The notes below the pieces were generated by a model. That model saw nothing but the letters and a program-made list of their open reading frames with translations, searched no databases and was not told where the DNA came from. Positions 1 through 64,000 of a stretch of DNA of 64,000 bases are shown here, in pieces. Source of the DNA: an uncultured delta proteobacterium. GTDB lineage: Bacteria; Myxococcota_A; Polyangia; Polyangiales; Polyangiaceae. Both the position numbers and the translations under genes were made by a program. The number at the start of each line of letters is the position of its first letter. Position 1 is the first letter of the stretch. Location: contig CAWKKR010000008.1 in NCBI GenBank assembly GCA_963850305.1, forward strand, positions 1,408,001-1,472,000, in the 5' to 3' direction.

Positions 1-302
1 CTAGCTGGAGAAGGATCTCTCCCAGGAACCAGATGGCGAATTCGAGCAGAAGAGTGAGCATGGTTCGTTCGCCGTCGGGCCTTCACGAGGAGACGACGTC
101 GTTGGTCATGGAAGGGTACGCCGGTCTTCCCGTGGTCACGCTGATCACCCTGGTCATCCAGGAAGACGACGGCACCGTGGCCACCGTTTCCGTGCCCAAC
201 GAGCAAAGTCGGAACATGTTCCGGGCTTGACCCGGGTGGGTCGGGGCCATGACGCGAGCTGCCCGTGGACCCGCCACCCCCTTCCGGGAGATGCTCCCCC
301 CA

Positions 303-680
303 ATGCGCACGGTAGGGAACATCCTCTGGCTGGTCTTCTCCGGCTTCTGGATGGCCGTGGGCTACGGCCTCTCGGGCGCTCTCCTGTGCCTGACGATCGT
401 CGGCATTCCCTTCGGCGTCCAGGCGTTCAAGCTCGCGGGGTTCACCCTCTGGCCGTTCGGGAGGAAGGTGATCGATGCCCCTGGCGGAGGCGGCTGCTTG
501 TCCGTCGGGTTCAACCTGCTCTGGCTCGTCCTCTTCGGCTGGGAGCTGTTTGTCGGCCACCTCGTGACGGGGCTGCTCCTGTGCATCACCGTGATCGGGA
601 TCCCGTTCGGCATCCAGGCGTTCAAGCTGAGCGTCCTGGCGCTCTGGCCGTTCGGGAAGATGATCGTGGAGGACCGGTAG
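303..680 (+). CDS. yccF: YccF-domain inner membrane protein
   Basis: MRTVGNILWLVFSGFW and two copies of LCLTIVGIPFG/LCITVIGIPFG...LWPFG, the duplicated YccF signature; start moved to ATG 303. Confidence 0.85.
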   Translation: MRTVGNILWLVFSGFWMAVGYGLSGALLCLTIVGIPFGVQAFKLAGFTLWPFGRKVIDAPGGGGCLSVGFNLLWLVLFGWELFVGHLVTGLLLCITVIGIPFGIQAFKLSVLALWPFGKMIVEDR

Positions 681-1231
681 TCAGGCCGTGCGCTTCGTCG
701 GGTACATCCCCGCCGTGCTCCGTGGCATCAAGGTCGAGTGGGACATCCCGGTCGAGATCACCGACGAGAATCCGCCGGGCGATGCATCCGCAAGATGAAC
801 TCGAACGTCTTCGCGTCGGTCGGCTTCGACGTCCGTTTCATGTTCAACCTCACCGGCCCGGAACGAGAACATCTCGGACACCAATGCGGGAAGACGTCGT
901 TCATCCGAGGGGCGCGTTGATCTTCGCGAACGAGACCGAGACCTGGTTCTGGGTGCAGGCGGGGGACGAGGAGTGAGCTTGTGGTTCCTGATGAAATATC
1001 AGGGAGCCGTGTACCAGCTCGTGGTCGTCGTCCCGTTGTCGCTGGCAGCGTAGTGAGCCGCGAAGACGGGGGGAGCGGTCGTGATGTCGAAGACGACGAG
1101 AGGCTACGAACCGCTCCCGGCGACGGGCTCGGAATCGGCGGCGGGCCTGTACTCCCGCAGGTCGATATAGCTCACGATGTCGAAGAGCGGACCCAACGTG
1201 AGAACAAGCGTTTCTCCGTCGATCGGCGTCC

Positions 1232-1642
1232 GTGTCACGACGCGACATTCCTTCTGATACTCGTATGTCTCCAGCTTTCGGAAGCGGAAAAGCGACTCGC
1301 GAACGATGTGGCAAGCATCGAAGCTGGGAAACCCTTCGCGAAGGTAAGCGGATCGGCGACGTCCCGTCCTTCGGGGAAGCACTGGCAAGCCGCGAAGAGG
1401 CCCACCGCTTCGACCCTGACACGGGGCCGGTCGTGCTCGAGCTGCCACCAAGGGGAGCTCGAGCTCCGGCCGTGCCCCTCCGCCGATTTGACGAAAACAC
1501 CGAGCTCACGGTCGTCGAGCGTCCGCCGTTTCGGCCTTCAGAGCCGCCGGTTCGTGAGGCGCTGCACCCGTTTGATGACATCGAGGAGAAGACGACCGTC
1601 GATGCAGTGCCGCTCCGTCCGTCCGAGCCGCCGAAGCGGTGA
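1232..1642 (+). CDS. hypothetical disordered protein with FD-x-T-x-V / RPSEPP repeats
   Basis: Three imperfect repeats (RFDPDTGPVV, RFDENTELTVV, PFDDIEEKTTV) and two RPSEPP motifs; start uncertain. Confidence 0.4.
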   Translation: MSRRDIPSDTRMSPAFGSGKATRERCGKHRSWETLREGKRIGDVPSFGEALASREEAHRFDPDTGPVVLELPPRGARAPAVPLRRFDENTELTVVERPPFRPSEPPVREALHPFDDIEEKTTVDAVPLRPSEPPKR

Positions 1643-1750
1643 ATGGCGAGGCGGAGCGCACACGCGAACGCGCGGCGTCGGACTCTGGCGCAATTCGCGT
1701 GGCACCGTCAGTCTCCGTGTCGATCTTTCACACCCGAACGTTGGCAGTGC

Positions 1751-1966
1751 TCAGCCAGTTTCGGTCCGCGACACTCGCGTCCCCCACGATCGGTACTTGC
1801 TCGCAAGCTTGCCCGTTGCGTCGAGGATCCCGACCTTGCGGAGCATCTGCAATTTCTCTTCGCGCGACGGGCGTTCGATCGCGGCAAGAAGATCCTGTGG
1901 CGACCAGACGCCGAGAGCCGCCTGCCGGCCGACGCGCCTCTTCGTGCGTTTACTCGTCTTCGCCAT
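1751..1966 (-). CDS. small basic protein, putative antitoxin/partner of the ART-like gene
   Basis: MAKTSKRTKRR...LRKVGILDATGKLASKY, 71 aa; start overlaps the 3' end of the ART-like gene. Confidence 0.55.
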   Translation of the reverse strand: MAKTSKRTKRRVGRQAALGVWSPQDLLAAIERPSREEKLQMLRKVGILDATGKLASKYRSWGTRVSRTETG

Positions 1967-2470
1967 AGCGTCCGTCCTTCCGCACCGGCCACACTGCGAG
2001 GATGTTGCTCGGCTCGCGCACGCACAGCTGCACGTGAGCTCCCTCGAACACTCCGCTGCGCGTCCAGAGCCTCGGCATCTTCGCTTGTTGTAGCGGCACG
2101 AAGACCGCCCGGCAACTGTCGACCATGCGACCGTCCCGTGCCAAGAGCTCGTAGAGCCAGTTGAAAGCGGCGCAGTCGAGGTACTTGTGATTGTTCGCGT
2201 TCCGAGACGCACGAGGGCCCCGACGACCGCAGCTTCGTCGCCGTACCTCCGATGCGCCCACCACCACGCTTGCTGCGGCGCGAACTCCCAGAAGTAGATC
2301 CCGTGCCCGAGCCAATCGTCGTCATTCTCACTGACACCGAAGGCGTCGCCGCGGATGAGCTTCTTCGCGGTGGACCGTCGTGTACCGTGGAACGCGACGA
2401 GCGTCCGGTCGTAGTCGAACGCGGTTTGTCTCGTCGGCACCTGGGCCGACGCTTGCTTGGACCCGCTCAT
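1950..2470 (-). pseudogene. ADP-ribosyltransferase-like protein (HGT...WLGxGIYFWE family), frameshifted and probably internally deleted
   Basis: Frame 1 AFHGT...SENDDDWLGHGIYFWE...AWWWA...GALVRLG switches near 2200 to frame 2 NHKYLDCAAFN...DSCRAVF...HVQLCVREPSNI. Confidence 0.6.
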
Positions 2471-2484
2471 TGCTTCCGTCCGTC

Positions 2485-2945
2485 CTATCGGGTCACGGGG
2501 AACACGGGCCCGTCCTTCGCTGAGCCCGTGAGGGTCCACCAGAGGTGCAGGACGTTCCGCAGGTGTTCCGGCGTGACGAAGAGCTGTGGATCCATCGTCT
2601 TGTTCCTCGGAGCCCAAGCAGTTTCGAACCTTTCGTCCGGGAACAGGTCAACGTTCCACTTCCAGCGATGAAGGTCTGAGCCGACCCGTAGCCCGCCGAG
2701 GTACCGAGAGCATGTTGCGAGAACTTGTCGCTCGACGACGCCATACCTCCACGAAGGAGATCGAGGATCGTGCCGGAGCGGATGGCTGTACGCCATTTAG
2801 AGCTGCAACTCTCTGTCTGTGAGCACCTCGCGTCGTCGCCGAGGTTCTTTCGGGATGTCCAAGTCCGGCAGGCGCACCGTGACCCATCAGCGACGGCGGG
2901 ATGATTTCGGACGGGGCGGGATTCACGCTGGAGCGCAACACGGAG
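2485..2945 (-). pseudogene. tyrosine recombinase/integrase fragment
   Basis: Reads VRLPDLDIPKEPRRRREVLTDRELQL*MAYSHP...SRYLGGLRVGSDLHRWKW...PRNKT...GPVFP; in-frame TAA at 2797-2799; catalytic Arg (GLR) and Lys (KT) present, HxxR/Tyr half missing; 5' boundary approximate. Confidence 0.65.
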
Positions 2946-2949
2946 GTTG

Positions 2950-3126
2950 CGCTTGGCAGAGCTGCGGGACAGTCTCTTGCTCACGGATGGCGGCCAGCGC
3001 CACCTTGGCCTTGAATGCTGCGCTGTGACGGGTGCGGGTGCTTTTCATGATTTCTGCTCCTTTTTCGAGGAGCAGGCGCCACCTACACCACCTTAGCTGC
3101 TGGTCCGAATTTTGGGGTCCACTTCA
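2950..3126 (-). mobile_element. IS3-family remnant (left end + truncated OrfA)
   Basis: Minus strand begins TGAAGTGGACCCCAAAATTCGGACCA (IS3-type TG end); ATG at 3048 gives MKSTRTRHSAAFKAKVALAAIREQETVPQL, a typical OrfA HTH start, then truncated. Confidence 0.8.
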
Positions 3127-3267
3127 TCGGTCCACTCGTCAACGCGGTCGGGGGGCGCGTTCGTCGATTCAGCGAGATTCATGCCAATTTTGCGGCTGTC
3201 CATGGGGTCCATGTTGAACTACGCTCGGAAGAACCGGGGCTGGTCCGGGGTTGATGGTTGACGAACG

Positions 3268-4038
3268 ATGGTCTGGAAGCTGACCCCCAAGGAGCACCGG
3301 GTGTACCCGCGGAATCCGCTGGTCGCTGTCGTTGCCGACCTCCGGTACCATCCGATCCTGAAGATCGGGAGCAAAGTGCCCGACTTTCAGGAGGCGGTCC
3401 GGAGCGTCTTCACGGAGTACCAGGAGCAGCCTCAGCAGTTCGTCACCGTGCAGCCGTTCGGTCTGATGCAGGTGTCCCAGGGCATGGCGCACATCTTTCG
3501 GAAGAGCAGCGGAACGGCGGCGCTGAGCCTGACTACCACGTCGCTCACGCTGGACTCCAGGCGGCACGCCAGCCGGGACCAGCTCATCTCGGAAGCGTGT
3601 CTCGGCTTCGACGGACTGCTTGGCCTTTACAGCCCAGTCAACGCGATCAGGTTCGGTCTCAGGTACATCAACGTGATCGACCGCCAAGAGATCAATCTTG
3701 CGCTGGGAAGGAAGGTCGCGTGGACGGACCTGATCACGCCGACCTTTTTCTCAGTGCCATCCGGTCTGGCGGACGAGCATGGGACGCTCTACGGCGTCGA
3801 GGTCAGCTCGCCCATGGACGAAGGTGGGCTCACCGTTCGGTACGGACTCATGCAAGATCCGAAGGATGGGCGAGAGAAGTTCCGCTTCGATTCGGACCGC
3901 TACGTCGATGCGCCCGTGGAGCAGAGCCAGATCCGGGCCTTGCTCGCCCGGTTCGCCGACGACATCTATTCCGTGTTCATGGAAGCAAAAGCGCCGGCCT
4001 TGGAAGAGTGGATGGAGAAGGGGGACGCGACATCATGA
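3268..4038 (+). CDS. TIGR04255-family protein
   Basis: YPRNPLVAVVADLRY...IRFGLRYINVI...FRFDSDRY matches the family pattern; 256 aa. Confidence 0.8.
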   Translation: MVWKLTPKEHRVYPRNPLVAVVADLRYHPILKIGSKVPDFQEAVRSVFTEYQEQPQQFVTVQPFGLMQVSQGMAHIFRKSSGTAALSLTTTSLTLDSRRHASRDQLISEACLGFDGLLGLYSPVNAIRFGLRYINVIDRQEINLALGRKVAWTDLITPTFFSVPSGLADEHGTLYGVEVSSPMDEGGLTVRYGLMQDPKDGREKFRFDSDRYVDAPVEQSQIRALLARFADDIYSVFMEAKAPALEEWMEKGDATS

Positions 4039-4370
4039 GCCAAGAGATCGTACCGATGTTCACGCTGGCGCTGTCGTGCAGCATCCCCTTGCAACCGACC
4101 GTCCACCTCGCCATTTCGAGCACCCGTGGCATCGAGACTCCGGCCCCTCCGGATCTCCCCCTGCCGACCTTCTCGACGCCGCCCTCTGGCAGGATGCTCG
4201 TCCACGTTGATTCACGGGAGGCGCTCGTTCGTGCATCCGCCGACCTGGTTCGAGCCCTGGCGACGGCTCTGCCCCAGAACCCGGATGATGAGCGACTTGT
4301 GGCAGCTCGTGTCGCCGAGGTCATGGGTGCCGAGAAGCCGAGGCCACTCAGACGGAGGCTCGGCGGGTAG
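4035..4370 (+). CDS. small hypothetical protein (putative antitoxin)
   Basis: ATG 4035 overlaps upstream TGA (ATGA) and its TAG overlaps the downstream GTG; 111 aa. Confidence 0.65.
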   Translation: MSQEIVPMFTLALSCSIPLQPTVHLAISSTRGIETPAPPDLPLPTFSTPPSGRMLVHVDSREALVRASADLVRALATALPQNPDDERLVAARVAEVMGAEKPRPLRRRLGG

Positions 4371-4951
4371 TGGCCGGGGAAGATGGAAGGTGGCCGCCGG
4401 TCTACGACGCCGACGACCTCGTCGCTCAGATCAAGGAGTTGACGACGCGACCAGACTTCGAGTCGGTCTTCTATGAGTGGCGGCTCGACAGGGCTGTCCA
4501 ACCCCTGACCGATGTCTGTCAGGGCGACGTCGTCAGGCTGGCGAGCGAGGTGCCCGTAATCGGGGATGACGGGCAACCCGGGACGATTTCGAACGCTACC
4601 GGCATGTGGATGGTCCTGGGAAACACGTGTGACTTCGACCGGGACTTCGATGACGGTCCATGGACGCACGTTGCACCCCTCGTGGATCTCGGCGGACCGG
4701 ACGTCGGGCAAACGCTCCGTGATGCTCTCCGGAAGTACAGCCAGTTTAGGCGCTTCTACGCTCCCCCCTGGGCGGACGGGTCAGAGCATCGGTACCACGT
4801 CGTCGAGTTGCCCCTCATGGTCTCCATCGACAAGCGGGCGTTCTCCGGCGTCGCCCAGGTTCAGGCCCGCCTGAGCCGGCCGGCGTGGATCCTGCTCAAC
4901 GCTTGCCTCGTGCGGTTCCTGGCCCGAGACGACGGTCGGTACGCTGCGTGA
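4370..4951 (+). CDS. hypothetical protein, distant PemK/MazF-like candidate toxin
   Basis: QGDVV...WMVLGNTCD...VAPLV...SIDKR order parallels MazF RGDI...VLS...VxP...TIDKxR; fold assignment is inference. Confidence 0.6.
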   Translation: MAGEDGRWPPVYDADDLVAQIKELTTRPDFESVFYEWRLDRAVQPLTDVCQGDVVRLASEVPVIGDDGQPGTISNATGMWMVLGNTCDFDRDFDDGPWTHVAPLVDLGGPDVGQTLRDALRKYSQFRRFYAPPWADGSEHRYHVVELPLMVSIDKRAFSGVAQVQARLSRPAWILLNACLVRFLARDDGRYAA

Positions 4952-4955
4952 CGAG

Positions 4956-4984
4956 GAGTTTTGCCACCAGCCCTGGCAAAACTC
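4956..4984. repeat. perfect 11-bp inverted repeat (terminator or integrase arm-type site)
   Basis: GAGTTTTGCCA-CCAGCCC-TGGCAAAACTC right after the operon stop; GCAAATCCC direct repeat follows at 4998 and 5009. Confidence 0.55.
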
Positions 4985-5085
4985 GGAACCAGCACCCGCA
5001 AATCCCAGGCAAATCCCCGAACGCACCCCTGACCGGGTGCTGGCTCAAGCCGTGGAAATACTTACGTTTCGGGGCTCTCCCGCCA

Positions 5086-5129
5086 GTCTACGGAACCGAA
5101 AGTCGGAAGTTCGAATCTTCCCGGGCGCG
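5086..5129 (+). mobile_element. att site: 3' half of tRNA-Arg(ACG)
   Basis: GT-CTACGGA-ACCGA-AAGTC-GGAAG-TTCGAAT-CTTCC-CGGGCGC-G gives the anticodon loop, T arm and 3' acceptor; no 5' acceptor or D arm upstream. Confidence 0.85.
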
Positions 5130-5398
5130 CAAAGGAAATCACAGGGGATTTCGGCGAGCGCCGAATCGAGCGTGGCAACGAAGCGACGGCCGAGTCGAAT
5201 GAGAGGAAGCATGGGGCGGACGAGCCGCAGAGCCAACAAGACGATGCGGCTGTCGCAAGAGATGACGCAGCGGTGGGGGGCGTCGCCCGAGGCTCGCGGC
5301 ACATGCCGGAAAAGCGCAACTACGGGTCAGGCCGGGACGCACATGAGGGATTGCCCGGCGAGTCAGGGACGTGCACGATCGCCCGTTCGCGTCGTAGA

Positions 5399-6961
5399 TC
5401 AGGGCGTGATGAGTGCTGGCTGCGAGAATGCAGTGAGCGCGGCGTGGTCGGGTTCGAGGACGAATCCGGCGTTGATCACCTCTTCGGCATCGGCTTCGTA
5501 CTGCTGCTGGTAGGCAGCGCGCGTCGGGTAGAGCGCGGTAAGGCGAGCCGTGGGGAGCGGCGTGGTCGAACCGAGGAGGAGGCAAATGAGACTGCTGTTC
5601 GGGCCCGGCGCACCGGAGAGCACCTCGACAGGAACGTCGACCGGCGGCGTCCGGACGCCCCCGAGTGCGATGCCGTCGCCATCACGAAGGACCGTGGCCG
5701 CCCCCGCGTCCGTCACATTCACGCTGAGGCGCGGCGCGATGGGCGGAACCGCACCCGTCCGCAACCACGTTTCGAGGCCTCGAAAGGCGGCCTTGGCGAT
5801 GAGATGCAGGGGGCCGTCGTTGATCGGCACGCCACAGTCGATGGAGCTCGCGGCCGAACCGAGGAGGTGGAGGTCTGCGTGAGACGTGCCGGCGGTTTCC
5901 CAGAGCCGGAATCTGTCGCTGTCCGGCTGGCGTACGACGACCGAATCCAGGATCCCGGTGACGTCGCTCTCCGCTTGCACGTCGATGACCGGGGCGTCGA
6001 GATCGTCGCGGAAGATCGGGTGCGACGGGCTCGTGATCGACGTGGCGAGGTCGGCGGAAGCGCCGGGCCCGACCAGGGGCAGTGCCGTCGCTCCGCGGCT
6101 GTGCACGAAGAAGCCGTCGAACGCGAGAGTGAGCGGCTGCACGCCATCGTAGTACGTCGTGAGCGCGAACGCGGACTGCGACTCGCCGGCGGCGACCACG
6201 AGCCGTGGCTTCACCCCGCCCAGCACGGTTCCACCTGCCAGCAGGGCGCGCGTCACTTGCGTGAAGATGTCGAACGAATAGCCGTCGCCGGGGTGCGCAA
6301 GCGACCCGTACCGGACGGGATCGATCGCTTTCAGTCCCTTGCCTACGAAATTGTCTCCGCCGGGAACGGGTACCGACACCAGCACGGCGCCGCCCTCCAC
6401 ACCGATGATTTGCGCCGAGACGCCGACCCAGATGTGGCCCTGTCGCGTGATCTCTTCCGAGAGGCTGGCGTATTCCGGGTTGGCGTCGACTCCCCCGCTC
6501 ACGTTCAGCCACTCGACAACGACGGTGCCGCTCGCGTCGGCGGCGTTCGCGGGACGCTCGACCAGGACTCGCGTGCGGTAGGCCGCGGTCGTGCTCGGCT
6601 CGAACGTCCAATGGCCGTCGTCCGTGAGGGAGCCCGTCGCCTCGTAGGCCGTTGCCGTTCCCGCCGCGACGTACTCGTGCTCGACGTAGCCGTCGGGGAC
6701 GGTCAAGCCGTTTGCGGCACCGATGAACACGCCGTTCCCTCCGGTGAGCTCCTGCGACATGTCCGCGGCCGGTCCCGCCGGACGCACACGGGGCGCGGGG
6801 CTCGACGCATCCGGTGTCTCGGTCTTCGCCTTCGTGCTGTCCGTGCTGGAGCAAGCAAGCTCGCACATCGCGAGGAGCGCCGTTCCGGCGAGGGCGCGAC
6901 GCGTCGCGGCCCGTCCGATTGTGCGAGAGCCGCGCCGAGCGGTGGCATCCGGGAGTTGCAT
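5399..6961 (-). CDS. secreted lipoprotein alpha/beta-hydrolase-domain protein
   Basis: Lipobox-like ELAC, VVVEWLNVSGG, nucleophile GESQSA, GTSHAD, RDGDGIALGGVR; start uncertain. Confidence 0.8.
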   Translation of the reverse strand: MQLPDATARRGSRTIGRAATRRALAGTALLAMCELACSSTDSTKAKTETPDASSPAPRVRPAGPAADMSQELTGGNGVFIGAANGLTVPDGYVEHEYVAAGTATAYEATGSLTDDGHWTFEPSTTAAYRTRVLVERPANAADASGTVVVEWLNVSGGVDANPEYASLSEEITRQGHIWVGVSAQIIGVEGGAVLVSVPVPGGDNFVGKGLKAIDPVRYGSLAHPGDGYSFDIFTQVTRALLAGGTVLGGVKPRLVVAAGESQSAFALTTYYDGVQPLTLAFDGFFVHSRGATALPLVGPGASADLATSITSPSHPIFRDDLDAPVIDVQAESDVTGILDSVVVRQPDSDRFRLWETAGTSHADLHLLGSAASSIDCGVPINDGPLHLIAKAAFRGLETWLRTGAVPPIAPRLSVNVTDAGAATVLRDGDGIALGGVRTPPVDVPVEVLSGAPGPNSSLICLLLGSTTPLPTARLTALYPTRAAYQQQYEADAEEVINAGFVLEPDHAALTAFSQPALITP

Positions 6962-7164
6962 GGGGATGCTGCCTACTTCACCACGCTGGACGGGGGCGGC
7001 TCAAGATCCTCACGCACACGCGCTCCGCGAGAATCATCCAACCGTCATTTCTCTCATGAGGCAGGGCGAGCAGTCCAGCTAACCGAAGATTCCACGGCGG
7101 TGTCATTCCGGGCGCGGCGGGCGATGAGATGCGTGGTGCAGGAGCTTGGTATATGCTTTTGCAT

Positions 7165-7443
7165 ATGAAGCAATTCCTCGTCGAGCTGGATGAATCTTGC
7201 GCCCGCGACCTGGAGCGCGTGGCGCCATCGAAGAGCCGCAAGCGGTCCGAGTTCGTGCGACTCGCGATCCGTCACGCCGTCGATCTCGCGCTGGATCGCG
7301 AGACGGCAGCGGCGTACGCGCGCCAGCCGATGCCGCTCGGCCCGATCGCGGCGGATCTCGTGGGGTGGGACCCGCACAACGCGCTGGCTCGCCCCATCCG
7401 GAAGCGACTGCGAGGGAAGCGCACCGCCAAGAGTGCCGCGTGA
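7165..7443 (+). CDS. ribbon-helix-helix antitoxin (MazE/VapB-like)
   Basis: MKQFLVELDE...RSEFVRLAI...AAAYARQP; stop overlaps toxin GTG. Confidence 0.75.
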   Translation: MKQFLVELDESCARDLERVAPSKSRKRSEFVRLAIRHAVDLALDRETAAAYARQPMPLGPIAADLVGWDPHNALARPIRKRLRGKRTAKSAA

Positions 7444-7805
7444 TTGCAAAGACGAGGGCGGCCGAGCCACGGCAGTTCGACGTCTTCTGGGCGTCCCTCC
7501 CGGCGCCCGTGGGGCGGCGTCCCGTGCTGCTCCTCGGTCGCACTCCCTCCTTCGAGTATCTGAGCCGCGTTCTCGTCGTGGAGGTTACCACGACGATCCG
7601 CGGCATCCCGCAAGAAGTCGTCCTCGGCAAGCGCGAGGGCCTTCCGCGCCCGTGTGTCGCGAACCTCGACGCGCTCAGAACCATGCCGCGTGAGTTTCTC
7701 GCCGATCGGCTCGGCCGGCTCCGGCACGAGCGGCAGGTCGAGGTCAAACGGGCACTCGGCCACGTCCTCCTCTGGCCGGAGCTCACGGAGCTATCACGTG
7801 AGTAG
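7440..7805 (+). CDS. mazF: PemK/MazF-family toxin
   Basis: DVFWASLPAPVGRRPVLLL...TTTIRGIP.EV...ANLD...LGRL. Confidence 0.88.
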   Translation: MIAKTRAAEPRQFDVFWASLPAPVGRRPVLLLGRTPSFEYLSRVLVVEVTTTIRGIPQEVVLGKREGLPRPCVANLDALRTMPREFLADRLGRLRHERQVEVKRALGHVLLWPELTELSRE

Positions 7806-8002
7806 TTGCCCCGCACGCCAATCGTCAGTTCAAAGGCCAGGAACCACCGGTGTGGTGATCCTGCAACAGTGCGCCGGGTCTGGTCGCGATGTCGTCGCGA
7901 TCGTGTATTCAACCGCCGAGATCGGCGACGACCGTCGCGACCTCATCGGGCCGTCTTCGTGGCACGAGCGTCGGATGGCTCGGATTCAGTGGCAACCTCG
8001 TC

Positions 8003-8366
8003 GGGGTCACGCGTGAACCCGCCGCAATCGAGGGTGAACCGGTCGGGATCCGTCGCCTACCCGGGCGAGGTCAACCATATGACCGAGGCGGGTCTGTGCT
8101 GATCGCGACGGGTTCGCCGCTGACCCGGGGCAGGGCAATGAGTTGACCCAGACGGGTCCATGCATGATCGCGACGGATTCACCGCTGACCCGTCAGGGTC
8201 AATGGGTGGACCCTGGCGGGTCCATGCGTGATCGCGACGGGTTCGTCTCTGACGCGCGACAGGGCAGCGACATGACCTCGATGGGTCCATGGGTGATCGC
8301 GACGCGATCATCGACGATCTCGTCCGGGTCGCTCATGATGCCGACGGATCGCGCATGGACCCCGGC
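8003..8366. repeat. degenerate array of ~21-nt palindromic units with ~65-nt higher-order period
   Basis: Units such as GGGTCCATGCATGATCGCGAC and AGGGTCAATGGGTGGACCCT; GATCGCGACG recurs at 8101, 8166, 8230 and 8295. Confidence 0.75.
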
Positions 8367-8483
8367 GTGGGTTGCCTTCGGTTCCGTCGGAACTACGCGT
8401 GAGCTCGGCGAGGTTGCCGCTCATGTCGACTTCGGCAGCCCTTGAACACCATCGGGTGAGGGCCGGTCCACAGTAACCAGTCG

Positions 8484-8720
8484 TTGCAACTGACGGGGCC
8501 GCCGGTCGAGCTTCTCGCTCGCTCTGGCGCCCGCAGCCGAACCTCTGGGCCCGCCCCCGAGCTTCGACTGTTTCCGCTCGATCGGGAAGCTGCTCGCCGT
8601 GCCCTCGAACGGCTGCTGGCGTGGGACTTCGATCGCGCCGTCATCGCCCACTGCGAGCTGCTCGATCACGAGCCGAAGGACGCCATCCGCGAAGCGTGGC
8701 GGTGGCTCCTCGATCAGTGA
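8484..8720 (+). pseudogene. C-terminal fragment of a DUF4336-like protein
   Basis: DREAARRALERLLAWDFDRAVIAH...AWRWL; no N-terminal part upstream. Confidence 0.6.
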
Positions 8721-8822
8721 CGCTCGTACCTCCGGTCCGTCGTTCTGAGCGCGCGGCACGCTGTTCCCGACACGCAGTCTTCCGCGTCCGCGGTCCGTCG
8801 GCCGATCACGGCGCGGCAGGGC

Positions 8823-9737
8823 CTACCAGTTTGCGTTCTTGCGTTGAATATCCGTCCAAGGTTCCTTACAGAGGATGCAGTCATCGCCGTAGAAGTATTT
8901 CTTGGCACCCAGGTCGCCATAGATCCAGAGACGCAGCCACGCGATGGCGGGCGCTCGTTCGTCCCCGCCGTCTCCGTTGTTTTCGAGGACGTACAGGTGG
9001 CCCGCGAAGCTCGCTGACGCGTCGGGGACGTCCAAGGTTGCCATGACCGTCGGCACTACCGTGGACGAGTCGTAACACGGTTGTACGAACCCCGACTTCG
9101 TCACGAATCCGTCCGCGGTGGACGTGAAGAGCAAGAGCGGTCCCTGGAGCGCCGCGGCCGCGCCGGGCAGGCCATGGAACGAAACCGTGGCGAGCACGCC
9201 CGGGTGACTGCCCGCGTTCACTGCCGCGCCTCCGCCCAGGGAGTAGCCAACGGTAGCGGCGCAATCGACGTTGAGCTGGCCTTCGAACTGACCTCCGGCG
9301 GCGTTCTGTGCGATCAGCCAATCGAGTCCGGCGTTCATCAGATCCGCGGTGACGGTGGTGCTATCGCTCGCGACGATCACGAAGCCGTGAGAGGCGATGT
9401 CGCTCAGCAATCCCGGATAGGCCTGAGGCGTGGTGGTGATGCCGTTGCCCCACGTGATGATCGGGTGCTTGAATCCGTTCTGTCCGAGGACGGTCGGGCG
9501 GATCACCGTATATGTTCCGTCCGGTCCGGTGCCGTCGGTCGTGGTCGTGTCGGGGAACGGGCCGGGGAGTGAGTAGTCGTCGACGGGCGGCAGGGTTCCG
9601 CACATCGAAGCGGCCTTGGCCCGAGCGTCCGCCGCACCGGAGTCCCGGCGCTCGGCGCCGACGATGTCATCGTGGGAGCTGCATGCCATCGAACCAAACG
9701 CCCCAAGCATGGCTGCCCCGAACCAGTATTTCTTCAT
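8823..9737 (-). CDS. lipoprotein cutinase/PETase/chlorophyllase-like alpha/beta-hydrolase
   Basis: Lipobox SMAC, HPIITWGNG, IASHGFVIVA, GYSLGGG, TADGFV, GHL. Confidence 0.8.
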   Translation of the reverse strand: MKKYWFGAAMLGAFGSMACSSHDDIVGAERRDSGAADARAKAASMCGTLPPVDDYSLPGPFPDTTTTDGTGPDGTYTVIRPTVLGQNGFKHPIITWGNGITTTPQAYPGLLSDIASHGFVIVASDSTTVTADLMNAGLDWLIAQNAAGGQFEGQLNVDCAATVGYSLGGGAAVNAGSHPGVLATVSFHGLPGAAAALQGPLLLFTSTADGFVTKSGFVQPCYDSSTVVPTVMATLDVPDASASFAGHLYVLENNGDGGDERAPAIAWLRLWIYGDLGAKKYFYGDDCILCKEPWTDIQRKNANW

Positions 9738-9770
9738 GTCGTCACGTTCCTTCCGTCAGGGATGCGAAGA

Positions 9771-10649
9771 TCATCGGAAGACCATCGTCCGGTTGTCGAA
9801 GACGAGAATGCGATTTTCGAGATGCGCGCGAACGGCGGTCGAGAGCACGACGCGTTCGAGGTCGCGGCCCTTGCGGATCAGATCGTCCACCGAGTCGCGG
9901 TGCGTGGTGTGCGCGACGTCCTGGTGAATGATGGGGCCTTCGTCGAGCGCATCCGTCACGTAGTGCGCCGTTGCACCGATGACCTTGACGCCGCGCTCGT
10001 GGGCCTGGTGATACGGCTTCTTCCCGACGAACGCGGGCAAGAAGGAGTGATGAATGTTGATGATCCGCTCCGGCAGGGCCCGGACCATCGTTGCGCTCAG
10101 GATCTGCATGTACCGGGCGAGCACGACGAGATCGACGCGGCGCGAGGAGAGCAGCTCGAGCGCGGCCTCTTCCTGTGCATCGCGAGTCTCCGGCGTGACG
10201 GGCAGGAACCGGTACTCGACGCCGAACTGAGCGGCGACGGGTTCGAGATCTGGATGATTGCTGATGATGAGAGCGAGCTCGCACGGAAGCTCGCCCGCCC
10301 GGTGACGGAGGATCAGGTCATACAAGCAATGATCGTATTTCGAGACGAAGACGGCCACTCGCGGCACGTGGCTCGAGTACGCGAGTCGGTACCGGAGCGA
10401 GAGCCGTTCGGCGACCTCGGCGATGCCGTGCTCGAGCGCGACGCGGTCGGTATGGAGATCGGCAAGGTCGAAGTGTACGCGCTGGAAGAACTGCTTCGCT
10501 TGCTGGTCGGTGTGCTGATCGGCGTCGAGGATGTTCGCGCCGTGCCCGTAGAGCAGCTGCGCCAGCGCCGCGACGATCCCCTTTCGGTCCGCGCACGAGA
10601 CGAGCAGGGTCGCCGTTTTGCCAGGATGCCCGTCCGCTCGCGTCGTCAT
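9771..10649 (-). CDS. purU: formyltetrahydrofolate deformylase
   Basis: ACT domain SCADRKGIVA, VLARYMQIL, INIHHSFLPAFVGKKPYHQAHERGVKVIGATAHYVT. Confidence 0.96.
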   Translation of the reverse strand: MTTRADGHPGKTATLLVSCADRKGIVAALAQLLYGHGANILDADQHTDQQAKQFFQRVHFDLADLHTDRVALEHGIAEVAERLSLRYRLAYSSHVPRVAVFVSKYDHCLYDLILRHRAGELPCELALIISNHPDLEPVAAQFGVEYRFLPVTPETRDAQEEAALELLSSRRVDLVVLARYMQILSATMVRALPERIINIHHSFLPAFVGKKPYHQAHERGVKVIGATAHYVTDALDEGPIIHQDVAHTTHRDSVDDLIRKGRDLERVVLSTAVRAHLENRILVFDNRTMVFR

Positions 10650-11788
10650 GACCAGAAGCGACGGGCCGTGTTTGCGACGAGCTCGAGCTTGCGCCACTGA
10701 TCGTCTTCGGTGACCAGGTTGCCCTTCAACGTGGAAGCAAAGCCACATTGGGGCGACACGGCGAGCCGGCTCGGGTCGAGATACTTCGACGCCTGATCGA
10801 GCTCGGCGAGCAATCCCTCCGACGTCTCCATCGTCGCTAGCTTCGAGCTGACGATGCCGAGGACGACCACGGAGTCGCCCGCGGGTACGTGACGAAGAGC
10901 GGAGAAGTCGCCCATGCGTTCCTTGTTTTCCCATTCGATCAGGAACGAGTCGTACGGGAGAGAGAAGAGCGCTTCGGAGACGGGGTCGAGGCGTCCTTCC
11001 GCGACGTAACGGCCCTGATTGTTGCCGCGGCAGACGTGCATCCCGGTCCGCACGTGAGCGGGCAGCCCGGAGATGACTTCTCGATCCGCCCACTCCGCGA
11101 GCTCCAGCGTCGCCTTCCAGTCGTACCCATGCCGTTCCATGCGGGCGCACCAGTCCGGATCGCAAAGAAACGGGTACACGGGGAAGTCGAGCTGCACGTA
11201 CCGGCAACCGGCTCGAACCACGTCGGCGATCATCGCTTTCTCGATCGCCACCACATGCTCGACGAGCTGCCGGTGCGATTCGTACGCGTGCCCGTTGAGC
11301 TCCCGGTTGTAGTTGTACGGGAGTGCGAGAAATGATCCCGCCGGGAAGGTCACCTTGTACAGGTGGTCCGTAATGCCGGACATGAACGCGGCTTCCTGGG
11401 CCGCGGGGCTACCGACCTGCTCCAGCCGGTTCACGACGTACTGCATGTTCCACTCGATGACCGAGCCGTCCGCGGCCTTGAATTTTGCCTTCGAAACTTC
11501 GCTCGAGAAGCCCGTGATGCCGTCGAACAGGGAGTTCAAGAACATGTATCGCCGGAACTCGCCGTCGGTGACGACGTCGAGGCCGATGTCGGTTTGCTTC
11601 TGCACGACGCGCCGCGCCTCTTCTTCGGCGATGGCGTAGAGCTCGTCCATGCCGTGCGCTCGCTCCGCATCTTCCACGGCGACGTGACCGGGTTCGTAGA
11701 CGGCCTCGTTCGCCGCGATGAGGCGAGCGGAGCGTTTCAGACTGCCGACTTGCTCGGCGCGGGGTACGGGCTTCTTCGGAGGGGTCAT
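10646..11788 (-). CDS. cobalamin-independent methionine synthase II-like (MetE C-terminal) Zn enzyme
   Basis: RAEQVGSL, VTDGEFRR, HVCRGN, SPQCGFAST, QWRKL. Confidence 0.88.
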   Translation of the reverse strand: MTPPKKPVPRAEQVGSLKRSARLIAANEAVYEPGHVAVEDAERAHGMDELYAIAEEEARRVVQKQTDIGLDVVTDGEFRRYMFLNSLFDGITGFSSEVSKAKFKAADGSVIEWNMQYVVNRLEQVGSPAAQEAAFMSGITDHLYKVTFPAGSFLALPYNYNRELNGHAYESHRQLVEHVVAIEKAMIADVVRAGCRYVQLDFPVYPFLCDPDWCARMERHGYDWKATLELAEWADREVISGLPAHVRTGMHVCRGNNQGRYVAEGRLDPVSEALFSLPYDSFLIEWENKERMGDFSALRHVPAGDSVVVLGIVSSKLATMETSEGLLAELDQASKYLDPSRLAVSPQCGFASTLKGNLVTEDDQWRKLELVANTARRFWS

Positions 11789-12729
11789 CGCGTTTCCTTT
11801 CGTGGCGGTCCGGATGCCATGTTGCGGGCCACAAGATCTTGCCGCCTGAGCCGATATTGCGCGGATGTCGGCGGTGCACCCGGGGCCTTGAGCACGTGGT
11901 AATCGGAGCCGAGCGCGACGCCGAGGCTCGTCTTGGAAATGGTCGGCGGAAACCCGCGATGGGCGTCGGTCGCTACGCCATCGACCACACGATTGGACAG
12001 ACGTCCGATTCCGTCGACTTCGACTTCGACGAGGTCTCCTGGATAGACGGGGCGCGAGTGCCAGGGCGTTCCAGTCAGCACGATGTCGCCCGGGCGCAGC
12101 GTGACGTGACGCGTGATGTCCGCGAGCAGGTCTTCGATCCCCCAGACCATCTCGGTGACCGCGCCTTCCTGCACTTTTTCGGAATTCACGTACGTCCGGA
12201 GCGTCGACTTGCGAATGTCGATCCCGCTCACGATCCCGGGCCCGACCGGGCAGAACCCGTCCTGCCCTTTCACCCGCAACATGGAGCCTGCGTCGGTGTC
12301 CCTGAAGTCGTGGACACCGACGTCATTCGCGCAGGTGAATCCTGCCAGGTGGTCCCAGACGTCCCCCGGGCGAACACGCTGCATCGTGCGACCGACGACG
12401 GCGGCGATCTCGCCCTCGTAGTTCATGAGCTGGCAGTCCGGCGGGCGTACGAGATTCGCGCCGTGCGCGCCGATCGCCGTGGGCGGCTTGAGAAAGTAGG
12501 TGGGATGGGCATCGTCGATGCTCACGCCGAACTCCGCGGCGCGCGACCCGTAGTTCAAGTGAACGCAGACGATGGTGCGCGGCTCGACGGGCGGCGCGTG
12601 TACCGCCTCGAGGGGCGCGATGGATCGACTGCCGCCCACGAGCACGTCGCCGTCCAGGGTGCAGAGCTGTACGGTGCCGTCGATCACGATCCGGCGGATT
12701 TCTCGACGCGGCCCTTCGAGCACGCTCAC
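11785..12729 (-). CDS. fumarylacetoacetate hydrolase family protein (HpaG-like)
   Basis: CVHLNY, NYEGEIA, ANDVG, RVKGQDGFCPVGP, PGDIVLTGTP; GTG 12729 overlaps the upstream TGA. Confidence 0.92.
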   Translation of the reverse strand: MSVLEGPRREIRRIVIDGTVQLCTLDGDVLVGGSRSIAPLEAVHAPPVEPRTIVCVHLNYGSRAAEFGVSIDDAHPTYFLKPPTAIGAHGANLVRPPDCQLMNYEGEIAAVVGRTMQRVRPGDVWDHLAGFTCANDVGVHDFRDTDAGSMLRVKGQDGFCPVGPGIVSGIDIRKSTLRTYVNSEKVQEGAVTEMVWGIEDLLADITRHVTLRPGDIVLTGTPWHSRPVYPGDLVEVEVDGIGRLSNRVVDGVATDAHRGFPPTISKTSLGVALGSDYHVLKAPGAPPTSAQYRLRRQDLVARNMASGPPRKETR

Positions 12730-13509
12730 AGGGGTTCCACCTTTCCGCCGAGCACCGAGAACGCCATCGAGAACACGCAGCCGGCGCCCACTGAGAGGGG
12801 TCCGAGCGCGTCGAGCTCTTCGTACTCGGTGCGCCCGAGCTGGAGCATGCCAGCGCCGGTGTGGACCGTGCCGCACTCGAAGTTCGCGATCGTCCCGGAT
12901 GCGAGCTCATTCACCGACGGCGCGTCGCGATCGATCGATGGAAAGAGTCGCGTGTGCACAAGGGGCAGCGTGGCGGCTCGCGGGAGGCGGTCCGACGTGC
13001 GCTCGAGGGTGACGCTCGCGGTCACCACGCGTCGCCAGTGGCTGGTTGCGTGGGCGGCGAACACCGCTCCGGCTTGCTTTCGAACACCACCTCGACCGAG
13101 AGCGACCGGTCTCGTCATCGCGATGGCCCCGAGCTTCTTCGGGAAATCCCTGGATCTGGCCGCGGAGCAGCGAGAGCTCGCTGTCCACCCAGATGAACGG
13201 GACGCGCCCGATCTTCTTGTCCCCGCGCAACGCGTGCAGGACGACGTAGGCCTCGCGGTACTGCCCGACGGCGGGATCGGCGAGCACGCGTTCGTCATGG
13301 TCGCTCGCGGAGCACCAATCCGCGAAGACGACGCTCGCGGCGCCGTCCGGGGACGGCTCGAATCCTCGCGGAAGAAGCGCCGCGACGGCGTCGACCGGCG
13401 CCGTGAAATCGACGGCGATGATCTCGCCCGAGTAGTGCCACGGCGGCGGCGCGACGATCGACGAGCGTCCGGTTGCCGTCTGCGGAAGCGTCCAGCCTTT
13501 CAACGTCAT
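12726..13509 (-). CDS. acetoacetate decarboxylase family protein (single frameshift ~13142)
   Basis: PPPWHYSG...YREA...IWVDS...QGFP|KKLG; one extra base in the short C run at the Schiff-base PKK motif, possibly a sequencing error. Confidence 0.82.
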
Positions 13510-14390
13510 GGGGCGACTCCCTCGGACGTCGTGTGGAAGAACACGTGCGTTTGCCCCGTGCCGACGGCATTCTCGTATTCGGAGAGTCGCTCACCCCGCG
13601 CCCGGCATTCGCGCCCACCGACCGCGCCGAGCGCCATCAGATAGTGAGCGAAGCGCCCTTCGGGATGATACTTCGACTGATATTCAGGCCAGAGCTCGAG
13701 CACCGCGGCGTGCTCTCCGCGCTCCCAGTGCCCGAGAATTCGAAGGTCCATGGCGCGCGCTTCCGCCGAGATGACGTGCGAAGCGTCGTAGCCGAAGTGG
13801 TTCCGGATGGTCGCGAGCGGCCAGAAGCGATGACTCATGCCGCCGCTCCCGAGTACCGCGACGCGCGCGCCGTCCACGTGCTTCACGGCCTCCGCGAGCG
13901 CGCTCCCGAGAGCGAGGTAGTCCTCCATCGCGCCCGTCTGAACGATGCCGCACGACAGCACGGTCTCCGCTCGCCGCAGATGATGCACCAGGTTGATGGT
14001 CGCGTAGTGCTGCGGCAGGGACGGCGTGGTGACGTTCACCGTGTAGAGTCCGCGCTCCTTGCCCACCCGGTGCCAGGCTTTGGCAAGCTCCGGTGCGCCC
14101 GGGTAGTCGTACGGGACCTCACAGATGCTGCGGGGCATCTCGTCGCTCGTGTAATTGCCGAGGAAGTGATCCGCGCCCGCGAGGACGTGCTCGGTCGTCG
14201 TGTACCAGTGCGTGTCGAGGATGACGAAGGTGTTCACCTCGAGCTCGGCAAAGCGCTCCCGGAGGCGCCGATAGCCGGGCTCGACCAGCGTGGTGTCCGC
14301 GCCGGTGCCGCCGAGCTCGACGCGGATCTTCTCGTCCACCATCACCATGGGCTGGTGGGCGACGACTGCGGCGGCGACGATGCTACCCAT
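13506..14390 (-). CDS. class III extradiol dioxygenase (LigB/HpaD-like)
   Basis: VAHQP, DTHW, YDYPGAPELA, GSGGMSHRFW. Confidence 0.9.
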   Translation of the reverse strand: MGSIVAAAVVAHQPMVMVDEKIRVELGGTGADTTLVEPGYRRLRERFAELEVNTFVILDTHWYTTTEHVLAGADHFLGNYTSDEMPRSICEVPYDYPGAPELAKAWHRVGKERGLYTVNVTTPSLPQHYATINLVHHLRRAETVLSCGIVQTGAMEDYLALGSALAEAVKHVDGARVAVLGSGGMSHRFWPLATIRNHFGYDASHVISAEARAMDLRILGHWERGEHAAVLELWPEYQSKYHPEGRFAHYLMALGAVGGRECRARGERLSEYENAVGTGQTHVFFHTTSEGVAP

Positions 14391-15855
14391 GCGTCGCCTC
14401 CCCGGGGAACGTGCAGCGCTTGATCGCGACGTTCTTCACGTCGCAATGAAAGTCGAAGCTCCATTTCCCGCCCTCGCGCCCGATGCCGGATTTGCGAGCG
14501 CCGCCGAACGGGGCATCGAGATCCCGCGCGAAGTAGCAATTGACCCAGACGGTTCCTCCGGCGATGCGCGACGCGACGCGCGTCGCGCGGTCGCGGTCGC
14601 GCGTGTAGACGACGGCAGCGAGCCCGTAGCTCGTACCGTTGGCGAGTTCGACCGCCTGCGCTTCGCTTTCGAACGTCTGCCAAGTGAGTACCGGGCCGAA
14701 CACCTCGTGTTGCACGACCTCGGACGACTGCTGGACGCTCGTGAGGATCGTCGGTTGGTAATAGAGCCCCCCGCGTTCGTGCCGGGCGCCGCCGAAGATG
14801 GCCGTCGCCCCGGTTCCGAGCGCGCGCTCCACGAAACCCGAAACGCGCTCGAGCTGTCGCGGGTGGATGAGCGGTCCGACGCGAACGCCTTTCTGCCGTG
14901 GATCGCCGACGGTGAACGCCGTGGCTGCTTTGAGGACGCGCGCACGAAATTCCGGTTCGATCGACGCATCCACGAGGATGCGGGTCCCCGCGAGGCACAC
15001 CTGGCCGGCATTGTTGAATTGCGCGACCACCGTATTTGCTGCTTCACCGAGATCGGCGTCTGCGAAGACGATGAACGGCGACTTTCCGCCGAGTTCGAGG
15101 CTCACCGGTGTGATGTTTGCCGCGGCGGCGCGCCCTACCGCGCGCCCCGTTGTCGTCGAACCGGTAAAGCTAATGCGATCGACCCCTGGGTGCTCGACGA
15201 GCGCCTGACCCGCTTCGGAACCGATCCCCTGCACGACGTTGAAGACGCCGCGCGGAACGCCGGCACGCTGCGCGACCTCCGCGAGCAGCGAGCACGAGAG
15301 GGGCGCCCATTCCGGCGGCTTCAGCACGACCGTGTTTCCAGCGGCGAGCGCCGGACCGAGCTTCCACGTCGACAGCATGAGCGGCGCGTTCCATGGTGTG
15401 ATCAGCGCCGCGACACCTGCGGGTTCGTGGCGCACGTGATTGTCCACCTCGTGACCCGCGATGACCTCCTCTCCGAGGGTGCACGCGAGCGATGCGAAGT
15501 AAGAAATGTTGTGTGCGGACCGTTCGACGATTCGCTTCAGATTGGCTATGAGGAGCGAGCCGTTATCGGCTGTCTCGACTGCCGAAAGCTCCGCCTTGCT
15601 TTCGAGGATGCCTTCAGCGAGGCGCTTCAGGATCTGACCGCGCCCATCTGGACCGAGGGCCGCCCACGCCGGAAACGCGTCCCGCGCGGCCGAGACGGCC
15701 TGGTCGACGTCCTCCGCGCTCCCCGCGGCGACGTCTCCCAAGATCGCGCCATCGATGGGAGAGAACACCTCGAACGTTTTCCCGTTGAAAGCGCATCGCT
15801 CTCCACCGACGAAGTGACGGGTGTCCACCTGTACATTTTCGACGCGAATCGACAT
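14383..15855 (-). CDS. aldehyde dehydrogenase (HpaE/muconic semialdehyde DH-like)
   Basis: ITPWNAP, FTGST, LELGGKSP, NAGQVCLAG, EVFGPV. Confidence 0.93.
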   Translation of the reverse strand: MSIRVENVQVDTRHFVGGERCAFNGKTFEVFSPIDGAILGDVAAGSAEDVDQAVSAARDAFPAWAALGPDGRGQILKRLAEGILESKAELSAVETADNGSLLIANLKRIVERSAHNISYFASLACTLGEEVIAGHEVDNHVRHEPAGVAALITPWNAPLMLSTWKLGPALAAGNTVVLKPPEWAPLSCSLLAEVAQRAGVPRGVFNVVQGIGSEAGQALVEHPGVDRISFTGSTTTGRAVGRAAAANITPVSLELGGKSPFIVFADADLGEAANTVVAQFNNAGQVCLAGTRILVDASIEPEFRARVLKAATAFTVGDPRQKGVRVGPLIHPRQLERVSGFVERALGTGATAIFGGARHERGGLYYQPTILTSVQQSSEVVQHEVFGPVLTWQTFESEAQAVELANGTSYGLAAVVYTRDRDRATRVASRIAGGTVWVNCYFARDLDAPFGGARKSGIGREGGKWSFDFHCDVKNVAIKRCTFPGEATHG

Positions 15856-17387
15856 CAGGCTCTTCCTAGGGTGTCCATGGTTTCGGAGGCTCTCGAGAAG
15901 CGCTCGCGAAGCGCTCGTTTCAGGATCTTTCCGGGACCGGATTTTGGCAGCGGTGTGACTTGCACGTAGATGCGCTTGGGTACTTTGTACCCGGCAATGA
16001 AGCTCCGGCAGTGGGACCTGAGCTCGGCCGCCAGCTCATCGTGCGCGACCTCACCGTCTTCACGCACGACGACGATGGCATGAACGGCTTCCCCCCAGGT
16101 CGGATCGGAGACACCGAACACGGCGGCTTCGACGACCGCCGGATGCCGGTTGAGAACGTCCTCCACTTCGATCGAGTAAACGTTTTCTCCTCCCGAGATG
16201 ATCATGTCCTTCTTGCGATCGACGACGAAGACGTAACCGTCGTCTCGCATCAGCCCGAGGTCCCCCGTGTGGTACCAGCCGTCCGCGATAGCCTCCGCCC
16301 CGGCCGCGGGATCGTTCCAGTAACCGACAGTCACGTTGGATCCCCGGACGAGAATTTCGCCGACCTCACCTGGATCGCACTCGGTGCCGTCCGGACGCAC
16401 GATCTTCACCGACACGCCCGGCACCGCGCGACCGCACGAGCCAAGGAGCGGCGTCCCGATCACCGTCTCTTCGTTCCGAAGGCAGGTCACGATGGAGGCG
16501 GTCTCCGTGGCGCCGTAGAATTGCGCGAGCTCCGCCGAGGGGAACGTCTCATGGGCCGCCTCGATGACGGCGTTCGCGATGGACGAACCGGCATGGCCGA
16601 GCATTCGCAACGAAGAGACGTCTCGAGGACGTCGCCGCTGCGACTCCACGAGGGCGGACAGCATCGTCGGGACCGGCATGATGACCGTGATGTGGTGCTC
16701 CGTCATTGCGTCGAGGCAATTCTCCGGTTCGAACGACGGCAGCGTCACGGTCGTCGCCCCGAGCCACACGAGGCCCACGAGTGGCGCCACTCCCGCGACG
16801 TGAAACATCGCGGCGATTGCGAGGAATCGGTCGTCACCGGTCAGCGAGCACGCGACGACCTTGTGGAAGGCGTTCGCTATCAAGTTACGATGGGTCGTCA
16901 TGACGCCCTTCGGTCTTCCGGTCGTGCCGCCGGTGTAGAAGAGCGCCGCGATGGCATCCTCGTCGCGGCTCGGGGGAGGCGCGTCCCCGCTCCCGGAGAG
17001 CAGTGCTTCGTAGTCGTCGGGAATGAACACCACGCGCTCCACGTGGGCCGCCAGCCCGCCCGGGTCGCGATCGGTAAGGAGAATGCGAGCGCCGGAGTCC
17101 ATGAGGATCGCCTCGAGCTCCGGCTCCGCAAGGCGCGTGTTGAGTGGAACCACGACCAACTCGAAGGCGGGGATCCCGAAAAAAGCCTCGACGTAGCGAT
17201 GGCCATTCGCGGCCAGCACGGCGACCCGATCGCCAGCGTGTGCGCCGAGCACGCGGAGACCCGCTGCGAGGCGCGCGCATCGGTCGTACAGCTCCGCGAA
17301 GATGACTGGCCGGTCTCGATCGATCACCGCCACTCGACTGCCGTGCTGACGCCGCGCGTGCTCGATCGGATCGATCATCGTCGACAT
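15855..17387 (-). CDS. acyl-CoA synthetase (AMP-forming)
   Basis: YTGGTTGRPKG, YGATE, WYHTGD, SGGENVY, PKSGPGK. Confidence 0.93.
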   Translation of the reverse strand: MSTMIDPIEHARRQHGSRVAVIDRDRPVIFAELYDRCARLAAGLRVLGAHAGDRVAVLAANGHRYVEAFFGIPAFELVVVPLNTRLAEPELEAILMDSGARILLTDRDPGGLAAHVERVVFIPDDYEALLSGSGDAPPPSRDEDAIAALFYTGGTTGRPKGVMTTHRNLIANAFHKVVACSLTGDDRFLAIAAMFHVAGVAPLVGLVWLGATTVTLPSFEPENCLDAMTEHHITVIMPVPTMLSALVESQRRRPRDVSSLRMLGHAGSSIANAVIEAAHETFPSAELAQFYGATETASIVTCLRNEETVIGTPLLGSCGRAVPGVSVKIVRPDGTECDPGEVGEILVRGSNVTVGYWNDPAAGAEAIADGWYHTGDLGLMRDDGYVFVVDRKKDMIISGGENVYSIEVEDVLNRHPAVVEAAVFGVSDPTWGEAVHAIVVVREDGEVAHDELAAELRSHCRSFIAGYKVPKRIYVQVTPLPKSGPGKILKRALRERFSRASETMDTLGRA

Positions 17388-17390
17388 GCG

Positions 17391-18368
17391 CTACTGCTCC
17401 GCGACGTCGATGACGACGTTGCCGAATAGATCTGGCTGTTGGGTCCTCGCAAGAGCGTCCCGGATGCGCTCAAGCGGAAACGTCGAGTCGATCACCGGTC
17501 GGAGGTCCGCTGCTTCCATGAAACGCAGCATGCGTAGCGTCTCGGCGCGCGTGCCCGACGTCGATCCGATGATGGAGACCTGATTGTAGAAGATACGTGG
17601 CAATTCCGGCGGAAGGTCGGAACCCGTCGTCGCGCCCGACGTCACGATGCGTCCGCCCGGGCGCACGGACCGCAAGCTGTGCTTGAAGGTGGCCGCGCCG
17701 ACGGTGTCGAAGACGATGTCCACCGGGCTCACACGTTCACCCGTCGGGATCGCCTCGTGAGCGCCGAGGGTGAGCGCGCGCTTGCGCTTCATCTCGGAGC
17801 GACTCGCGACCGTCACGTGGAGCCCCGCGGCGCGCGCCATGGCGATCGCCGCGGTCGCAACACCGCCTCCTGCGCCCTGGATCAAGAGCCGCTCCCCCGG
17901 CTTCGCGCCGCCCCGAGTGAAGAGCGCGCGATACGTCGTCGACCAACCGACGTTCAAGCAAGCGGCCTCGCGGAACGAGAGGCGCGCGGGCTTCGGGATG
18001 ACGTTTCGGACGGGGACGACGGTGTATTCTGCGAAGGAGCCCGGGGAGACTTCGGATACCAACGATCGGTCCGGGTCGAAGGTCTCGTCGCCGTCCCCGG
18101 CGTCGGGGTCGCCGAAGCACCCCGTAACCATCACCTCGTTCCCGCGCGCATCCCACCCGACGATGTCGCAACCGAGGATCCTGGGAAACGAATCCGCCTT
18201 CACCCCGACCCCACGAAGCGACCACAGGTCATGCATGTTCACGGTCGTGGCAGCGACGCGGATGCAAACCTGACCCGGTCCCGGCTCGGGCAACGGCCAG
18301 TCCTGCTTCAGTTCGATCGCCGAGAATGGATCCCGCTCGTCCACGCGAAGCGCCACGGCTGCACGCAT
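17391..18368 (-). CDS. MDR-family zinc-binding dehydrogenase/quinone oxidoreductase
   Basis: VNMHDLW, PRILGCD, QGAGGGVA, GSTSGT; start at MRAAVAL. Confidence 0.9.
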   Translation of the reverse strand: MRAAVALRVDERDPFSAIELKQDWPLPEPGPGQVCIRVAATTVNMHDLWSLRGVGVKADSFPRILGCDIVGWDARGNEVMVTGCFGDPDAGDGDETFDPDRSLVSEVSPGSFAEYTVVPVRNVIPKPARLSFREAACLNVGWSTTYRALFTRGGAKPGERLLIQGAGGGVATAAIAMARAAGLHVTVASRSEMKRKRALTLGAHEAIPTGERVSPVDIVFDTVGAATFKHSLRSVRPGGRIVTSGATTGSDLPPELPRIFYNQVSIIGSTSGTRAETLRMLRFMEAADLRPVIDSTFPLERIRDALARTQQPDLFGNVVIDVAEQ

Positions 18369-18441
18369 CGAAAGCCTCCGACTCCCGATCGAGAGTATCA
18401 AGCCACTTGATACTAACGAAGGCAGGGGTAGACTGTCAACG

Positions 18442-18936
18442 GTGCCGCGAATAGCGTATCTCGTGAAGCAAATCGAGCGAGCACTACGGGCGCAACTCGA
18501 TGGAGCGCTCCTGCCGCTCGGTGTCACCACGTCCGAGTACACGGCGCTCAGTATCCTGGGTGCGCGAAGTGGGCTCTCCTCGGCCGCGCTCTCGCGCCGG
18601 GTGTTCGTCACTCCACAGGCGATGAATCAGATCGTGCTCGAGCTCGCTCGCCGGGGGCTCATTCGTCGCAAAGTCAGCCCGGATCATCGCCGTGTCATGC
18701 ATATCAGCCTGACTTCTCGGGGCCGAGCCATGCTCGAAACCTGTGATCGGGCAACGCTTCCCGTCGAGGAACGGCTGCTCGAAAGCCTCTCGAGAGCGGA
18801 AGCGGCGGCGTTGCGAGGCGTGCTGTCGAGCTGTGTGCGCTCGCTCGCCGGCACGGCGGCGCCGCGTAACGAGCGAGGAGAGGACGGTCATGTCGAGCGC
18901 GGCAAGCAAAACGGCGCGCGGATTCAGGAAGACTGA
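18442..18936 (+). CDS. MarR-family regulator
   Basis: LSSAALSRRVFVTPQAMNQIV...LTSRG; divergent from the catabolic operon. Confidence 0.9.
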   Translation: MPRIAYLVKQIERALRAQLDGALLPLGVTTSEYTALSILGARSGLSSAALSRRVFVTPQAMNQIVLELARRGLIRRKVSPDHRRVMHISLTSRGRAMLETCDRATLPVEERLLESLSRAEAAALRGVLSSCVRSLAGTAAPRNERGEDGHVERGKQNGARIQED

Positions 18937-19029
18937 CGGCGACGCGATTCAATACGAGCTCTTCAGGGGCCGCCAGATCTTGCCGACGCGCCACCAGGAG
19001 CGCATAAAGCCCGCCGTGAAGCGGTTGTG

Positions 19030-20118
19030 ATGAGCAACGAGGAACCGAAATCGAGATCGGCTCTGTTGCGCGCCGAGCTCGCCGTGGCGCGCGCCCTTTT
19101 CCGGCTGCCTGCTCCGGTGCAATTCGCGCTGTCCGGCAGGCGTCCGGTGGTCGTGGACGGTCAGGCACTGCTGCCCGAGACGCAGCTTTTGCTGCGCCTC
19201 CGCGCGCTCCGGGGCGGCAAGGGGTTGAAGCGCGAGACGCCGGAGCTCGCGCGGGCCGCGATGCGACGCGAGACGGCAGCGTATCCGTGCGCGCCCGTCG
19301 CGCTCCGGAGCGTGCGTGATTTCGAGATCCCTGGGGCGGCGGGTCCGCTCCGCGTCCGTCATTACGCGCCGGACGAACTGGGCGACGTACCGCTGCTCGT
19401 GTTCTTCCACGGGGGCGCGTTCATCATCGGGGACCTCGCCACACACGACGATCCGTGTCGCCTCCTGTGCCGGCACGGCGCCGTTCACGTGCTGTCCGTC
19501 GAATATCGTCTCTCGCCCGAGCATCCATTCCCCGCTGCTCCCGACGATTGCCTCGCGGCGTTCCGCTGGGCGGCCGCGCACGCGACGGAGCTCGGCGCCA
19601 ATCCGGCGCGCGTCGGTGTCGGAGGAGACAGCGCAGGCGGGAACCTCGCCGCCGTGGTGTCGCTCGTCGCGCGCGACGACGGAGGCCGAGCTCCGTCGTT
19701 CCAGATCCTCATCTATCCCGCGACCGACAGGACGACGGTGCGGCGCTCCGTCGTCGCGTTCGGCGAGGGGTTCTTGCTCACGCGAGAGGACATGCAATGG
19801 TCGACGCGTGCGTACCTAGGTGATCGCGTCGAGCTCGGCGCGGACCCTCGGGTCTCGCCGCTCGTCGCGAAAGATCACACGGGACTCGCGCCCGCGCTCG
19901 TCGCCACGGCTGGATTCGACCCGCTCCGCGACGAGGGCGACGCCTACGCGAAGGTTCTCGAAGATGCGGGTAACCATGTCGTCTGGTTGCCGATCCCCGG
20001 CGTCCTTCACGGCTTCCTGCACATGGCGAGCGTGAGCCCCGCACCGCTCGACGCGGTCCTGCGGATTGCATGCGCGACGCGCGAGCTGAGCCGGCGCACG
20101 CGGCGCGGCATCGCCTGA
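19030..20118 (+). CDS. HSL-family esterase/lipase
   Basis: FHGGAF, GDSAGGNL, DPLRDEG, HGF. Confidence 0.93.
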   Translation: MSNEEPKSRSALLRAELAVARALFRLPAPVQFALSGRRPVVVDGQALLPETQLLLRLRALRGGKGLKRETPELARAAMRRETAAYPCAPVALRSVRDFEIPGAAGPLRVRHYAPDELGDVPLLVFFHGGAFIIGDLATHDDPCRLLCRHGAVHVLSVEYRLSPEHPFPAAPDDCLAAFRWAAAHATELGANPARVGVGGDSAGGNLAAVVSLVARDDGGRAPSFQILIYPATDRTTVRRSVVAFGEGFLLTREDMQWSTRAYLGDRVELGADPRVSPLVAKDHTGLAPALVATAGFDPLRDEGDAYAKVLEDAGNHVVWLPIPGVLHGFLHMASVSPAPLDAVLRIACATRELSRRTRRGIA

Positions 20119-20334
20119 ACGCCGGATCTCGGACTTGGCCCGGAACTCCGGAGTGTTCCCACCCGAAATCTGTAACGCGACCGGAAGACGGCGCGCTCGT
20201 AGCTCGGGTCGCGAGGGTCGTGAGCTCCAATCGATAAACTGCGACGTGTGGAAGGTAGCGACGGTGTGTGCCGTTCACGTACGTGGGCTGAGTAGGGCGG
20301 AGCTCGATTGGAGCTCGACCGAAAGGAACTCACC

Positions 20335-21516
20335 ATGTTTCGTTCTTGGGTCACTCTGGCGGGTATCTGTGCGGCAACCTGTGGGGCGGTCGCGTGCGGG
20401 TCGAGCGCATCGCCTCCAGGCGGGCCAGGCGACTCCGGGGGTGTATACGGCTTCGGAAACTACGGAAGCGGCGGCATCGGTTCGAGCTCGGGCGGCTTCG
20501 CTACCAACGAGTCAGGCGGGGTGCCCTTCGGCTCCGGCGGCGAGAGCATGGGCAACGGTGGCTACGATACGTCGATCGGCGACGGTTCGGGCGGCGCTTT
20601 CGGGGGTGGTTCGGGCGGTTCGAATGACGGCAATGGCGGCTTCTTCTCGAGCGGCGGCTCACCGAGTTCCGGTGGATTTCCCGCGGCTACCGGCGGGATG
20701 TCGGGCGCTGGCGGCGCGACCACCACCCCCGGCACGAATCCCCCTGCAGACAAGCTGCCGACCGTCACCGGGACCTGCCCGTCACTTACCACCGGGCCCA
20801 TCACCGTGAATGGCACGGCCGGAAACATCTGGGTCGGAACGAAGCCGGGCCCCATGTACATCTACTGGCACGCGACGGGCACGACCTACACGGAGATCGA
20901 CCAGGGCATGCCCGGAGCGACCAGCGGCGTTGCCACGAACGGCGGCATCGCGCTGTCCTTCAACACGACGAACAACCAGGGGACCGATACGGGCGACGCG
21001 GTGTGGTTCACGGGAGACTTCGATTCCTCGGATCAAGTCCTCGCGTGCGGCATACAGAAAGGTCTCGTCGATACGAGCCGCATTTACACCGCGGGCTACA
21101 GCGCCGGCGGTCTCCAGGCGTGCGCCATGGTCGCAACGCGCGGCAAGTACCTGGCCGCGGCGATCTGCTACTCGGGCGGCGCGGCCATCATCTCGGGCAC
21201 GCCGCAGGACACGAGCAACCTTCCTGCGACTCTCCTCCTCCACGGCGCGGCCGGCAAAGATACGTTCATCCTCGACTTCAACGCGCAGAGCCAGACGTGG
21301 GCCAACCAATACACGACCGCCGGCGGCTTCGCGATCAACTGCGACGACGGGGGAGATCACATAACGTCCGCATTCACCCGAATGGGGTTCGGCGGTCGTG
21401 CGATGCCGTTCCTGCAAGCACACACGTGGCATCAGACACCGGAGCCCTATGACCCACTGCCATCCGACTGGCCCAGCTACTGCACGATCTGGACGCCGAA
21501 CCACGCGGCCATCTGA
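20335..21516 (+). CDS. lipoprotein with Gly-rich linker and esterase/PHB-depolymerase-like domain
   Basis: AVAC lipobox, long G/S tract, RIYTAGYSAGG, D and GGDH residues. Confidence 0.75.
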   Translation: MFRSWVTLAGICAATCGAVACGSSASPPGGPGDSGGVYGFGNYGSGGIGSSSGGFATNESGGVPFGSGGESMGNGGYDTSIGDGSGGAFGGGSGGSNDGNGGFFSSGGSPSSGGFPAATGGMSGAGGATTTPGTNPPADKLPTVTGTCPSLTTGPITVNGTAGNIWVGTKPGPMYIYWHATGTTYTEIDQGMPGATSGVATNGGIALSFNTTNNQGTDTGDAVWFTGDFDSSDQVLACGIQKGLVDTSRIYTAGYSAGGLQACAMVATRGKYLAAAICYSGGAAIISGTPQDTSNLPATLLLHGAAGKDTFILDFNAQSQTWANQYTTAGGFAINCDDGGDHITSAFTRMGFGGRAMPFLQAHTWHQTPEPYDPLPSDWPSYCTIWTPNHAAI

Positions 21517-21528
21517 AAAACACCCGAC

Positions 21529-22542
21529 TCAACCCGCCGCTGTTGCCCTCAGCTTCATCCGGTGTTCGAGCGGCGACGATCCCGTCCAGCGGCGGAACGC
21601 CGTCCCGAACGCGCTCTGAGTGGAGAAGCCGAGCAGGAACGCAATCTCTCCGATCGCGACGCGGGGATTCGCGACGTACCCAAGCGCGAGCCCGCGACGA
21701 AGCTCGTCCACGATGGCCCGAAATGTCGCATTTTCTTCGCCGAGGCGGCGCCTCAATGTCGCCGTGCTCATATGAAGCTCCGCCGCCGTCTCCTCGATGC
21801 CGATGTCTTCGCGCCCGATCCTTGCCTCGAGCAGGCGGCGCACTTTTGCCTCGACCGTATCGGCGCGATCGAGCTGCCGGAGCAGCTGGTCCGAGCGCAA
21901 ATCGAACACCGAAAAGACGTGCGGATTGGCGGTAGCGACGGGCAGATCGAGGAGTGAGCGCCTGATCACGACGGCGTTGTGCGGGCGCCCGTAACGAACC
22001 GGAGCGCGGAGCAAGCGCGCGTACTCCGCGGCGTCGGTCGGCACCTCGTGCCGCAAGTGCACTTCCAGCGGGGGTTCTTGCCTGCCGAGGCGGCTCGACA
22101 CGAAGAAAAGGATCGCCGCCGCTTGAAAGTCGTTCGTCGCAGGGAGAAGCGTCGGGATGGCGTTCCGGAGTTCGATGGCGACGCGGTCCCCTTCTTCCAC
22201 GAGCACGACATCGAGGACATCGTCCTGGAGGTGCGTGTAGCGTGCCATGCACGCGAGAGCACGCCGCAGGTCCGGGCACGCGCGAGCGGCGTGATCCATC
22301 ATACCGAAATCAGCTGACTCGCAATGCTCCGCGGCGTGCAGTCCGAGCGCGACGTCGCGGGTCGTCTCGACGGCGAGCGAGATCATTTCACCGAGTAGCT
22401 GGCGTGGGATCCGCGCGTCGGGATCGGCGAGCAAGCATGGATCGATTCCCGCGTCCGACAGAACCTCGAGCTGACGCGCAAAGTCCGGGGTCGTTCTCAT
22501 GAACGGCCACACCATCCGGACGGAGACGGTCCCTTTGGTCAT
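21529..22542 (-). CDS. AraC-family regulator (OruR/ArgR type)
   Basis: DPDARIP N-domain; C-terminal EIAFLLGFSTQSAFGTAFRRWTG. Confidence 0.93.
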   Translation of the reverse strand: MTKGTVSVRMVWPFMRTTPDFARQLEVLSDAGIDPCLLADPDARIPRQLLGEMISLAVETTRDVALGLHAAEHCESADFGMMDHAARACPDLRRALACMARYTHLQDDVLDVVLVEEGDRVAIELRNAIPTLLPATNDFQAAAILFFVSSRLGRQEPPLEVHLRHEVPTDAAEYARLLRAPVRYGRPHNAVVIRRSLLDLPVATANPHVFSVFDLRSDQLLRQLDRADTVEAKVRRLLEARIGREDIGIEETAAELHMSTATLRRRLGEENATFRAIVDELRRGLALGYVANPRVAIGEIAFLLGFSTQSAFGTAFRRWTGSSPLEHRMKLRATAAG

Positions 22543-22575
22543 TCTCCCCGCCCGAACGTACCACTGGACTCTCGG

Positions 22576-23292
22576 GTGCGTGAGACGAGACCCGGCATTG
22601 AGGATGCGCCCGTGGTTTGCAGTCGTGGCGCTTCTTTGCGCGTGCGGCGGAAGGACGGCGGCCCGCCGTCAGCGGATGGCCTAATCTTCTCGAATGACTC
22701 ACGGACTCATGGGAGACGTCTCGCGTTGAGAGAAGTCGTCTGGCATTTCGATCTGCTCGGGCTGCGTACGTTGTATGGAGGCACCGGTTCGTCGGCGCTG
22801 ACGGAAGCGATGATTCTCCTGACGCTGTCCGGCGGTGTGTGGCGCGACGCCGTGGTCGCGTCGCTGCTGCTGTTCCGACGCACTCGAAGGGTGGCCTGTG
22901 GCCTTGCCGGCGTTTTGATTGTCGCCGGACTCTCGACGGCGGTTCTCAAGCACGTCGTGGGCAGACGCCGCCCCCCGTTCGCGGTTTCGGACGTGCACGC
23001 GCTGTGGGGCGCCGCCACGACCCCTTCGTTTCCGAGCGGGCACACTGCCGCGGCGTTCGCGATGGCGACGTTTCTCGCGGCGTGGGGCGGGCAGCGCATG
23101 CCTCGAGGTTTCGCGACCGTCGTCGGCGGTCTCCTGCTGCTCTGGGCGGCCGGCGTCGCGCTGTCGCGCGTGTATCTCGGCGTTCATTTCCCGAGCGATA
23201 CGATCGCTGGAGCCGTCCTCGGCGCGATCGTCGGCGCGATCGGTGCGATCCTTCACCGGCGCGCCGACGCCGCACCCCGGTCGAATGGCTAG
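22576..23292 (+). CDS. PAP2-family phosphatase
   Basis: K-x6-RP, SFPSGH, SRVYLGVHFPSD; start uncertain. Confidence 0.85.
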   Translation: MRETRPGIEDAPVVCSRGASLRVRRKDGGPPSADGLIFSNDSRTHGRRLALREVVWHFDLLGLRTLYGGTGSSALTEAMILLTLSGGVWRDAVVASLLLFRRTRRVACGLAGVLIVAGLSTAVLKHVVGRRRPPFAVSDVHALWGAATTPSFPSGHTAAAFAMATFLAAWGGQRMPRGFATVVGGLLLLWAAGVALSRVYLGVHFPSDTIAGAVLGAIVGAIGAILHRRADAAPRSNG

Positions 23293-23398
23293 AGATGCGA
23301 GCGTCGAACCCAGAGGACTCGAATCGACCGGATCAGCGGGCCCGGGAACGCACCGGCACCGTCAAAGCGGCGCCTCCTGCGAGCGGGTAGCGCATGCT

Positions 23399-23545
23399 TC
23401 AATGCGCGGCTCTGGCGTAGAAGAGGCCGATCACCGTCGCGATGACGGCGAGCACGGAGAGCACGGCGAGCACGTAGAACGTCCACGGTGGGCCTCGCTT
23501 GGGGATGCTCTCGGTCTTCGGCGATCCATGAGCGGTAGTTGCCAT
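23399..23545 (-). CDS. small single-pass membrane protein (48 aa)
   Basis: MATTAHG...WTFYVLAVLSVLAVIATVIGLFYAR; sigma54-like motif just upstream. Confidence 0.5.
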   Translation of the reverse strand: MATTAHGSPKTESIPKRGPPWTFYVLAVLSVLAVIATVIGLFYARAAH

Positions 23546-23556
23546 GTCCCCGGCGA

Positions 23557-23572
23557 TGCATCGGGCGTGCCT
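23557..23572 (-). promoter_or_regulatory. putative sigma54 promoter
   Basis: AGGCACGCCCGATGCA, GG-N10-GC. Confidence 0.5.
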
Positions 23573-23972
23573 GCGCCGCCATCGCACCTCAGGATGGCTG
23601 CCTGTGCCGATGGGGCAATCGCCTGACGCCTCTGCCCCTCCCGTCGGTCGGCGCAAGATTGGAAGCGCGGTGCACGAATTGCAGCCCCCAGATCTCTTCG
23701 AACGTCAACAGGAGAAGTCGAGTCGATCCCCGCAGTGGAAGGTTTCGGCGCTCGGGCAAAGGGGCCCCTCTGAGCGCTGGTGGCACAGAAACGCCGAGGA
23801 AGATACAAACCCACTGATTCACGTGAGGAGGCTGTTTTTGGCGACGTTCCGCTGCTGCTTGCATAAGGTCGCTCGACAGGACGCCATGATGATGAGCACA
23901 TGGTCGTCAAGCAGCGCACCCGGAAACGGGCGACGCTTCCCTCGATATCTTCCAGGCTGGAGTGCGTGATCC

Positions 23973-25013
23973 GTGAAGCGTGCGCTGGCCTTCATCGGGA
24001 TTCTGACCGTTGGCTTGATCATCGCGCTCGGTGTGCGCGTTGCCCAGCTTCGTTCGGGGGGTCGAGGCCCTCCTGGTGGCAGCGGGGTCATCGAGGGCGT
24101 CGATGTCGATGTGATGAGCCGCATCGCGACTCGGATCGTCAAGGTGAGCGTTCGCGAAGGGGACATGGTCAAGCTGCACCAGCCCGTGGTGGAGCTCGAT
24201 TGCACCGACCAGGAGGCTGCTCTCGCGCAGGCGCGCGCCGAGCTCGCGGCCGCGACGGCTTCGGTCGATGCCGCAACCGCCACGGCGGTCTCGGTCAAGA
24301 ACTCGGCGTGGGCCGCCACGAGCGACGTTTCCGCGGCGAGCTCGCAGCTCGCGGTCCTCGAGTCACAGGAGAAACTCGCGCAGATCGATCTGGAACGCAC
24401 GCGTCGATTGGTCGGACGCGGGGCGATGCCGCAGGCAGAGCTCGATAGCGCCACCACGCGCGACGACACACTGATCGCCCAGATAGCAGCACAGCACGCC
24501 GCCGAGAGCGCGACCCGCGATCACGCAGGCGCCGCGCGCAAGTCCGGCGCGGCGGCAACGGCGGAGACCGTGGTGGCCGAGCGCAACGTCGACGTCGCGG
24601 CCGCGTCCGTGACGCGCGCCGAGCTTTCGGTCCGTGAGTGCACCCTGCTCGCGCCGAGAGCGGGCATCGTCGCGACGCGCGTGCACGAGCCAGGCGAGCC
24701 GGTTCAACCCGGGACCATCGTCCTCACGATCACCGACCTCAGCGAGGCCCGCACGCGCTTCTATTTGCCCAACTCCGAGCTCGCTGCCGCCGCTCCGGGT
24801 CGCAAGGTGCGGGTGGTCGCCGACCCGTACCCCGGCACGTCGTTCGAAGGCACGATCTTCTACGTTTCCCCCCGCGCCGAGTTCACGCCTCGCAACGTTC
24901 AAACCCGAGAGGACCGGGAGCGACTCGTCTACGCGGTGGAGGTTCGAATTCCGAACCAGGACATGCGGTTGCGATCCGGCATGCCCGTCGAGGTCGCGAT
25001 CGAGGGACGATGA
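23973..25013 (+). CDS. HlyD/YbhG-type membrane fusion protein
   Basis: N-terminal [10 protein letters not shown], coiled coil, [20 protein letters not shown]. Confidence 0.92.
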
Positions 25014-25932
25014 GCCATCCCATCGAGGCGACCGGACTAACCAAGCGCTTCGGGAAGCGGCCCGCGCTCGCGGAGCTGTCGCTGCACGTCGAAGCCGGCG
25101 AGATCTTCGGGCTCGTCGGTCCGGACGGGGCGGGCAAGACGACGGCGCTGCGGATCGTCGCCGGCCTGCATCGACCCCGACCTTGGCACGGTGCGGCTCG
25201 TGGGAGGAGACCCGTTCGACCCCCGGACGACCGTGCGCGCGGCACTCGGTTACATGCCGCAGCAGTACAGCCTTTACGGGGATCTCGAGCGTCGTCGAGA
25301 ACCTCGCTTTCTTCTGCGAGATGTACGGGCTGACGCGCGCGGTGTTCCACGCCCGGCGGGACCGCTTGCTCGCGATCACCCGGCTGACGGAGTTCAAATC
25401 GCGGCGCGCCCGGGCACTGTCAGGTGGCATGTACAAGAAGCTGGCGCTTGCGTGCGCCCTGCTCCACGAGCCGAAGGTGCTATTGCTCGACGAGCCGACG
25501 AACGGGGTCGATCCCGTGAGCCGTCGCGAGTTCTGGGATCTGCTCCACGAGTTTCTGGCCGAGGGTGTGGCGATCGTGTTGGCGACGCCGTACATGGACG
25601 AAGCAGCTCGTTGCCACCGCGTCGCCTTGCTCCACGAGGGACGGTTACTCGAGGAAGGCACGCCCGACGCCATGCTCCGCGGGTTCTCACATCCGGTGTT
25701 CGCCATTGCCGGTGACCGCAACCGCCTCGAAGCTTTGGTCGCGCACGATGAGGACGTGCTCGCGTTCACGGTGACCGGCGACCATCTACGGATCGTCGTG
25801 CGGAGTGGCCGGGAGGATCGCGTGCTCGCGGGGCTCCGGAGCTCCGGCGGACAGGTGTCACCAGCGGTTGCCACTTTCGAGGATCTGTTCCTCGCGAGTA
25901 TGCACGAAGCCCCGCCGCGGAGCGAGACGTGA
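25010..25932 (+). CDS. ABC ATPase (YbhF N-half-like), 2 frameshifts
   Basis: GPDGAGKTT | [14 protein letters not shown] | LSGGM...[11 protein letters not shown] spread over three frames. Confidence 0.8.
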
Positions 25933-26851
25933 CCGAGAGCGTCGCCATCTCCGTAAAGGGTCTGATGCGCCATTTCGGTGAGTTCGTCGCCGTGCGCGAC
26001 GTCTCGTTCGAGGTCGGTGCCGGCGAGATCTTCGGCTACCTCGGAGCAAACGGCGCCGGCAAATCGACGACGATCCGGATCTTGTGCGGACTGCTCGCGG
26101 CTTCCGGAGGGGCCGCCACCGTCGCCGGAGTCGACGTTGTCCGCGACCCGCGGCGCGTGCGCCGATCAATCGGTTACATGTCGCAGAAGTTCTCTCTTTA
26201 TCTGGATCTCTCCGTCAGCGAAAATCTCGCGTTCTTCGGGGGCGCTTACGGTCTCTTCGGAGCGAACTTTCGCCGGCGCCGCGACGAAGTCGCGGAAACA
26301 CTCGAACTCGGCGTCATCGCCGACCAGATCACCGGCTCCCTGCCAGGTGGCTTGCGCCAGCGGCTCGCGCTGGCCTGCGCGATTCTACATCAGCCGCGCA
26401 TCGTGTTTCTCGACGAGCCGACCGCGGGAGTCGATCCCGGGGCGCGCCGCAGATTCTGGCAGCTCATCCGCCGCCTCGCCGCGGGCGGCACGACGATCTT
26501 CGTCACCACCCATTACATGGACGAGGCCGAATATTGCGACCGCGTCGGTCTGATGGTTGCGGGTCGCCTGGCCGCGCTGGACACCCCGCCGGTACTCAAA
26601 CGCACCTACGTGCCGGGGCGCATGCTCGAGGTGCGCGGCCTGCGTGCGGAGGACGTCGCGAATCGCTGCCGGGCGTGCGAGCGTCGAGCCGTTCGGCGCC
26701 GCGCTCCACGTGCGCGTCGCGGAGGGCGGCCCCGACGCCGCCGCGCTGGCGGGCGAGCTCGTTCGACGCGGCTTCTCGGGGAGCGGCGTCGCCGACGCCG
26801 AGGTCACGCTCGAGGACGTGTTTCTCGCCGTCGTCGGGGGAGCGAGCGTGA
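25929..26851 (+). CDS. ABC ATPase (YbhF C-half-like), frameshifted near the 3' end
   Basis: GANGAGKSTT, YMSQKFSLY, FLDEPTAGVDP, TTHYMDEAEYC; tail TLEDVF in another frame. Confidence 0.82.
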
Positions 26852-27951
26852 ACCTCGCGGCGCGCCGGACCCTCGCGATCTCCCACAAGGAGATTCTCCA
26901 CATCATCCGCGACGTCCGCGTGCTCTACCTCGCGCTCGGGCTGCCCGTGGTGATGCTGCTTCTCTTCGGCTACGGGATCTCCACCGACGTCGACCACATC
27001 CAGATCGCGGTCGTGGACCAGGATCACACGCGGGCGTCGCGGCGGCTCGTCGAAGGGCTGGTCGCCGGCGGGCAGTTCGTCGTCGCGCGCTCGACTCGCG
27101 AACGCCGACGACTCCGAGCCGCTCTTCCGCCGTGGCCTCGCCGCCGCCTCGCTGGTGATCCCACGCGACTACCAGCGCCACCTCCTGCGGGGCGAGCCGG
27201 CCGGCGCGCAACTCCTCGTCGACGCCGCGGATAGCTCGACCGCCACGATCGCGATCGGCAATGCGCTCGGCATCGTACAGGCCATCACCGCGCCGAACGC
27301 GAGCGCGAACTCGTCGCCGATCAACACACGGTTCAACCCCGCGATGCGATCCGCGTACGGGATCGTACCCGGCGTCATCGCCCTGATCTTGTCGATGGTT
27401 TCCTCGCTCCTCGCCGCGCTGACCGTGGCGCGCGAATGGGAACGGGGCAGCATGGAGCAGCTCTTCGCCACGCCCGTCCGGCGCGCCGAAATCATCGTCG
27501 GCAAGCTCGTTGCCGTACGCGGTTCTCGGGATGGTCCAGACCCTGCTCGTGGTCACGCTGGGTTCGTGGATGTTCGACGTGCCGATCCGAGGGTCGCTCG
27601 CCCTGCTGTTCCTGTGCTCTCTCCTGTTTCAGCTCGCGATGCTCGGCCTCGGCCTGCTCGTGAGCGTCGCGACCAAGAGTCAGCTCTTGTCGTCTGCAGT
27701 TCTCCATCATGATCGCGATGCTGCCGACGACGCTGCTCGGGGGCTTTCTGTTCCCGATCGCGAACATGCCCTGGCCCCTCCGGGCGATCTCGGCGGTCGT
27801 GCCCGGTCGCTATTACATCGTCGCCTTGCGAGGCGTGTTCCTCAAAGGCAACGGGCTGGCGGTACTGGCGCCGCAGGTGCTCGCGCTCGCCGCATTCGCG
27901 ACCCTGGTACTGGTGATCGCCGTCCGGCGATTTCGAAGGAGACTCGAATGA
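26848..27951 (+). CDS. ABC-2 permease (YbhS-like), multiple frameshifts
   Basis: KEILHIIRD | AREWERGSMEQL | PYAVLG | LLGGFLFPIANMP in four segments. Confidence 0.78.
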
Positions 27952-27960
27952 CGCTCCTCG

Positions 27961-29052
27961 ATGGATCTGCGTTCGCTACTGAACGTGGCGAAGAAGGAAA
28001 TGATCCAGACGCTGCGCGATCGGCGCATGCTATTCACGCTGATCGCCGCGCCCGCGATCCAGTTGATCGGGTTCGGCTATGCCGTGAATCTCGACGTCGA
28101 TCACATCCCGACCGTCGTATGCGATCAGGACCGCACGGAGACCAGCCGGGGCCTCGTCCAGGCATTCTTTGCCGGGGATACGTTTCGCGAGCACGCGGAC
28201 GTCCTCGATCCGTCCGAGGCTCAGACCGAGCTCGAGTCCGGCGAAGCGGCGGCGGCGATCATCGTTCCGCGCGACTACGCGACCCGCGCCGCACGCCGAG
28301 ATGCCCCGCAGGTCCAGGTCTTGGTCGATGGCGCGGATGCCATGCGTGCCCAGGTTGCTTCAGCCGACGCAACCCAGTTTCTGGCGAGCCGCGGCGCACC
28401 GCCGGCGACATCGCCGCCGATCACGCCGCGCATTCTCTACAACCAGCGGCTCAAGACCCCGATCTACATGGTCCCCGGAATCCTCGCGTCGCTGCTTCTC
28501 AACATCAGCGCGATCGTCACGGCGATGGGGCTCGCCCGCGAGCGCGAGACCGGAACGCTCGAGCAGCTCATGGTCACGCCCATTCATCCTGCGACTCTCT
28601 TGACGGGCAAGTGCCTACCGTTCGTCGTGTTCGGGTTGGTCGACGTCTGCGCGATCCTGCTCCTCGGTTCGGTGCTGTTCGACATGCCCATCCGCGGCTC
28701 GCTCTGGGTGGTGGGGCTCGGCGCGTTCCTCTACCTCTTCTCCACCCTCGGCATCGGTATCCTGATTGCGACGCTGAGCGGGTCGCAGCAGCAGGCGATG
28801 CTCGGCGCGCTCGCATTCATGCTCCCCACGATGCTCCTGTCGGGGTTCATGTCGCCCATCGCGAGCATGCCGGCGTGGCTGCAACCGCTGACGCTGCTCA
28901 TCCCGATGCGTCATTTCATCGAGATCCTGCGGGGCTGCTTGCTGAAGGGCGCTACGTTCACCGATCTCATGCCTCAACTGTTCGCCCTGGCGATCCTCGG
29001 GGCCGCAATCCTGGCCATCTCCGTCGCGCTGTTTCGGCGGCACGTCGCGTGA
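27961..29052 (+). CDS. ABC-2 permease (YbhR-like)
   Basis: KEMIQTLRD, ARERETGTLEQL, LSGFMSPIASMP. Confidence 0.92.
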   Translation: MDLRSLLNVAKKEMIQTLRDRRMLFTLIAAPAIQLIGFGYAVNLDVDHIPTVVCDQDRTETSRGLVQAFFAGDTFREHADVLDPSEAQTELESGEAAAAIIVPRDYATRAARRDAPQVQVLVDGADAMRAQVASADATQFLASRGAPPATSPPITPRILYNQRLKTPIYMVPGILASLLLNISAIVTAMGLARERETGTLEQLMVTPIHPATLLTGKCLPFVVFGLVDVCAILLLGSVLFDMPIRGSLWVVGLGAFLYLFSTLGIGILIATLSGSQQQAMLGALAFMLPTMLLSGFMSPIASMPAWLQPLTLLIPMRHFIEILRGCLLKGATFTDLMPQLFALAILGAAILAISVALFRRHVA

Positions 29053-29109
29053 GCGAGGTTCCTGGGTTGGGTCTGCGCCGCCGCGCAAATCTTGGATATC
29101 ATTTTGACC

Positions 29110-29931
29110 ATGCAGCATCCTCCATCCGTCCGTCGCGGGCCCGTCCTCGCGTACAAGAACGAATCCTTTCTCGACAGCGAAGAGGGGCGGCCACTTCGCA
29201 TTCTCGCGGAGTACCTGGAACCACTTGCGGCGCTCCGTCGCGAGCGCATCCACGACACGGTCGTTTTTTTCGGATCGGCCAGGCTTCGCGAGGACGGTCC
29301 GCTCGGCCGCTATTACACGGAAGCGCGCGAACTCGCTCGGCTGGTGACGGAATGGTCGAAGGGTCTTCCCAGCGGCGCCCATCGCTTCGTCGTCTGCTCG
29401 GGCGGAGGCGGGGGGATCATGGAGGCAGCCAATCGGGGGGCGTCCGATGCGAGGGGCAATACTCTGGGATTGAACATCGGTCTGCCTCACGAGCAACGGC
29501 CGAATCCGTACATCACGAACGGACTGTCGTTCGAATTCCATTATTTCTTCATGCGTAAGCTCTGGTTCGTCCACCTAGCGCGAGCGCTCGTGGTGTTTCC
29601 AGGAGGGTTCGGAACACTGGATGAACTCATGGAGACGCTGACTCTCGCGCAAACACGGAAGCTCGGAGGGAAGATCGTGATTGTTCTTTACGGATCGTCC
29701 TACTGGAAGGAAATATTGAACTTCGAAGCCCTCGTCCGACACGGCATGATTGCTCGAGAAGACCTCGAGTTGTTTCAGTTCGCGGATGACCCATCGACGG
29801 CGCTGGAACTCCTTCAACGAGGACTTGACTTGGAGACGCCGGCGACCCTTCCTGCCTTCGCGAAGTCACGCATTCATCTGTCCTCGGCAGACTCAGTCAG
29901 TGCGACGGACACGGACGGAGAGCGATCTTGA
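29110..29931 (+). CDS. LOG-family nucleotide phosphoribohydrolase
   Basis: FGSAR, GGGGGIMEAANRGA, FMRKLWF, PGGFGTLDE. Confidence 0.92.
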   Translation: MQHPPSVRRGPVLAYKNESFLDSEEGRPLRILAEYLEPLAALRRERIHDTVVFFGSARLREDGPLGRYYTEARELARLVTEWSKGLPSGAHRFVVCSGGGGGIMEAANRGASDARGNTLGLNIGLPHEQRPNPYITNGLSFEFHYFFMRKLWFVHLARALVVFPGGFGTLDELMETLTLAQTRKLGGKIVIVLYGSSYWKEILNFEALVRHGMIAREDLELFQFADDPSTALELLQRGLDLETPATLPAFAKSRIHLSSADSVSATDTDGERS

Positions 29932-31334
29932 TCGAACTGGAGTTCATTGGTGCGGCCCGGACCGTGACCGGGTCGAAACATCTTCTTCGAACCTCTCGCG
30001 CCACCGTTCTGCTCGAGTGCGGTCTTTTTCAAGGCCACAGACATGAAGCTCGGGCGCTGAACGAGAAGCTTTCCGTGGACCCAGGGGCGTTGGACGCGGT
30101 CGTTCTTTCCCACGCGCACATCGATCACTCGGGAGCGCTGCCACTGCTCCACAAGCGGGGCTATCGCGGGCCGATCTACGCGACTCCGGCGACGCGCGAT
30201 CTCTGCGTTCCCATGCTCCTCGACGCCGCCATGATCCAGGAGTCGGATGCAAAGCACATCCAGAAGCTGATCGCGCGGGGTCACGTCGACATCGAGCCGG
30301 TCCTTCCTCTTTACGAACGGCAAGACGCGATAGGAGCGGTCGGGCTCATGGTCGGCGTGCCCTACGGCCGCAAGCAGGAGGTCGCGCCCGGCATTTCCGT
30401 GACATTCCTGAACGCAGGCCACGTCCTTGGCAGCGCGATCGTCGTCATCGACATCGAGGACGAGGGTGAATGCAGGCGGGTCGCGTTCACCGGGGATCTC
30501 GGACGTCGCCATCTGCCCATTCTCCGGGATCCCGAGATCCCCGAAGGCGTCGACTACCTCATGACCGAGAGCACGTACGGAGACAGACTTCACGATCCCA
30601 TCGAAAAGATGGGCGACGCGCTCGCCAGTACGATCAAGCGAACTTTCGATCGCGGGGGAAAGGTCGTCATTCCTTCTTTTGCACTCGAGCGTGCGCAGGA
30701 AATCATCTACGAGCTGCACCGCCTTCAAGAGCAGAACCGATTGCCACCAATGCCAGTGTACGTGGATTCCCCGCTGACGGTGAAGCTCACGGATATCTTC
30801 AAGCTGCATCCCGATTGCTACGACGAAGAAGCGTTCGCGCTCCTTCATGGAGGACATTCGCCCTTCGACTTCGATGGGCTTCACTACGTCTCGGACGTCG
30901 CGGAGTCGAAGGCCATCGATACCGATCCTCGACCGTGCATCGTCATTTCCGCGAGCGGCATGTGTGAAGCGGGACGCATCCTCCACCATCTTCGCGTGAC
31001 CATCGAGGATCGGAAGAACACGGTGCTCATCGTCGGCTTTCAGGCGCCGGACACGCTCGGGCGACGCCTCGTGGAAGGGCGCAGCGAGGTACGAATCTTC
31101 GGCGTCATGCTTCGACGCGAGGCGGAGATCGTCGTGCTCAACGGGTTCAGCGCGCATGCCGACCAGAACGGTCTCGTGGACTTCGCCGAAAGGGTGAGTG
31201 CAAAAGGCAATCTCCGGAAGATAATGCTCGTCCATGGTGAGCCTGAGCCGCAGGCGGTGCTTTCGAAGGTCCTCGCCGCCCGAGGCTTGCCGCCCGTCGT
31301 GGCTCCGGCGCCAGGGGATCGCATCCGGCTTTGA
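29928..31334 (+). CDS. MBL-fold beta-CASP ribonuclease
   Basis: SHAHIDHSG, AGHVLGS, ESTYGDR, FSAHAD, VHGE. Confidence 0.94.
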   Translation: MIELEFIGAARTVTGSKHLLRTSRATVLLECGLFQGHRHEARALNEKLSVDPGALDAVVLSHAHIDHSGALPLLHKRGYRGPIYATPATRDLCVPMLLDAAMIQESDAKHIQKLIARGHVDIEPVLPLYERQDAIGAVGLMVGVPYGRKQEVAPGISVTFLNAGHVLGSAIVVIDIEDEGECRRVAFTGDLGRRHLPILRDPEIPEGVDYLMTESTYGDRLHDPIEKMGDALASTIKRTFDRGGKVVIPSFALERAQEIIYELHRLQEQNRLPPMPVYVDSPLTVKLTDIFKLHPDCYDEEAFALLHGGHSPFDFDGLHYVSDVAESKAIDTDPRPCIVISASGMCEAGRILHHLRVTIEDRKNTVLIVGFQAPDTLGRRLVEGRSEVRIFGVMLRREAEIVVLNGFSAHADQNGLVDFAERVSAKGNLRKIMLVHGEPEPQAVLSKVLAARGLPPVVAPAPGDRIRL

Positions 31335-31382
31335 CCCGCATCTCTCCGCGGCGGCGCGGTTAGGCGCCGCAGTACGAGGCGC

Positions 31383-31622
31383 TCAGACGCTCGGGGGCCG
31401 GGCAGCTCCGGGTCGATCGGCGCTGCCGACCGCGGAGTCGTCACCGTGAGCATTCGTCTTCTCGCCGCCGCCATCATCCGGGGCGTCGTGGTCATGAAGA
31501 ATTCGAAGGGCTGGCGTTTCGAGATCATCGAACTGTCCCGTCTTGGCAGCCCACAGAAATGCGAAGACCGCGGTGACTGCCATGAGCAACGCGAGGGGAA
31601 CGAGGATGTAAAATACGCTCAT
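31383..31622 (-). CDS. ccoS: cbb3 oxidase assembly protein
   Basis: TM + FLWAAKTGQFDDLETPALRIL. Confidence 0.93.
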   Translation of the reverse strand: MSVFYILVPLALLMAVTAVFAFLWAAKTGQFDDLETPALRILHDHDAPDDGGGEKTNAHGDDSAVGSADRPGAARPPSV

Positions 31623-34072
31623 GGCCTGGCTCCGAACGTCCGGGCTCGGTACGAGCTCGCGATGAGGCCGATGGAACTCGCCGGCATGAGGACGGCAGCC
31701 AGCAGCGGTCCGGCGAAGCCGAGAACGGCCAGAGTCCCGACGGTCACGTTATAGACGAGGGACCGAGCGAGGTTCGTCCGAACGACGCGCAGGGTGCGCC
31801 GTGCGCCCTCGAGCAGTTCGACCAGGGGCGCGAGCCCCGCTGTCGTCGCGAAGACGTCCGCGGCGGCGAGGCTCGCCTCGGCGCCCCCGTGGACGGCAAT
31901 GCCCACCGTCGCGGCGGAGAGCGCGGCCGCGTCGTTGACGCCGTCGCCGACCATGAACACGGGGCCCCGCCGGGCCCGCTCCTCGATGAAGGCGAGCTTG
32001 GCTTCCGGGCTCGCGGCCCCCACCACCTCGTCGAAGGGCACTCCGACACTTGCGGTGACCGCATGAACGACCGCGGGTTGATCTCCGGACAGCACCGCGA
32101 GGCGATACCCCATCTCGCGGAGCTTGGTGAGACTCTCTCGAGCGTCGGGCCTCACCGGATCTCCGATGCCCGCGACGGCACGGACTTCGCCGTCGATCGC
32201 GAAGAGGACTGGCGTCAGCGAGCGTGCCGCGAGCCGTTCGGTGCGGTCCTGCACCCACGCCGGGATCGACGGAGCGTGCTCGACCACGAACGGTGCGGAG
32301 CCAATCACCACGCGTTTACCAGCGACGAGCGCCTCCACGCCGCCGCCGAGAGTCTCTCGCATGAAGTCGGCGACCGGCAACGTTTCCGCCTGGAACGCGG
32401 TTCGAAGCGCGCGGGCGATCGGGTGAGCGGAGCCGGATTCCGCCGCAGCGGCCATCGGTTTCACGGACTCGTCGCCCACGAACTCCACGAGCGCCAGTCG
32501 GCCCTCGGTCAGAGTTCCCGTCTTGTCGAACACGACGAGCCCGGGTCTCGCGAGGGCCTCGAGAAACTGGCCTCCCTTGATCATCAGACCGCGCCGCGCC
32601 GCGCGTCCGAGAGCGGCGGTCACCGCGAGCGGCGTCGCCAGCGCGAGGGCACATGGACACATGATCACCAGCAGAGCCACCGCTCGCTCCACGGCCAGGG
32701 CGGGGCTCTTCGACCACAGCGTGACGACGACCAGGGCTGCGGTGACGAGCACGACCATCACGAAGTAGCCCGAGAATCGATTCGCCAGCAGCACGATGGG
32801 CGCGCGACGCTCTGCCGCTTCCGCGACACGAGCCACCAGTCGCGCCAGCCGCGTTTCTCGTCCGGTCTTTTCCGCACGCACCAAGAGCCGGCTCGAGACG
32901 TTGACCGAACCCGCGTGAACCGCGTCACCGACCGCGACGTCCGCCGGAAGCGACTCGCCCGTCAAGAGAGAGACATCGACGCTCGAAGCTCCTTCCACCA
33001 CTGTTCCATCGACAGGCACTAGGTCACCGGAGCGAACCTCGACGAGCGAGCCTCGAGGCAGCGCGGCCACGGGGACTTCACGGACGAGGCCGCCATCCAA
33101 GAGCCATGCCGTCGATGGCGACAAGGCGTTGAGCGCGTCCTCGGCGCTCGCTGCCTTCCGTTGCTGCCGGTGCTGCAGAAACCGCCCGACGAGCAGCAGG
33201 AATACGAGCATCGTCATCGTATCGAAGTAGAGGTCGCCATGCGAGCGGAACGTGTTCACGACGCCGCTCACGCTCCCCACGACGATGGCGACGCTGATGG
33301 GCAGGTCCATGTGCGGCGTAAGCGTCCGCAGCGCGCCGAGGGCGCCGCGATAGAACACGCTCGCCGACCAGAAGATCGACGGCAAGGCGACGACCATGCT
33401 GCCCCACCGAAAGAGTTCCGCCTGTCCGGGATCCATGCCGGAGGACGTGCCGCAGTAAAGGGCGATGGCGAGCAACATGGCGTTCCCTGCAGCCGCGCCG
33501 GCGACGCCGATGCGCATCAGGAGCGCGCGATCCTCTCTGCGCCGAACCGCGTCGCGGTCCAACCCCTGCAGTGGATGACTCGGGTAGCCGATCGAATCGA
33601 GCCACGCCGCGATCCGCGACAGCTCTACCTCGGCAGGGTCCCAGACGAGGCGGACGACGTCGCGGGATACGTCGAGCCGTGCCTCCGAGACGCCGGGCAG
33701 CGCCGCAGGTGCCTTCTCGATGAGCCACACGCACGAGGCGCAGTGGACATTCTCGAGAAAGAGTTCCGTTCCGAGACGGCCGTCACCGAGCGCGCGGCAA
33801 TGGATGGCAATGAATTCCGGCTCGTCGAGATCGGCGTAGGTCCGCTTCGAGGTTTTCGCCGGCGCGCCGACCGCGCCGGCCGTTTCGCGATACCGGTAAT
33901 AGTCGTCGAGCCTGCAGGCTTTCAGGATCGCGTACACTGACGCGCAGCCTGAGCAGCAGAATCGATGGTCCTGTCCCGGGACAATGGAGAGAACCGGTTG
34001 CCCGCAGTGAGCGCAGGTCGCAAAAGGGAATGCGGTAGTCCGTTCCGGCCCGGCCAGGGTCTCAACGAACAT
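31619..34072 (-). CDS. ccoI: cbb3 maturation P1B-type Cu ATPase
   Basis: CAHCG, FCCSGC, CASCVWLIE, CPCAL, DKTGT, GDGVNDA. Confidence 0.93.
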   Translation of the reverse strand: MFVETLAGPERTTAFPFATCAHCGQPVLSIVPGQDHRFCCSGCASVYAILKACRLDDYYRYRETAGAVGAPAKTSKRTYADLDEPEFIAIHCRALGDGRLGTELFLENVHCASCVWLIEKAPAALPGVSEARLDVSRDVVRLVWDPAEVELSRIAAWLDSIGYPSHPLQGLDRDAVRRREDRALLMRIGVAGAAAGNAMLLAIALYCGTSSGMDPGQAELFRWGSMVVALPSIFWSASVFYRGALGALRTLTPHMDLPISVAIVVGSVSGVVNTFRSHGDLYFDTMTMLVFLLLVGRFLQHRQQRKAASAEDALNALSPSTAWLLDGGLVREVPVAALPRGSLVEVRSGDLVPVDGTVVEGASSVDVSLLTGESLPADVAVGDAVHAGSVNVSSRLLVRAEKTGRETRLARLVARVAEAAERRAPIVLLANRFSGYFVMVVLVTAALVVVTLWSKSPALAVERAVALLVIMCPCALALATPLAVTAALGRAARRGLMIKGGQFLEALARPGLVVFDKTGTLTEGRLALVEFVGDESVKPMAAAAESGSAHPIARALRTAFQAETLPVADFMRETLGGGVEALVAGKRVVIGSAPFVVEHAPSIPAWVQDRTERLAARSLTPVLFAIDGEVRAVAGIGDPVRPDARESLTKLREMGYRLAVLSGDQPAVVHAVTASVGVPFDEVVGAASPEAKLAFIEERARRGPVFMVGDGVNDAAALSAATVGIAVHGGAEASLAAADVFATTAGLAPLVELLEGARRTLRVVRTNLARSLVYNVTVGTLAVLGFAGPLLAAVLMPASSIGLIASSYRARTFGARP

Positions 34073-34784
34073 GATCTGGGGCCTGCGAACAGCTTGTATC
34101 GGACAGGTGCGGCGAAACGAGAGAAAGGGGGGACCAGCGGCCGAGAAGGCTCGTGAGGCCGAAACCTAGGAGCACAAGGGCGCCAACGAAACCCGCATGC
34201 TTCCGGAGCGGCCGCATCACGAGCGTGGCACCCGCGCCGATGCCCACCACGGCGGGCAACGTCCCGAGCCAGAACGCACCCATCACGATCGCGCCGGGCA
34301 GCGCGCTGCCCATTCCTGCCGAAAGGACGAGAAACGCATGGAGAAACCCGCAAGGAAGCGCGGCGGTGCAGCCGCCGACGACCGCCGACCGGACTACGGG
34401 AGGTTCGTCACGCAGACGCCGGATGAGATTCGCGACAGGAACGTGAATCGGGGTTCGAGCGCCCCACCGGAGACGCGCTCCGGCGGCTTCCAGCATCCGG
34501 GCCATCCCCCAGACAATCATCACGATGCCGGCGACGGCACCAGCGACGTGGCCGACACCGATACGGAGCCCCGCATGATCCACCGTCGAACCAAGCGCTC
34601 CGGCGAGGGTGCCCAGTGCGACGTAGCCGAGTCCGCGCGTCCCGTTGTACGCCGCGATCGCGCCGATGCGACCGCCCTTCTCGGTCCCCGCGGTCGAAAA
34701 CGCGACGAGCCCGCCGCACATCGCCGCGCAATGCATGCTCCCGACGACGCTGGCTGCGATGACCGACGCGACGACCTCGATCAT
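34062..34784 (-). CDS. DsbD_2/TauE-like membrane protein of cco clusters
   Basis: GSMHCAAMCGG, YNGTR, LPCG, FWLGTLP. Confidence 0.88.
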   Translation of the reverse strand: MIEVVASVIAASVVGSMHCAAMCGGLVAFSTAGTEKGGRIGAIAAYNGTRGLGYVALGTLAGALGSTVDHAGLRIGVGHVAGAVAGIVMIVWGMARMLEAAGARLRWGARTPIHVPVANLIRRLRDEPPVVRSAVVGGCTAALPCGFLHAFLVLSAGMGSALPGAIVMGAFWLGTLPAVVGIGAGATLVMRPLRKHAGFVGALVLLGFGLTSLLGRWSPLSLVSPHLSDTSCSQAPDHVR

Positions 34785-35287
34785 CGTTCGGGCCCCGACG
34801 GCACGTCGTAGCGGACGACCGCAGTGAAGTGCTCCATCGCCCGGTCGACGGCGAGGGACAGCTCCCACAGACCCGGTCGGTTCATCGGGAGACGTCCGCG
34901 GTAATCACCCGGGGAACTTTCGCTCAGGAGCGATCGAAGGATTCGCGTCGACCGCACGATGGCGAACGCCTCGACGCCAACCTGCGCACCCCGAAGGGGC
35001 GATCCGGCGCGATCGAGCAATCGGACCTCGACGACCGCGCTGCCGCCTCCGTCGGGGATGACGTTCACGTCCGCGCGCCAGCCGAGCCGTGCATTCTCGC
35101 GATCCTGCGTGCGCTGTGCGTCCCACGACATGGCCCTTGCGTAGTATCGATTCTCGACGGCGAACGACGGATCGTTCAGCACGCGCCGGACGAGCAGGAG
35201 CTGGAGGATGACGACCGCGCCGAGGACGACGACCGGAAACAGGGCCCAGCGGGTTTCCGGACGGAGGAGTTGCGCCGTAAACTTCAT
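34781..35287 (-). CDS. ccoH: FixH/CcoH-family protein
   Basis: TM, VENRYYARAMSW, LGW, GLWEL; position in cco cluster. Confidence 0.82.
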   Translation of the reverse strand: MKFTAQLLRPETRWALFPVVVLGAVVILQLLLVRRVLNDPSFAVENRYYARAMSWDAQRTQDRENARLGWRADVNVIPDGGGSAVVEVRLLDRAGSPLRGAQVGVEAFAIVRSTRILRSLLSESSPGDYRGRLPMNRPGLWELSLAVDRAMEHFTAVVRYDVPSGPER

Positions 35288-35288
35288 T

Positions 35289-36662
35289 TCACTGGCCTTC
35301 CGGACCGAGGAGGTCGTAACGGGCGATGCGTTCGAAGCCGGCGCCGTCCGAGATCCGCAAGCGGATCGGGCGAATGCCTCTCGAGAAAGTGTTTCGCGGT
35401 GCGAGAACGAAGAAACCTTCCGTCGCCTGATCGCCGGCCGCGACGTGGAGGGGGTTCTCGGGTGCCACGAGCGTCGTGTCCGGCGCGTCGAGCAGGGACA
35501 TCGAATATTCCGCTCCGTTGCTCGTGCGATTCTGGATCTTGATGCGGATCAGGTTCCGGATGAGCTCTCCTTGTTTCACGAACGGCGTCTCGAGACCCCG
35601 GAGGATCGAAACTTCCGCGATGCGCCGGCTCGAGGCCGTGACGAAGAGGGCCGTCAGCAGCAAACCAAGGACGATCGGATAAAGGACAATGCGGGGGCGG
35701 AGGAGCGCCCGCACGTCGACCGTCCGGCTCGCGAGGGCGTATTCGGACGTGTACCGGATGAGGCCGAGGGGGCGTCGCAGCTTGGCCATGACGCCGTCGC
35801 AGGCGTCCATGCACTGAGTGCAAGCGATGCACTCGAGCTGGAGTCCGTTGCGGATATCGATGCCCGTCGGACAGGTTGCGACGCAGAGGCCGCAGTCGAC
35901 GCAGTCACCGGTCGTCGAGCCCTTCTTGCCGCGGGGCTCTCCTCGATTGGAATCGTAGGCGACCACGAGGGACTTCTTGTCGAGGAGGACCGATTGCAGC
36001 CGCGCGTACGGGCAGACGACGGTGCACATCTGCTCGCGAAAGTAGGTGAAGTCCGCGAAGACGAGCGCGGTCGTGCCGCCCATGACGAGGAATGCCGTCG
36101 GATGTTCGGCAGGGGAGGAGTGCATCCAGTGCGACAGTTCCACGACGCCGACGAAGTACGAGAGAAACAGGTTCCCGACCAGCGCCGCGAGGACGAGGAA
36201 CACGACGTTCTTGAGGATTCGCCGGCCGTTGGCCCCTTCGCGGTCGAGTCTCGCCTGCTCCCTCTGGTCGCCCTCGATGAGCCGTTCGATTGGGCGAAAC
36301 AGGAACTCCATGTAGACCGTCTGCGGACAGCCCCAGCCGCACCAGACGCGCCCCGCAAGCGCCGTCATCAGGAAGATGCCCACGAAGATGGACAGCATCA
36401 TCAACATGAGGAGCACGCCGTCGGTCGGAAGGAACGTCCGGCCGAAGAAAATGAACTGCCAGTGACGGATGTCGAGCAAGACGGCCGGCTTGCCGCCGAC
36501 GTGGAGGAACGGCAACCCCACGAACGTCGCAATGAGGCCCCACGCGGTCGCCAGACGCCGCCTGTAATAGTGGCCGTGGAAGGGCCTTGGACGGATCCAG
36601 CGCCGGGTTCCGTCCCCGTTCAAGGTGGGGAGCACCCGGCCCGGCGCACGCAGTGTGGACAT
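35289..36662 (-). CDS. ccoG: cbb3 accessory polyferredoxin
   Basis: GRVWCGWGCPQTVY, CPYARLQS, CVDCGLCVATCPTGIDIR, CIACTQCMDAC. Confidence 0.96.
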   Translation of the reverse strand: MSTLRAPGRVLPTLNGDGTRRWIRPRPFHGHYYRRRLATAWGLIATFVGLPFLHVGGKPAVLLDIRHWQFIFFGRTFLPTDGVLLMLMMLSIFVGIFLMTALAGRVWCGWGCPQTVYMEFLFRPIERLIEGDQREQARLDREGANGRRILKNVVFLVLAALVGNLFLSYFVGVVELSHWMHSSPAEHPTAFLVMGGTTALVFADFTYFREQMCTVVCPYARLQSVLLDKKSLVVAYDSNRGEPRGKKGSTTGDCVDCGLCVATCPTGIDIRNGLQLECIACTQCMDACDGVMAKLRRPLGLIRYTSEYALASRTVDVRALLRPRIVLYPIVLGLLLTALFVTASSRRIAEVSILRGLETPFVKQGELIRNLIRIKIQNRTSNGAEYSMSLLDAPDTTLVAPENPLHVAAGDQATEGFFVLAPRNTFSRGIRPIRLRISDGAGFERIARYDLLGPEGQ

Positions 36663-36663
36663 C

Positions 36664-37284
36664 CTACTTCCCCGCCGGAGCGGCCGGTGGCGCGACCAGC
36701 GTCCCCTCGGGCGCCTTACCCTCGAGATGCGTGCCCCGGATGGTGCCGACGTAGGCCGCGAGCTTCGCGATCTCGATCGGCGCGAGCACCTTCCCCCACT
36801 CGGGCATTCCCTTCGACGCCACTCCGCCGTTGACGACTCTGTAAATATCCATCAGGCGTCCGCGTCCGTGAATCCAGTAGTCATCCGTGAGATTCGGACC
36901 GATGAGCCCGGCCCCCTTCGGGCCGTGACACTGGACGCAACGCTTCTGGAACATCGCTCGCGCATCCGCCATGACGGCGGCGTTCTTCGTGAGCTTGCCG
37001 AGCGATTGCTCGGAGACGGTCCCCAGATCCCGCTGGGCTGCAGCTTCTCGAGCGACCTGCATTTCCTCGTCGTATGCCTCCACGACGGTCGTCCCTTTCA
37101 TGAACACGTGCATCCAGAGCACGTAACAGATGGCGAAATAGAACGTGCCCCAGTAGATCCATACCCACCAGCGCGGCATGGGATTGTCGTATTCCTGGAT
37201 CCCGTCGTACTCGTGATCGGTGAGCGGGTCCGTCTTCGGGGCGGAATCCGGCCCCACGGCGGGCTCGTGCGTTTGCGTCGTCAT
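36664..37284 (-). CDS. ccoP: cbb3 oxidase subunit III (monoheme)
   Basis: DHEYDGIQEYDNPMPRWW, CVQCH, GPNLTDDYW. Confidence 0.93.
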   Translation of the reverse strand: MTTQTHEPAVGPDSAPKTDPLTDHEYDGIQEYDNPMPRWWVWIYWGTFYFAICYVLWMHVFMKGTTVVEAYDEEMQVAREAAAQRDLGTVSEQSLGKLTKNAAVMADARAMFQKRCVQCHGPKGAGLIGPNLTDDYWIHGRGRLMDIYRVVNGGVASKGMPEWGKVLAPIEIAKLAAYVGTIRGTHLEGKAPEGTLVAPPAAPAGK

Positions 37285-37466
37285 GGTCGGTATCCTTCGT
37301 CGTCCGAGTCGGTCAAAGGGAGCGTGCGCGCGCCCTCCCATTCGTTGCCCCGCTTCCGCGACGCCACCTGAACGAGAACCGCGGCGAACGCGACCAGGAA
37401 GAGCACGAGCGCGATCTCGGGATAGATGGCGAGCCCGGTCGCGCCGACGACCTCCGACAGGTTCAT
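37281..37466 (-). CDS. ccoQ: cbb3 oxidase subunit IV
   Basis: Short TM followed by ARTLPLTD, between ccoO and ccoP. Confidence 0.85.
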   Translation of the reverse strand: MNLSEVVGATGLAIYPEIALVLFLVAFAAVLVQVASRKRGNEWEGARTLPLTDSDDEGYRP

Positions 37467-37467
37467 G

Positions 37468-39702
37468 TCAACGAGCTCCTTCCACGGCAACGACGGGGGT
37501 GCCGGTTTCGGTCGGGGGCACGGCTCTGATGTCCGTTCCGAGGCGTTGCAGGTAGGCGACGAGCGCCACGATCTTCTTGTCGCCGAGCCCCTTCTGGCCG
37601 CCCTGCGCCTCGATCGATGACGCGAGTGCCGTCGCCTGGGCTCGAGCCATGCTCTCGGCATGATTGATGGCGTCTCCATACGGCACGCCGAGCATCGCCA
37701 TGACATCGACCTTTCTCTGGATACCCGTGAAATCCAAGGTGTCCGCGAGTAGCCAGGGGTACTTCGGCATGATGGACCCCGGGGTCATCGCCGCGGGATC
37801 TTCCATGTGACGGACGTGCCAGAGGTCCGGGTACTTACCGCCCACGCGCTGGAGGTCTGGCCCGATCCTCCGCGAGCCCCACTGGAACGGGTGGTCGTAG
37901 ACGAACTCCCCCGGTTTCGAATACTCGCCGTACCGCTCCGTCTCGGCACGGATCGGTCGGATCATCTGCGAGTGGCAGTTGTAGCAACCCTCGCTCACGT
38001 AGATGTCGCGCCCGGCGAGTTCGAGCGGCGTGTACGGCTTCACGGTAGCGATCGTCGGGACGTTCGAGCGGATGAGGAACATCGGGACGATCTCGAACAG
38101 CGAGGCGGTGGCCACGGCGCCCGTGACCCAGAGCGTGAACTTCAGCGGCTTCCGTTCCCAGACACGATGCCAGGCCGCGCGTGCGAAGAACTGAAGCTCG
38201 TAACCGAAATCGAGCATCGTCGGGTGGGCTGGAATGACGACCTTCGGTTCCTCTCCCACCCAGTCGGGCGAGAGGGGCGGCGCCTCGTGCACGACCTCCT
38301 CGTACTTTTCCGGGCGGTCCATCCACGTCATGAGGATGTTGACGAGGCACATCAGAACGCCGCAGAAGTACATCGCGCCGCCGAGCGCTCGAACCCACCA
38401 CATCGGCAAGATGCGAACGGCCGTCTCGATGAAGTCGGGGTAGGCGAGGCGTCCCGTCGAGTCGAAGGCACGCCACATGAGCCCTTGTGTGATCCCCGCG
38501 GCGTAGAGGGCAACGACATAGAACAGGAGACCGAGGGTCCCGATCCAGAAGTGAACCTCGGCGAGCTTCTTCGACCAGAGCTTCGTCTGGAAGAGCCTTG
38601 GCGCGAGCCAGTACAGGAGCCCGAACGTCATGAACCCGTTCCAGCCGAGCGTTCCCGAATGGACGTGAGCGATGGTCCAGTCCGTGTAATGCGAGAGAGC
38701 GTTCACGCTCTTGATGGCGAGCATGGGCCCCTCGAACGTCGCCATGCCATAGAAGGTCACGCCCGCGACGAAGAACTTGAGCACCGGGTCTTCCGCGACC
38801 TTGTTCCAGGCGCCGCGAAGGGTCAGAAGGCCATTGATCATGCCTCCCCACGATGGCATCCAGAGCATCACGCTGAACACCATGCCGAGCGTGGAGGCCC
38901 ACTCGGGAAGCGCCGTGTAGTGCAGGTGGTGCGGGCCTGCCCAGATGTAGATGAACACCAGCGACCAGAAGTGAAGGATGCTGAGCTTGTAGGAATAGAC
39001 GGGCCGGTTCGCCGCCTTGGGCAGGAAGTAGTACATCAGCCCGAGAAATGGAGTCGTCAGGAAAAAGGCCACTGCGTTATGGCCGTACCACCACTGCATC
39101 AGGGCATCCTGCACGCCCGCGTACACGGAGTAGCTCTTCGTGAACGTGACTGGGATGGATAGGTTGTTGAACACGTGAAGGATGGCGACCGTTATGATCG
39201 TCGCGATGTAGAACCAGAGCGCGACGTAGAGGTGCCGTTCGCGCCGCCTGGCGATCGTTCCGAAGAAATTCACGGCGAAGACGATCCAGATCACGGCGAT
39301 GGCGATGTCGATGGGCCACTCGAGCTCGGCGTACTCCTTCGACTGCGTGATGCCGAAGGGTAGAGTCAAGGCAGCGGATACGATGATCGCTTGCCAGCCC
39401 CAGAAGTGGAGCGCGGACAGTTTGTCACTCCACATCCGTGCCTTCAGCAGGCGCTGGCTCGAGTAATAGACGCCGGCGAAGATCGCGTTCCCGGCGAAGG
39501 CGAAGATCGCCGCGTTCGTGTGCAATGGCCGGAGCCGCCCGAACGTGAGATAAGGCTGCGAAAAGGTCAGCCCCGGCATCACCAGTTCGAGCGCCAGGAA
39601 GACGCCGACCAGTGTCGCGACGACGCCCCAGAGGATCGTAGCGACCGCGAACTTGCGGACGATCGCGTCGTCGTAGATGAATCTTTCCATGCGCGCGCTC
39701 AT
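37468..39702 (-). CDS. ccoN: fused cbb3 oxidase subunits I/II
   Basis: RLRPLHTN, WWYGHNAV, GPHHLHY, then GRDIYVSEGCYNCHSQMIRP (CcoO) in one frame. Confidence 0.97.
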   Translation of the reverse strand: MSARMERFIYDDAIVRKFAVATILWGVVATLVGVFLALELVMPGLTFSQPYLTFGRLRPLHTNAAIFAFAGNAIFAGVYYSSQRLLKARMWSDKLSALHFWGWQAIIVSAALTLPFGITQSKEYAELEWPIDIAIAVIWIVFAVNFFGTIARRRERHLYVALWFYIATIITVAILHVFNNLSIPVTFTKSYSVYAGVQDALMQWWYGHNAVAFFLTTPFLGLMYYFLPKAANRPVYSYKLSILHFWSLVFIYIWAGPHHLHYTALPEWASTLGMVFSVMLWMPSWGGMINGLLTLRGAWNKVAEDPVLKFFVAGVTFYGMATFEGPMLAIKSVNALSHYTDWTIAHVHSGTLGWNGFMTFGLLYWLAPRLFQTKLWSKKLAEVHFWIGTLGLLFYVVALYAAGITQGLMWRAFDSTGRLAYPDFIETAVRILPMWWVRALGGAMYFCGVLMCLVNILMTWMDRPEKYEEVVHEAPPLSPDWVGEEPKVVIPAHPTMLDFGYELQFFARAAWHRVWERKPLKFTLWVTGAVATASLFEIVPMFLIRSNVPTIATVKPYTPLELAGRDIYVSEGCYNCHSQMIRPIRAETERYGEYSKPGEFVYDHPFQWGSRRIGPDLQRVGGKYPDLWHVRHMEDPAAMTPGSIMPKYPWLLADTLDFTGIQRKVDVMAMLGVPYGDAINHAESMARAQATALASSIEAQGGQKGLGDKKIVALVAYLQRLGTDIRAVPPTETGTPVVAVEGAR

Positions 39703-39927
39703 ACCCGCCCGCCGCTCGCAAGAATCGTGCGAAGCACTCGCGGCCAAAGTTTTCGGACAGTTCCTGGTCGCGATGCGCCGGTTGCACGCACGCGCACGGC
39801 TTGCGCGGGGCGCGGATGACGTCGCGACGACGTCTGCAGCAACGCCACATCATCGAGCCGATGGGATCCGTGCTCGTGCTCCAACCGTGAACTGCGTTCG
39901 CCTACGGCGAAGCGTCACGCTCGTTCC

Positions 39928-40728
39928 TCAAAGCGCCGGCGACTTCTCGCGCGGTTCGACGACCCGTTCGGTGGAGGGCATCGCTGGAAAGACGGATCGG
40001 TTTCGTCCGCCCGATTTCGCCTCGTAGAGCGCCGCGTCGGCCATGGCGCAGAGAGCTCCGCTGGTGGCGTGCTCCGCGTGCGCGATGTCGGCGATTCCGA
40101 TCGAAACCGTCGGTGCTGGAGCGCCCGGGAAGGGTGGCCGTAGCGTCTCGCGTATGCGCTCGGCCAGGCCATGACCCCCAACGCCGTCCACTCCGGGCGC
40201 CAGAACGACGAATTCGTCTCCGCCCCATCTCGCTGCCAGATCGCTTGCGCGGCCCGATGCGGAGAGTGCGTCGGCAACCGTCCGGAGCGCGGCGTCTCCG
40301 GCAGCGTGGCCTTGCCCGTCGTTGATCGCCTTCAGGTGGTCAACGTCGATGAGGAGGAGCGATAGCGGTGAGCCGTAGCGCGCTGCTCGCCTCACCTCCT
40401 CGGCTAGCCGCGTCTCGAAGTGTCGGCGATTCGCGAGGTGTGTCAGGGAATCGGTTTTTGACGACTCCTCGAGCCGGTCGGTTCTCTTTCCGAGAAGTTT
40501 TCCAAGCACGACGAAGACGAGAGCAGTACTCACCGTCAAGTAGCCGTAGGTCAGCATGTCCCCAGCCACGTCCGCCGCGATCCCGTCGATCGACGGCCGC
40601 CCTGAAACGATCTGGCGAATGACAATCAGGCCGGCGGGCGCGCCGAAAGCGAGTAGCACGCCGACGGCCGGGTAAAGTATCGACTTAGGCCACGCGGGCG
40701 GCGGGGACGTGCTCACATCGATCGGCAT
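39928..40728 (-). CDS. membrane-anchored diguanylate cyclase
   Basis: Two TMs, DSLT, RASD I-site, WGGDEF. Confidence 0.93.
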   Translation of the reverse strand: MPIDVSTSPPPAWPKSILYPAVGVLLAFGAPAGLIVIRQIVSGRPSIDGIAADVAGDMLTYGYLTVSTALVFVVLGKLLGKRTDRLEESSKTDSLTHLANRRHFETRLAEEVRRAARYGSPLSLLLIDVDHLKAINDGQGHAAGDAALRTVADALSASGRASDLAARWGGDEFVVLAPGVDGVGGHGLAERIRETLRPPFPGAPAPTVSIGIADIAHAEHATSGALCAMADAALYEAKSGGRNRSVFPAMPSTERVVEPREKSPAL

Positions 40729-40801
40729 CAGCAGGTTTCATACCCGAGGTCGAAGATCGAGCGAGCTTCACGTCTGGCAGTCGGCGGCCCGGGCTTCGTC
40801 G

Positions 40802-40817
40802 TGGCATGCGCTATGCT
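40802..40817 (+). promoter_or_regulatory. putative sigma54 promoter (CBS gene)
   Basis: TGGCATGCGCTATGCT, GG-N10-GC. Confidence 0.65.
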
Positions 40818-40888
40818 AGCTGTGCTTTCCACCTACCAGGCGATGCCTCGATGGCCGCAGGGTCCTCCCCGGTCCCCAGAGGAACACT

Positions 40889-41299
40889 ATGACAGCAAGC
40901 CCTATAACTGCCTACATGGCCCACCACCCCCACACCATCGGCCGTGAACAAACGGTGGCCAAGGCTCACGAGGTGATGAGGAAGTACGGCATCCGTCATC
41001 TGCCCGTTCTGGACGGAGGACGCATCGTCGGGCTCGTTTCCGAGCGTGATCTCTTCGTCGTGGAAGGGCTGCGGGACGTCGATGCCGCACACGTTACGGT
41101 CGAAGAAGCGATGAGCCAGGACCCGTACGTCGTTCCCCCGACGAAGCCGCTCGGCGAGGTGGTACGGGAGATGGCCGCGCACAAGTACGGCTCGGTAATC
41201 GTTGCCAAGGATTCGGCGATCATCGGCGTGTTCACGACGGTGGACGCGCTGAAGGCGTTGAGCGACACGCAGACGTGGGAAGCGCGCCACCCATTCTGA
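40889..41299 (+). CDS. CBS-domain protein
   Basis: IRHLPV...GLVSERDL...GVFTTVDAL. Confidence 0.92.
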   Translation: MTASPITAYMAHHPHTIGREQTVAKAHEVMRKYGIRHLPVLDGGRIVGLVSERDLFVVEGLRDVDAAHVTVEEAMSQDPYVVPPTKPLGEVVREMAAHKYGSVIVAKDSAIIGVFTTVDALKALSDTQTWEARHPF

Positions 41300-41348
41300 G
41301 CCCGTGCGCGAAGGCCAGAAACAACTTTTCGACCGGATGAGCGAGCCC

Positions 41349-41364
41349 CGGCTAACATCTTGCT
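41349..41364 (+). promoter_or_regulatory. possible sigma54 promoter (USP gene)
   Basis: CGGCTAACATCTTGCT, GG-N10-GC with strong -12 TTGCT. Confidence 0.4.
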
Positions 41365-41393
41365 CTGCGGTGCCGTAGGAGACGGAGGTTTCG

Positions 41394-41834
41394 ATGAAGA
41401 GGATGCTCGTGGCCTTGGACGGTTCTGCTCGAAAGCATGACGTGCTCGGTGCAGCGATTGCGCTGGGGCGCAAGACTGGCGCGAAGCTGGTGCTCTTTCG
41501 CAGCGTTGGGATCCCGAGGGAATTGCCCGAGGAGGCCTATTCCCTTGCGCCCGACGCCGTCCCCGAGCTCCTTCACGCAGCGGCGATGAGAGAGCTCGAA
41601 AGCCTCCAGGTCGACGTTCCGAACGAGCTCCGGGGTCCCCTTCGAGTGCTCATCGGCGCCCCGTGGCAGACGATCGAACGCGTTGCCGTCGAGGAGGATG
41701 TCGATTTGATCGTCATCGGTTCGCACGGCTACGAAGGGGCCGATCGCCTGCTCGGCACGACGGCGGCAAAAGTCGTCAACCACGCAGACCGTGCCGTTCT
41801 CGTCGTTCGAGCTCCAGACCGGCTCAACAGGTGA
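41394..41834 (+). CDS. universal stress protein
   Basis: LVALDGS, DLIVIGSHG, LLGTTAAKVV. Confidence 0.93.
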   Translation: MKRMLVALDGSARKHDVLGAAIALGRKTGAKLVLFRSVGIPRELPEEAYSLAPDAVPELLHAAAMRELESLQVDVPNELRGPLRVLIGAPWQTIERVAVEEDVDLIVIGSHGYEGADRLLGTTAAKVVNHADRAVLVVRAPDRLNR

Positions 41835-43099
41835 TGCCGCGGGAGTTCCTCGCGGACGTCCCGCGCGACGCGGTCAAGATCGCGGTCGTGTTCGCGCTTG
41901 CGTTCTTGATCGGGCTCGAGCGCGAGGAACACAAGCAGCTCGACGCGACCTACTCCTTCGGCGGGATCCGGACGTTCCCACTCATCGCCCTCGTGAGCTA
42001 TGCGCTCGCGCTGATGTCGACGCCTCTCCTCGTCCCGTGGTCGATCGGATTCGCGGTCATCGGCGGACTCATGTTGCTTTCCTATCACCACCGGCTCGAG
42101 AGCCAGCCACCGAGGGGAATCACCACGGAAATCACGGCGCTGGCAACATACGTCATCGGCGGTCTCGTCGAGCACGAGCGTTACTGGATCGCGACGACGC
42201 TCGCCGTACTCAGTGTGCTGCTGCTCGAGCTGAAGAGGGGCCTCGAGGATCTGACCCGGCACATCGCCTCGGACGAGATCGTCACGGTCACGAAGTTTCT
42301 CGCCATCAGTGTCGTCCTGTTGCCGATTGTGCCCGATCGGGATCTCACCCGCTTTCAGATCAACCCGTTCAAGACCTGGCTCGTCGTGGTGGGTGTCAGT
42401 GGCGTCTCGTTCGCAAGTTACGTCGTTCAGCGGCTTCTGGAAGGCCGCGGCGGTCTGATCTTGTCGGCCGTTCTCGGCGGCGCGTACTCCTCGACGGTGA
42501 CGACCGTAGTGCTCGCCAAGCGGGCCAAGGAAGAGTCGCGCCCGAACCTGTTTGCCGGGAGCATTCTCACCGCGTCCGGGGTGATGTACGCAAGGCTCGT
42601 GCTCCTCGTGGCATTTTTCAACCGGACACTCGCGGCGCGGCTCGCGCCCGCCTTCGCGGGGCTGGCCGTCCTTGGGATCCTGGCAGGCTGGGTCGTCTCG
42701 AATCGACCCGACGGGGCCCGAGCAGTGCAGAAGCAACGACAGGCCCCGAAGAACCCCCTTGAACTCGGCTCGGCGTTCCTGTTTGCCGCCATCTTCGTTT
42801 TGATTCTCGTTCTGACGCACCTGGCTCGCGAGTTTCTCGGACGCGCTGGGCTATACTCGCTCGCGGCCATCATGGGGGTTACGGACGTCGACCCGTTCAT
42901 ATTGGGGCTCACTCAGATGAGCCCCCTCTCGACACCCCTTCGATTGGCGGTCGCGGCCATTGTCATTGCCGCAGCGAGCAACAATGTCATCAAGGGCATC
43001 TATGCATATGCGTTTGCCGACCGCGCGACGGGGCGGAAAAGTCTATCGCTTCTGTTCGCGCTCGCCTTGGTCGGGCTCGTCCCGCTCGTTTGGGTCTGA
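41834..43099 (+). CDS. MgtC/SapB-DUF4010 membrane protein
   Basis: IGLERE, GIRTF, GITTE, YSSTVTT, GVTDVD. Confidence 0.9.
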   Translation: MPREFLADVPRDAVKIAVVFALAFLIGLEREEHKQLDATYSFGGIRTFPLIALVSYALALMSTPLLVPWSIGFAVIGGLMLLSYHHRLESQPPRGITTEITALATYVIGGLVEHERYWIATTLAVLSVLLLELKRGLEDLTRHIASDEIVTVTKFLAISVVLLPIVPDRDLTRFQINPFKTWLVVVGVSGVSFASYVVQRLLEGRGGLILSAVLGGAYSSTVTTVVLAKRAKEESRPNLFAGSILTASGVMYARLVLLVAFFNRTLAARLAPAFAGLAVLGILAGWVVSNRPDGARAVQKQRQAPKNPLELGSAFLFAAIFVLILVLTHLAREFLGRAGLYSLAAIMGVTDVDPFILGLTQMSPLSTPLRLAVAAIVIAAASNNVIKGIYAYAFADRATGRKSLSLLFALALVGLVPLVWV

Positions 43100-43129
43100 A
43101 GGCGCTCACGACGGATCCCTCGCCGTCGC

Positions 43130-44503
43130 CTACCGACTGGTCTTCGAGAGACCGTATTCGTGCAGCCGGTATTGGATCGTTCGGACGCTGATATCGAGAA
43201 GTTCGGCCGCCTTCGTCGTGGAGCCGTCCGTCCCTTCCAGCGTCTTCGTGATCGCGTACCGCTCGATCTCGGCCATCGTGGATCCGGGAATGCGGAGCGG
43301 GCCAAGACCGTCGAGGGTCGTTTCGAAGGGAAGGTCTTCCACGTCGATGAGCTGCCCTTCGGTGAGTACGACGGCCCGCTCGATGGCATTCTCCAGCGCG
43401 CGAACGTTACCCGGCCAGCGGTGTCCGACGAGTTTCGCGCGCGCTTCTCTGGTGAACCCCTCGATACGCTTGTGATTGTCGAGCGCGAATCTCTTCAGAA
43501 AATGTTCCGCAAGCACGATTATGTCCAGGCCGCGAAGTCGGAGCGGCGGCATCTCGATCTGCACGACGTTCAGTCGGTAAAATAGGTCCTCTCGGAATTT
43601 CCCGTCGCTCACCGCCGTCGTGAGGTCCTTGTTGGTTGCGGCAATCACACGCACGTCCACGCTCACGGTCTCGTTCCCACCGACGCGTTCGAACATCCTC
43701 TCCTGGAGAACACGGAGGAGTTTCACCTGCGTCGATGGTGAAATCTCGCCGATTTCATCCAGGAAGAGGGTCCCGCCGTCGGCCTGCTCGAAGCGACCCG
43801 TGCGGCGCCGCTCCGCTCCGGTGAAGGCACCCTTCTCGTGTCCGAAGAGCTCGCTCTCGAGCAACGACTCGGCGAGCGCGGAGCAATTCAGCGTCACGAA
43901 CGGCTTCGCCGAGCGAGGTCCGAGCGCGTGGATCGCCCGCGCGAGCTCCCCCTTACCGGTTCCACTTTCCCCGGTCACGAGGACAGTCGCACGCGACGAA
44001 GCCACCTGCTTCGCGACGCGATAAACCTTCTGCATCACGGCACTCGTTCCGAGAAGCCCCTGGAGTCCATCGACGTCCCGGTCCTGGATCTGCCGGCGGA
44101 GATTTTCCGCCTCCACGCGGACGTCGCGATGCTCCAAGGCTCGTTCGATCGCGACCTCCAGGGCATCGAAGTCGAAAGGTTTCGACAGGTAGTCCTCGGC
44201 GCCCAATCGCATGGCCGAGACCGCGGCGGCCAGATCCTGGTGCGAGGTGACGACGATGACGGGAAGATGGGCGTTCGCTTCACGCACCTTCGCGAGCAGT
44301 TCCATCCCATCCATCCGCGGCATTTCGAGATCGGTCACCACGACGTCCGGGGGCCGCTCCGCCGCGATGGCGAGGGCGGCGACGCCGTCTTCGGCGGAGT
44401 CCACCTCGTATCCCCGGCCTCTGAGGAGCGGCACCAGGGCGGAGCGAGCCCCTGGCTCGTCATCGACGATGAGGATGCGTCCCTTGTTTTCCCGATTCGC
44501 CAT
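43130..44503 (-). CDS. sigma54-dependent response regulator (NtrC/AtoC family)
   Basis: REC domain, [27 protein letters not shown], Fis HTH. Confidence 0.96.
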
Positions 44504-44819
44504 GCTGGCTCCTGTCACGTCGCCTTCGAGAGGCTAGTTCCGATGGGTACATTACGCGTTGCGGGACGTCCCGGTATCGCGAATCGTAAGGACCTGAATG
44601 CGCGACATACGGGCGAGCACGTGTCGAAGTTGGTCATTTCGGCGACTCTCTGCACCTCATGTGCCAGCTCGGAGCAGGTGGGCGTCGGCGCCGCGGAGGG
44701 CCAACCGGCAGCCGTCGTCTGCGAGGCAAGGGTCCGCAAGACAAGGTAGGAGGATCTCGTCTTCAGCCTCGCGCACGAGGGGTGCAGCGACTACGATCGC
44801 AGGCACGGAATTTTCGAGC

Positions 44820-45149
44820 ATGAAAACGGCCAAAGCAAAACTCGTCGCGATCGTCTTTCCGTTCGGTACGGCCGATCGTCTCGTGCCCGAGCTCGAGCGC
44901 CTCGGCGTGTCCGGGTACACGAGCTGGCGTGTGGACGGGGCTGGCTTCGAAGGAACGCGCCGCTACGGTCTCGTAGACGGCGCCAATGTGCGCCTGGAAA
45001 CGGTCGTCACGCCACAGATCTGCGACCGGATCCTCCAGTATCTGCTCGAGAATTATTCCGATGTTGCACTCATCGCGCATGCGCACGACGTCCAGGCCAT
45101 CCCTCGGGAGCACTTCGTCTCGTCGCCGGATATCGAGTTCGTGAGATGA
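44820..45149 (+). CDS. P-II-like (SbtB/DUF190-type) protein
   Basis: LERLGVSGYT...GAG.EG...NVRLETVV. Confidence 0.75.
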   Translation: MKTAKAKLVAIVFPFGTADRLVPELERLGVSGYTSWRVDGAGFEGTRRYGLVDGANVRLETVVTPQICDRILQYLLENYSDVALIAHAHDVQAIPREHFVSSPDIEFVR

Positions 45150-46141
45150 AGATGCCCTACGCGCTCGGCGCGGCGATGCTGATCGCCGCCGCATTTGGAT
45201 TCGGCTACGCGGGCCGCGTCCACCCGACGACATCGTCCACGCACCCGGATGCTCCCGGCGCTCCGGCTGCTGTCGTGGAGAGCGGCGAGGGCACGACTGC
45301 AGGCCTCGCCATCTCGGGCCGCGTCGTGGAGACGATCGACGTGGCGAAGTACACTTATCTCCGTCTCGCCACCGCTCGAGGGGAGACCTGGGCGGCCGTT
45401 CCGAAGAGCGCGGTCGCTCGGGGGGCATCCGTCACCGTCACGAACGCCGCACCCATGGAGCATTTCACGAGCACCACCCTGAAGCGGACGTTTGACGTCA
45501 TTTACTTCGGATCGCTCGCGGGAAAGGGCGAAGTCAGCGGAAATCTCCCCCCGGAGTCCGAGCAACCGATCAACGGGCATGTCGAGGCGGCGAACGATCC
45601 GGGAATCCCCGAGGCGCTCCTCGATAATCCGAGCGGCGCCCTGCCGCCCGGCCACCCGAGCATCGGTAACGGCGCCATGCCCCTCGTGAATGGCGATCAG
45701 GCGTTGCCTCCGGGTCACCCCAGCATCGACGACCCCGGCGCTTTGCCGGCAACCGGAGCATTGCCCCCTGGGCACCCTGGTGATGTGCCGAACACCGCAC
45801 CCGTGGCGATCCCGAAGCTCGTGCGCGCAGCGGGCCCGAACGGCTTCCGCATCGTCGATCTGTTCGCCAATGAACGACGGCTCGTCGGGCAGACCGTGCG
45901 AGTGCGCGCGATGGTGACGAAGGTGACTCCAGACGTGCTCGGAATGACGTTTCTTCACGCGAAAGACGGCAGCGGGGACGCAGCAGCGAAGACGGACGAC
46001 ATCGCCGTGATGACCTCGGCTCGACCGGCTCGAGGCGCCGTCGTCGTGTTCGAGGGTGTTCTGCGAATGAACGCGGATCTCGGTATCGGATATCGCTACC
46101 CCGCACTCCTCGACAAGGCGACGGTCGTGAGGACCGATTGA
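45146..46141 (+). CDS. exported two-OB-fold protein (NrfJ-like) with LPPGHP repeats
   Basis: Signal peptide, GRVVETIDVAKYTYL, WAAVP, three LPPGHP copies, second OB domain with LGIGYRY. Confidence 0.72.
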   Translation: MKMPYALGAAMLIAAAFGFGYAGRVHPTTSSTHPDAPGAPAAVVESGEGTTAGLAISGRVVETIDVAKYTYLRLATARGETWAAVPKSAVARGASVTVTNAAPMEHFTSTTLKRTFDVIYFGSLAGKGEVSGNLPPESEQPINGHVEAANDPGIPEALLDNPSGALPPGHPSIGNGAMPLVNGDQALPPGHPSIDDPGALPATGALPPGHPGDVPNTAPVAIPKLVRAAGPNGFRIVDLFANERRLVGQTVRVRAMVTKVTPDVLGMTFLHAKDGSGDAAAKTDDIAVMTSARPARGAVVVFEGVLRMNADLGIGYRYPALLDKATVVRTD

Positions 46142-46151
46142 GCGCCGAGCT

Positions 46152-47489
46152 TCACGGGCGGGTCGGGAGCGTCGCCGGCGGCTTACCCGTGATTGCCTTG
46201 ACCGAGTCGTACAGCAGTTCCCGGACATAAACCGGGTTGTGGACACCGCCTGCCGCCCCTCGGCCGAGAAGCAGGTAGTTGTACAGAGCGCCGGCTTGGT
46301 CGGCGGTGAGCGGCGCCGTGACACCGCCGTCGGATTCCGGCGAATAGTTCTGCGGGCGTACCTGGTCCGTCTGGAACTGATTGTCGGCGAGATCCGTGCT
46401 CGAAAGAGGTCCGTATGGCGCGGCCGTGTCGCGCGTGAGCCAGCCCTTGCCGTTGAGCGCGACGCGCAGCTCCTGGATACCCGCTTCCATCAAACTCTGC
46501 CCACCGATCACGTCGAAGCTGGTGGCCGTCGCGTGGCAACCCGACTGCTGGCACGTGCTGAGCTGTGGAGCGAAGGAGTGATCCCCGATGCCCATGTTCG
46601 TCGCGACGGGCGGCATGTGGCACTCGATGCAACCATCCTTGAACGCCTGGTGCGATGACGTCTTGTAGATCTGACCGGCGTAATGATACCCGCCCTTGCC
46701 GGTGTAGATGTCCGCCTGCGGTCCCTCGTGCGGCCCCCAATACGTGGTCGTGAGCTTGTTCGATGCGGTAATGAAGTTCGTCACGTCCTTGCGTGACTTG
46801 TGGCAGAAGATGCACGCGTTCCCTTTGCCATAAGGGCCCGCCTGGGTTCCGTCGGAAACACCGACGGCGGAGCTCTTCTCGACGAGCATCTGATCCGTCG
46901 GGTCCGTCGGAACCCGGAGCGGAAACGAGCCCGGCGTGTAGTTCTTTCCGGTCACGTGAGGGTCGTTACTCTGGTCCACCTCGTGACATGTCGTGCAGTC
47001 CACCTCCGCGACGGTGGCGCTGCCCGCGTAGGTGGATTCCGTGATCGTGTCGTTCACGCTGTTCAGGTAGTTGACCTGACCGAGCGCCGAGTGAGGACCC
47101 GTGGTTCCGAGGTGGTTCACGGTTCCCGCAAGGCGAAGCGCGACGCCGTCGATCGCGTGGCAGTTTCCGCACGGCTCGTTTCCCGTCCAGTCGGCGACCT
47201 CGGAGCCCCCGAGGTTCGCGATGTACGTCGCGTAGTGCGTGCTTGCTTGCCACTCCGCGACGATCCCGGTGAAGCCGTGGCACGGCGAAAGGCAGCTCGT
47301 CGACAGCGCGACGCCCGCGTCGGGGCCGGCGTCGATGCTCGTCATCAGTCCGGGCGGCCCTTGTTGCCCCGACAATCCTTGCGGTCCCGCGTCGCCCCGT
47401 GCTCCGCGTGCTCCCGGCGGCCCCGCAGGCCCGGTACAAGCGATCGACACCGTTCCAAGTGCAAGGACCCAATACAAGCGCGTGATCAT
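46152..47489 (-). CDS. hexaheme c-type cytochrome lipoprotein (OmcB-like C-terminus)
   Basis: SIAC lipobox, G-x-x collagen-like linker, CLSPCH, CGNCH, CTTCH, CIFCH, CIECH, CQQSGCH, GVHNPVY...LLYDS. Confidence 0.85.
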   Translation of the reverse strand: MITRLYWVLALGTVSIACTGPAGPPGARGARGDAGPQGLSGQQGPPGLMTSIDAGPDAGVALSTSCLSPCHGFTGIVAEWQASTHYATYIANLGGSEVADWTGNEPCGNCHAIDGVALRLAGTVNHLGTTGPHSALGQVNYLNSVNDTITESTYAGSATVAEVDCTTCHEVDQSNDPHVTGKNYTPGSFPLRVPTDPTDQMLVEKSSAVGVSDGTQAGPYGKGNACIFCHKSRKDVTNFITASNKLTTTYWGPHEGPQADIYTGKGGYHYAGQIYKTSSHQAFKDGCIECHMPPVATNMGIGDHSFAPQLSTCQQSGCHATATSFDVIGGQSLMEAGIQELRVALNGKGWLTRDTAAPYGPLSSTDLADNQFQTDQVRPQNYSPESDGGVTAPLTADQAGALYNYLLLGRGAAGGVHNPVYVRELLYDSVKAITGKPPATLPTRP

Positions 47490-47545
47490 GAAGCCCCTCG
47501 TTCCGGGTGGTAGGCGTGCCCTTCACCGAGCAATCAGCAGGTCTA

Positions 47546-47561
47546 CGCAACAAGCAGGCCA
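47546..47561 (-). promoter_or_regulatory. putative sigma54 promoter (hexaheme cytochrome)
   Basis: TGGCCTGCTTGTTGCG, GG-N10-GC. Confidence 0.6.
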
Positions 47562-47651
47562 CTCTCTCGGCCGGGAAGGGGCGCGTGTCAACGGGCCGAT
47601 TCGTGTCAGTGGAATGAACGGTTTGCGTGGAGGTGCACCGTTTGCACGAGG

Positions 47652-47924
47652 TCACTCTGGCGCATTCTTTGCTGTGTCCTCCTCATTCGAACCAGATGTT
47701 TCGGCCGGAGCCGGGTGAACCGCGTCGATGAGCACGCCGCAAAAGAAACACCCTAGCGACGCGATGCCAATCATGTGTCCGAAGCTCATCGCGAAGATGA
47801 CGGGCAGAGGCTTTCCGGAAACGACCGCGAAAGACATGATCGCGAGTCCCAGGAGTGCCAGCACGCACGCGAGCCAGACGAGCCGAGGCACGGACCAGCG
47901 AGCCAGTCTCGACAGCACGTTCAT
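47652..47924 (-). CDS. small 2-TM membrane protein coupled to the NapC/NirT gene
   Basis: ATG overlaps the upstream TGA; two hydrophobic helices. Confidence 0.7.
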   Translation of the reverse strand: MNVLSRLARWSVPRLVWLACVLALLGLAIMSFAVVSGKPLPVIFAMSFGHMIGIASLGCFFCGVLIDAVHPAPAETSGSNEEDTAKNAPE

Positions 47925-48610
47925 GGGGACGCTCCCGTCGAACCGGGGGACGAAGTTGCCGTCTTCGATCGAACGGCGGGAGACGGTTCCAGGGCCGCAA
48001 CCTTGGTGAACGGATGCGCGTAGCCATGGCACCCGGCGCTGACGCAGCTCACCTTGTTCTCGTCGAGCTCCACCTTCAGCGACAGATGATCGGGAACGCG
48101 TCGCCAGTCCTCGGCGGTGGTCGTGTGACACTGGCGGCAGTTGCGGTTATCGTACGGCTTTCGAAGACGAATCACCCTCTCCGCCTGCGCGAGCGACATC
48201 CGATCGTAGCCGCGCAAGTAGTACATGTAGACGTGCCGCATGCCCCCGAGCTTCGTCAGGGCGTAACCGAACATGCCGTAATCGGCGTGGCACACGTAGC
48301 AGCTCTCCCCGCCGAAGAACGGGTTGCGCGAGTGGCGTGCCGCGAGGGATTGACTCGTCGGATCGGAAGAGTCCTCGTAATGGGCTTCCATCACGTGACA
48401 CGACCCGCAAAACGACCGCTCTTCGGTCCGCTGCATGCCCGCGGCCGTGGAGCTCGCCGCGACGATCGCGGGCAGCACGCCTAGACCGACGAGAAGCCAT
48501 AGCTTGACGGACAGGTCGAGGGCCGGCTTCTTGACCAGGTAGACCACCAGGATCGACGCCGCCACTGCGGCGGTCGACAGCGCAACGATGCCCGTCCACT
48601 CGATGTGCAC
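47921..48610 (-). CDS. NapC/NirT/CymA-family tetraheme quinol dehydrogenase
   Basis: Two N-terminal TMs, FCGSCHVM, CYVCH, NCRQCH, CVSAGCH. Confidence 0.88.
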   Translation of the reverse strand: MHIEWTGIVALSTAAVAASILVVYLVKKPALDLSVKLWLLVGLGVLPAIVAASSTAAGMQRTEERSFCGSCHVMEAHYEDSSDPTSQSLAARHSRNPFFGGESCYVCHADYGMFGYALTKLGGMRHVYMYYLRGYDRMSLAQAERVIRLRKPYDNRNCRQCHTTTAEDWRRVPDHLSLKVELDENKVSCVSAGCHGYAHPFTKVAALEPSPAVRSKTATSSPGSTGASP

Positions 48611-48758
48611 GCCCGGATAGTAGGCATCCGCGTACGTCGCGCAAAGGGTTCGTTCATCGGACGTGACGTTCGTCCTCGGGGTTGTGTCTCGGCCTCGGTT
48701 TCTCGTCCTTATTCGAAACCGTCACAGGAAGCGGATCCGTGGATATCATCCGGCTCCG

Positions 48759-50519
48759 TTGTCGCCACGAGTTCGCGCTTTTTCGTCACTCGCTCTGGGG
48801 ATCGCCATCATCGTCGCGATCGTCGCCGCTTGCTCGGCGCCGGAATCGACGGGGACGGGACACCGCGCGCCGGGACTGGGCGTGTACATCCCGCTCGCGT
48901 GGAAGACGGATCGTGTCGTGAGCGGGCACGCGAGGCACGTCGTCGAGCTTCACATCCCCTGCACGCGGTGCCATGCGCTCACCGCCGACTCGATGGGCAC
49001 CGTCTCACCGATTCGCTGCGCCGCCTGCCACGCCGAGCAGGCACGCTTCGATCACGCCGAACGAGAGGCTCGGAAGAAGTTCGGTCCCGCCGTGTCGACC
49101 GACTGCATGACCTGCCACATGTTCACGGTGGAAGGCGCGGGGCGTCCGGCGGCGGAACTGCTCGCGAGCGTGCCGCCGCCGACGGCTTGCGGGCGTTGCC
49201 ACGCCTCCAAGGGGAACGATGCGCCGCAGGTCGAGGTGCACGCAACGAGTGCGTGCGTGACGTGTCACACGCCCCACGAGAATGGCAAGCCCCACGGCGG
49301 TCCGTGCGCTGATTGCCACCAGGACATCAAGACCGAACACGCAAGCGCGGGCAAGACGCCGAGCGAAGTCTGCACCACGTGTCACTCCCACCAGCACGCA
49401 CCAGCCTCCGCCGCGATCGGCGCCTGCGTGACCTGCCATGCGAGTCACGAGCCCGTCATTCCGGTCACCGCGCTCTTCGCGGGCGGACATACCGAGTGCA
49501 TCGGGTGCCACCGGCCACACGATTTCACACCGGCGAGCGTCGTGCCTTGCCGGTCGTGTCACGAGAACCAGCATGTGCTCGCCGAGTCCATCGTGCCCGC
49601 GCATGCACGGTGCGAGAGCTGTCACGCGCCGCACGACGTTCGCGGCGTGAGCGACCAGGTCTGCTTCACCTGCCACGCGAACGTGCACTCCGACCACCCA
49701 AAGCAGGCCGCGGGGTCTTGCATTGGATGCCATAATCCGCACCCACACGAGGCGGCGACGGCCGTGATTGCCAGGCCGTGCAGCAACTGCCACCAGATAG
49801 CGGCGTCCGATCATGCCTTCCACGGCGGCATCGCGTGCGAGACCTGCCACCAGCCACACCAATTCAAGCTCACGCTCGCGAGCACGGTTCTCTGTCGAAA
49901 CTGCCACGCGAAGCAGGTCACCCTGGTATCGACGAACGCCGGACACCAGGCGTGCGAAGGATGTCATCGCGGGCTTCCGCACCAGCCGGCGAAGGTCGAG
50001 GTGCCCTGCGCGACGTGCCATGCGGCCGTCGTGGCCGTGGTCACGAAAGGTCACTCCGAGTGCACCCAGTGCCACGAGCCGCACAGCGGCGCATTCGCGG
50101 CCGTGTGCAAGACGTGTCACGCGGTCGAGCAACAAACCGCCCCTCCTGGCCACCAGGCGTGCACGAACTGCCACGACCAGCACAACGGCGTTCAGAAGGC
50201 CCCCTGCGCCGCCTGCCACCAAGTCGAAGCCGCCTCCGAGCACGGCAAGATCGCGGGCGGTTGCACCAACTGTCATCGACCGCACGGCCCGGGCGGCATC
50301 TTCGCGCCGCCCGCGTGCACCACCTGCCATCAACCCGCGCAGCTACCAGGGCTTCACAGCATCCCGAAGCACCAGCTCTGCATGAACTGCCACACCGGTC
50401 ACGGCGACCCGACCGCGCCCCTCCGCACGCCGTGCCTCACGTGCCACACGGATCGCAAAGATCATTTCCCCGACGCCCCGAGTTGCACGAGCTGTCATCT
50501 CTTCGGGCCGACGAAGTGA
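48759..50519 (+). CDS. 27-heme c-type cytochrome lipoprotein
   Basis: IVAAC lipobox; 27 CxxCH motifs counted; start TTG 48759 or GTG 48663. Confidence 0.88.
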   Translation: MSPRVRAFSSLALGIAIIVAIVAACSAPESTGTGHRAPGLGVYIPLAWKTDRVVSGHARHVVELHIPCTRCHALTADSMGTVSPIRCAACHAEQARFDHAEREARKKFGPAVSTDCMTCHMFTVEGAGRPAAELLASVPPPTACGRCHASKGNDAPQVEVHATSACVTCHTPHENGKPHGGPCADCHQDIKTEHASAGKTPSEVCTTCHSHQHAPASAAIGACVTCHASHEPVIPVTALFAGGHTECIGCHRPHDFTPASVVPCRSCHENQHVLAESIVPAHARCESCHAPHDVRGVSDQVCFTCHANVHSDHPKQAAGSCIGCHNPHPHEAATAVIARPCSNCHQIAASDHAFHGGIACETCHQPHQFKLTLASTVLCRNCHAKQVTLVSTNAGHQACEGCHRGLPHQPAKVEVPCATCHAAVVAVVTKGHSECTQCHEPHSGAFAAVCKTCHAVEQQTAPPGHQACTNCHDQHNGVQKAPCAACHQVEAASEHGKIAGGCTNCHRPHGPGGIFAPPACTTCHQPAQLPGLHSIPKHQLCMNCHTGHGDPTAPLRTPCLTCHTDRKDHFPDAPSCTSCHLFGPTK

Positions 50520-50636
50520 TCGCGCCACCGCGCGGTCAATCGACGCCGGACGCTCGTGCCGAAGCTTCTCCCGTGACCGAGGAGCGCCTCGGGGCCCTCC
50601 CGAAATGGGAGGAGGCTCACATACGTCACACCCACG

Positions 50637-51800
50637 CTACGGGACCGTGAACGTCACGATACCGTCGACGTGGAGCTCGGGATGCGTGAACGTGCGGTTG
50701 TCGTCGGCGATGTCGCCGTGGCACGCGCTGCACCTCGGATTGAGATCGACGTACGGGTGCGGAGCCGGCGGGGGCAGGGCATGGCACGTGCCGCAGGCGT
50801 CCTGCGAGCCGTCCACGACGTTCCAGGCGGGCGTCGTGTTCGTGCCTCCGGAGGGGTTTCCGTCCTTGAACGCGGCGCCATGGCATTCGGTGTTGCGACA
50901 ACTGCCGTTGTCGTAAACCGGGGTTCCGCTGCCCGATGCGGCGGCGCCGGAGAAGAGGACGGACGGGGGAAGACCCGTATCGATGTGCCCGGGCTCGAGC
51001 ACGGTTGCGGGCACATGGTGACATTCGGCGCACGGGACTGCTCGCGCGGTGGCGTTGCCTGAAAGGTGCGCTTGATGCGCGCCGGCTCCGGGTTGGCCGG
51101 GCACCGGCGCCGGATTGGTTCCTTGACCGTGGCATGTGGTGCAACTCGTCGGAACGTCGACATCGACGACGCCGTTCACGTGGAGCAAAGGATCGATGAT
51201 GGTGCGGTCGTCGCTTCCGACGACCATGCCGTGGCAGAGCGAGCAATCGGTCAACTGGGGGTGCGGCGTCGGAGGTGGCAATCCGTGGCACGTGCCACAC
51301 GTCTCCGCCGACGTTCGCGGTGCGGTCCAGACCGGGTTGGCGTCGTGGTGGCAGTACGTGTCTCGACAGGTGTGCGCGACGGGATCGTAGTTCGGCGTGA
51401 GCCCGTTCTCTTTCGCGAGCGCGCCGAAGACGAGGGTTGCCGGTGGCGCGTGATCGATGTGCCCGGGCGAGTCCGTCCGTTCCGGCACGACGTGACACTC
51501 GTCACAGGCGACCGGTCCGTGCGTCGAGGACGCGTCCAGGTGGATCGAATGCGCCCCGACGCCAGGGTCGTGGGGATCGCTCGAGCCCAGCAAATCGATC
51601 GGCGGCGCCGCGCGGCGGAGCGCGGTGCCGGAGCGCCGTGCGTCGCCGTGACAGGAGGTGCACTCGGTCGATGCGTCTCCCTGTCCGAGCTCCTGGGGAC
51701 GCTCGAGGCAGCCCACGGGCACGGTGCCGAGCGCGGCAGCGACGCTGACGGCGAGGCCGAGCCCCGCCCAGCGTCGGACCCCATCACTCGTGTCACTCAT
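50637..51800 (-). CDS. decaheme lipoprotein cytochrome with CxxxxCH/CxxCH (Geobacter-type) domains
   Basis: PVGC lipobox; 8 CxxCH + CRDTYCH + CRNTECH; internally duplicated. Confidence 0.88.
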   Translation of the reverse strand: MSDTSDGVRRWAGLGLAVSVAAALGTVPVGCLERPQELGQGDASTECTSCHGDARRSGTALRRAAPPIDLLGSSDPHDPGVGAHSIHLDASSTHGPVACDECHVVPERTDSPGHIDHAPPATLVFGALAKENGLTPNYDPVAHTCRDTYCHHDANPVWTAPRTSAETCGTCHGLPPPTPHPQLTDCSLCHGMVVGSDDRTIIDPLLHVNGVVDVDVPTSCTTCHGQGTNPAPVPGQPGAGAHQAHLSGNATARAVPCAECHHVPATVLEPGHIDTGLPPSVLFSGAAASGSGTPVYDNGSCRNTECHGAAFKDGNPSGGTNTTPAWNVVDGSQDACGTCHALPPPAPHPYVDLNPRCSACHGDIADDNRTFTHPELHVDGIVTFTVP

Positions 51801-52845
51801 GGCAATACCGGCACATGCCCTCGCTGGTACTCTGGCTGCTGCGGAAGCCGGGCGGGTGTGGATTCCCGCCGTAGGCACCGACCTTGTGACACGTGATGCA
51901 GTTCGTCGCGGGGCCTTGGTCGTGGCAGCTCGCGCAGAGCGCGATGTCACGCCGAGCCGCGACGCCGTGAAAGTTGGGCGAGCTCGTGTCGGTGCCGATC
52001 CAGCCGACGGGATGAGGGTTGACGCCGTTGATCGCGTTACCGCTCACGCCTCGCTCGACGTGGCACGCATCGCACGTGGCCGGCTCGTGACAGCTCAGAC
52101 ACCGCGCCGGATCGGCCTGCGCTTCCATCGGGTGGCGCACCAGGAAGTCTCCGCGGTGCACGAAGTCGCTCTCGATCTTCTCCGGGCGCCGCTGTTCCAC
52201 GGTGAGATCCTGCGCGGTGTCGTGGCAGCTGTCGCAGTCCGCCTGAGCGTGACACGAGCGGCAGAGTTGTTTCTCCTCCGCCGCCGCTTGCCCATGGTTG
52301 CGAATGAAATCCCCCTCGTGCCTGAGAAACGTGCGGGGCATCAGACGAACGAGATCTCGTTGTGCGTGACACGGCTGACACCTGCCGCGATCCCACTCTG
52401 CCTGGTGCTCGTGGCATGTCAGGCACTTCTTCATCGGCGGGATGTCGGGAGCGTCCTTCTCGACGACGCCCGCGTGACACGGGACGCACTGCCCGCCGAT
52501 CCCCCCGAGCGCGAGGTGCCGATCGTGATCGAACGCGATCTCGCCGTCGGGTCGCTCGAGCGGGGCGGCGATCACGCGCCGCATTTCGTCCTCGTGACTG
52601 TGATGACAACGATCGCACAGCGCGGCCCTGGGCAGCTCGTCTGCTGGACCGGCGCCACTCGAAGTGTGGCAGTCGGTGCAATTCAAGCATTGGGGTTCCC
52701 CTAGGTGGCCACATGCGAGCCCAGTCAGGTGGAGTCGATGAGGAAACCGCGGTGGGATTCGCTCGCTGCACGCGGCGACCACGGCGGCCACACATAGCAC
52801 GACCGCGAGCACGCTGCCGAGACGCGAGGCGCTCCGATCCGTCAT
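51793..52845 (-). CDS. dodecaheme cytochrome c (c3/c7-like N-terminus)
   Basis: VAAC signal, FPHRLH, FDHDRH, 12 CxxCH motifs. Confidence 0.88.
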   Translation of the reverse strand: MTDRSASRLGSVLAVVLCVAAVVAACSERIPPRFPHRLHLTGLACGHLGEPQCLNCTDCHTSSGAGPADELPRAALCDRCHHSHEDEMRRVIAAPLERPDGEIAFDHDRHLALGGIGGQCVPCHAGVVEKDAPDIPPMKKCLTCHEHQAEWDRGRCQPCHAQRDLVRLMPRTFLRHEGDFIRNHGQAAAEEKQLCRSCHAQADCDSCHDTAQDLTVEQRRPEKIESDFVHRGDFLVRHPMEAQADPARCLSCHEPATCDACHVERGVSGNAINGVNPHPVGWIGTDTSSPNFHGVAARRDIALCASCHDQGPATNCITCHKVGAYGGNPHPPGFRSSQSTSEGMCRYCHE

Positions 52846-54281
52846 CGCGCGACGCCTCGAGAACGATCCAGCTCGCACACGACTCGAATCTCCGTCTCGG
52901 CGTCCAGGCGGGCATAGGGGGAATTCGCGAGCGATGCGCCAATCAGGAGATTCAGGGACTTTCGCGCCTGCCAGCTGAGGGTTCCGGCGTACACGCTGGA
53001 CGTGCGCACATTCCGGATCGGCGCGTCGTAGAAGTACCCGTAAGCCTCGAGCGTGCCCGTCACGGCCTCTTCGAAGCGGCGCGCGAGAGAGAGCCGAACG
53101 GCGTGGTATCCGTTGTCGGGCGCGACCAGTCGCGTGTACTCCACGCGAACCGTCGTGCGCCCCGCCGGATCCGGGAGTGCTCGGACGGCGACCGTTCCTC
53201 GCGCTCCGGGTCTGCCGCGGTCGTAGACGTCGAAGAACCCGGACGACTCGAGCCGTAGAGATGGGAGTGCCCGCAGCGTCGCGTATCCGCCGGCCTCGTC
53301 GTAACTGTCCGTGCTGAACACCGACAGCACCGACTGTCGGGAGAGGAGAAGCGCAGGCGCCGCGTGCAGGTAATCCACTGTCACGTCGAGCTTCTCGACG
53401 GGCGTGGCGTTGGCCGAGAGCCGGGCGTCCGCCAGACGCCGCTCGTCGACATCGAGGAGCGCGTTCCCTGCGACGACAACGGTGTCGGGCAAGTTCAGGC
53501 GCGCGTCGGCCCCGAGATCGGCCCTCGCGATCAGCCCGTCGACACGCTCTTCATGGAAAGAGAGACCCGCTCGAGCCCACCCGTTTCCGTAACCCACGCG
53601 ACTCCCGGCGAGCCACGTGCTCGACCTCGGCGGTGCCTGCATTGCAGTCGGGTCCTTGAGTGAGGTATCGGCGGCGGCGCCGAGCAGATAGTAACCCGGG
53701 CGCTCGTCCCATCTCGGCAGGACCGTGTAGCCGCCATATCCTTCCACGTCGAAACCAGCACCGAGATCGATCCGGACGTCGCCGCCGTCGAAGCGCGCGT
53801 AGCGAGCTGCTCCGCCGGCGACGTGCTGCCGCCCGAGTCGCACCGACACACGGCCTTGCCGGAGGAGGATGTTCGCGGTCTGGATGTCGCCATCGAGAGC
53901 GTGCTCGGGCGACGGATTGCCGAGCGTCGCCTCGCCCCATGCGGCAAGCTCGACGTCCACGCCGTCCTTGTTCCATGGCGTGTCGAGATCGTGGACGTTC
54001 AGGAAGACGTACTCTTGAACGGGAAGGAGGGTGCGTGTGTAGACGAGCGCTCCGTTCGGCCCCGGCAGGAGCGCGCGCCGAAAGAGCTCCGCATAGGTTT
54101 CGCTGCGCGCGTAGAGCTCGAACTGATCGCCGGTGCCCGCGGTCCTGTCAGGGTCCGCCGTAGCAACCGAAGGCCATAGCGTGATGAGCCCTAAAAGGAC
54201 GCTCGAAGCGATGCGCCCGTCCGAGGGTCGCAGGAAACGAGGCTGCGCGCGACCGCCGTCCCCGCCGGACGGCAACCTCAA
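52842..54281 (-). CDS. putative outer-membrane beta-barrel of a porin-cytochrome complex
   Basis: Signal peptide (VATA-D), VRLGRQ...FDG, alternating amphipathic strands; stop overlaps the dodecaheme ATG; start uncertain. Confidence 0.75.
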   Translation of the reverse strand: MRLPSGGDGGRAQPRFLRPSDGRIASSVLLGLITLWPSVATADPDRTAGTGDQFELYARSETYAELFRRALLPGPNGALVYTRTLLPVQEYVFLNVHDLDTPWNKDGVDVELAAWGEATLGNPSPEHALDGDIQTANILLRQGRVSVRLGRQHVAGGAARYARFDGGDVRIDLGAGFDVEGYGGYTVLPRWDERPGYYLLGAAADTSLKDPTAMQAPPRSSTWLAGSRVGYGNGWARAGLSFHEERVDGLIARADLGADARLNLPDTVVVAGNALLDVDERRLADARLSANATPVEKLDVTVDYLHAAPALLLSRQSVLSVFSTDSYDEAGGYATLRALPSLRLESSGFFDVYDRGRPGARGTVAVRALPDPAGRTTVRVEYTRLVAPDNGYHAVRLSLARRFEEAVTGTLEAYGYFYDAPIRNVRTSSVYAGTLSWQARKSLNLLIGASLANSPYARLDAETEIRVVCELDRSRGVAR

Positions 54282-54658
54282 GGGGCCGCCCCGAGAAGGG
54301 CATGTGCACGGTTCGCCCCGTTGTCATCCACGACGAAGATGCTGTTCGATGCACCGTCTACACCTGGGGGCATGGTCCGCGGGCGCCAGGTTAGCCGCTC
54401 TCGGGAGGCACACAAGGCGCACTCGCGAAACTCCGTGAGATTCCGCGAGACCAGCTACGTGTCCGAGTCTCCGAATCCCCACCTCGCGATCAAGGCTCCG
54501 TATGCACGCCCTGCAGCGCCGTGCAGGAGTTGCAGGTGGATGCTCGAGATTCCGCACTTATTCGTCGGACAGTCCGGTTTCTCGCGCGGCTGCCGCTACT
54601 CGAATTCCGGCGGTGGCGAACCGGGCGGCGCGCGTCCCGCGCATCGGAATTCTCGCGT

Positions 54659-54674
54659 TGGCACATGGGGTGCA
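54659..54674 (+). promoter_or_regulatory. putative sigma54 promoter (usp-ackA)
   Basis: TGGCACATGGGGTGCA, GG-N10-GC. Confidence 0.65.
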
Positions 54675-54723
54675 CAGATAAGGCTCGCGAATTCAGTGAC
54701 TCATGGAAAGGAAGGATGCTGCG

Positions 54724-55353
54724 ATGTCCGAGGCAACAGCGAGCGAGAAACCGTACCAGATCGTCATTGGATTCGATTTCTCGGATCTCTCGGAGCGTGC
54801 CGTCGAGGAGGCTCTCGAGATCGCTCGACGGTGGGCACCGGCAGAGCTGCACGTCGTCACCGTCGCGCGGCCCGAAGGGCTCCTCGTCCGTCTGCCCGGC
54901 GAAGCGGACCCGATCACGGAAGACCTGGCGCGAGAGACGGTACGTCTGCGTATCGCGCAAGTCGTCGACGAGTATCAGGCGCACGTAGGACGGCTGGGCA
55001 TCGATCGCCTGGCGATCTACGTACTCGCGGGATTGCCCCTCGGGGATCCAGGAAAGCTCATCACCGACGTTGCTCGCGCCGTCGACGCCAACCTGATCGT
55101 GGTCGGCACGCACGGCCGCAGGGGGATCTCCCGGGTCGTGCTCGGATCGGTGGCTCAGCACGTCGTCCGAGAAGCGAGCACGAGCGTCTACGTGGTCCGT
55201 CCCGCGGATTTTGTCGGAGGCACACGAGTGCCGGCGATAGAACCCCCCCTCGCGCCCGGTGAACCCCATCTAAGGCAGTTCGAGCATCACCGAACCTACC
55301 ATTACGTCGACAAGGTGGCGCCCCGGACGAATCGCATCACGCCGGCGTCGTGA
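54724..55353 (+). CDS. universal stress protein
   Basis: IVIGFDFS, LIVVGTHGRRG, LGSVAQHVV. Confidence 0.92.
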   Translation: MSEATASEKPYQIVIGFDFSDLSERAVEEALEIARRWAPAELHVVTVARPEGLLVRLPGEADPITEDLARETVRLRIAQVVDEYQAHVGRLGIDRLAIYVLAGLPLGDPGKLITDVARAVDANLIVVGTHGRRGISRVVLGSVAQHVVREASTSVYVVRPADFVGGTRVPAIEPPLAPGEPHLRQFEHHRTYHYVDKVAPRTNRITPAS

Positions 55354-55454
55354 ACCCGGCGCTCCGAACGCTGCGAGGCTTGACCTCTCGACATGGCCGG
55401 TGAGATTCAACGGACCGGTTCCGTCACGCGGGGTCGCGCCCGAAAGGCTCGTGA

Positions 55455-56606
55455 ATGTCGCCGCCCAAAACGAACATTCTTTGCGTCAACGCTGGTTCAT
55501 CGTCGCTCAAGTACTCGCTGTTTGCGTTCGATGGCGTCAGTCCTCGACGGGTCGCAGGAGGCGATGTCAATCGGATTGGAACGACAGGTTCGACCGCGCC
55601 GGACTACTCGGCGGCCATCGAGACGGCTTTCTCGTCCTTTTCGACGAACGCGAACGGGTCCGAGGGCGGCGAATCACCGAGCGCCGTGGGACATCGAATC
55701 GTCCATGGCGGGCCACGTCTGTCGGCGCCATGTGTCATCGACGAGGCCGTACTCGCCGAGCTGGTGGAGCTGGTGCCACTTTCTCCACTACACCTGCCGC
55801 CAGCCATTGAGGCGATTCGAGCGACCCGCGCGCGTCTGCCAGGCGTTCCTCAGGTTGCCTGCTTCGACACTGCGTTTCACGGATCCATCCCGGAAGTGGC
55901 CCGCCGCCTTCCGCTGCCCGACCGCTTCGACCACGAGGGTATTCGTAGGTATGGGTTTCACGGGCTCTCGTACGAGTATGTCATGTCCGTTCTCGGTACC
56001 GAGGCGCCCTCTCGAATCGTCATCGCGCACCTGGGGAACGGCGCCAGCCTCGTCGCGGTGAAGGACGGTCGAGCCATCGACACCACGATGAGCTTCACGC
56101 CTACGGGCGGTATTCCCATGGGCACTCGCTCCGGCGATCTCGACCCAGGGGTGCTCCTCTACCTGCTGCGAGAACGCGGCTATACGGAGCGAACTCTCAC
56201 GGAGCTCGTCGAGCACGACGCCGGCCTCGTGGCGATCGGCGGCGCGTCTGACGTCCGGACACTGATGTCGCGGATGACCGTCGATGCGCACGCGAGGCTG
56301 GCTCTCGACGTGTTTGCCTACTCCATAAAAAAGACGATCGGTGCGTATGTCGCGGCTCTCGGCGGCATCGATCTCCTCGTGTTCACCGGCGGCATCGGAG
56401 AACACGCCGCGCCCATACGGGCCGAAGCGTGCCGTGGACTCGAAGGCCTGGGAATCGAGCTCGATCAGACGAAGAATGCTGCCGGGGACCCGAGGCCGAG
56501 TTCCGTTCATAGCCGATGTGTCGTGCGCGTGGTGCGCACGGACGAAGAGCTCGTCATTGCGAGGCACACGCGTGACGTTCTGTTGTCGTTGCGGCGTCCA
56601 TCCTAG
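55455..56606 (+). CDS. ackA: acetate kinase
   Basis: NAGSSSLK, GHRIVHGG, FDTAFH, YGFHGLSY, HLGNGAS, FTGGIGE. Confidence 0.96.
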   Translation: MSPPKTNILCVNAGSSSLKYSLFAFDGVSPRRVAGGDVNRIGTTGSTAPDYSAAIETAFSSFSTNANGSEGGESPSAVGHRIVHGGPRLSAPCVIDEAVLAELVELVPLSPLHLPPAIEAIRATRARLPGVPQVACFDTAFHGSIPEVARRLPLPDRFDHEGIRRYGFHGLSYEYVMSVLGTEAPSRIVIAHLGNGASLVAVKDGRAIDTTMSFTPTGGIPMGTRSGDLDPGVLLYLLRERGYTERTLTELVEHDAGLVAIGGASDVRTLMSRMTVDAHARLALDVFAYSIKKTIGAYVAALGGIDLLVFTGGIGEHAAPIRAEACRGLEGLGIELDQTKNAAGDPRPSSVHSRCVVRVVRTDEELVIARHTRDVLLSLRRPS

Positions 56607-56714
56607 AAATCCGTCGATGCATTTTTGGCGCGTGAGGTGCAGCACCTGCGTCGAGATCGGGCCACCAGGTCCAGCGACTCTCGGCTGCAGCGGCGCCCGC
56701 GAAGGAGCCGTTGT

Positions 56715-56730
56715 TGGTACGAGCGTTGCT
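56715..56730 (+). promoter_or_regulatory. putative sigma54 promoter (pat)
   Basis: TGGTACGAGCGTTGCT, GG-N10-GC. Confidence 0.65.
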
Positions 56731-56751
56731 TCGAGCTACATACACGACCGC

Positions 56752-59555
56752 ATGGCTCACCCCGATGATTCCGTGGATGCCGACCATTGCGCCGATGTTC
56801 CTTCCTGCAGCGACGAGGTGATCCTGAAGGATGGAGGGTCGGTTCTGATTCGCACCTTGACCGGGTCGGATCAGTACCGCATCCACGCTTTCTTCGAACG
56901 CCTGAGCCCGCGGTCCAGCCGGTATCGTTTCTTCGGCGCCCACCGACTACCCCCGATGGACGAGATCGTGCGTCTGACGAGTCCCGACCCTGGCCGATCG
57001 GCAGGGCTTGCCGCGCTCACCGAGGTCGATGGCGAAGAGCGGATCGTCGGCATCGCCGAATTTGCTGCGAAAAAAGGGAGCACCGATTCGCCGCGGCGCG
57101 CGGAGTTCGCGGTGGCCGTCGCGGACAATCACCAGGACCGTGGAATCGGCACCCTTCTCCTCGAGCGCACCGCGGCGCTGGCGCAGCGAGTGGGCATCGA
57201 CGAACTCGAAGCTCTCGTCCTCGGTGACGACGATCGAATGCTCGATGTTTTCGAGCGAAGCGGGTTCGAGCTCCAGAGGTCGGGTGATCGTGAGGGGAAA
57301 GTCGTGTTTCCGACGGCGCGCACCGAAGAATTCCTCGCCGCGAGCCTGGAGCGCGAGCGTATTGCCGCTCGCGAAAGCGTCCGCGTTTTCTTCGAGCCGC
57401 GGTCCGTCGCCGTCGTCGGCGTGTCTCGGCGCGCGGGGTCCATCGGACGTTCGATCCTCGAGAACCTGGTCAAGAGCGGATTTCGGGTCCCACCTTCGCC
57501 GTCAACCGGTACCTCACCGAGGAGGTCTTCGGACGCCCGACCTTCCCGTCGTTGACGGCAATTCGCCAGAGCGTCGATCTGGTCATCGTTGCAGTCCCGG
57601 CCGACCGCGTCGAAGCCGTTGTCGCCGAATGCGCGCAGGTGCACGCGCGCGGTGTCGTGATCGTGTCGTCCGGGTTCGGCGAGGCGTCTTCCGAGGGCCG
57701 CGCCCGCGAAGTTCGGATCAAGCACATGGTGCGAAACGCCGGAATGCGCCTCGTGGGGCCCAACTGCATGGGCGTGCTCAATGCCTCACCGGACGTGCGA
57801 TTGAACGCGACCTTCGCGCCAGTATGGCCGCCCGCGGGAAACGTGTCGATGTTGTCGCAGAGCGGCGCGCTCGGCATCGCGATGCTCGATCACGCTGCAC
57901 AATTGAACGTCGGGATCTCGGGTTTCGTCTCGGTGGGCAACCGAGCGGATGTCTCCGTCAACGATCTGCTCGCGTACTGGGCCGATGACCCGAAGACAAA
58001 GGTCATGGTGCTGTACCTCGAGAGCCTCGGTAACGCCCGCAAGTTCGCTCGACTGGCTCCCGAGGTAGCGCGAAGGAAACCCATCGTGGCGGTCAAGTCC
58101 GGTCGATCCGCAGCGGGAACGCGAGCGGCTGCCAGCCATTCGGCGGCCCTCGCGAGCCTCGACGTCGGCATTGACGCCCTCTTCGAACAGGCTGGCGTCA
58201 TCCGCACCAACACGCTCGAGGATCTCTTCGACGTCGTGGCGCTGCTTTCGACCCAGCCCCTCCCGAAAGGTCCGCGCATCGGTGTCGTCACCAACGCGGG
58301 TGGGCCTGGCATTCTGCTCGCCGACGCCTGTGAAGCTCGCGGGCTGACACTCCCCGCGCTCTCCGAGGCGACGGTCCGCGGGCTTCGAAAAATCCTGCCA
58401 CCCCAAGCCGGCTTCTCGAACCCCGTCGATATGATCTCCTCCGCGACGCCGGAGCAATACGAGCAGGCGATGGACCTCGTCGGTCGGGACGCCGCCGTGG
58501 ACGCCGTCGTCGCGATCTACATTCCGCTGCTCGTGACGAAACCGGACGACATCGCCTGCGCGATCGCCCGTGGCGCTGCCCGCGTGCCGGCCGAAAAACC
58601 CGTGACGACGGTGTTCATGTCGGCGAAGGGAACTCCTGCCGCCCTGGCCGAGGGTGCGCGCGGCCCGATCCCCTCTTATAGCTTTCCGGAAAATGCGGCA
58701 CTGGCGCTCTCCGCCGCATGGAATCACGCCCGGTTCGAGCAAAGAGGTCGCGGCAAGGTCACGACGCTACCGAAGGACCGACGGCGAACCATCCGCACGA
58801 TCGTCGACACCGCCATCCGCGGTGCCCGCGGAATGGAAGGCTGGTTGTCTCCGGCCGACGTCACGCGGCTCCTGGAATTGGCCGGTATCCCGTACGCCGC
58901 CACGACCGAGGTGGTCGCTGAACCGGACGCTGCGGCGAAAGCAAGTGAATCGGTCGGCTACCCCGTGGTGCTGAAGGCAGTGGCCACCGGCTTGGTCCAC
59001 AAGAGCGACGCCGGTGGTGTCGCGATGGGGCTCGCCTCTCCCGAAGCCGTCCGGCTCGCGGCCAATCACATGAAGCAGCGAGTCGAAAAAGCTGGCTTCC
59101 TGCTGCAGCGATTCCTCCTCCAGCGCGAGGTCCCCGAAGGATTCGAAGCGCTGGTCGGCGTGACCACGGATCGTGAACTGGGCCCCATTCTCGTCGCCGG
59201 CCTCGGTGGGGTGCAAGTCGAGTTGCTGGGAGACGTAGTGTTTCGACTGCCTCCGGTCTCGGATCTCGACGCTCGCGATATGCTCGACCATCTGAGGGCA
59301 CGGCGCCTGTTCGACGGCTTCCGCGGCGCCCCCGCGGGGGACCGGATGGCACTGGCGGAGGTGATCTGCAAAGTCTCCGCGCTCGTCGACATCGCCCCGG
59401 AGATCGCCGAGCTCGATCTGAACCCCATCAAGGTGCTGCCGTCCGGCCAAGGCGTCGTGGTGGTGGACGCACGGCTTCGCGTGCGCCCTGCTCGAGCCGA
59501 CTACGTGGGTTCCGCGCCGCCTTGTCGGAACATGGACTCGGCGCTGTCGCGGTGA
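56752..59555 (+). CDS. GNAT + NDP-forming acyl-CoA ligase fusion (Pat/YfiQ-type), one frameshift ~57487
   Basis: N-terminal GNAT (AEFAVAV...QDRGIG), EPRSVAVVG, shift to GPTFAVN..., GPNCMG, SQSGA, HKSDAGGV, DLNP. Confidence 0.88.
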
Positions 59556-59654
59556 AACCCACGCGGGTGCACCCGTTGCTGCTTGGCACAATCGGTACAA
59601 TGCTCGCTCACCAACCAAGCGTCGCGTCAATCGGCGTGCCACCCAGGAACGAAG

Positions 59655-62015
59655 ATGTCAGAGCCGATCTCGAGCGATCTCCTGCGGAAGATGGACGCGT
59701 ATTTCCGCGCCGCGAACTACCTGTCGGTAGGTCAGATCTATCTGCTAGCCAATCCGTTGCTTCGCGAGCCCCTCGGCTTGAAGCACGTGAAGCCGCGGCT
59801 CCTGGGCCATTGGGGGACGACGCCGGGGTTGAACTTCGTCTACGTCCACATGAACCGGGTCATCGCCCTGCGCGAACTGGACGTGATCTACGTGACTGGT
59901 CCCGGGCACGGCGGGCCGGCGATCGTCGCGAATGCGTATCTCGAGGGGACGTACAGCGAGGTTTACCCGAACATCTCCCGAGACGAAGATGGCCTCGGAC
60001 GGCTCTTCAAGCAGTTTTCCTTCCCCGGCGGGATCCCGAGTCACGTTGCTCCCGAGACGCCCGGGAGCATCCACGAGGGCGGCGAGCTTGGCTACTCGCT
60101 ATCGCATGCGTTCGGAGCCGTGTTCGACAACCCGGGCCTTCTTGCTTGCTGCGTCGTCGGCGACGGAGAAGCAGAGACGGGTGCGCTCGCGACGAGCTGG
60201 CACTCGAACAAGTTCCTCAATCCAGCGACGGACGGCGCCGTTCTTCCAATTCTCCATCTGAACGGGTACAAGATCGCCGGGCCCACGGTGCTCGCGCGGA
60301 TCCCGCGCGAAGAGCTCGAAGCGCTCCTCCGGGGCTATGGCTGGGCACCGCGCTTCGTCGAGGGGGACGAGCCCGAAGCCATGCACCGGAAGATGGCCGC
60401 TGCGCTCGACGAGACGCTCGACGACATCCGCCGCATTCAGGAGGACGCGCGCGTTCGCGGCGTCACCGAGCGACCGCGCTGGCCGATGCTCGTCCTCGTG
60501 ACGCCGAAGGGATGGACGGGACCCAAGGAAGTAGACGGGGTCCCGGTCGAGGGGACCTTCCGCGCGCATCAGGTTCCGCTGTCCGAGCTCGCCACCAAGC
60601 CCGGCCACCTTCGAATCCTCGAAGACTGGATGAAGAGTTATCGCCCTGATGAGCTCTTCGACGCGCAGGGCACCCTCATTCCCGAGCTGGCGGAGTTGCC
60701 TCCGAAGGGGACGCGCCGGATGAGCGCGAATCCGCACGCCAACGGTGGCGCCCTGAGAGTCCCACTTCGGATGCCCGAGTTTCGAAGCTACGCCGTCGTA
60801 GTACCGGAGCCGGGCGTCACCTACGCGGAGGCGACCCGCGAGCAGGGCAAGTTCATCCGCGACATCCTCGTGCTCAATCGCGAAGCGCGCAATTTCCGGA
60901 TATTCAGCCCCGACGAAACGGCCTCGAACCGGTGGAACCACGTCTTCGAGGTCACGAATCGCGCTTTGGTCGGCGAGGTCCTCCCCGCGGATGATCACGT
61001 CGCGCGCGACGGTCGCGTGATGGAGGTCTTGAGTGAACACCAGTGTGAGGGATGGCTCGAGGGGTACCTCCTCACGGGACGTCACGGCTTCTTCTCTTGC
61101 TACGAAGCGTTCATCCACATCATCGACTCGATGTTCAACCAGCACGCGAAATGGTTGAAGGTGACGCGCGAGATCCCATGGCGACGGCCGATTGCGTCGC
61201 TCAACATCCTCCTTTCGTCGCACGTCTGGCGGCAGGACCACAACGGATTCAGTCACCAGGATCCCGGCTTCATCGACCACGTCGTGAACAAGAAGGCCGA
61301 GGTCGTGCGTGTGTACCTTCCACCGGACGCGAACACGCTCTTGTCCGTCACGGACCACTGCCTGCGCAGCGTGAACTACGTGAACGTGATCGTCGCGGGG
61401 AAGCAGCCCTCCCTCCAGTGGCTCACGATGGACCAGGCCATCAAGCACACGACCGAAGGTATCGGCATCTGGGAGTGGGCGAGCAATGACGACGCGGGCG
61501 ATCCCGATGTGGTCATGGCCTGCGCCGGCGACGTGCCGACCCTCGAGACGCTTGCGGCAGTGAGCATTCTGAGAAAGCACGCCCCGGAGCTCAAGATCCG
61601 TGTCGTGAACGTCGTCGACCTCATGCGGCTCGTGCCCACGAGCGAACACCCGCACGGCCTGGGGGACGCCGACTTCGATGTTCTCTTCACGACGGACCGA
61701 CCCATCATCTTCGCATTCCATGGCTATCCGTGGCTGGTCCACCGGCTCACTTACCGGCGCACCAACCACAAGAACCTGCACGTCCGCGGTTACAAGGAAG
61801 AGGGAACCACCACGACGCCGTTCGACATGGTCGTCAGAAACGACCTCGATCGCTTCCACCTCGTTCAGGACGTGATCGATCGAGTTCCGAAGCTCGGGCC
61901 GCGCGCCGCGCATCTGCGGCAGCGGATGGCTGACCAGCTCGTCGAGCATCGACAGTACGTTTCCGAATACGGCGATGACATGCCGGAGATTCGCGACTGG
62001 CGATGGCTTCGGTGA
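59655..62015 (+). CDS. xfp: phosphoketolase
   Basis: [51 protein letters not shown]. Confidence 0.97.
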
Positions 62016-62251
62016 CCGGCAGCAGGTCGACGACGAGGAGAGCTCGTACCCGATGGAGACCTTCGAGCGGCTCGGGCTCGCGATCCTGGACCACGTAGAA
62101 GGCGCGACGCTCGATGTGGTGTGGCTCTGAGGTCGCTTTTCGGCGTTTCGTGGTCGAGGGTCTCCCGGATCGACATCAGCCGTGCGTCCAGTTGCCGGGC
62201 AGCTGACGGGCGGGCTTCGGCGACGCGAGCACGCTTCCGTTCGGTTCCAGA

Positions 62252-63271
62252 CTATCGCGCCGTCACGAGCTCCAACACTTTCGCGTACGTAGGAGGCGCC
62301 GCGACGGCACCGCGCTCGCGCAGCATGCGGTGCATCCGCGGCAGCCGGTAATACGGGACGGACGGCAGCACGTGATGTTCGATGTGGAAGTTCACACGAA
62401 TGGGGGCCACGGTTGCCCGCGCGAGGAAGCCGGCGTGCGTCGTCCGGGTGTTCCTGAACATATCCCGACCTCGTTCCGTTCCGGCGTGCTCGGCGATGGA
62501 TCGGATGCGCAGGAAAAGCGGGAAGGGCGTCACGTACGAGAGGACCCAGACGAAGTACAGCCACGAGTGCCCGCTCGCTCGACAGGTCGCGAACAAGAGT
62601 GCATTCGTCAGCAGCATGCCTCCCGCGTTCTTGACGAACTCGTACGGATAGCTCCACCACCGCCGACCGTCGCGAGGCAACCAGACCAGCTCGTTCGCAA
62701 CGGTCCACTTGAGGATCCCCGCATCCATCAGCGCTCGACCGAAGAGGTACTTGATGCCCGTCAGACCGACGATGTCGCGTCGGAACTTTCGAGCCAGCGA
62801 CGCCCGTGTCGTCGGAAACGGCTGGATCAGGGACAGGTCCGGGTCGTCCGGTTGGTTCGTTCTCCGATGGTGAATGAAATGGTGCGCGCGGTATTTCCGG
62901 AGATCGTTCCATGTCGGACGTGCGCAGAGCCAATCGCCCACGGCGTCATTGAGCCATCGCGTCTTGAAGAGTGTTCTGTGGGCAGCCTCGTGATGCAGGA
63001 TGGCGAGTCCGAGGTGGCGCCCGCCGAGAACTGCGAAGCCGAGCACGAATGCCGGAACCGCGATCCACGACGGCTCGAAGCTTGCCCAGACCAGCGCTGC
63101 GAAGGTCGCGACGATCACGGTCCAGGTGAAGCCTACCGCGAGCAGTCCCATCAGATCGGAACGCTGGCTCAGCATCCGGATCTCCTCGTGAGTGAAGAGC
63201 TCGGACGTCTTTCGACGCGTTTCCGGCGGCAGGTCCGGGGGCGTCGAGGATTCGGGGATCGACTCGTTCAT
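62252..63271 (-). CDS. membrane fatty-acid desaturase family protein
   Basis: His boxes HHEAAH, HFIHH, HIEHH; start at MNESIPES. Confidence 0.92.
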   Translation of the reverse strand: MNESIPESSTPPDLPPETRRKTSELFTHEEIRMLSQRSDLMGLLAVGFTWTVIVATFAALVWASFEPSWIAVPAFVLGFAVLGGRHLGLAILHHEAAHRTLFKTRWLNDAVGDWLCARPTWNDLRKYRAHHFIHHRRTNQPDDPDLSLIQPFPTTRASLARKFRRDIVGLTGIKYLFGRALMDAGILKWTVANELVWLPRDGRRWWSYPYEFVKNAGGMLLTNALLFATCRASGHSWLYFVWVLSYVTPFPLFLRIRSIAEHAGTERGRDMFRNTRTTHAGFLARATVAPIRVNFHIEHHVLPSVPYYRLPRMHRMLRERGAVAAPPTYAKVLELVTAR

Positions 63272-64000
63272 CTTGAGGCTCCAGCCAGTTGAATCTTTCG
63301 ATGGCGCGCGGGAAGCCGCGCGCGCTGGGCGCCGTCGTCCGACTCCAGCGATGCGAGCACTCGACGCCAGACCGCGTGCCCCGCCTTGTCGAAGCGAAGG
63401 AGCGCTTCCGTGAACGCGCGCCGCTCCTTCACGTCCACGAGGGGAGCCGGAAGCAACGGATCGAAAACGAGGGAGTGAATTGCATCGTGGCCGATCAGGA
63501 ACGACTCTCGCGCCGCCGTCATCGGGTCGAGAGAAGGGGCGCGCTCCAGCCACGCTTCGAGCAGGCGACGAGACTGCGTGTAGGTTTTCATCAGCTTCTT
63601 GCCGTTCCAGAGAGCTCGCGCCCGTGCATCCCAGTCCTCGTCGAAGTCGCTCGCGACGAAGAGACCGCACGCTTCGGACTCGAGCTTCAGCTTGAACATG
63701 CGATCGCGCACGGCCCCGACCCCGCCGACCAGGTTGTCCGGGCGCAAGAACAAGTTCCGCTCGAGCTCCCGGAATCCGAGCAGCGCGAATGCGCGATCAC
63801 GTCGCCTCGACGCCGGGCGATCGGCCCGAGCCAGGGGCGTGCCGCATGCCGCAATCCAGTTCCCGCTCCACTCGCCACGGACGCGCGACTCGGCGTTGCG
63901 CCACATCCGAAGATCGTCGGCGAGGCTCGCCGCGTTCGGCCCAATTCGATACTCGCCGCGCCCCGTGGCTTCGATCTTACCGGCGGCCGACAGGCGTACC
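63268..64000 (-). CDS. PaaX-family regulator (5' end outside window)
   Basis: RGEY, LGF..L...LFLRPDN, LW, DPLLPAPL; open to the window edge. Confidence 0.82.
   Translation of the reverse strand, partial: VRLSAAGKIEATGRGEYRIGPNAASLADDLRMWRNAESRVRGEWSGNWIAACGTPLARADRPASRRRDRAFALLGFRELERNLFLRPDNLVGGVGAVRDRMFKLKLESEACGLFVASDFDEDWDARARALWNGKKLMKTYTQSRRLLEAWLERAPSLDPMTAARESFLIGHDAIHSLVFDPLLPAPLVDVKERRAFTEALLRFDKAGHAVWRRVLASLESDDGAQRARLPARHRKIQLAGASR

Follow-up and report, generated by a model that had tools for sequence, protein, structure and literature searches.

The window, a stretch of 64,000 nucleotides, holds a three-gene operon that belongs to a real, conserved, and modular system, which is likely a form of toxin-antitoxin control by a third partner with a probable anti-phage role. 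The trio occurs across several phyla, and at other loci genes of the TIGR04255 family lead similar trios with other likely toxins, which taken together probably represent an undescribed anti-virus toxin-antitoxin platform with a putative role in defense. The explanation that we favor, with moderate confidence, is that the trio would be a three-part toxin-antitoxin module for anti-phage defense, in which the protein encoded by the first gene (ORF1) would read a leader on the product of the second (ORF2).

A three-gene operon at the end of a tRNA-Arg island

The operon is real and intact (Table 1). As the initial annotation had claimed, its three frames are open and tightly coupled, by an ATGA junction between ORF1 and ORF2 (4-bp overlap) and a TAGTG junction between ORF2 and ORF3 (1-bp overlap). 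The GC content at third codon positions is 0.83 in ORF1, 0.75 in ORF2, and 0.80 in ORF3. An overlapping shadow frame of 370 aa was dismissed as a gene, since its value is only 0.52.

Table 1. Features of the operon and of the adjoining end of the island, in window positions.
Feature	Position	Strand	Remarks
ORF1, TIGR04255 family, 256 aa	3268..4038	+	Open frame; NCBIfam 86 bits; putative controller/sensor
ORF2, 111 aa	4035..4370	+	Open frame; putative antitoxin
ORF3, 193 aa	4370..4951	+	Open frame; predicted MazF/CcdB/PemK fold, putative toxin
11-bp inverted repeat (hairpin)	4956..4984	.	Probable piece of the right end of the element, perhaps an arm site for an integrase
attR, direct repeat of the 3' part of tRNA-Arg(ACG)	5086..5156	+	71 bp, 70/71 identical; other copy 8,614 bp upstream, outside the window
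Transposase remnant with terminal repeat, frameshifted	2799..3126	-	Adjoins the operon on its upstream side; left limit approximate
Presumed ADP-ribosyltransferase-like gene, frameshifted	1950..2470	-	Same island; coordinates approximate; no Pfam match

An 8.6-kb island carries the operon at its right end. The gene of tRNA-Arg(ACG) is found on the genome contig ~3.5 kb before the start of the window, and the repeat of its 3' end, the att core, starts 135 bp past the stop of ORF3, which makes the operon the last cargo of this island and confirms the earlier claim that it adjoins an att site. The same annotation had the operon end in an 11-bp hairpin. The hairpin is present, but it is better explained as part of the end of the element: inspection of its sequence revealed no U-tract, and in the congener G302 this end of the element recurs behind a different two-gene cargo, again with an inverted repeat that resembles the hairpin. 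On these two grounds, a role as operon terminator was rejected as the less probable one. The cargo of G302 consists of a 97-aa gene and a 267-aa HTH protein (L089, 339-1419), and since it differs from the one studied here, the site looks like a cargo hotspot.

The neighboring genes of the element are broken, again in line with what had been noted, as both the transposase piece and the ADP-ribosyltransferase (ART)-like gene are frameshifted. The former, which we take from its motifs to be IS3-like, has two copies of part of its sequence elsewhere in the genome (98-99% identical). The fold of the latter was likewise presumed from a motif; a short partner ORF precedes this gene, and the two are possibly a decayed toxin-antitoxin pair. 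Besides these elements and the operon, the island encodes a HAD hydrolase, YccF, and, just inside its tRNA-Arg end and upstream of the window (L098, 4755-6403), an IrrE/M78 metallopeptidase (identified with Pfam) coupled to a 209-aa gene that has no Pfam match and that we presume, from a motif, to be PIN-like. This pair is a candidate defense or toxin-antitoxin pair. A search of Rfam gave 0 matches. Outside the island, the window contains an ordinary two-gene pair (7129-7805), in which a 104-aa gene is followed by a PemK/MazF toxin (PF02452, E 1.4e-12).

The third protein has a predicted MazF/CcdB fold

The AlphaFold2 model of ORF3, built from 99 sequences, has a pLDDT of 88, and its predicted MazF/CcdB fold is well supported. 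Foldseek matched it to MazF proteins (best E 1.2e-4), and VIA to the MazF of S. aureus (Z 10.3, rmsd 3.6, 113 aligned), followed by CcdB (9.7), Kid (8.0), and ToxN types (4.5-7.2). The top 15 rows of VIA are all toxins of the MazF, CcdB, Kid, or ToxN types, and the next unrelated row has a Z of 3.8. The initial description of ORF3 as MazF-like thus holds at the level of the fold, which in the model occupies residues 47-188, after an N-terminal extension of 46 residues. No Pfam or NCBIfam family matched ORF3, Pfam PemK matched neither ORF3 nor 98 relatives, and nothing significant was found when ORF3 or its profiles were compared with PDB sequences or ORF3 with the window's own PemK. The ESM Atlas places it in unnamed clusters only, and we found no relatives in viral contigs (searched with one pattern) nor in plasmids.

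Across 144 sequences, the conserved positions of ORF3 are Q51-G52-D53, W80, N85, C87, D88, R91, P103, and a C-terminal cluster (W173/R182/R186/D188/R190), of which G52, C87, W173, R182, and R190 are invariant. The family has an invariant N-x-C-D-x-x-R motif. Positions ~78-79 and 104-105, where we would place the catalytic Arg and Thr of MazF from motif spacing, are variable in the same sequences, and the usual catalytic residues of MazF appear to be absent; an RNase activity is less well supported than the fold. A longer MazF-like family of ~270 aa, encoded behind other TIGR04255 genes, has an N-terminal domain that is homologous to ORF3 and its relatives (HHalign 96%, E 1.7e-9). Two loci (L047 and L052) have a frameshift in ORF3 but intact frames for ORF1 and ORF2, a pattern that would fit a cost imposed by the third gene.

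Conservation of the trio and exchange of its parts

A genome-wide scan gave 55 loci, 52 of them with a match to the ORF3 profile. A TIGR04255 gene was called ~1.1 kb upstream in 47 of the 52 (40 with an iterated profile started from ORF1 and 7 with NCBIfam), and a middle gene with the C-terminal pattern of ORF2 in 50, so that the three-gene order described in the initial annotation holds far beyond the window. The first and middle genes overlap at 33 of 48 junctions, a count favored by the choice of starts near the upstream stop. The exceptions are few: L025 has ORF2 and ORF3 without a first gene, neither first nor middle gene was found in L049, L051 is at a contig end, the first gene of L040 belongs to a different family of ~210 aa, and that of L019 is unrelated. 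The latter (463-867) encodes a 134-aa protein with no match in Pfam or NCBIfam and shows the same 4-bp coupling; it is a candidate third family of controllers. The hosts belong to Myxococcota, Pseudomonadota, Thermodesulfobacteriota, Campylobacterota, Fibrobacterota, and Lentisphaerota. The distribution is patchy: among 301 genomes of the source genome's family, 9 encode a full-length ORF3, all with the first gene and ORF2, and the trio is found in one of six congeners. When we examined 14 weaker matches of ORF3, 12 turned out to be the longer family behind TIGR04255.

ORF2 has no match in Pfam or NCBIfam, and we detected no DNA-binding domain in it. The alignment of its relatives shows a variable N-terminal leader, rich in Ser, Thr, and Pro, and a conserved, helical C-terminal part that ends in a basic tail. 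The fraction of P/G/S/T is 0.35 in the variable part vs. 0.20 in the conserved one, and Ser+Thr is higher in the N- than in the C-part of 44 of 49 ORF2s. The proteins encoded by the first genes of the trios form three deep clades (30, 6, and 7 rows in a quick tree) that are 13-16% identical across clades, and the ORF3 proteins of the same pairs are 34-40% identical. The support of the deep branches of the ORF3 tree, made with FastTree only, is weak, and we therefore claim no order of swaps. An ETxLP-type motif, defined after the data were viewed, is present in the N-half of 21 of the 32 ORF2s with a clade A ORF1 and in none of the 17 others. Within clade A only, the N-half of ORF2 varies mainly with ORF1 (partial r 0.54, vs. 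0.19 with ORF3) and its C-half more with ORF3 (0.35, vs. 0.23 with ORF1); when all 43 loci are taken, the N-half follows neither of the two more than the other (0.23 with ORF1 vs. 0.21 with ORF3). These correlations are confounded by physical linkage and by the non-independence of pairs, and linkage alone could yield such a gradient.

TIGR04255 was found in 46 of the 301 sampled genomes of the phylum. Among the best 29 of its loci from other genomes of the phylum, a third gene follows in 28, and this gene changes, in agreement with the swapping of toxins that the initial annotation had suggested looking for: 16 are MazF-like, 2 PIN (one above cut-off), 1 HNH, and the rest ART-like, papain-like, or of no recognized kind, where the ART-like and papain-like labels were assigned from motifs. 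The papain-like genes (L083, L084, and L120) are found behind both families of first genes, two that were scanned have no Pfam match, and they encode a possible protease-type toxin. We read out the middle genes at 25 loci and measured their composition in 23. Their C-termini are unrelated, being HTH, HEAT-repeat, or helical, with Pfam matches that pass the cut-off in 3 and fall below it in 5. In 20 of the 23, the N-terminal 60 residues contain more Ser+Thr than the C-terminal 60 (0.20 vs. 0.10), with P/G/S/T at 0.33 vs. 0.22. The first gene is thus constant and the leader of low complexity, whereas the C-terminal domain of the middle protein varies along with the third gene. Such an architecture would be expected if the leader were read by ORF1 and the toxin were held by the C-terminal domain. 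Trios of TIGR04255, an HTH protein, and the longer MazF-like protein are also found on a plasmid record of Acinetobacter baumannii and on a cyanobacterial plasmid (L086, 5977-8153, and L087, 5971-8280), in the latter case adjoining an integrase.

How the first protein may control the module

Built on predicted folds, the mechanism that we infer, from binding and toxicity to trigger and protection, would run as follows. ORF3 would be the toxin, neutralized by the conserved C-terminal half of ORF2. The TIGR04255 protein would recognize the Ser/Thr/Pro-rich leader at the N-terminus of ORF2 and keep the antitoxin functional. As in the toxin-antitoxin-chaperone (TAC) systems, a phage product or an infection signal might then divert ORF1, which would leave the antitoxin without function and free the toxin to arrest the infected cell. 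In this view, TIGR04255 together with the leader would be a transferable unit of control, attached to many different toxin-antitoxin pairs. Some observations go against this explanation: a locus without the first gene (L025), another with an unrelated one (L019), and the fact that the best fold match of ORF1 is an enzyme domain, with conserved Arg and Asp, and not a known chaperone. A joint prediction of a complex of ORF1, two ORF3, and ORF2 gave no answer either way (0.80, vs. 0.81 in the control with ORF1 replaced and 0.00 in the two controls with ORF2 replaced).

ORF1 passes the curated cut-off of TIGR04255 with ease (86.2 bits vs. 30, over residues 13-245; NCBIfam). It has no Pfam match at E<=1, and in the ESM Atlas its clusters are named TIGR04255 or unnamed. 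Its AlphaFold2 model, a predicted alpha/beta sheet fold with a pLDDT of 93, is confident, yet it is without a clear structural match. A wide fold search of the PDB returned S-adenosylmethionine decarboxylase (AdoMetDC; Z 7.6), taurocyamine kinase (7.4, 192 aligned), and McsB (7.2). Foldseek gave weak TBP-like matches, and a viral fold search one unnamed match (TM 0.47) besides TBP-like ones. We could detect no internal duplication. SecB is absent among the matches listed in three PDB fold searches, which, together with the lack of a Pfam match, is consistent with the non-SecB first gene proposed in the initial annotation.

The best fold match raises an enzymatic or nucleotide-binding alternative, in which ORF1 would be a stripped-down protein of the guanido-kinase/glutamine-synthetase fold with affinity for ATP or some other nucleotide; it would act either by modifying the Ser/Thr-rich leader or by sensing the nucleotide state, so that control would be enzymatic or ligand-based instead of relying on chaperone addiction. 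In the repeat search with VIA, arginine kinases come at the top, with a catalytic domain at Z 8.5 (rmsd 3.8, 176 aligned), colinear over nearly the whole protein (residues 9-247 of the model vs. 109-357 of the chain), and McsB follows at 7.2 with 189 aligned. A Z of 8.5 is, however, in the range that VIA calls common, and within 1 of the unrelated AdoMetDC (7.8), which is in effect tied with the arginine kinases. The conserved residues of ORF1 are R26, R128, G130, R132, Y133, D208, D210, and F237. By eye, R26 (29 of 40), R132 (39 of 40), R191 (18 of 40), and D208 (38 of 40) lie on the strands in the order of the nucleotide-binding residues of the kinases, whose strands carry the ATP-binding Arg and Asp. 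Against this, the NEED motif and the reactive, catalytic Cys of guanido kinases have no counterpart among the conserved columns, PF00217 does not match, and the kinase likeness comes from a match of folds and not from a structural alignment at the level of residues. The comparison of the ORF1 profile with three guanido kinases gave a probability of 0.2%, with the shallow target profiles (1-7 rows) used throughout the profile-profile tests of TIGR04255. The Ser/Thr-rich leaders would suit a modifying enzyme as substrates, but we regard this alternative as doubtful. Our best reading is that ORF1 would be a non-catalytic, leader-binding protein; the chief competing view is that it binds nucleotides or modifies its partner.

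A more far-reaching proposal would make TIGR04255 the minimal, nucleotide-binding controller, with a guanido-kinase fold, of a widespread and undescribed class of three-gene immune systems. It would read or modify a Ser/Thr-rich leader on unrelated antitoxins and place MazF-like, PIN, HNH, ART-like, and papain-like toxins under a single phage-sensing switch, while the Cys-Asp family of MazF fold to which ORF3 belongs would bring a new toxin chemistry. We consider this unlikely as it stands.

Genomic context and the case for defense

To assess the genes around the cassettes, we scanned with PADLOC (E<=1e-25) the 229 proteins encoded by as many as three called genes to either side of the 52 cassettes and, as controls, 103 proteins from 20 regions of only four genomes. 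Generic matches (kinases, sigma-54 ATPases, GlgB, and partial mad3) were dropped after viewing, which removed 5 test and 8 control proteins. After this filter, 14 of the 52 loci (25 proteins) have a defense neighbor vs. 0 of the 20 controls (Fisher p 0.008); unfiltered, the counts are 18 of 52 vs. 6 of 20, and show no difference. The location near defense genes expected from the initial annotation is hence seen in the filtered counts but not in the unfiltered ones. The filtered neighbors include BREX, CBASS, Azaca, IetA, type I and type IV restriction, PD-Lambda-2, and four PDC candidates. PADLOC itself gives no significant match for ORF1, ORF2, or ORF3 of the window, and none of its models matches any of 55 relatives of ORF1.

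The trio could instead be an addiction or stress module that stabilizes mobile islands and has no role against phages. It is carried by a tRNA-integrated island in which a loose motif scan found no integrase-like ORF, its distribution in the family and among congeners is patchy, TIGR04255 trios occur on plasmids, one of them beside an integrase, and the unfiltered PADLOC counts show no enrichment. Yet genes of BREX, CBASS, Azaca, type I and IV restriction, and PD-Lambda-2 are among the neighbors, addiction leaves the conserved third partner unexplained, and DS-42, a system of similar layout, gave replicated, if weak, defense in the published tables (PMC13092281). We find a purely addictive role improbable. 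The least probable of the readings that we weighed has ORF1 as a nucleic-acid sensor with a TBP-like saddle, or as a direct immunity protein to the toxin, and ORF2 as only an adaptor: TBP (Z 6.7-7.1), a rolling-circle Rep (6.5), and a type VI secretion effector-immunity entry (5.0) are among the fold matches, and the conserved arginines would suit the binding of nucleic acids, but the TBP matches have rmsd of 5.5-6.2, a single family would need to give immunity to PIN, HNH, MazF-like, and other unrelated folds, and the part that changes with the third gene is the C-terminus of the middle protein.

Comparison with known systems

By analogy, the trio likely works like a TAC system. By the defining features of TAC (bioRxiv 10.1101/2024.02.24.581848), HigBAC and CmdTAC resemble it in that they, too, have three genes, one of which encodes a toxin and another a protein of antitoxin size, whose variable extension of low complexity is conserved in subgroups matching the partner, and in that different toxins stand under one kind of third partner. 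In contrast, TAC systems use a SecB-like chaperone and a disordered C-terminal ChAD with key aromatic residues (same source). In the trio, the extension is N-terminal and Ser/Thr/Pro-rich, the C-terminal part of ORF2 is conserved, and the partner, encoded first, is a 256-aa TIGR04255 protein for which no SecB match was found. We do not file the trio as a TAC system because of the N-terminal extension and the lack of any SecB likeness found. If the proposed control is true, a curated family that so far lacks an assigned role, present in 46 of the 301 sampled genomes of the phylum, would gain one, and control of toxin-antitoxin pairs by a third partner would have arisen a second time, apparently without SecB and with a leader on the other terminus of the antitoxin.

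The likeness to MazEF, PemIK, and CcdAB lies in the predicted fold of ORF3, with the matches to MazF, CcdB, and Kid given above, and in the small gene coupled upstream. The differences are that ORF3 has no Pfam PemK match and carries the N-terminal extension, the N-x-C-D-x-x-R motif, and the C-terminal R/D cluster, that ORF2 has a basic tail and no detected DNA-binding domain, and that a third gene accompanies the pair in nearly all loci. GajC of type II Gabija is a case of a MazF-like fold that serves defense outside a MazEF pair, and in ietHAS a third component (ietH) helps the antitoxin to function, but the partners in these systems are helicases, and TIGR04255 is not named in the main text of the study (PMC13069673). 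In the openly accessible literature, we found no paper under the name TIGR04255 or its aliases, and no description of the three-gene system. Table S4 of DefensePredictor lists 8 TIGR04255 proteins among the predicted novel defense genes (PMC13092281).

The closest layout is that of DS-42 (PRO1), a trio of a 238-aa protein of unknown function, a 190-aa middle gene, and an MBL-fold hydrolase, which the tables of the same study mark as validated and replicated. Its defense is weak, with a -log EOP of 1.1 on Bas1 in one row of Table S7, and the DefensePredictor text searched contains no description of its mechanism (PMC13092281). Both systems have an uncharacterized first gene of ~240 aa, a middle gene with a low-complexity N-terminus, and then an effector. 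The trio is not DS-42, since the effector differs (an MBL-fold hydrolase there, the predicted MazF fold of ORF3 here); the C-terminus of the middle protein is also unrelated.

The two kinds of trio nonetheless meet in L040, where a first gene of a DS-42-like family stands for TIGR04255 before ORF2 and ORF3. Its profile weakly finds the first genes of DS-42-like trios, one of them in the source genome (L123; E 0.002), and also trios with HEAT/ART-like and papain-like pairs such as those behind TIGR04255. Since both families of first genes precede the same pairs, they are interchangeable in position. The comparison of the DS-42A-like family with TIGR04255 gave only 0.8-1.2% in HHalign, with shallow target profiles. 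The swapped modules provide a ready test set for crossing toxins, first genes, and leaders with one another. Several unannotated families, among them an unrecognized one of MazF fold with an invariant Cys-Asp, are predicted from these modules to act as toxins, and a mechanism for DS-42 is suggested as well. The DS-42-like locus of the source genome (G000:C4, ~19934-21754, minus strand) is a second trio of this organism, similar to DS-42 in all three genes by eye: it has a first gene of no recognized family, a middle gene with a proline-rich leader, and an MBL-fold hydrolase.
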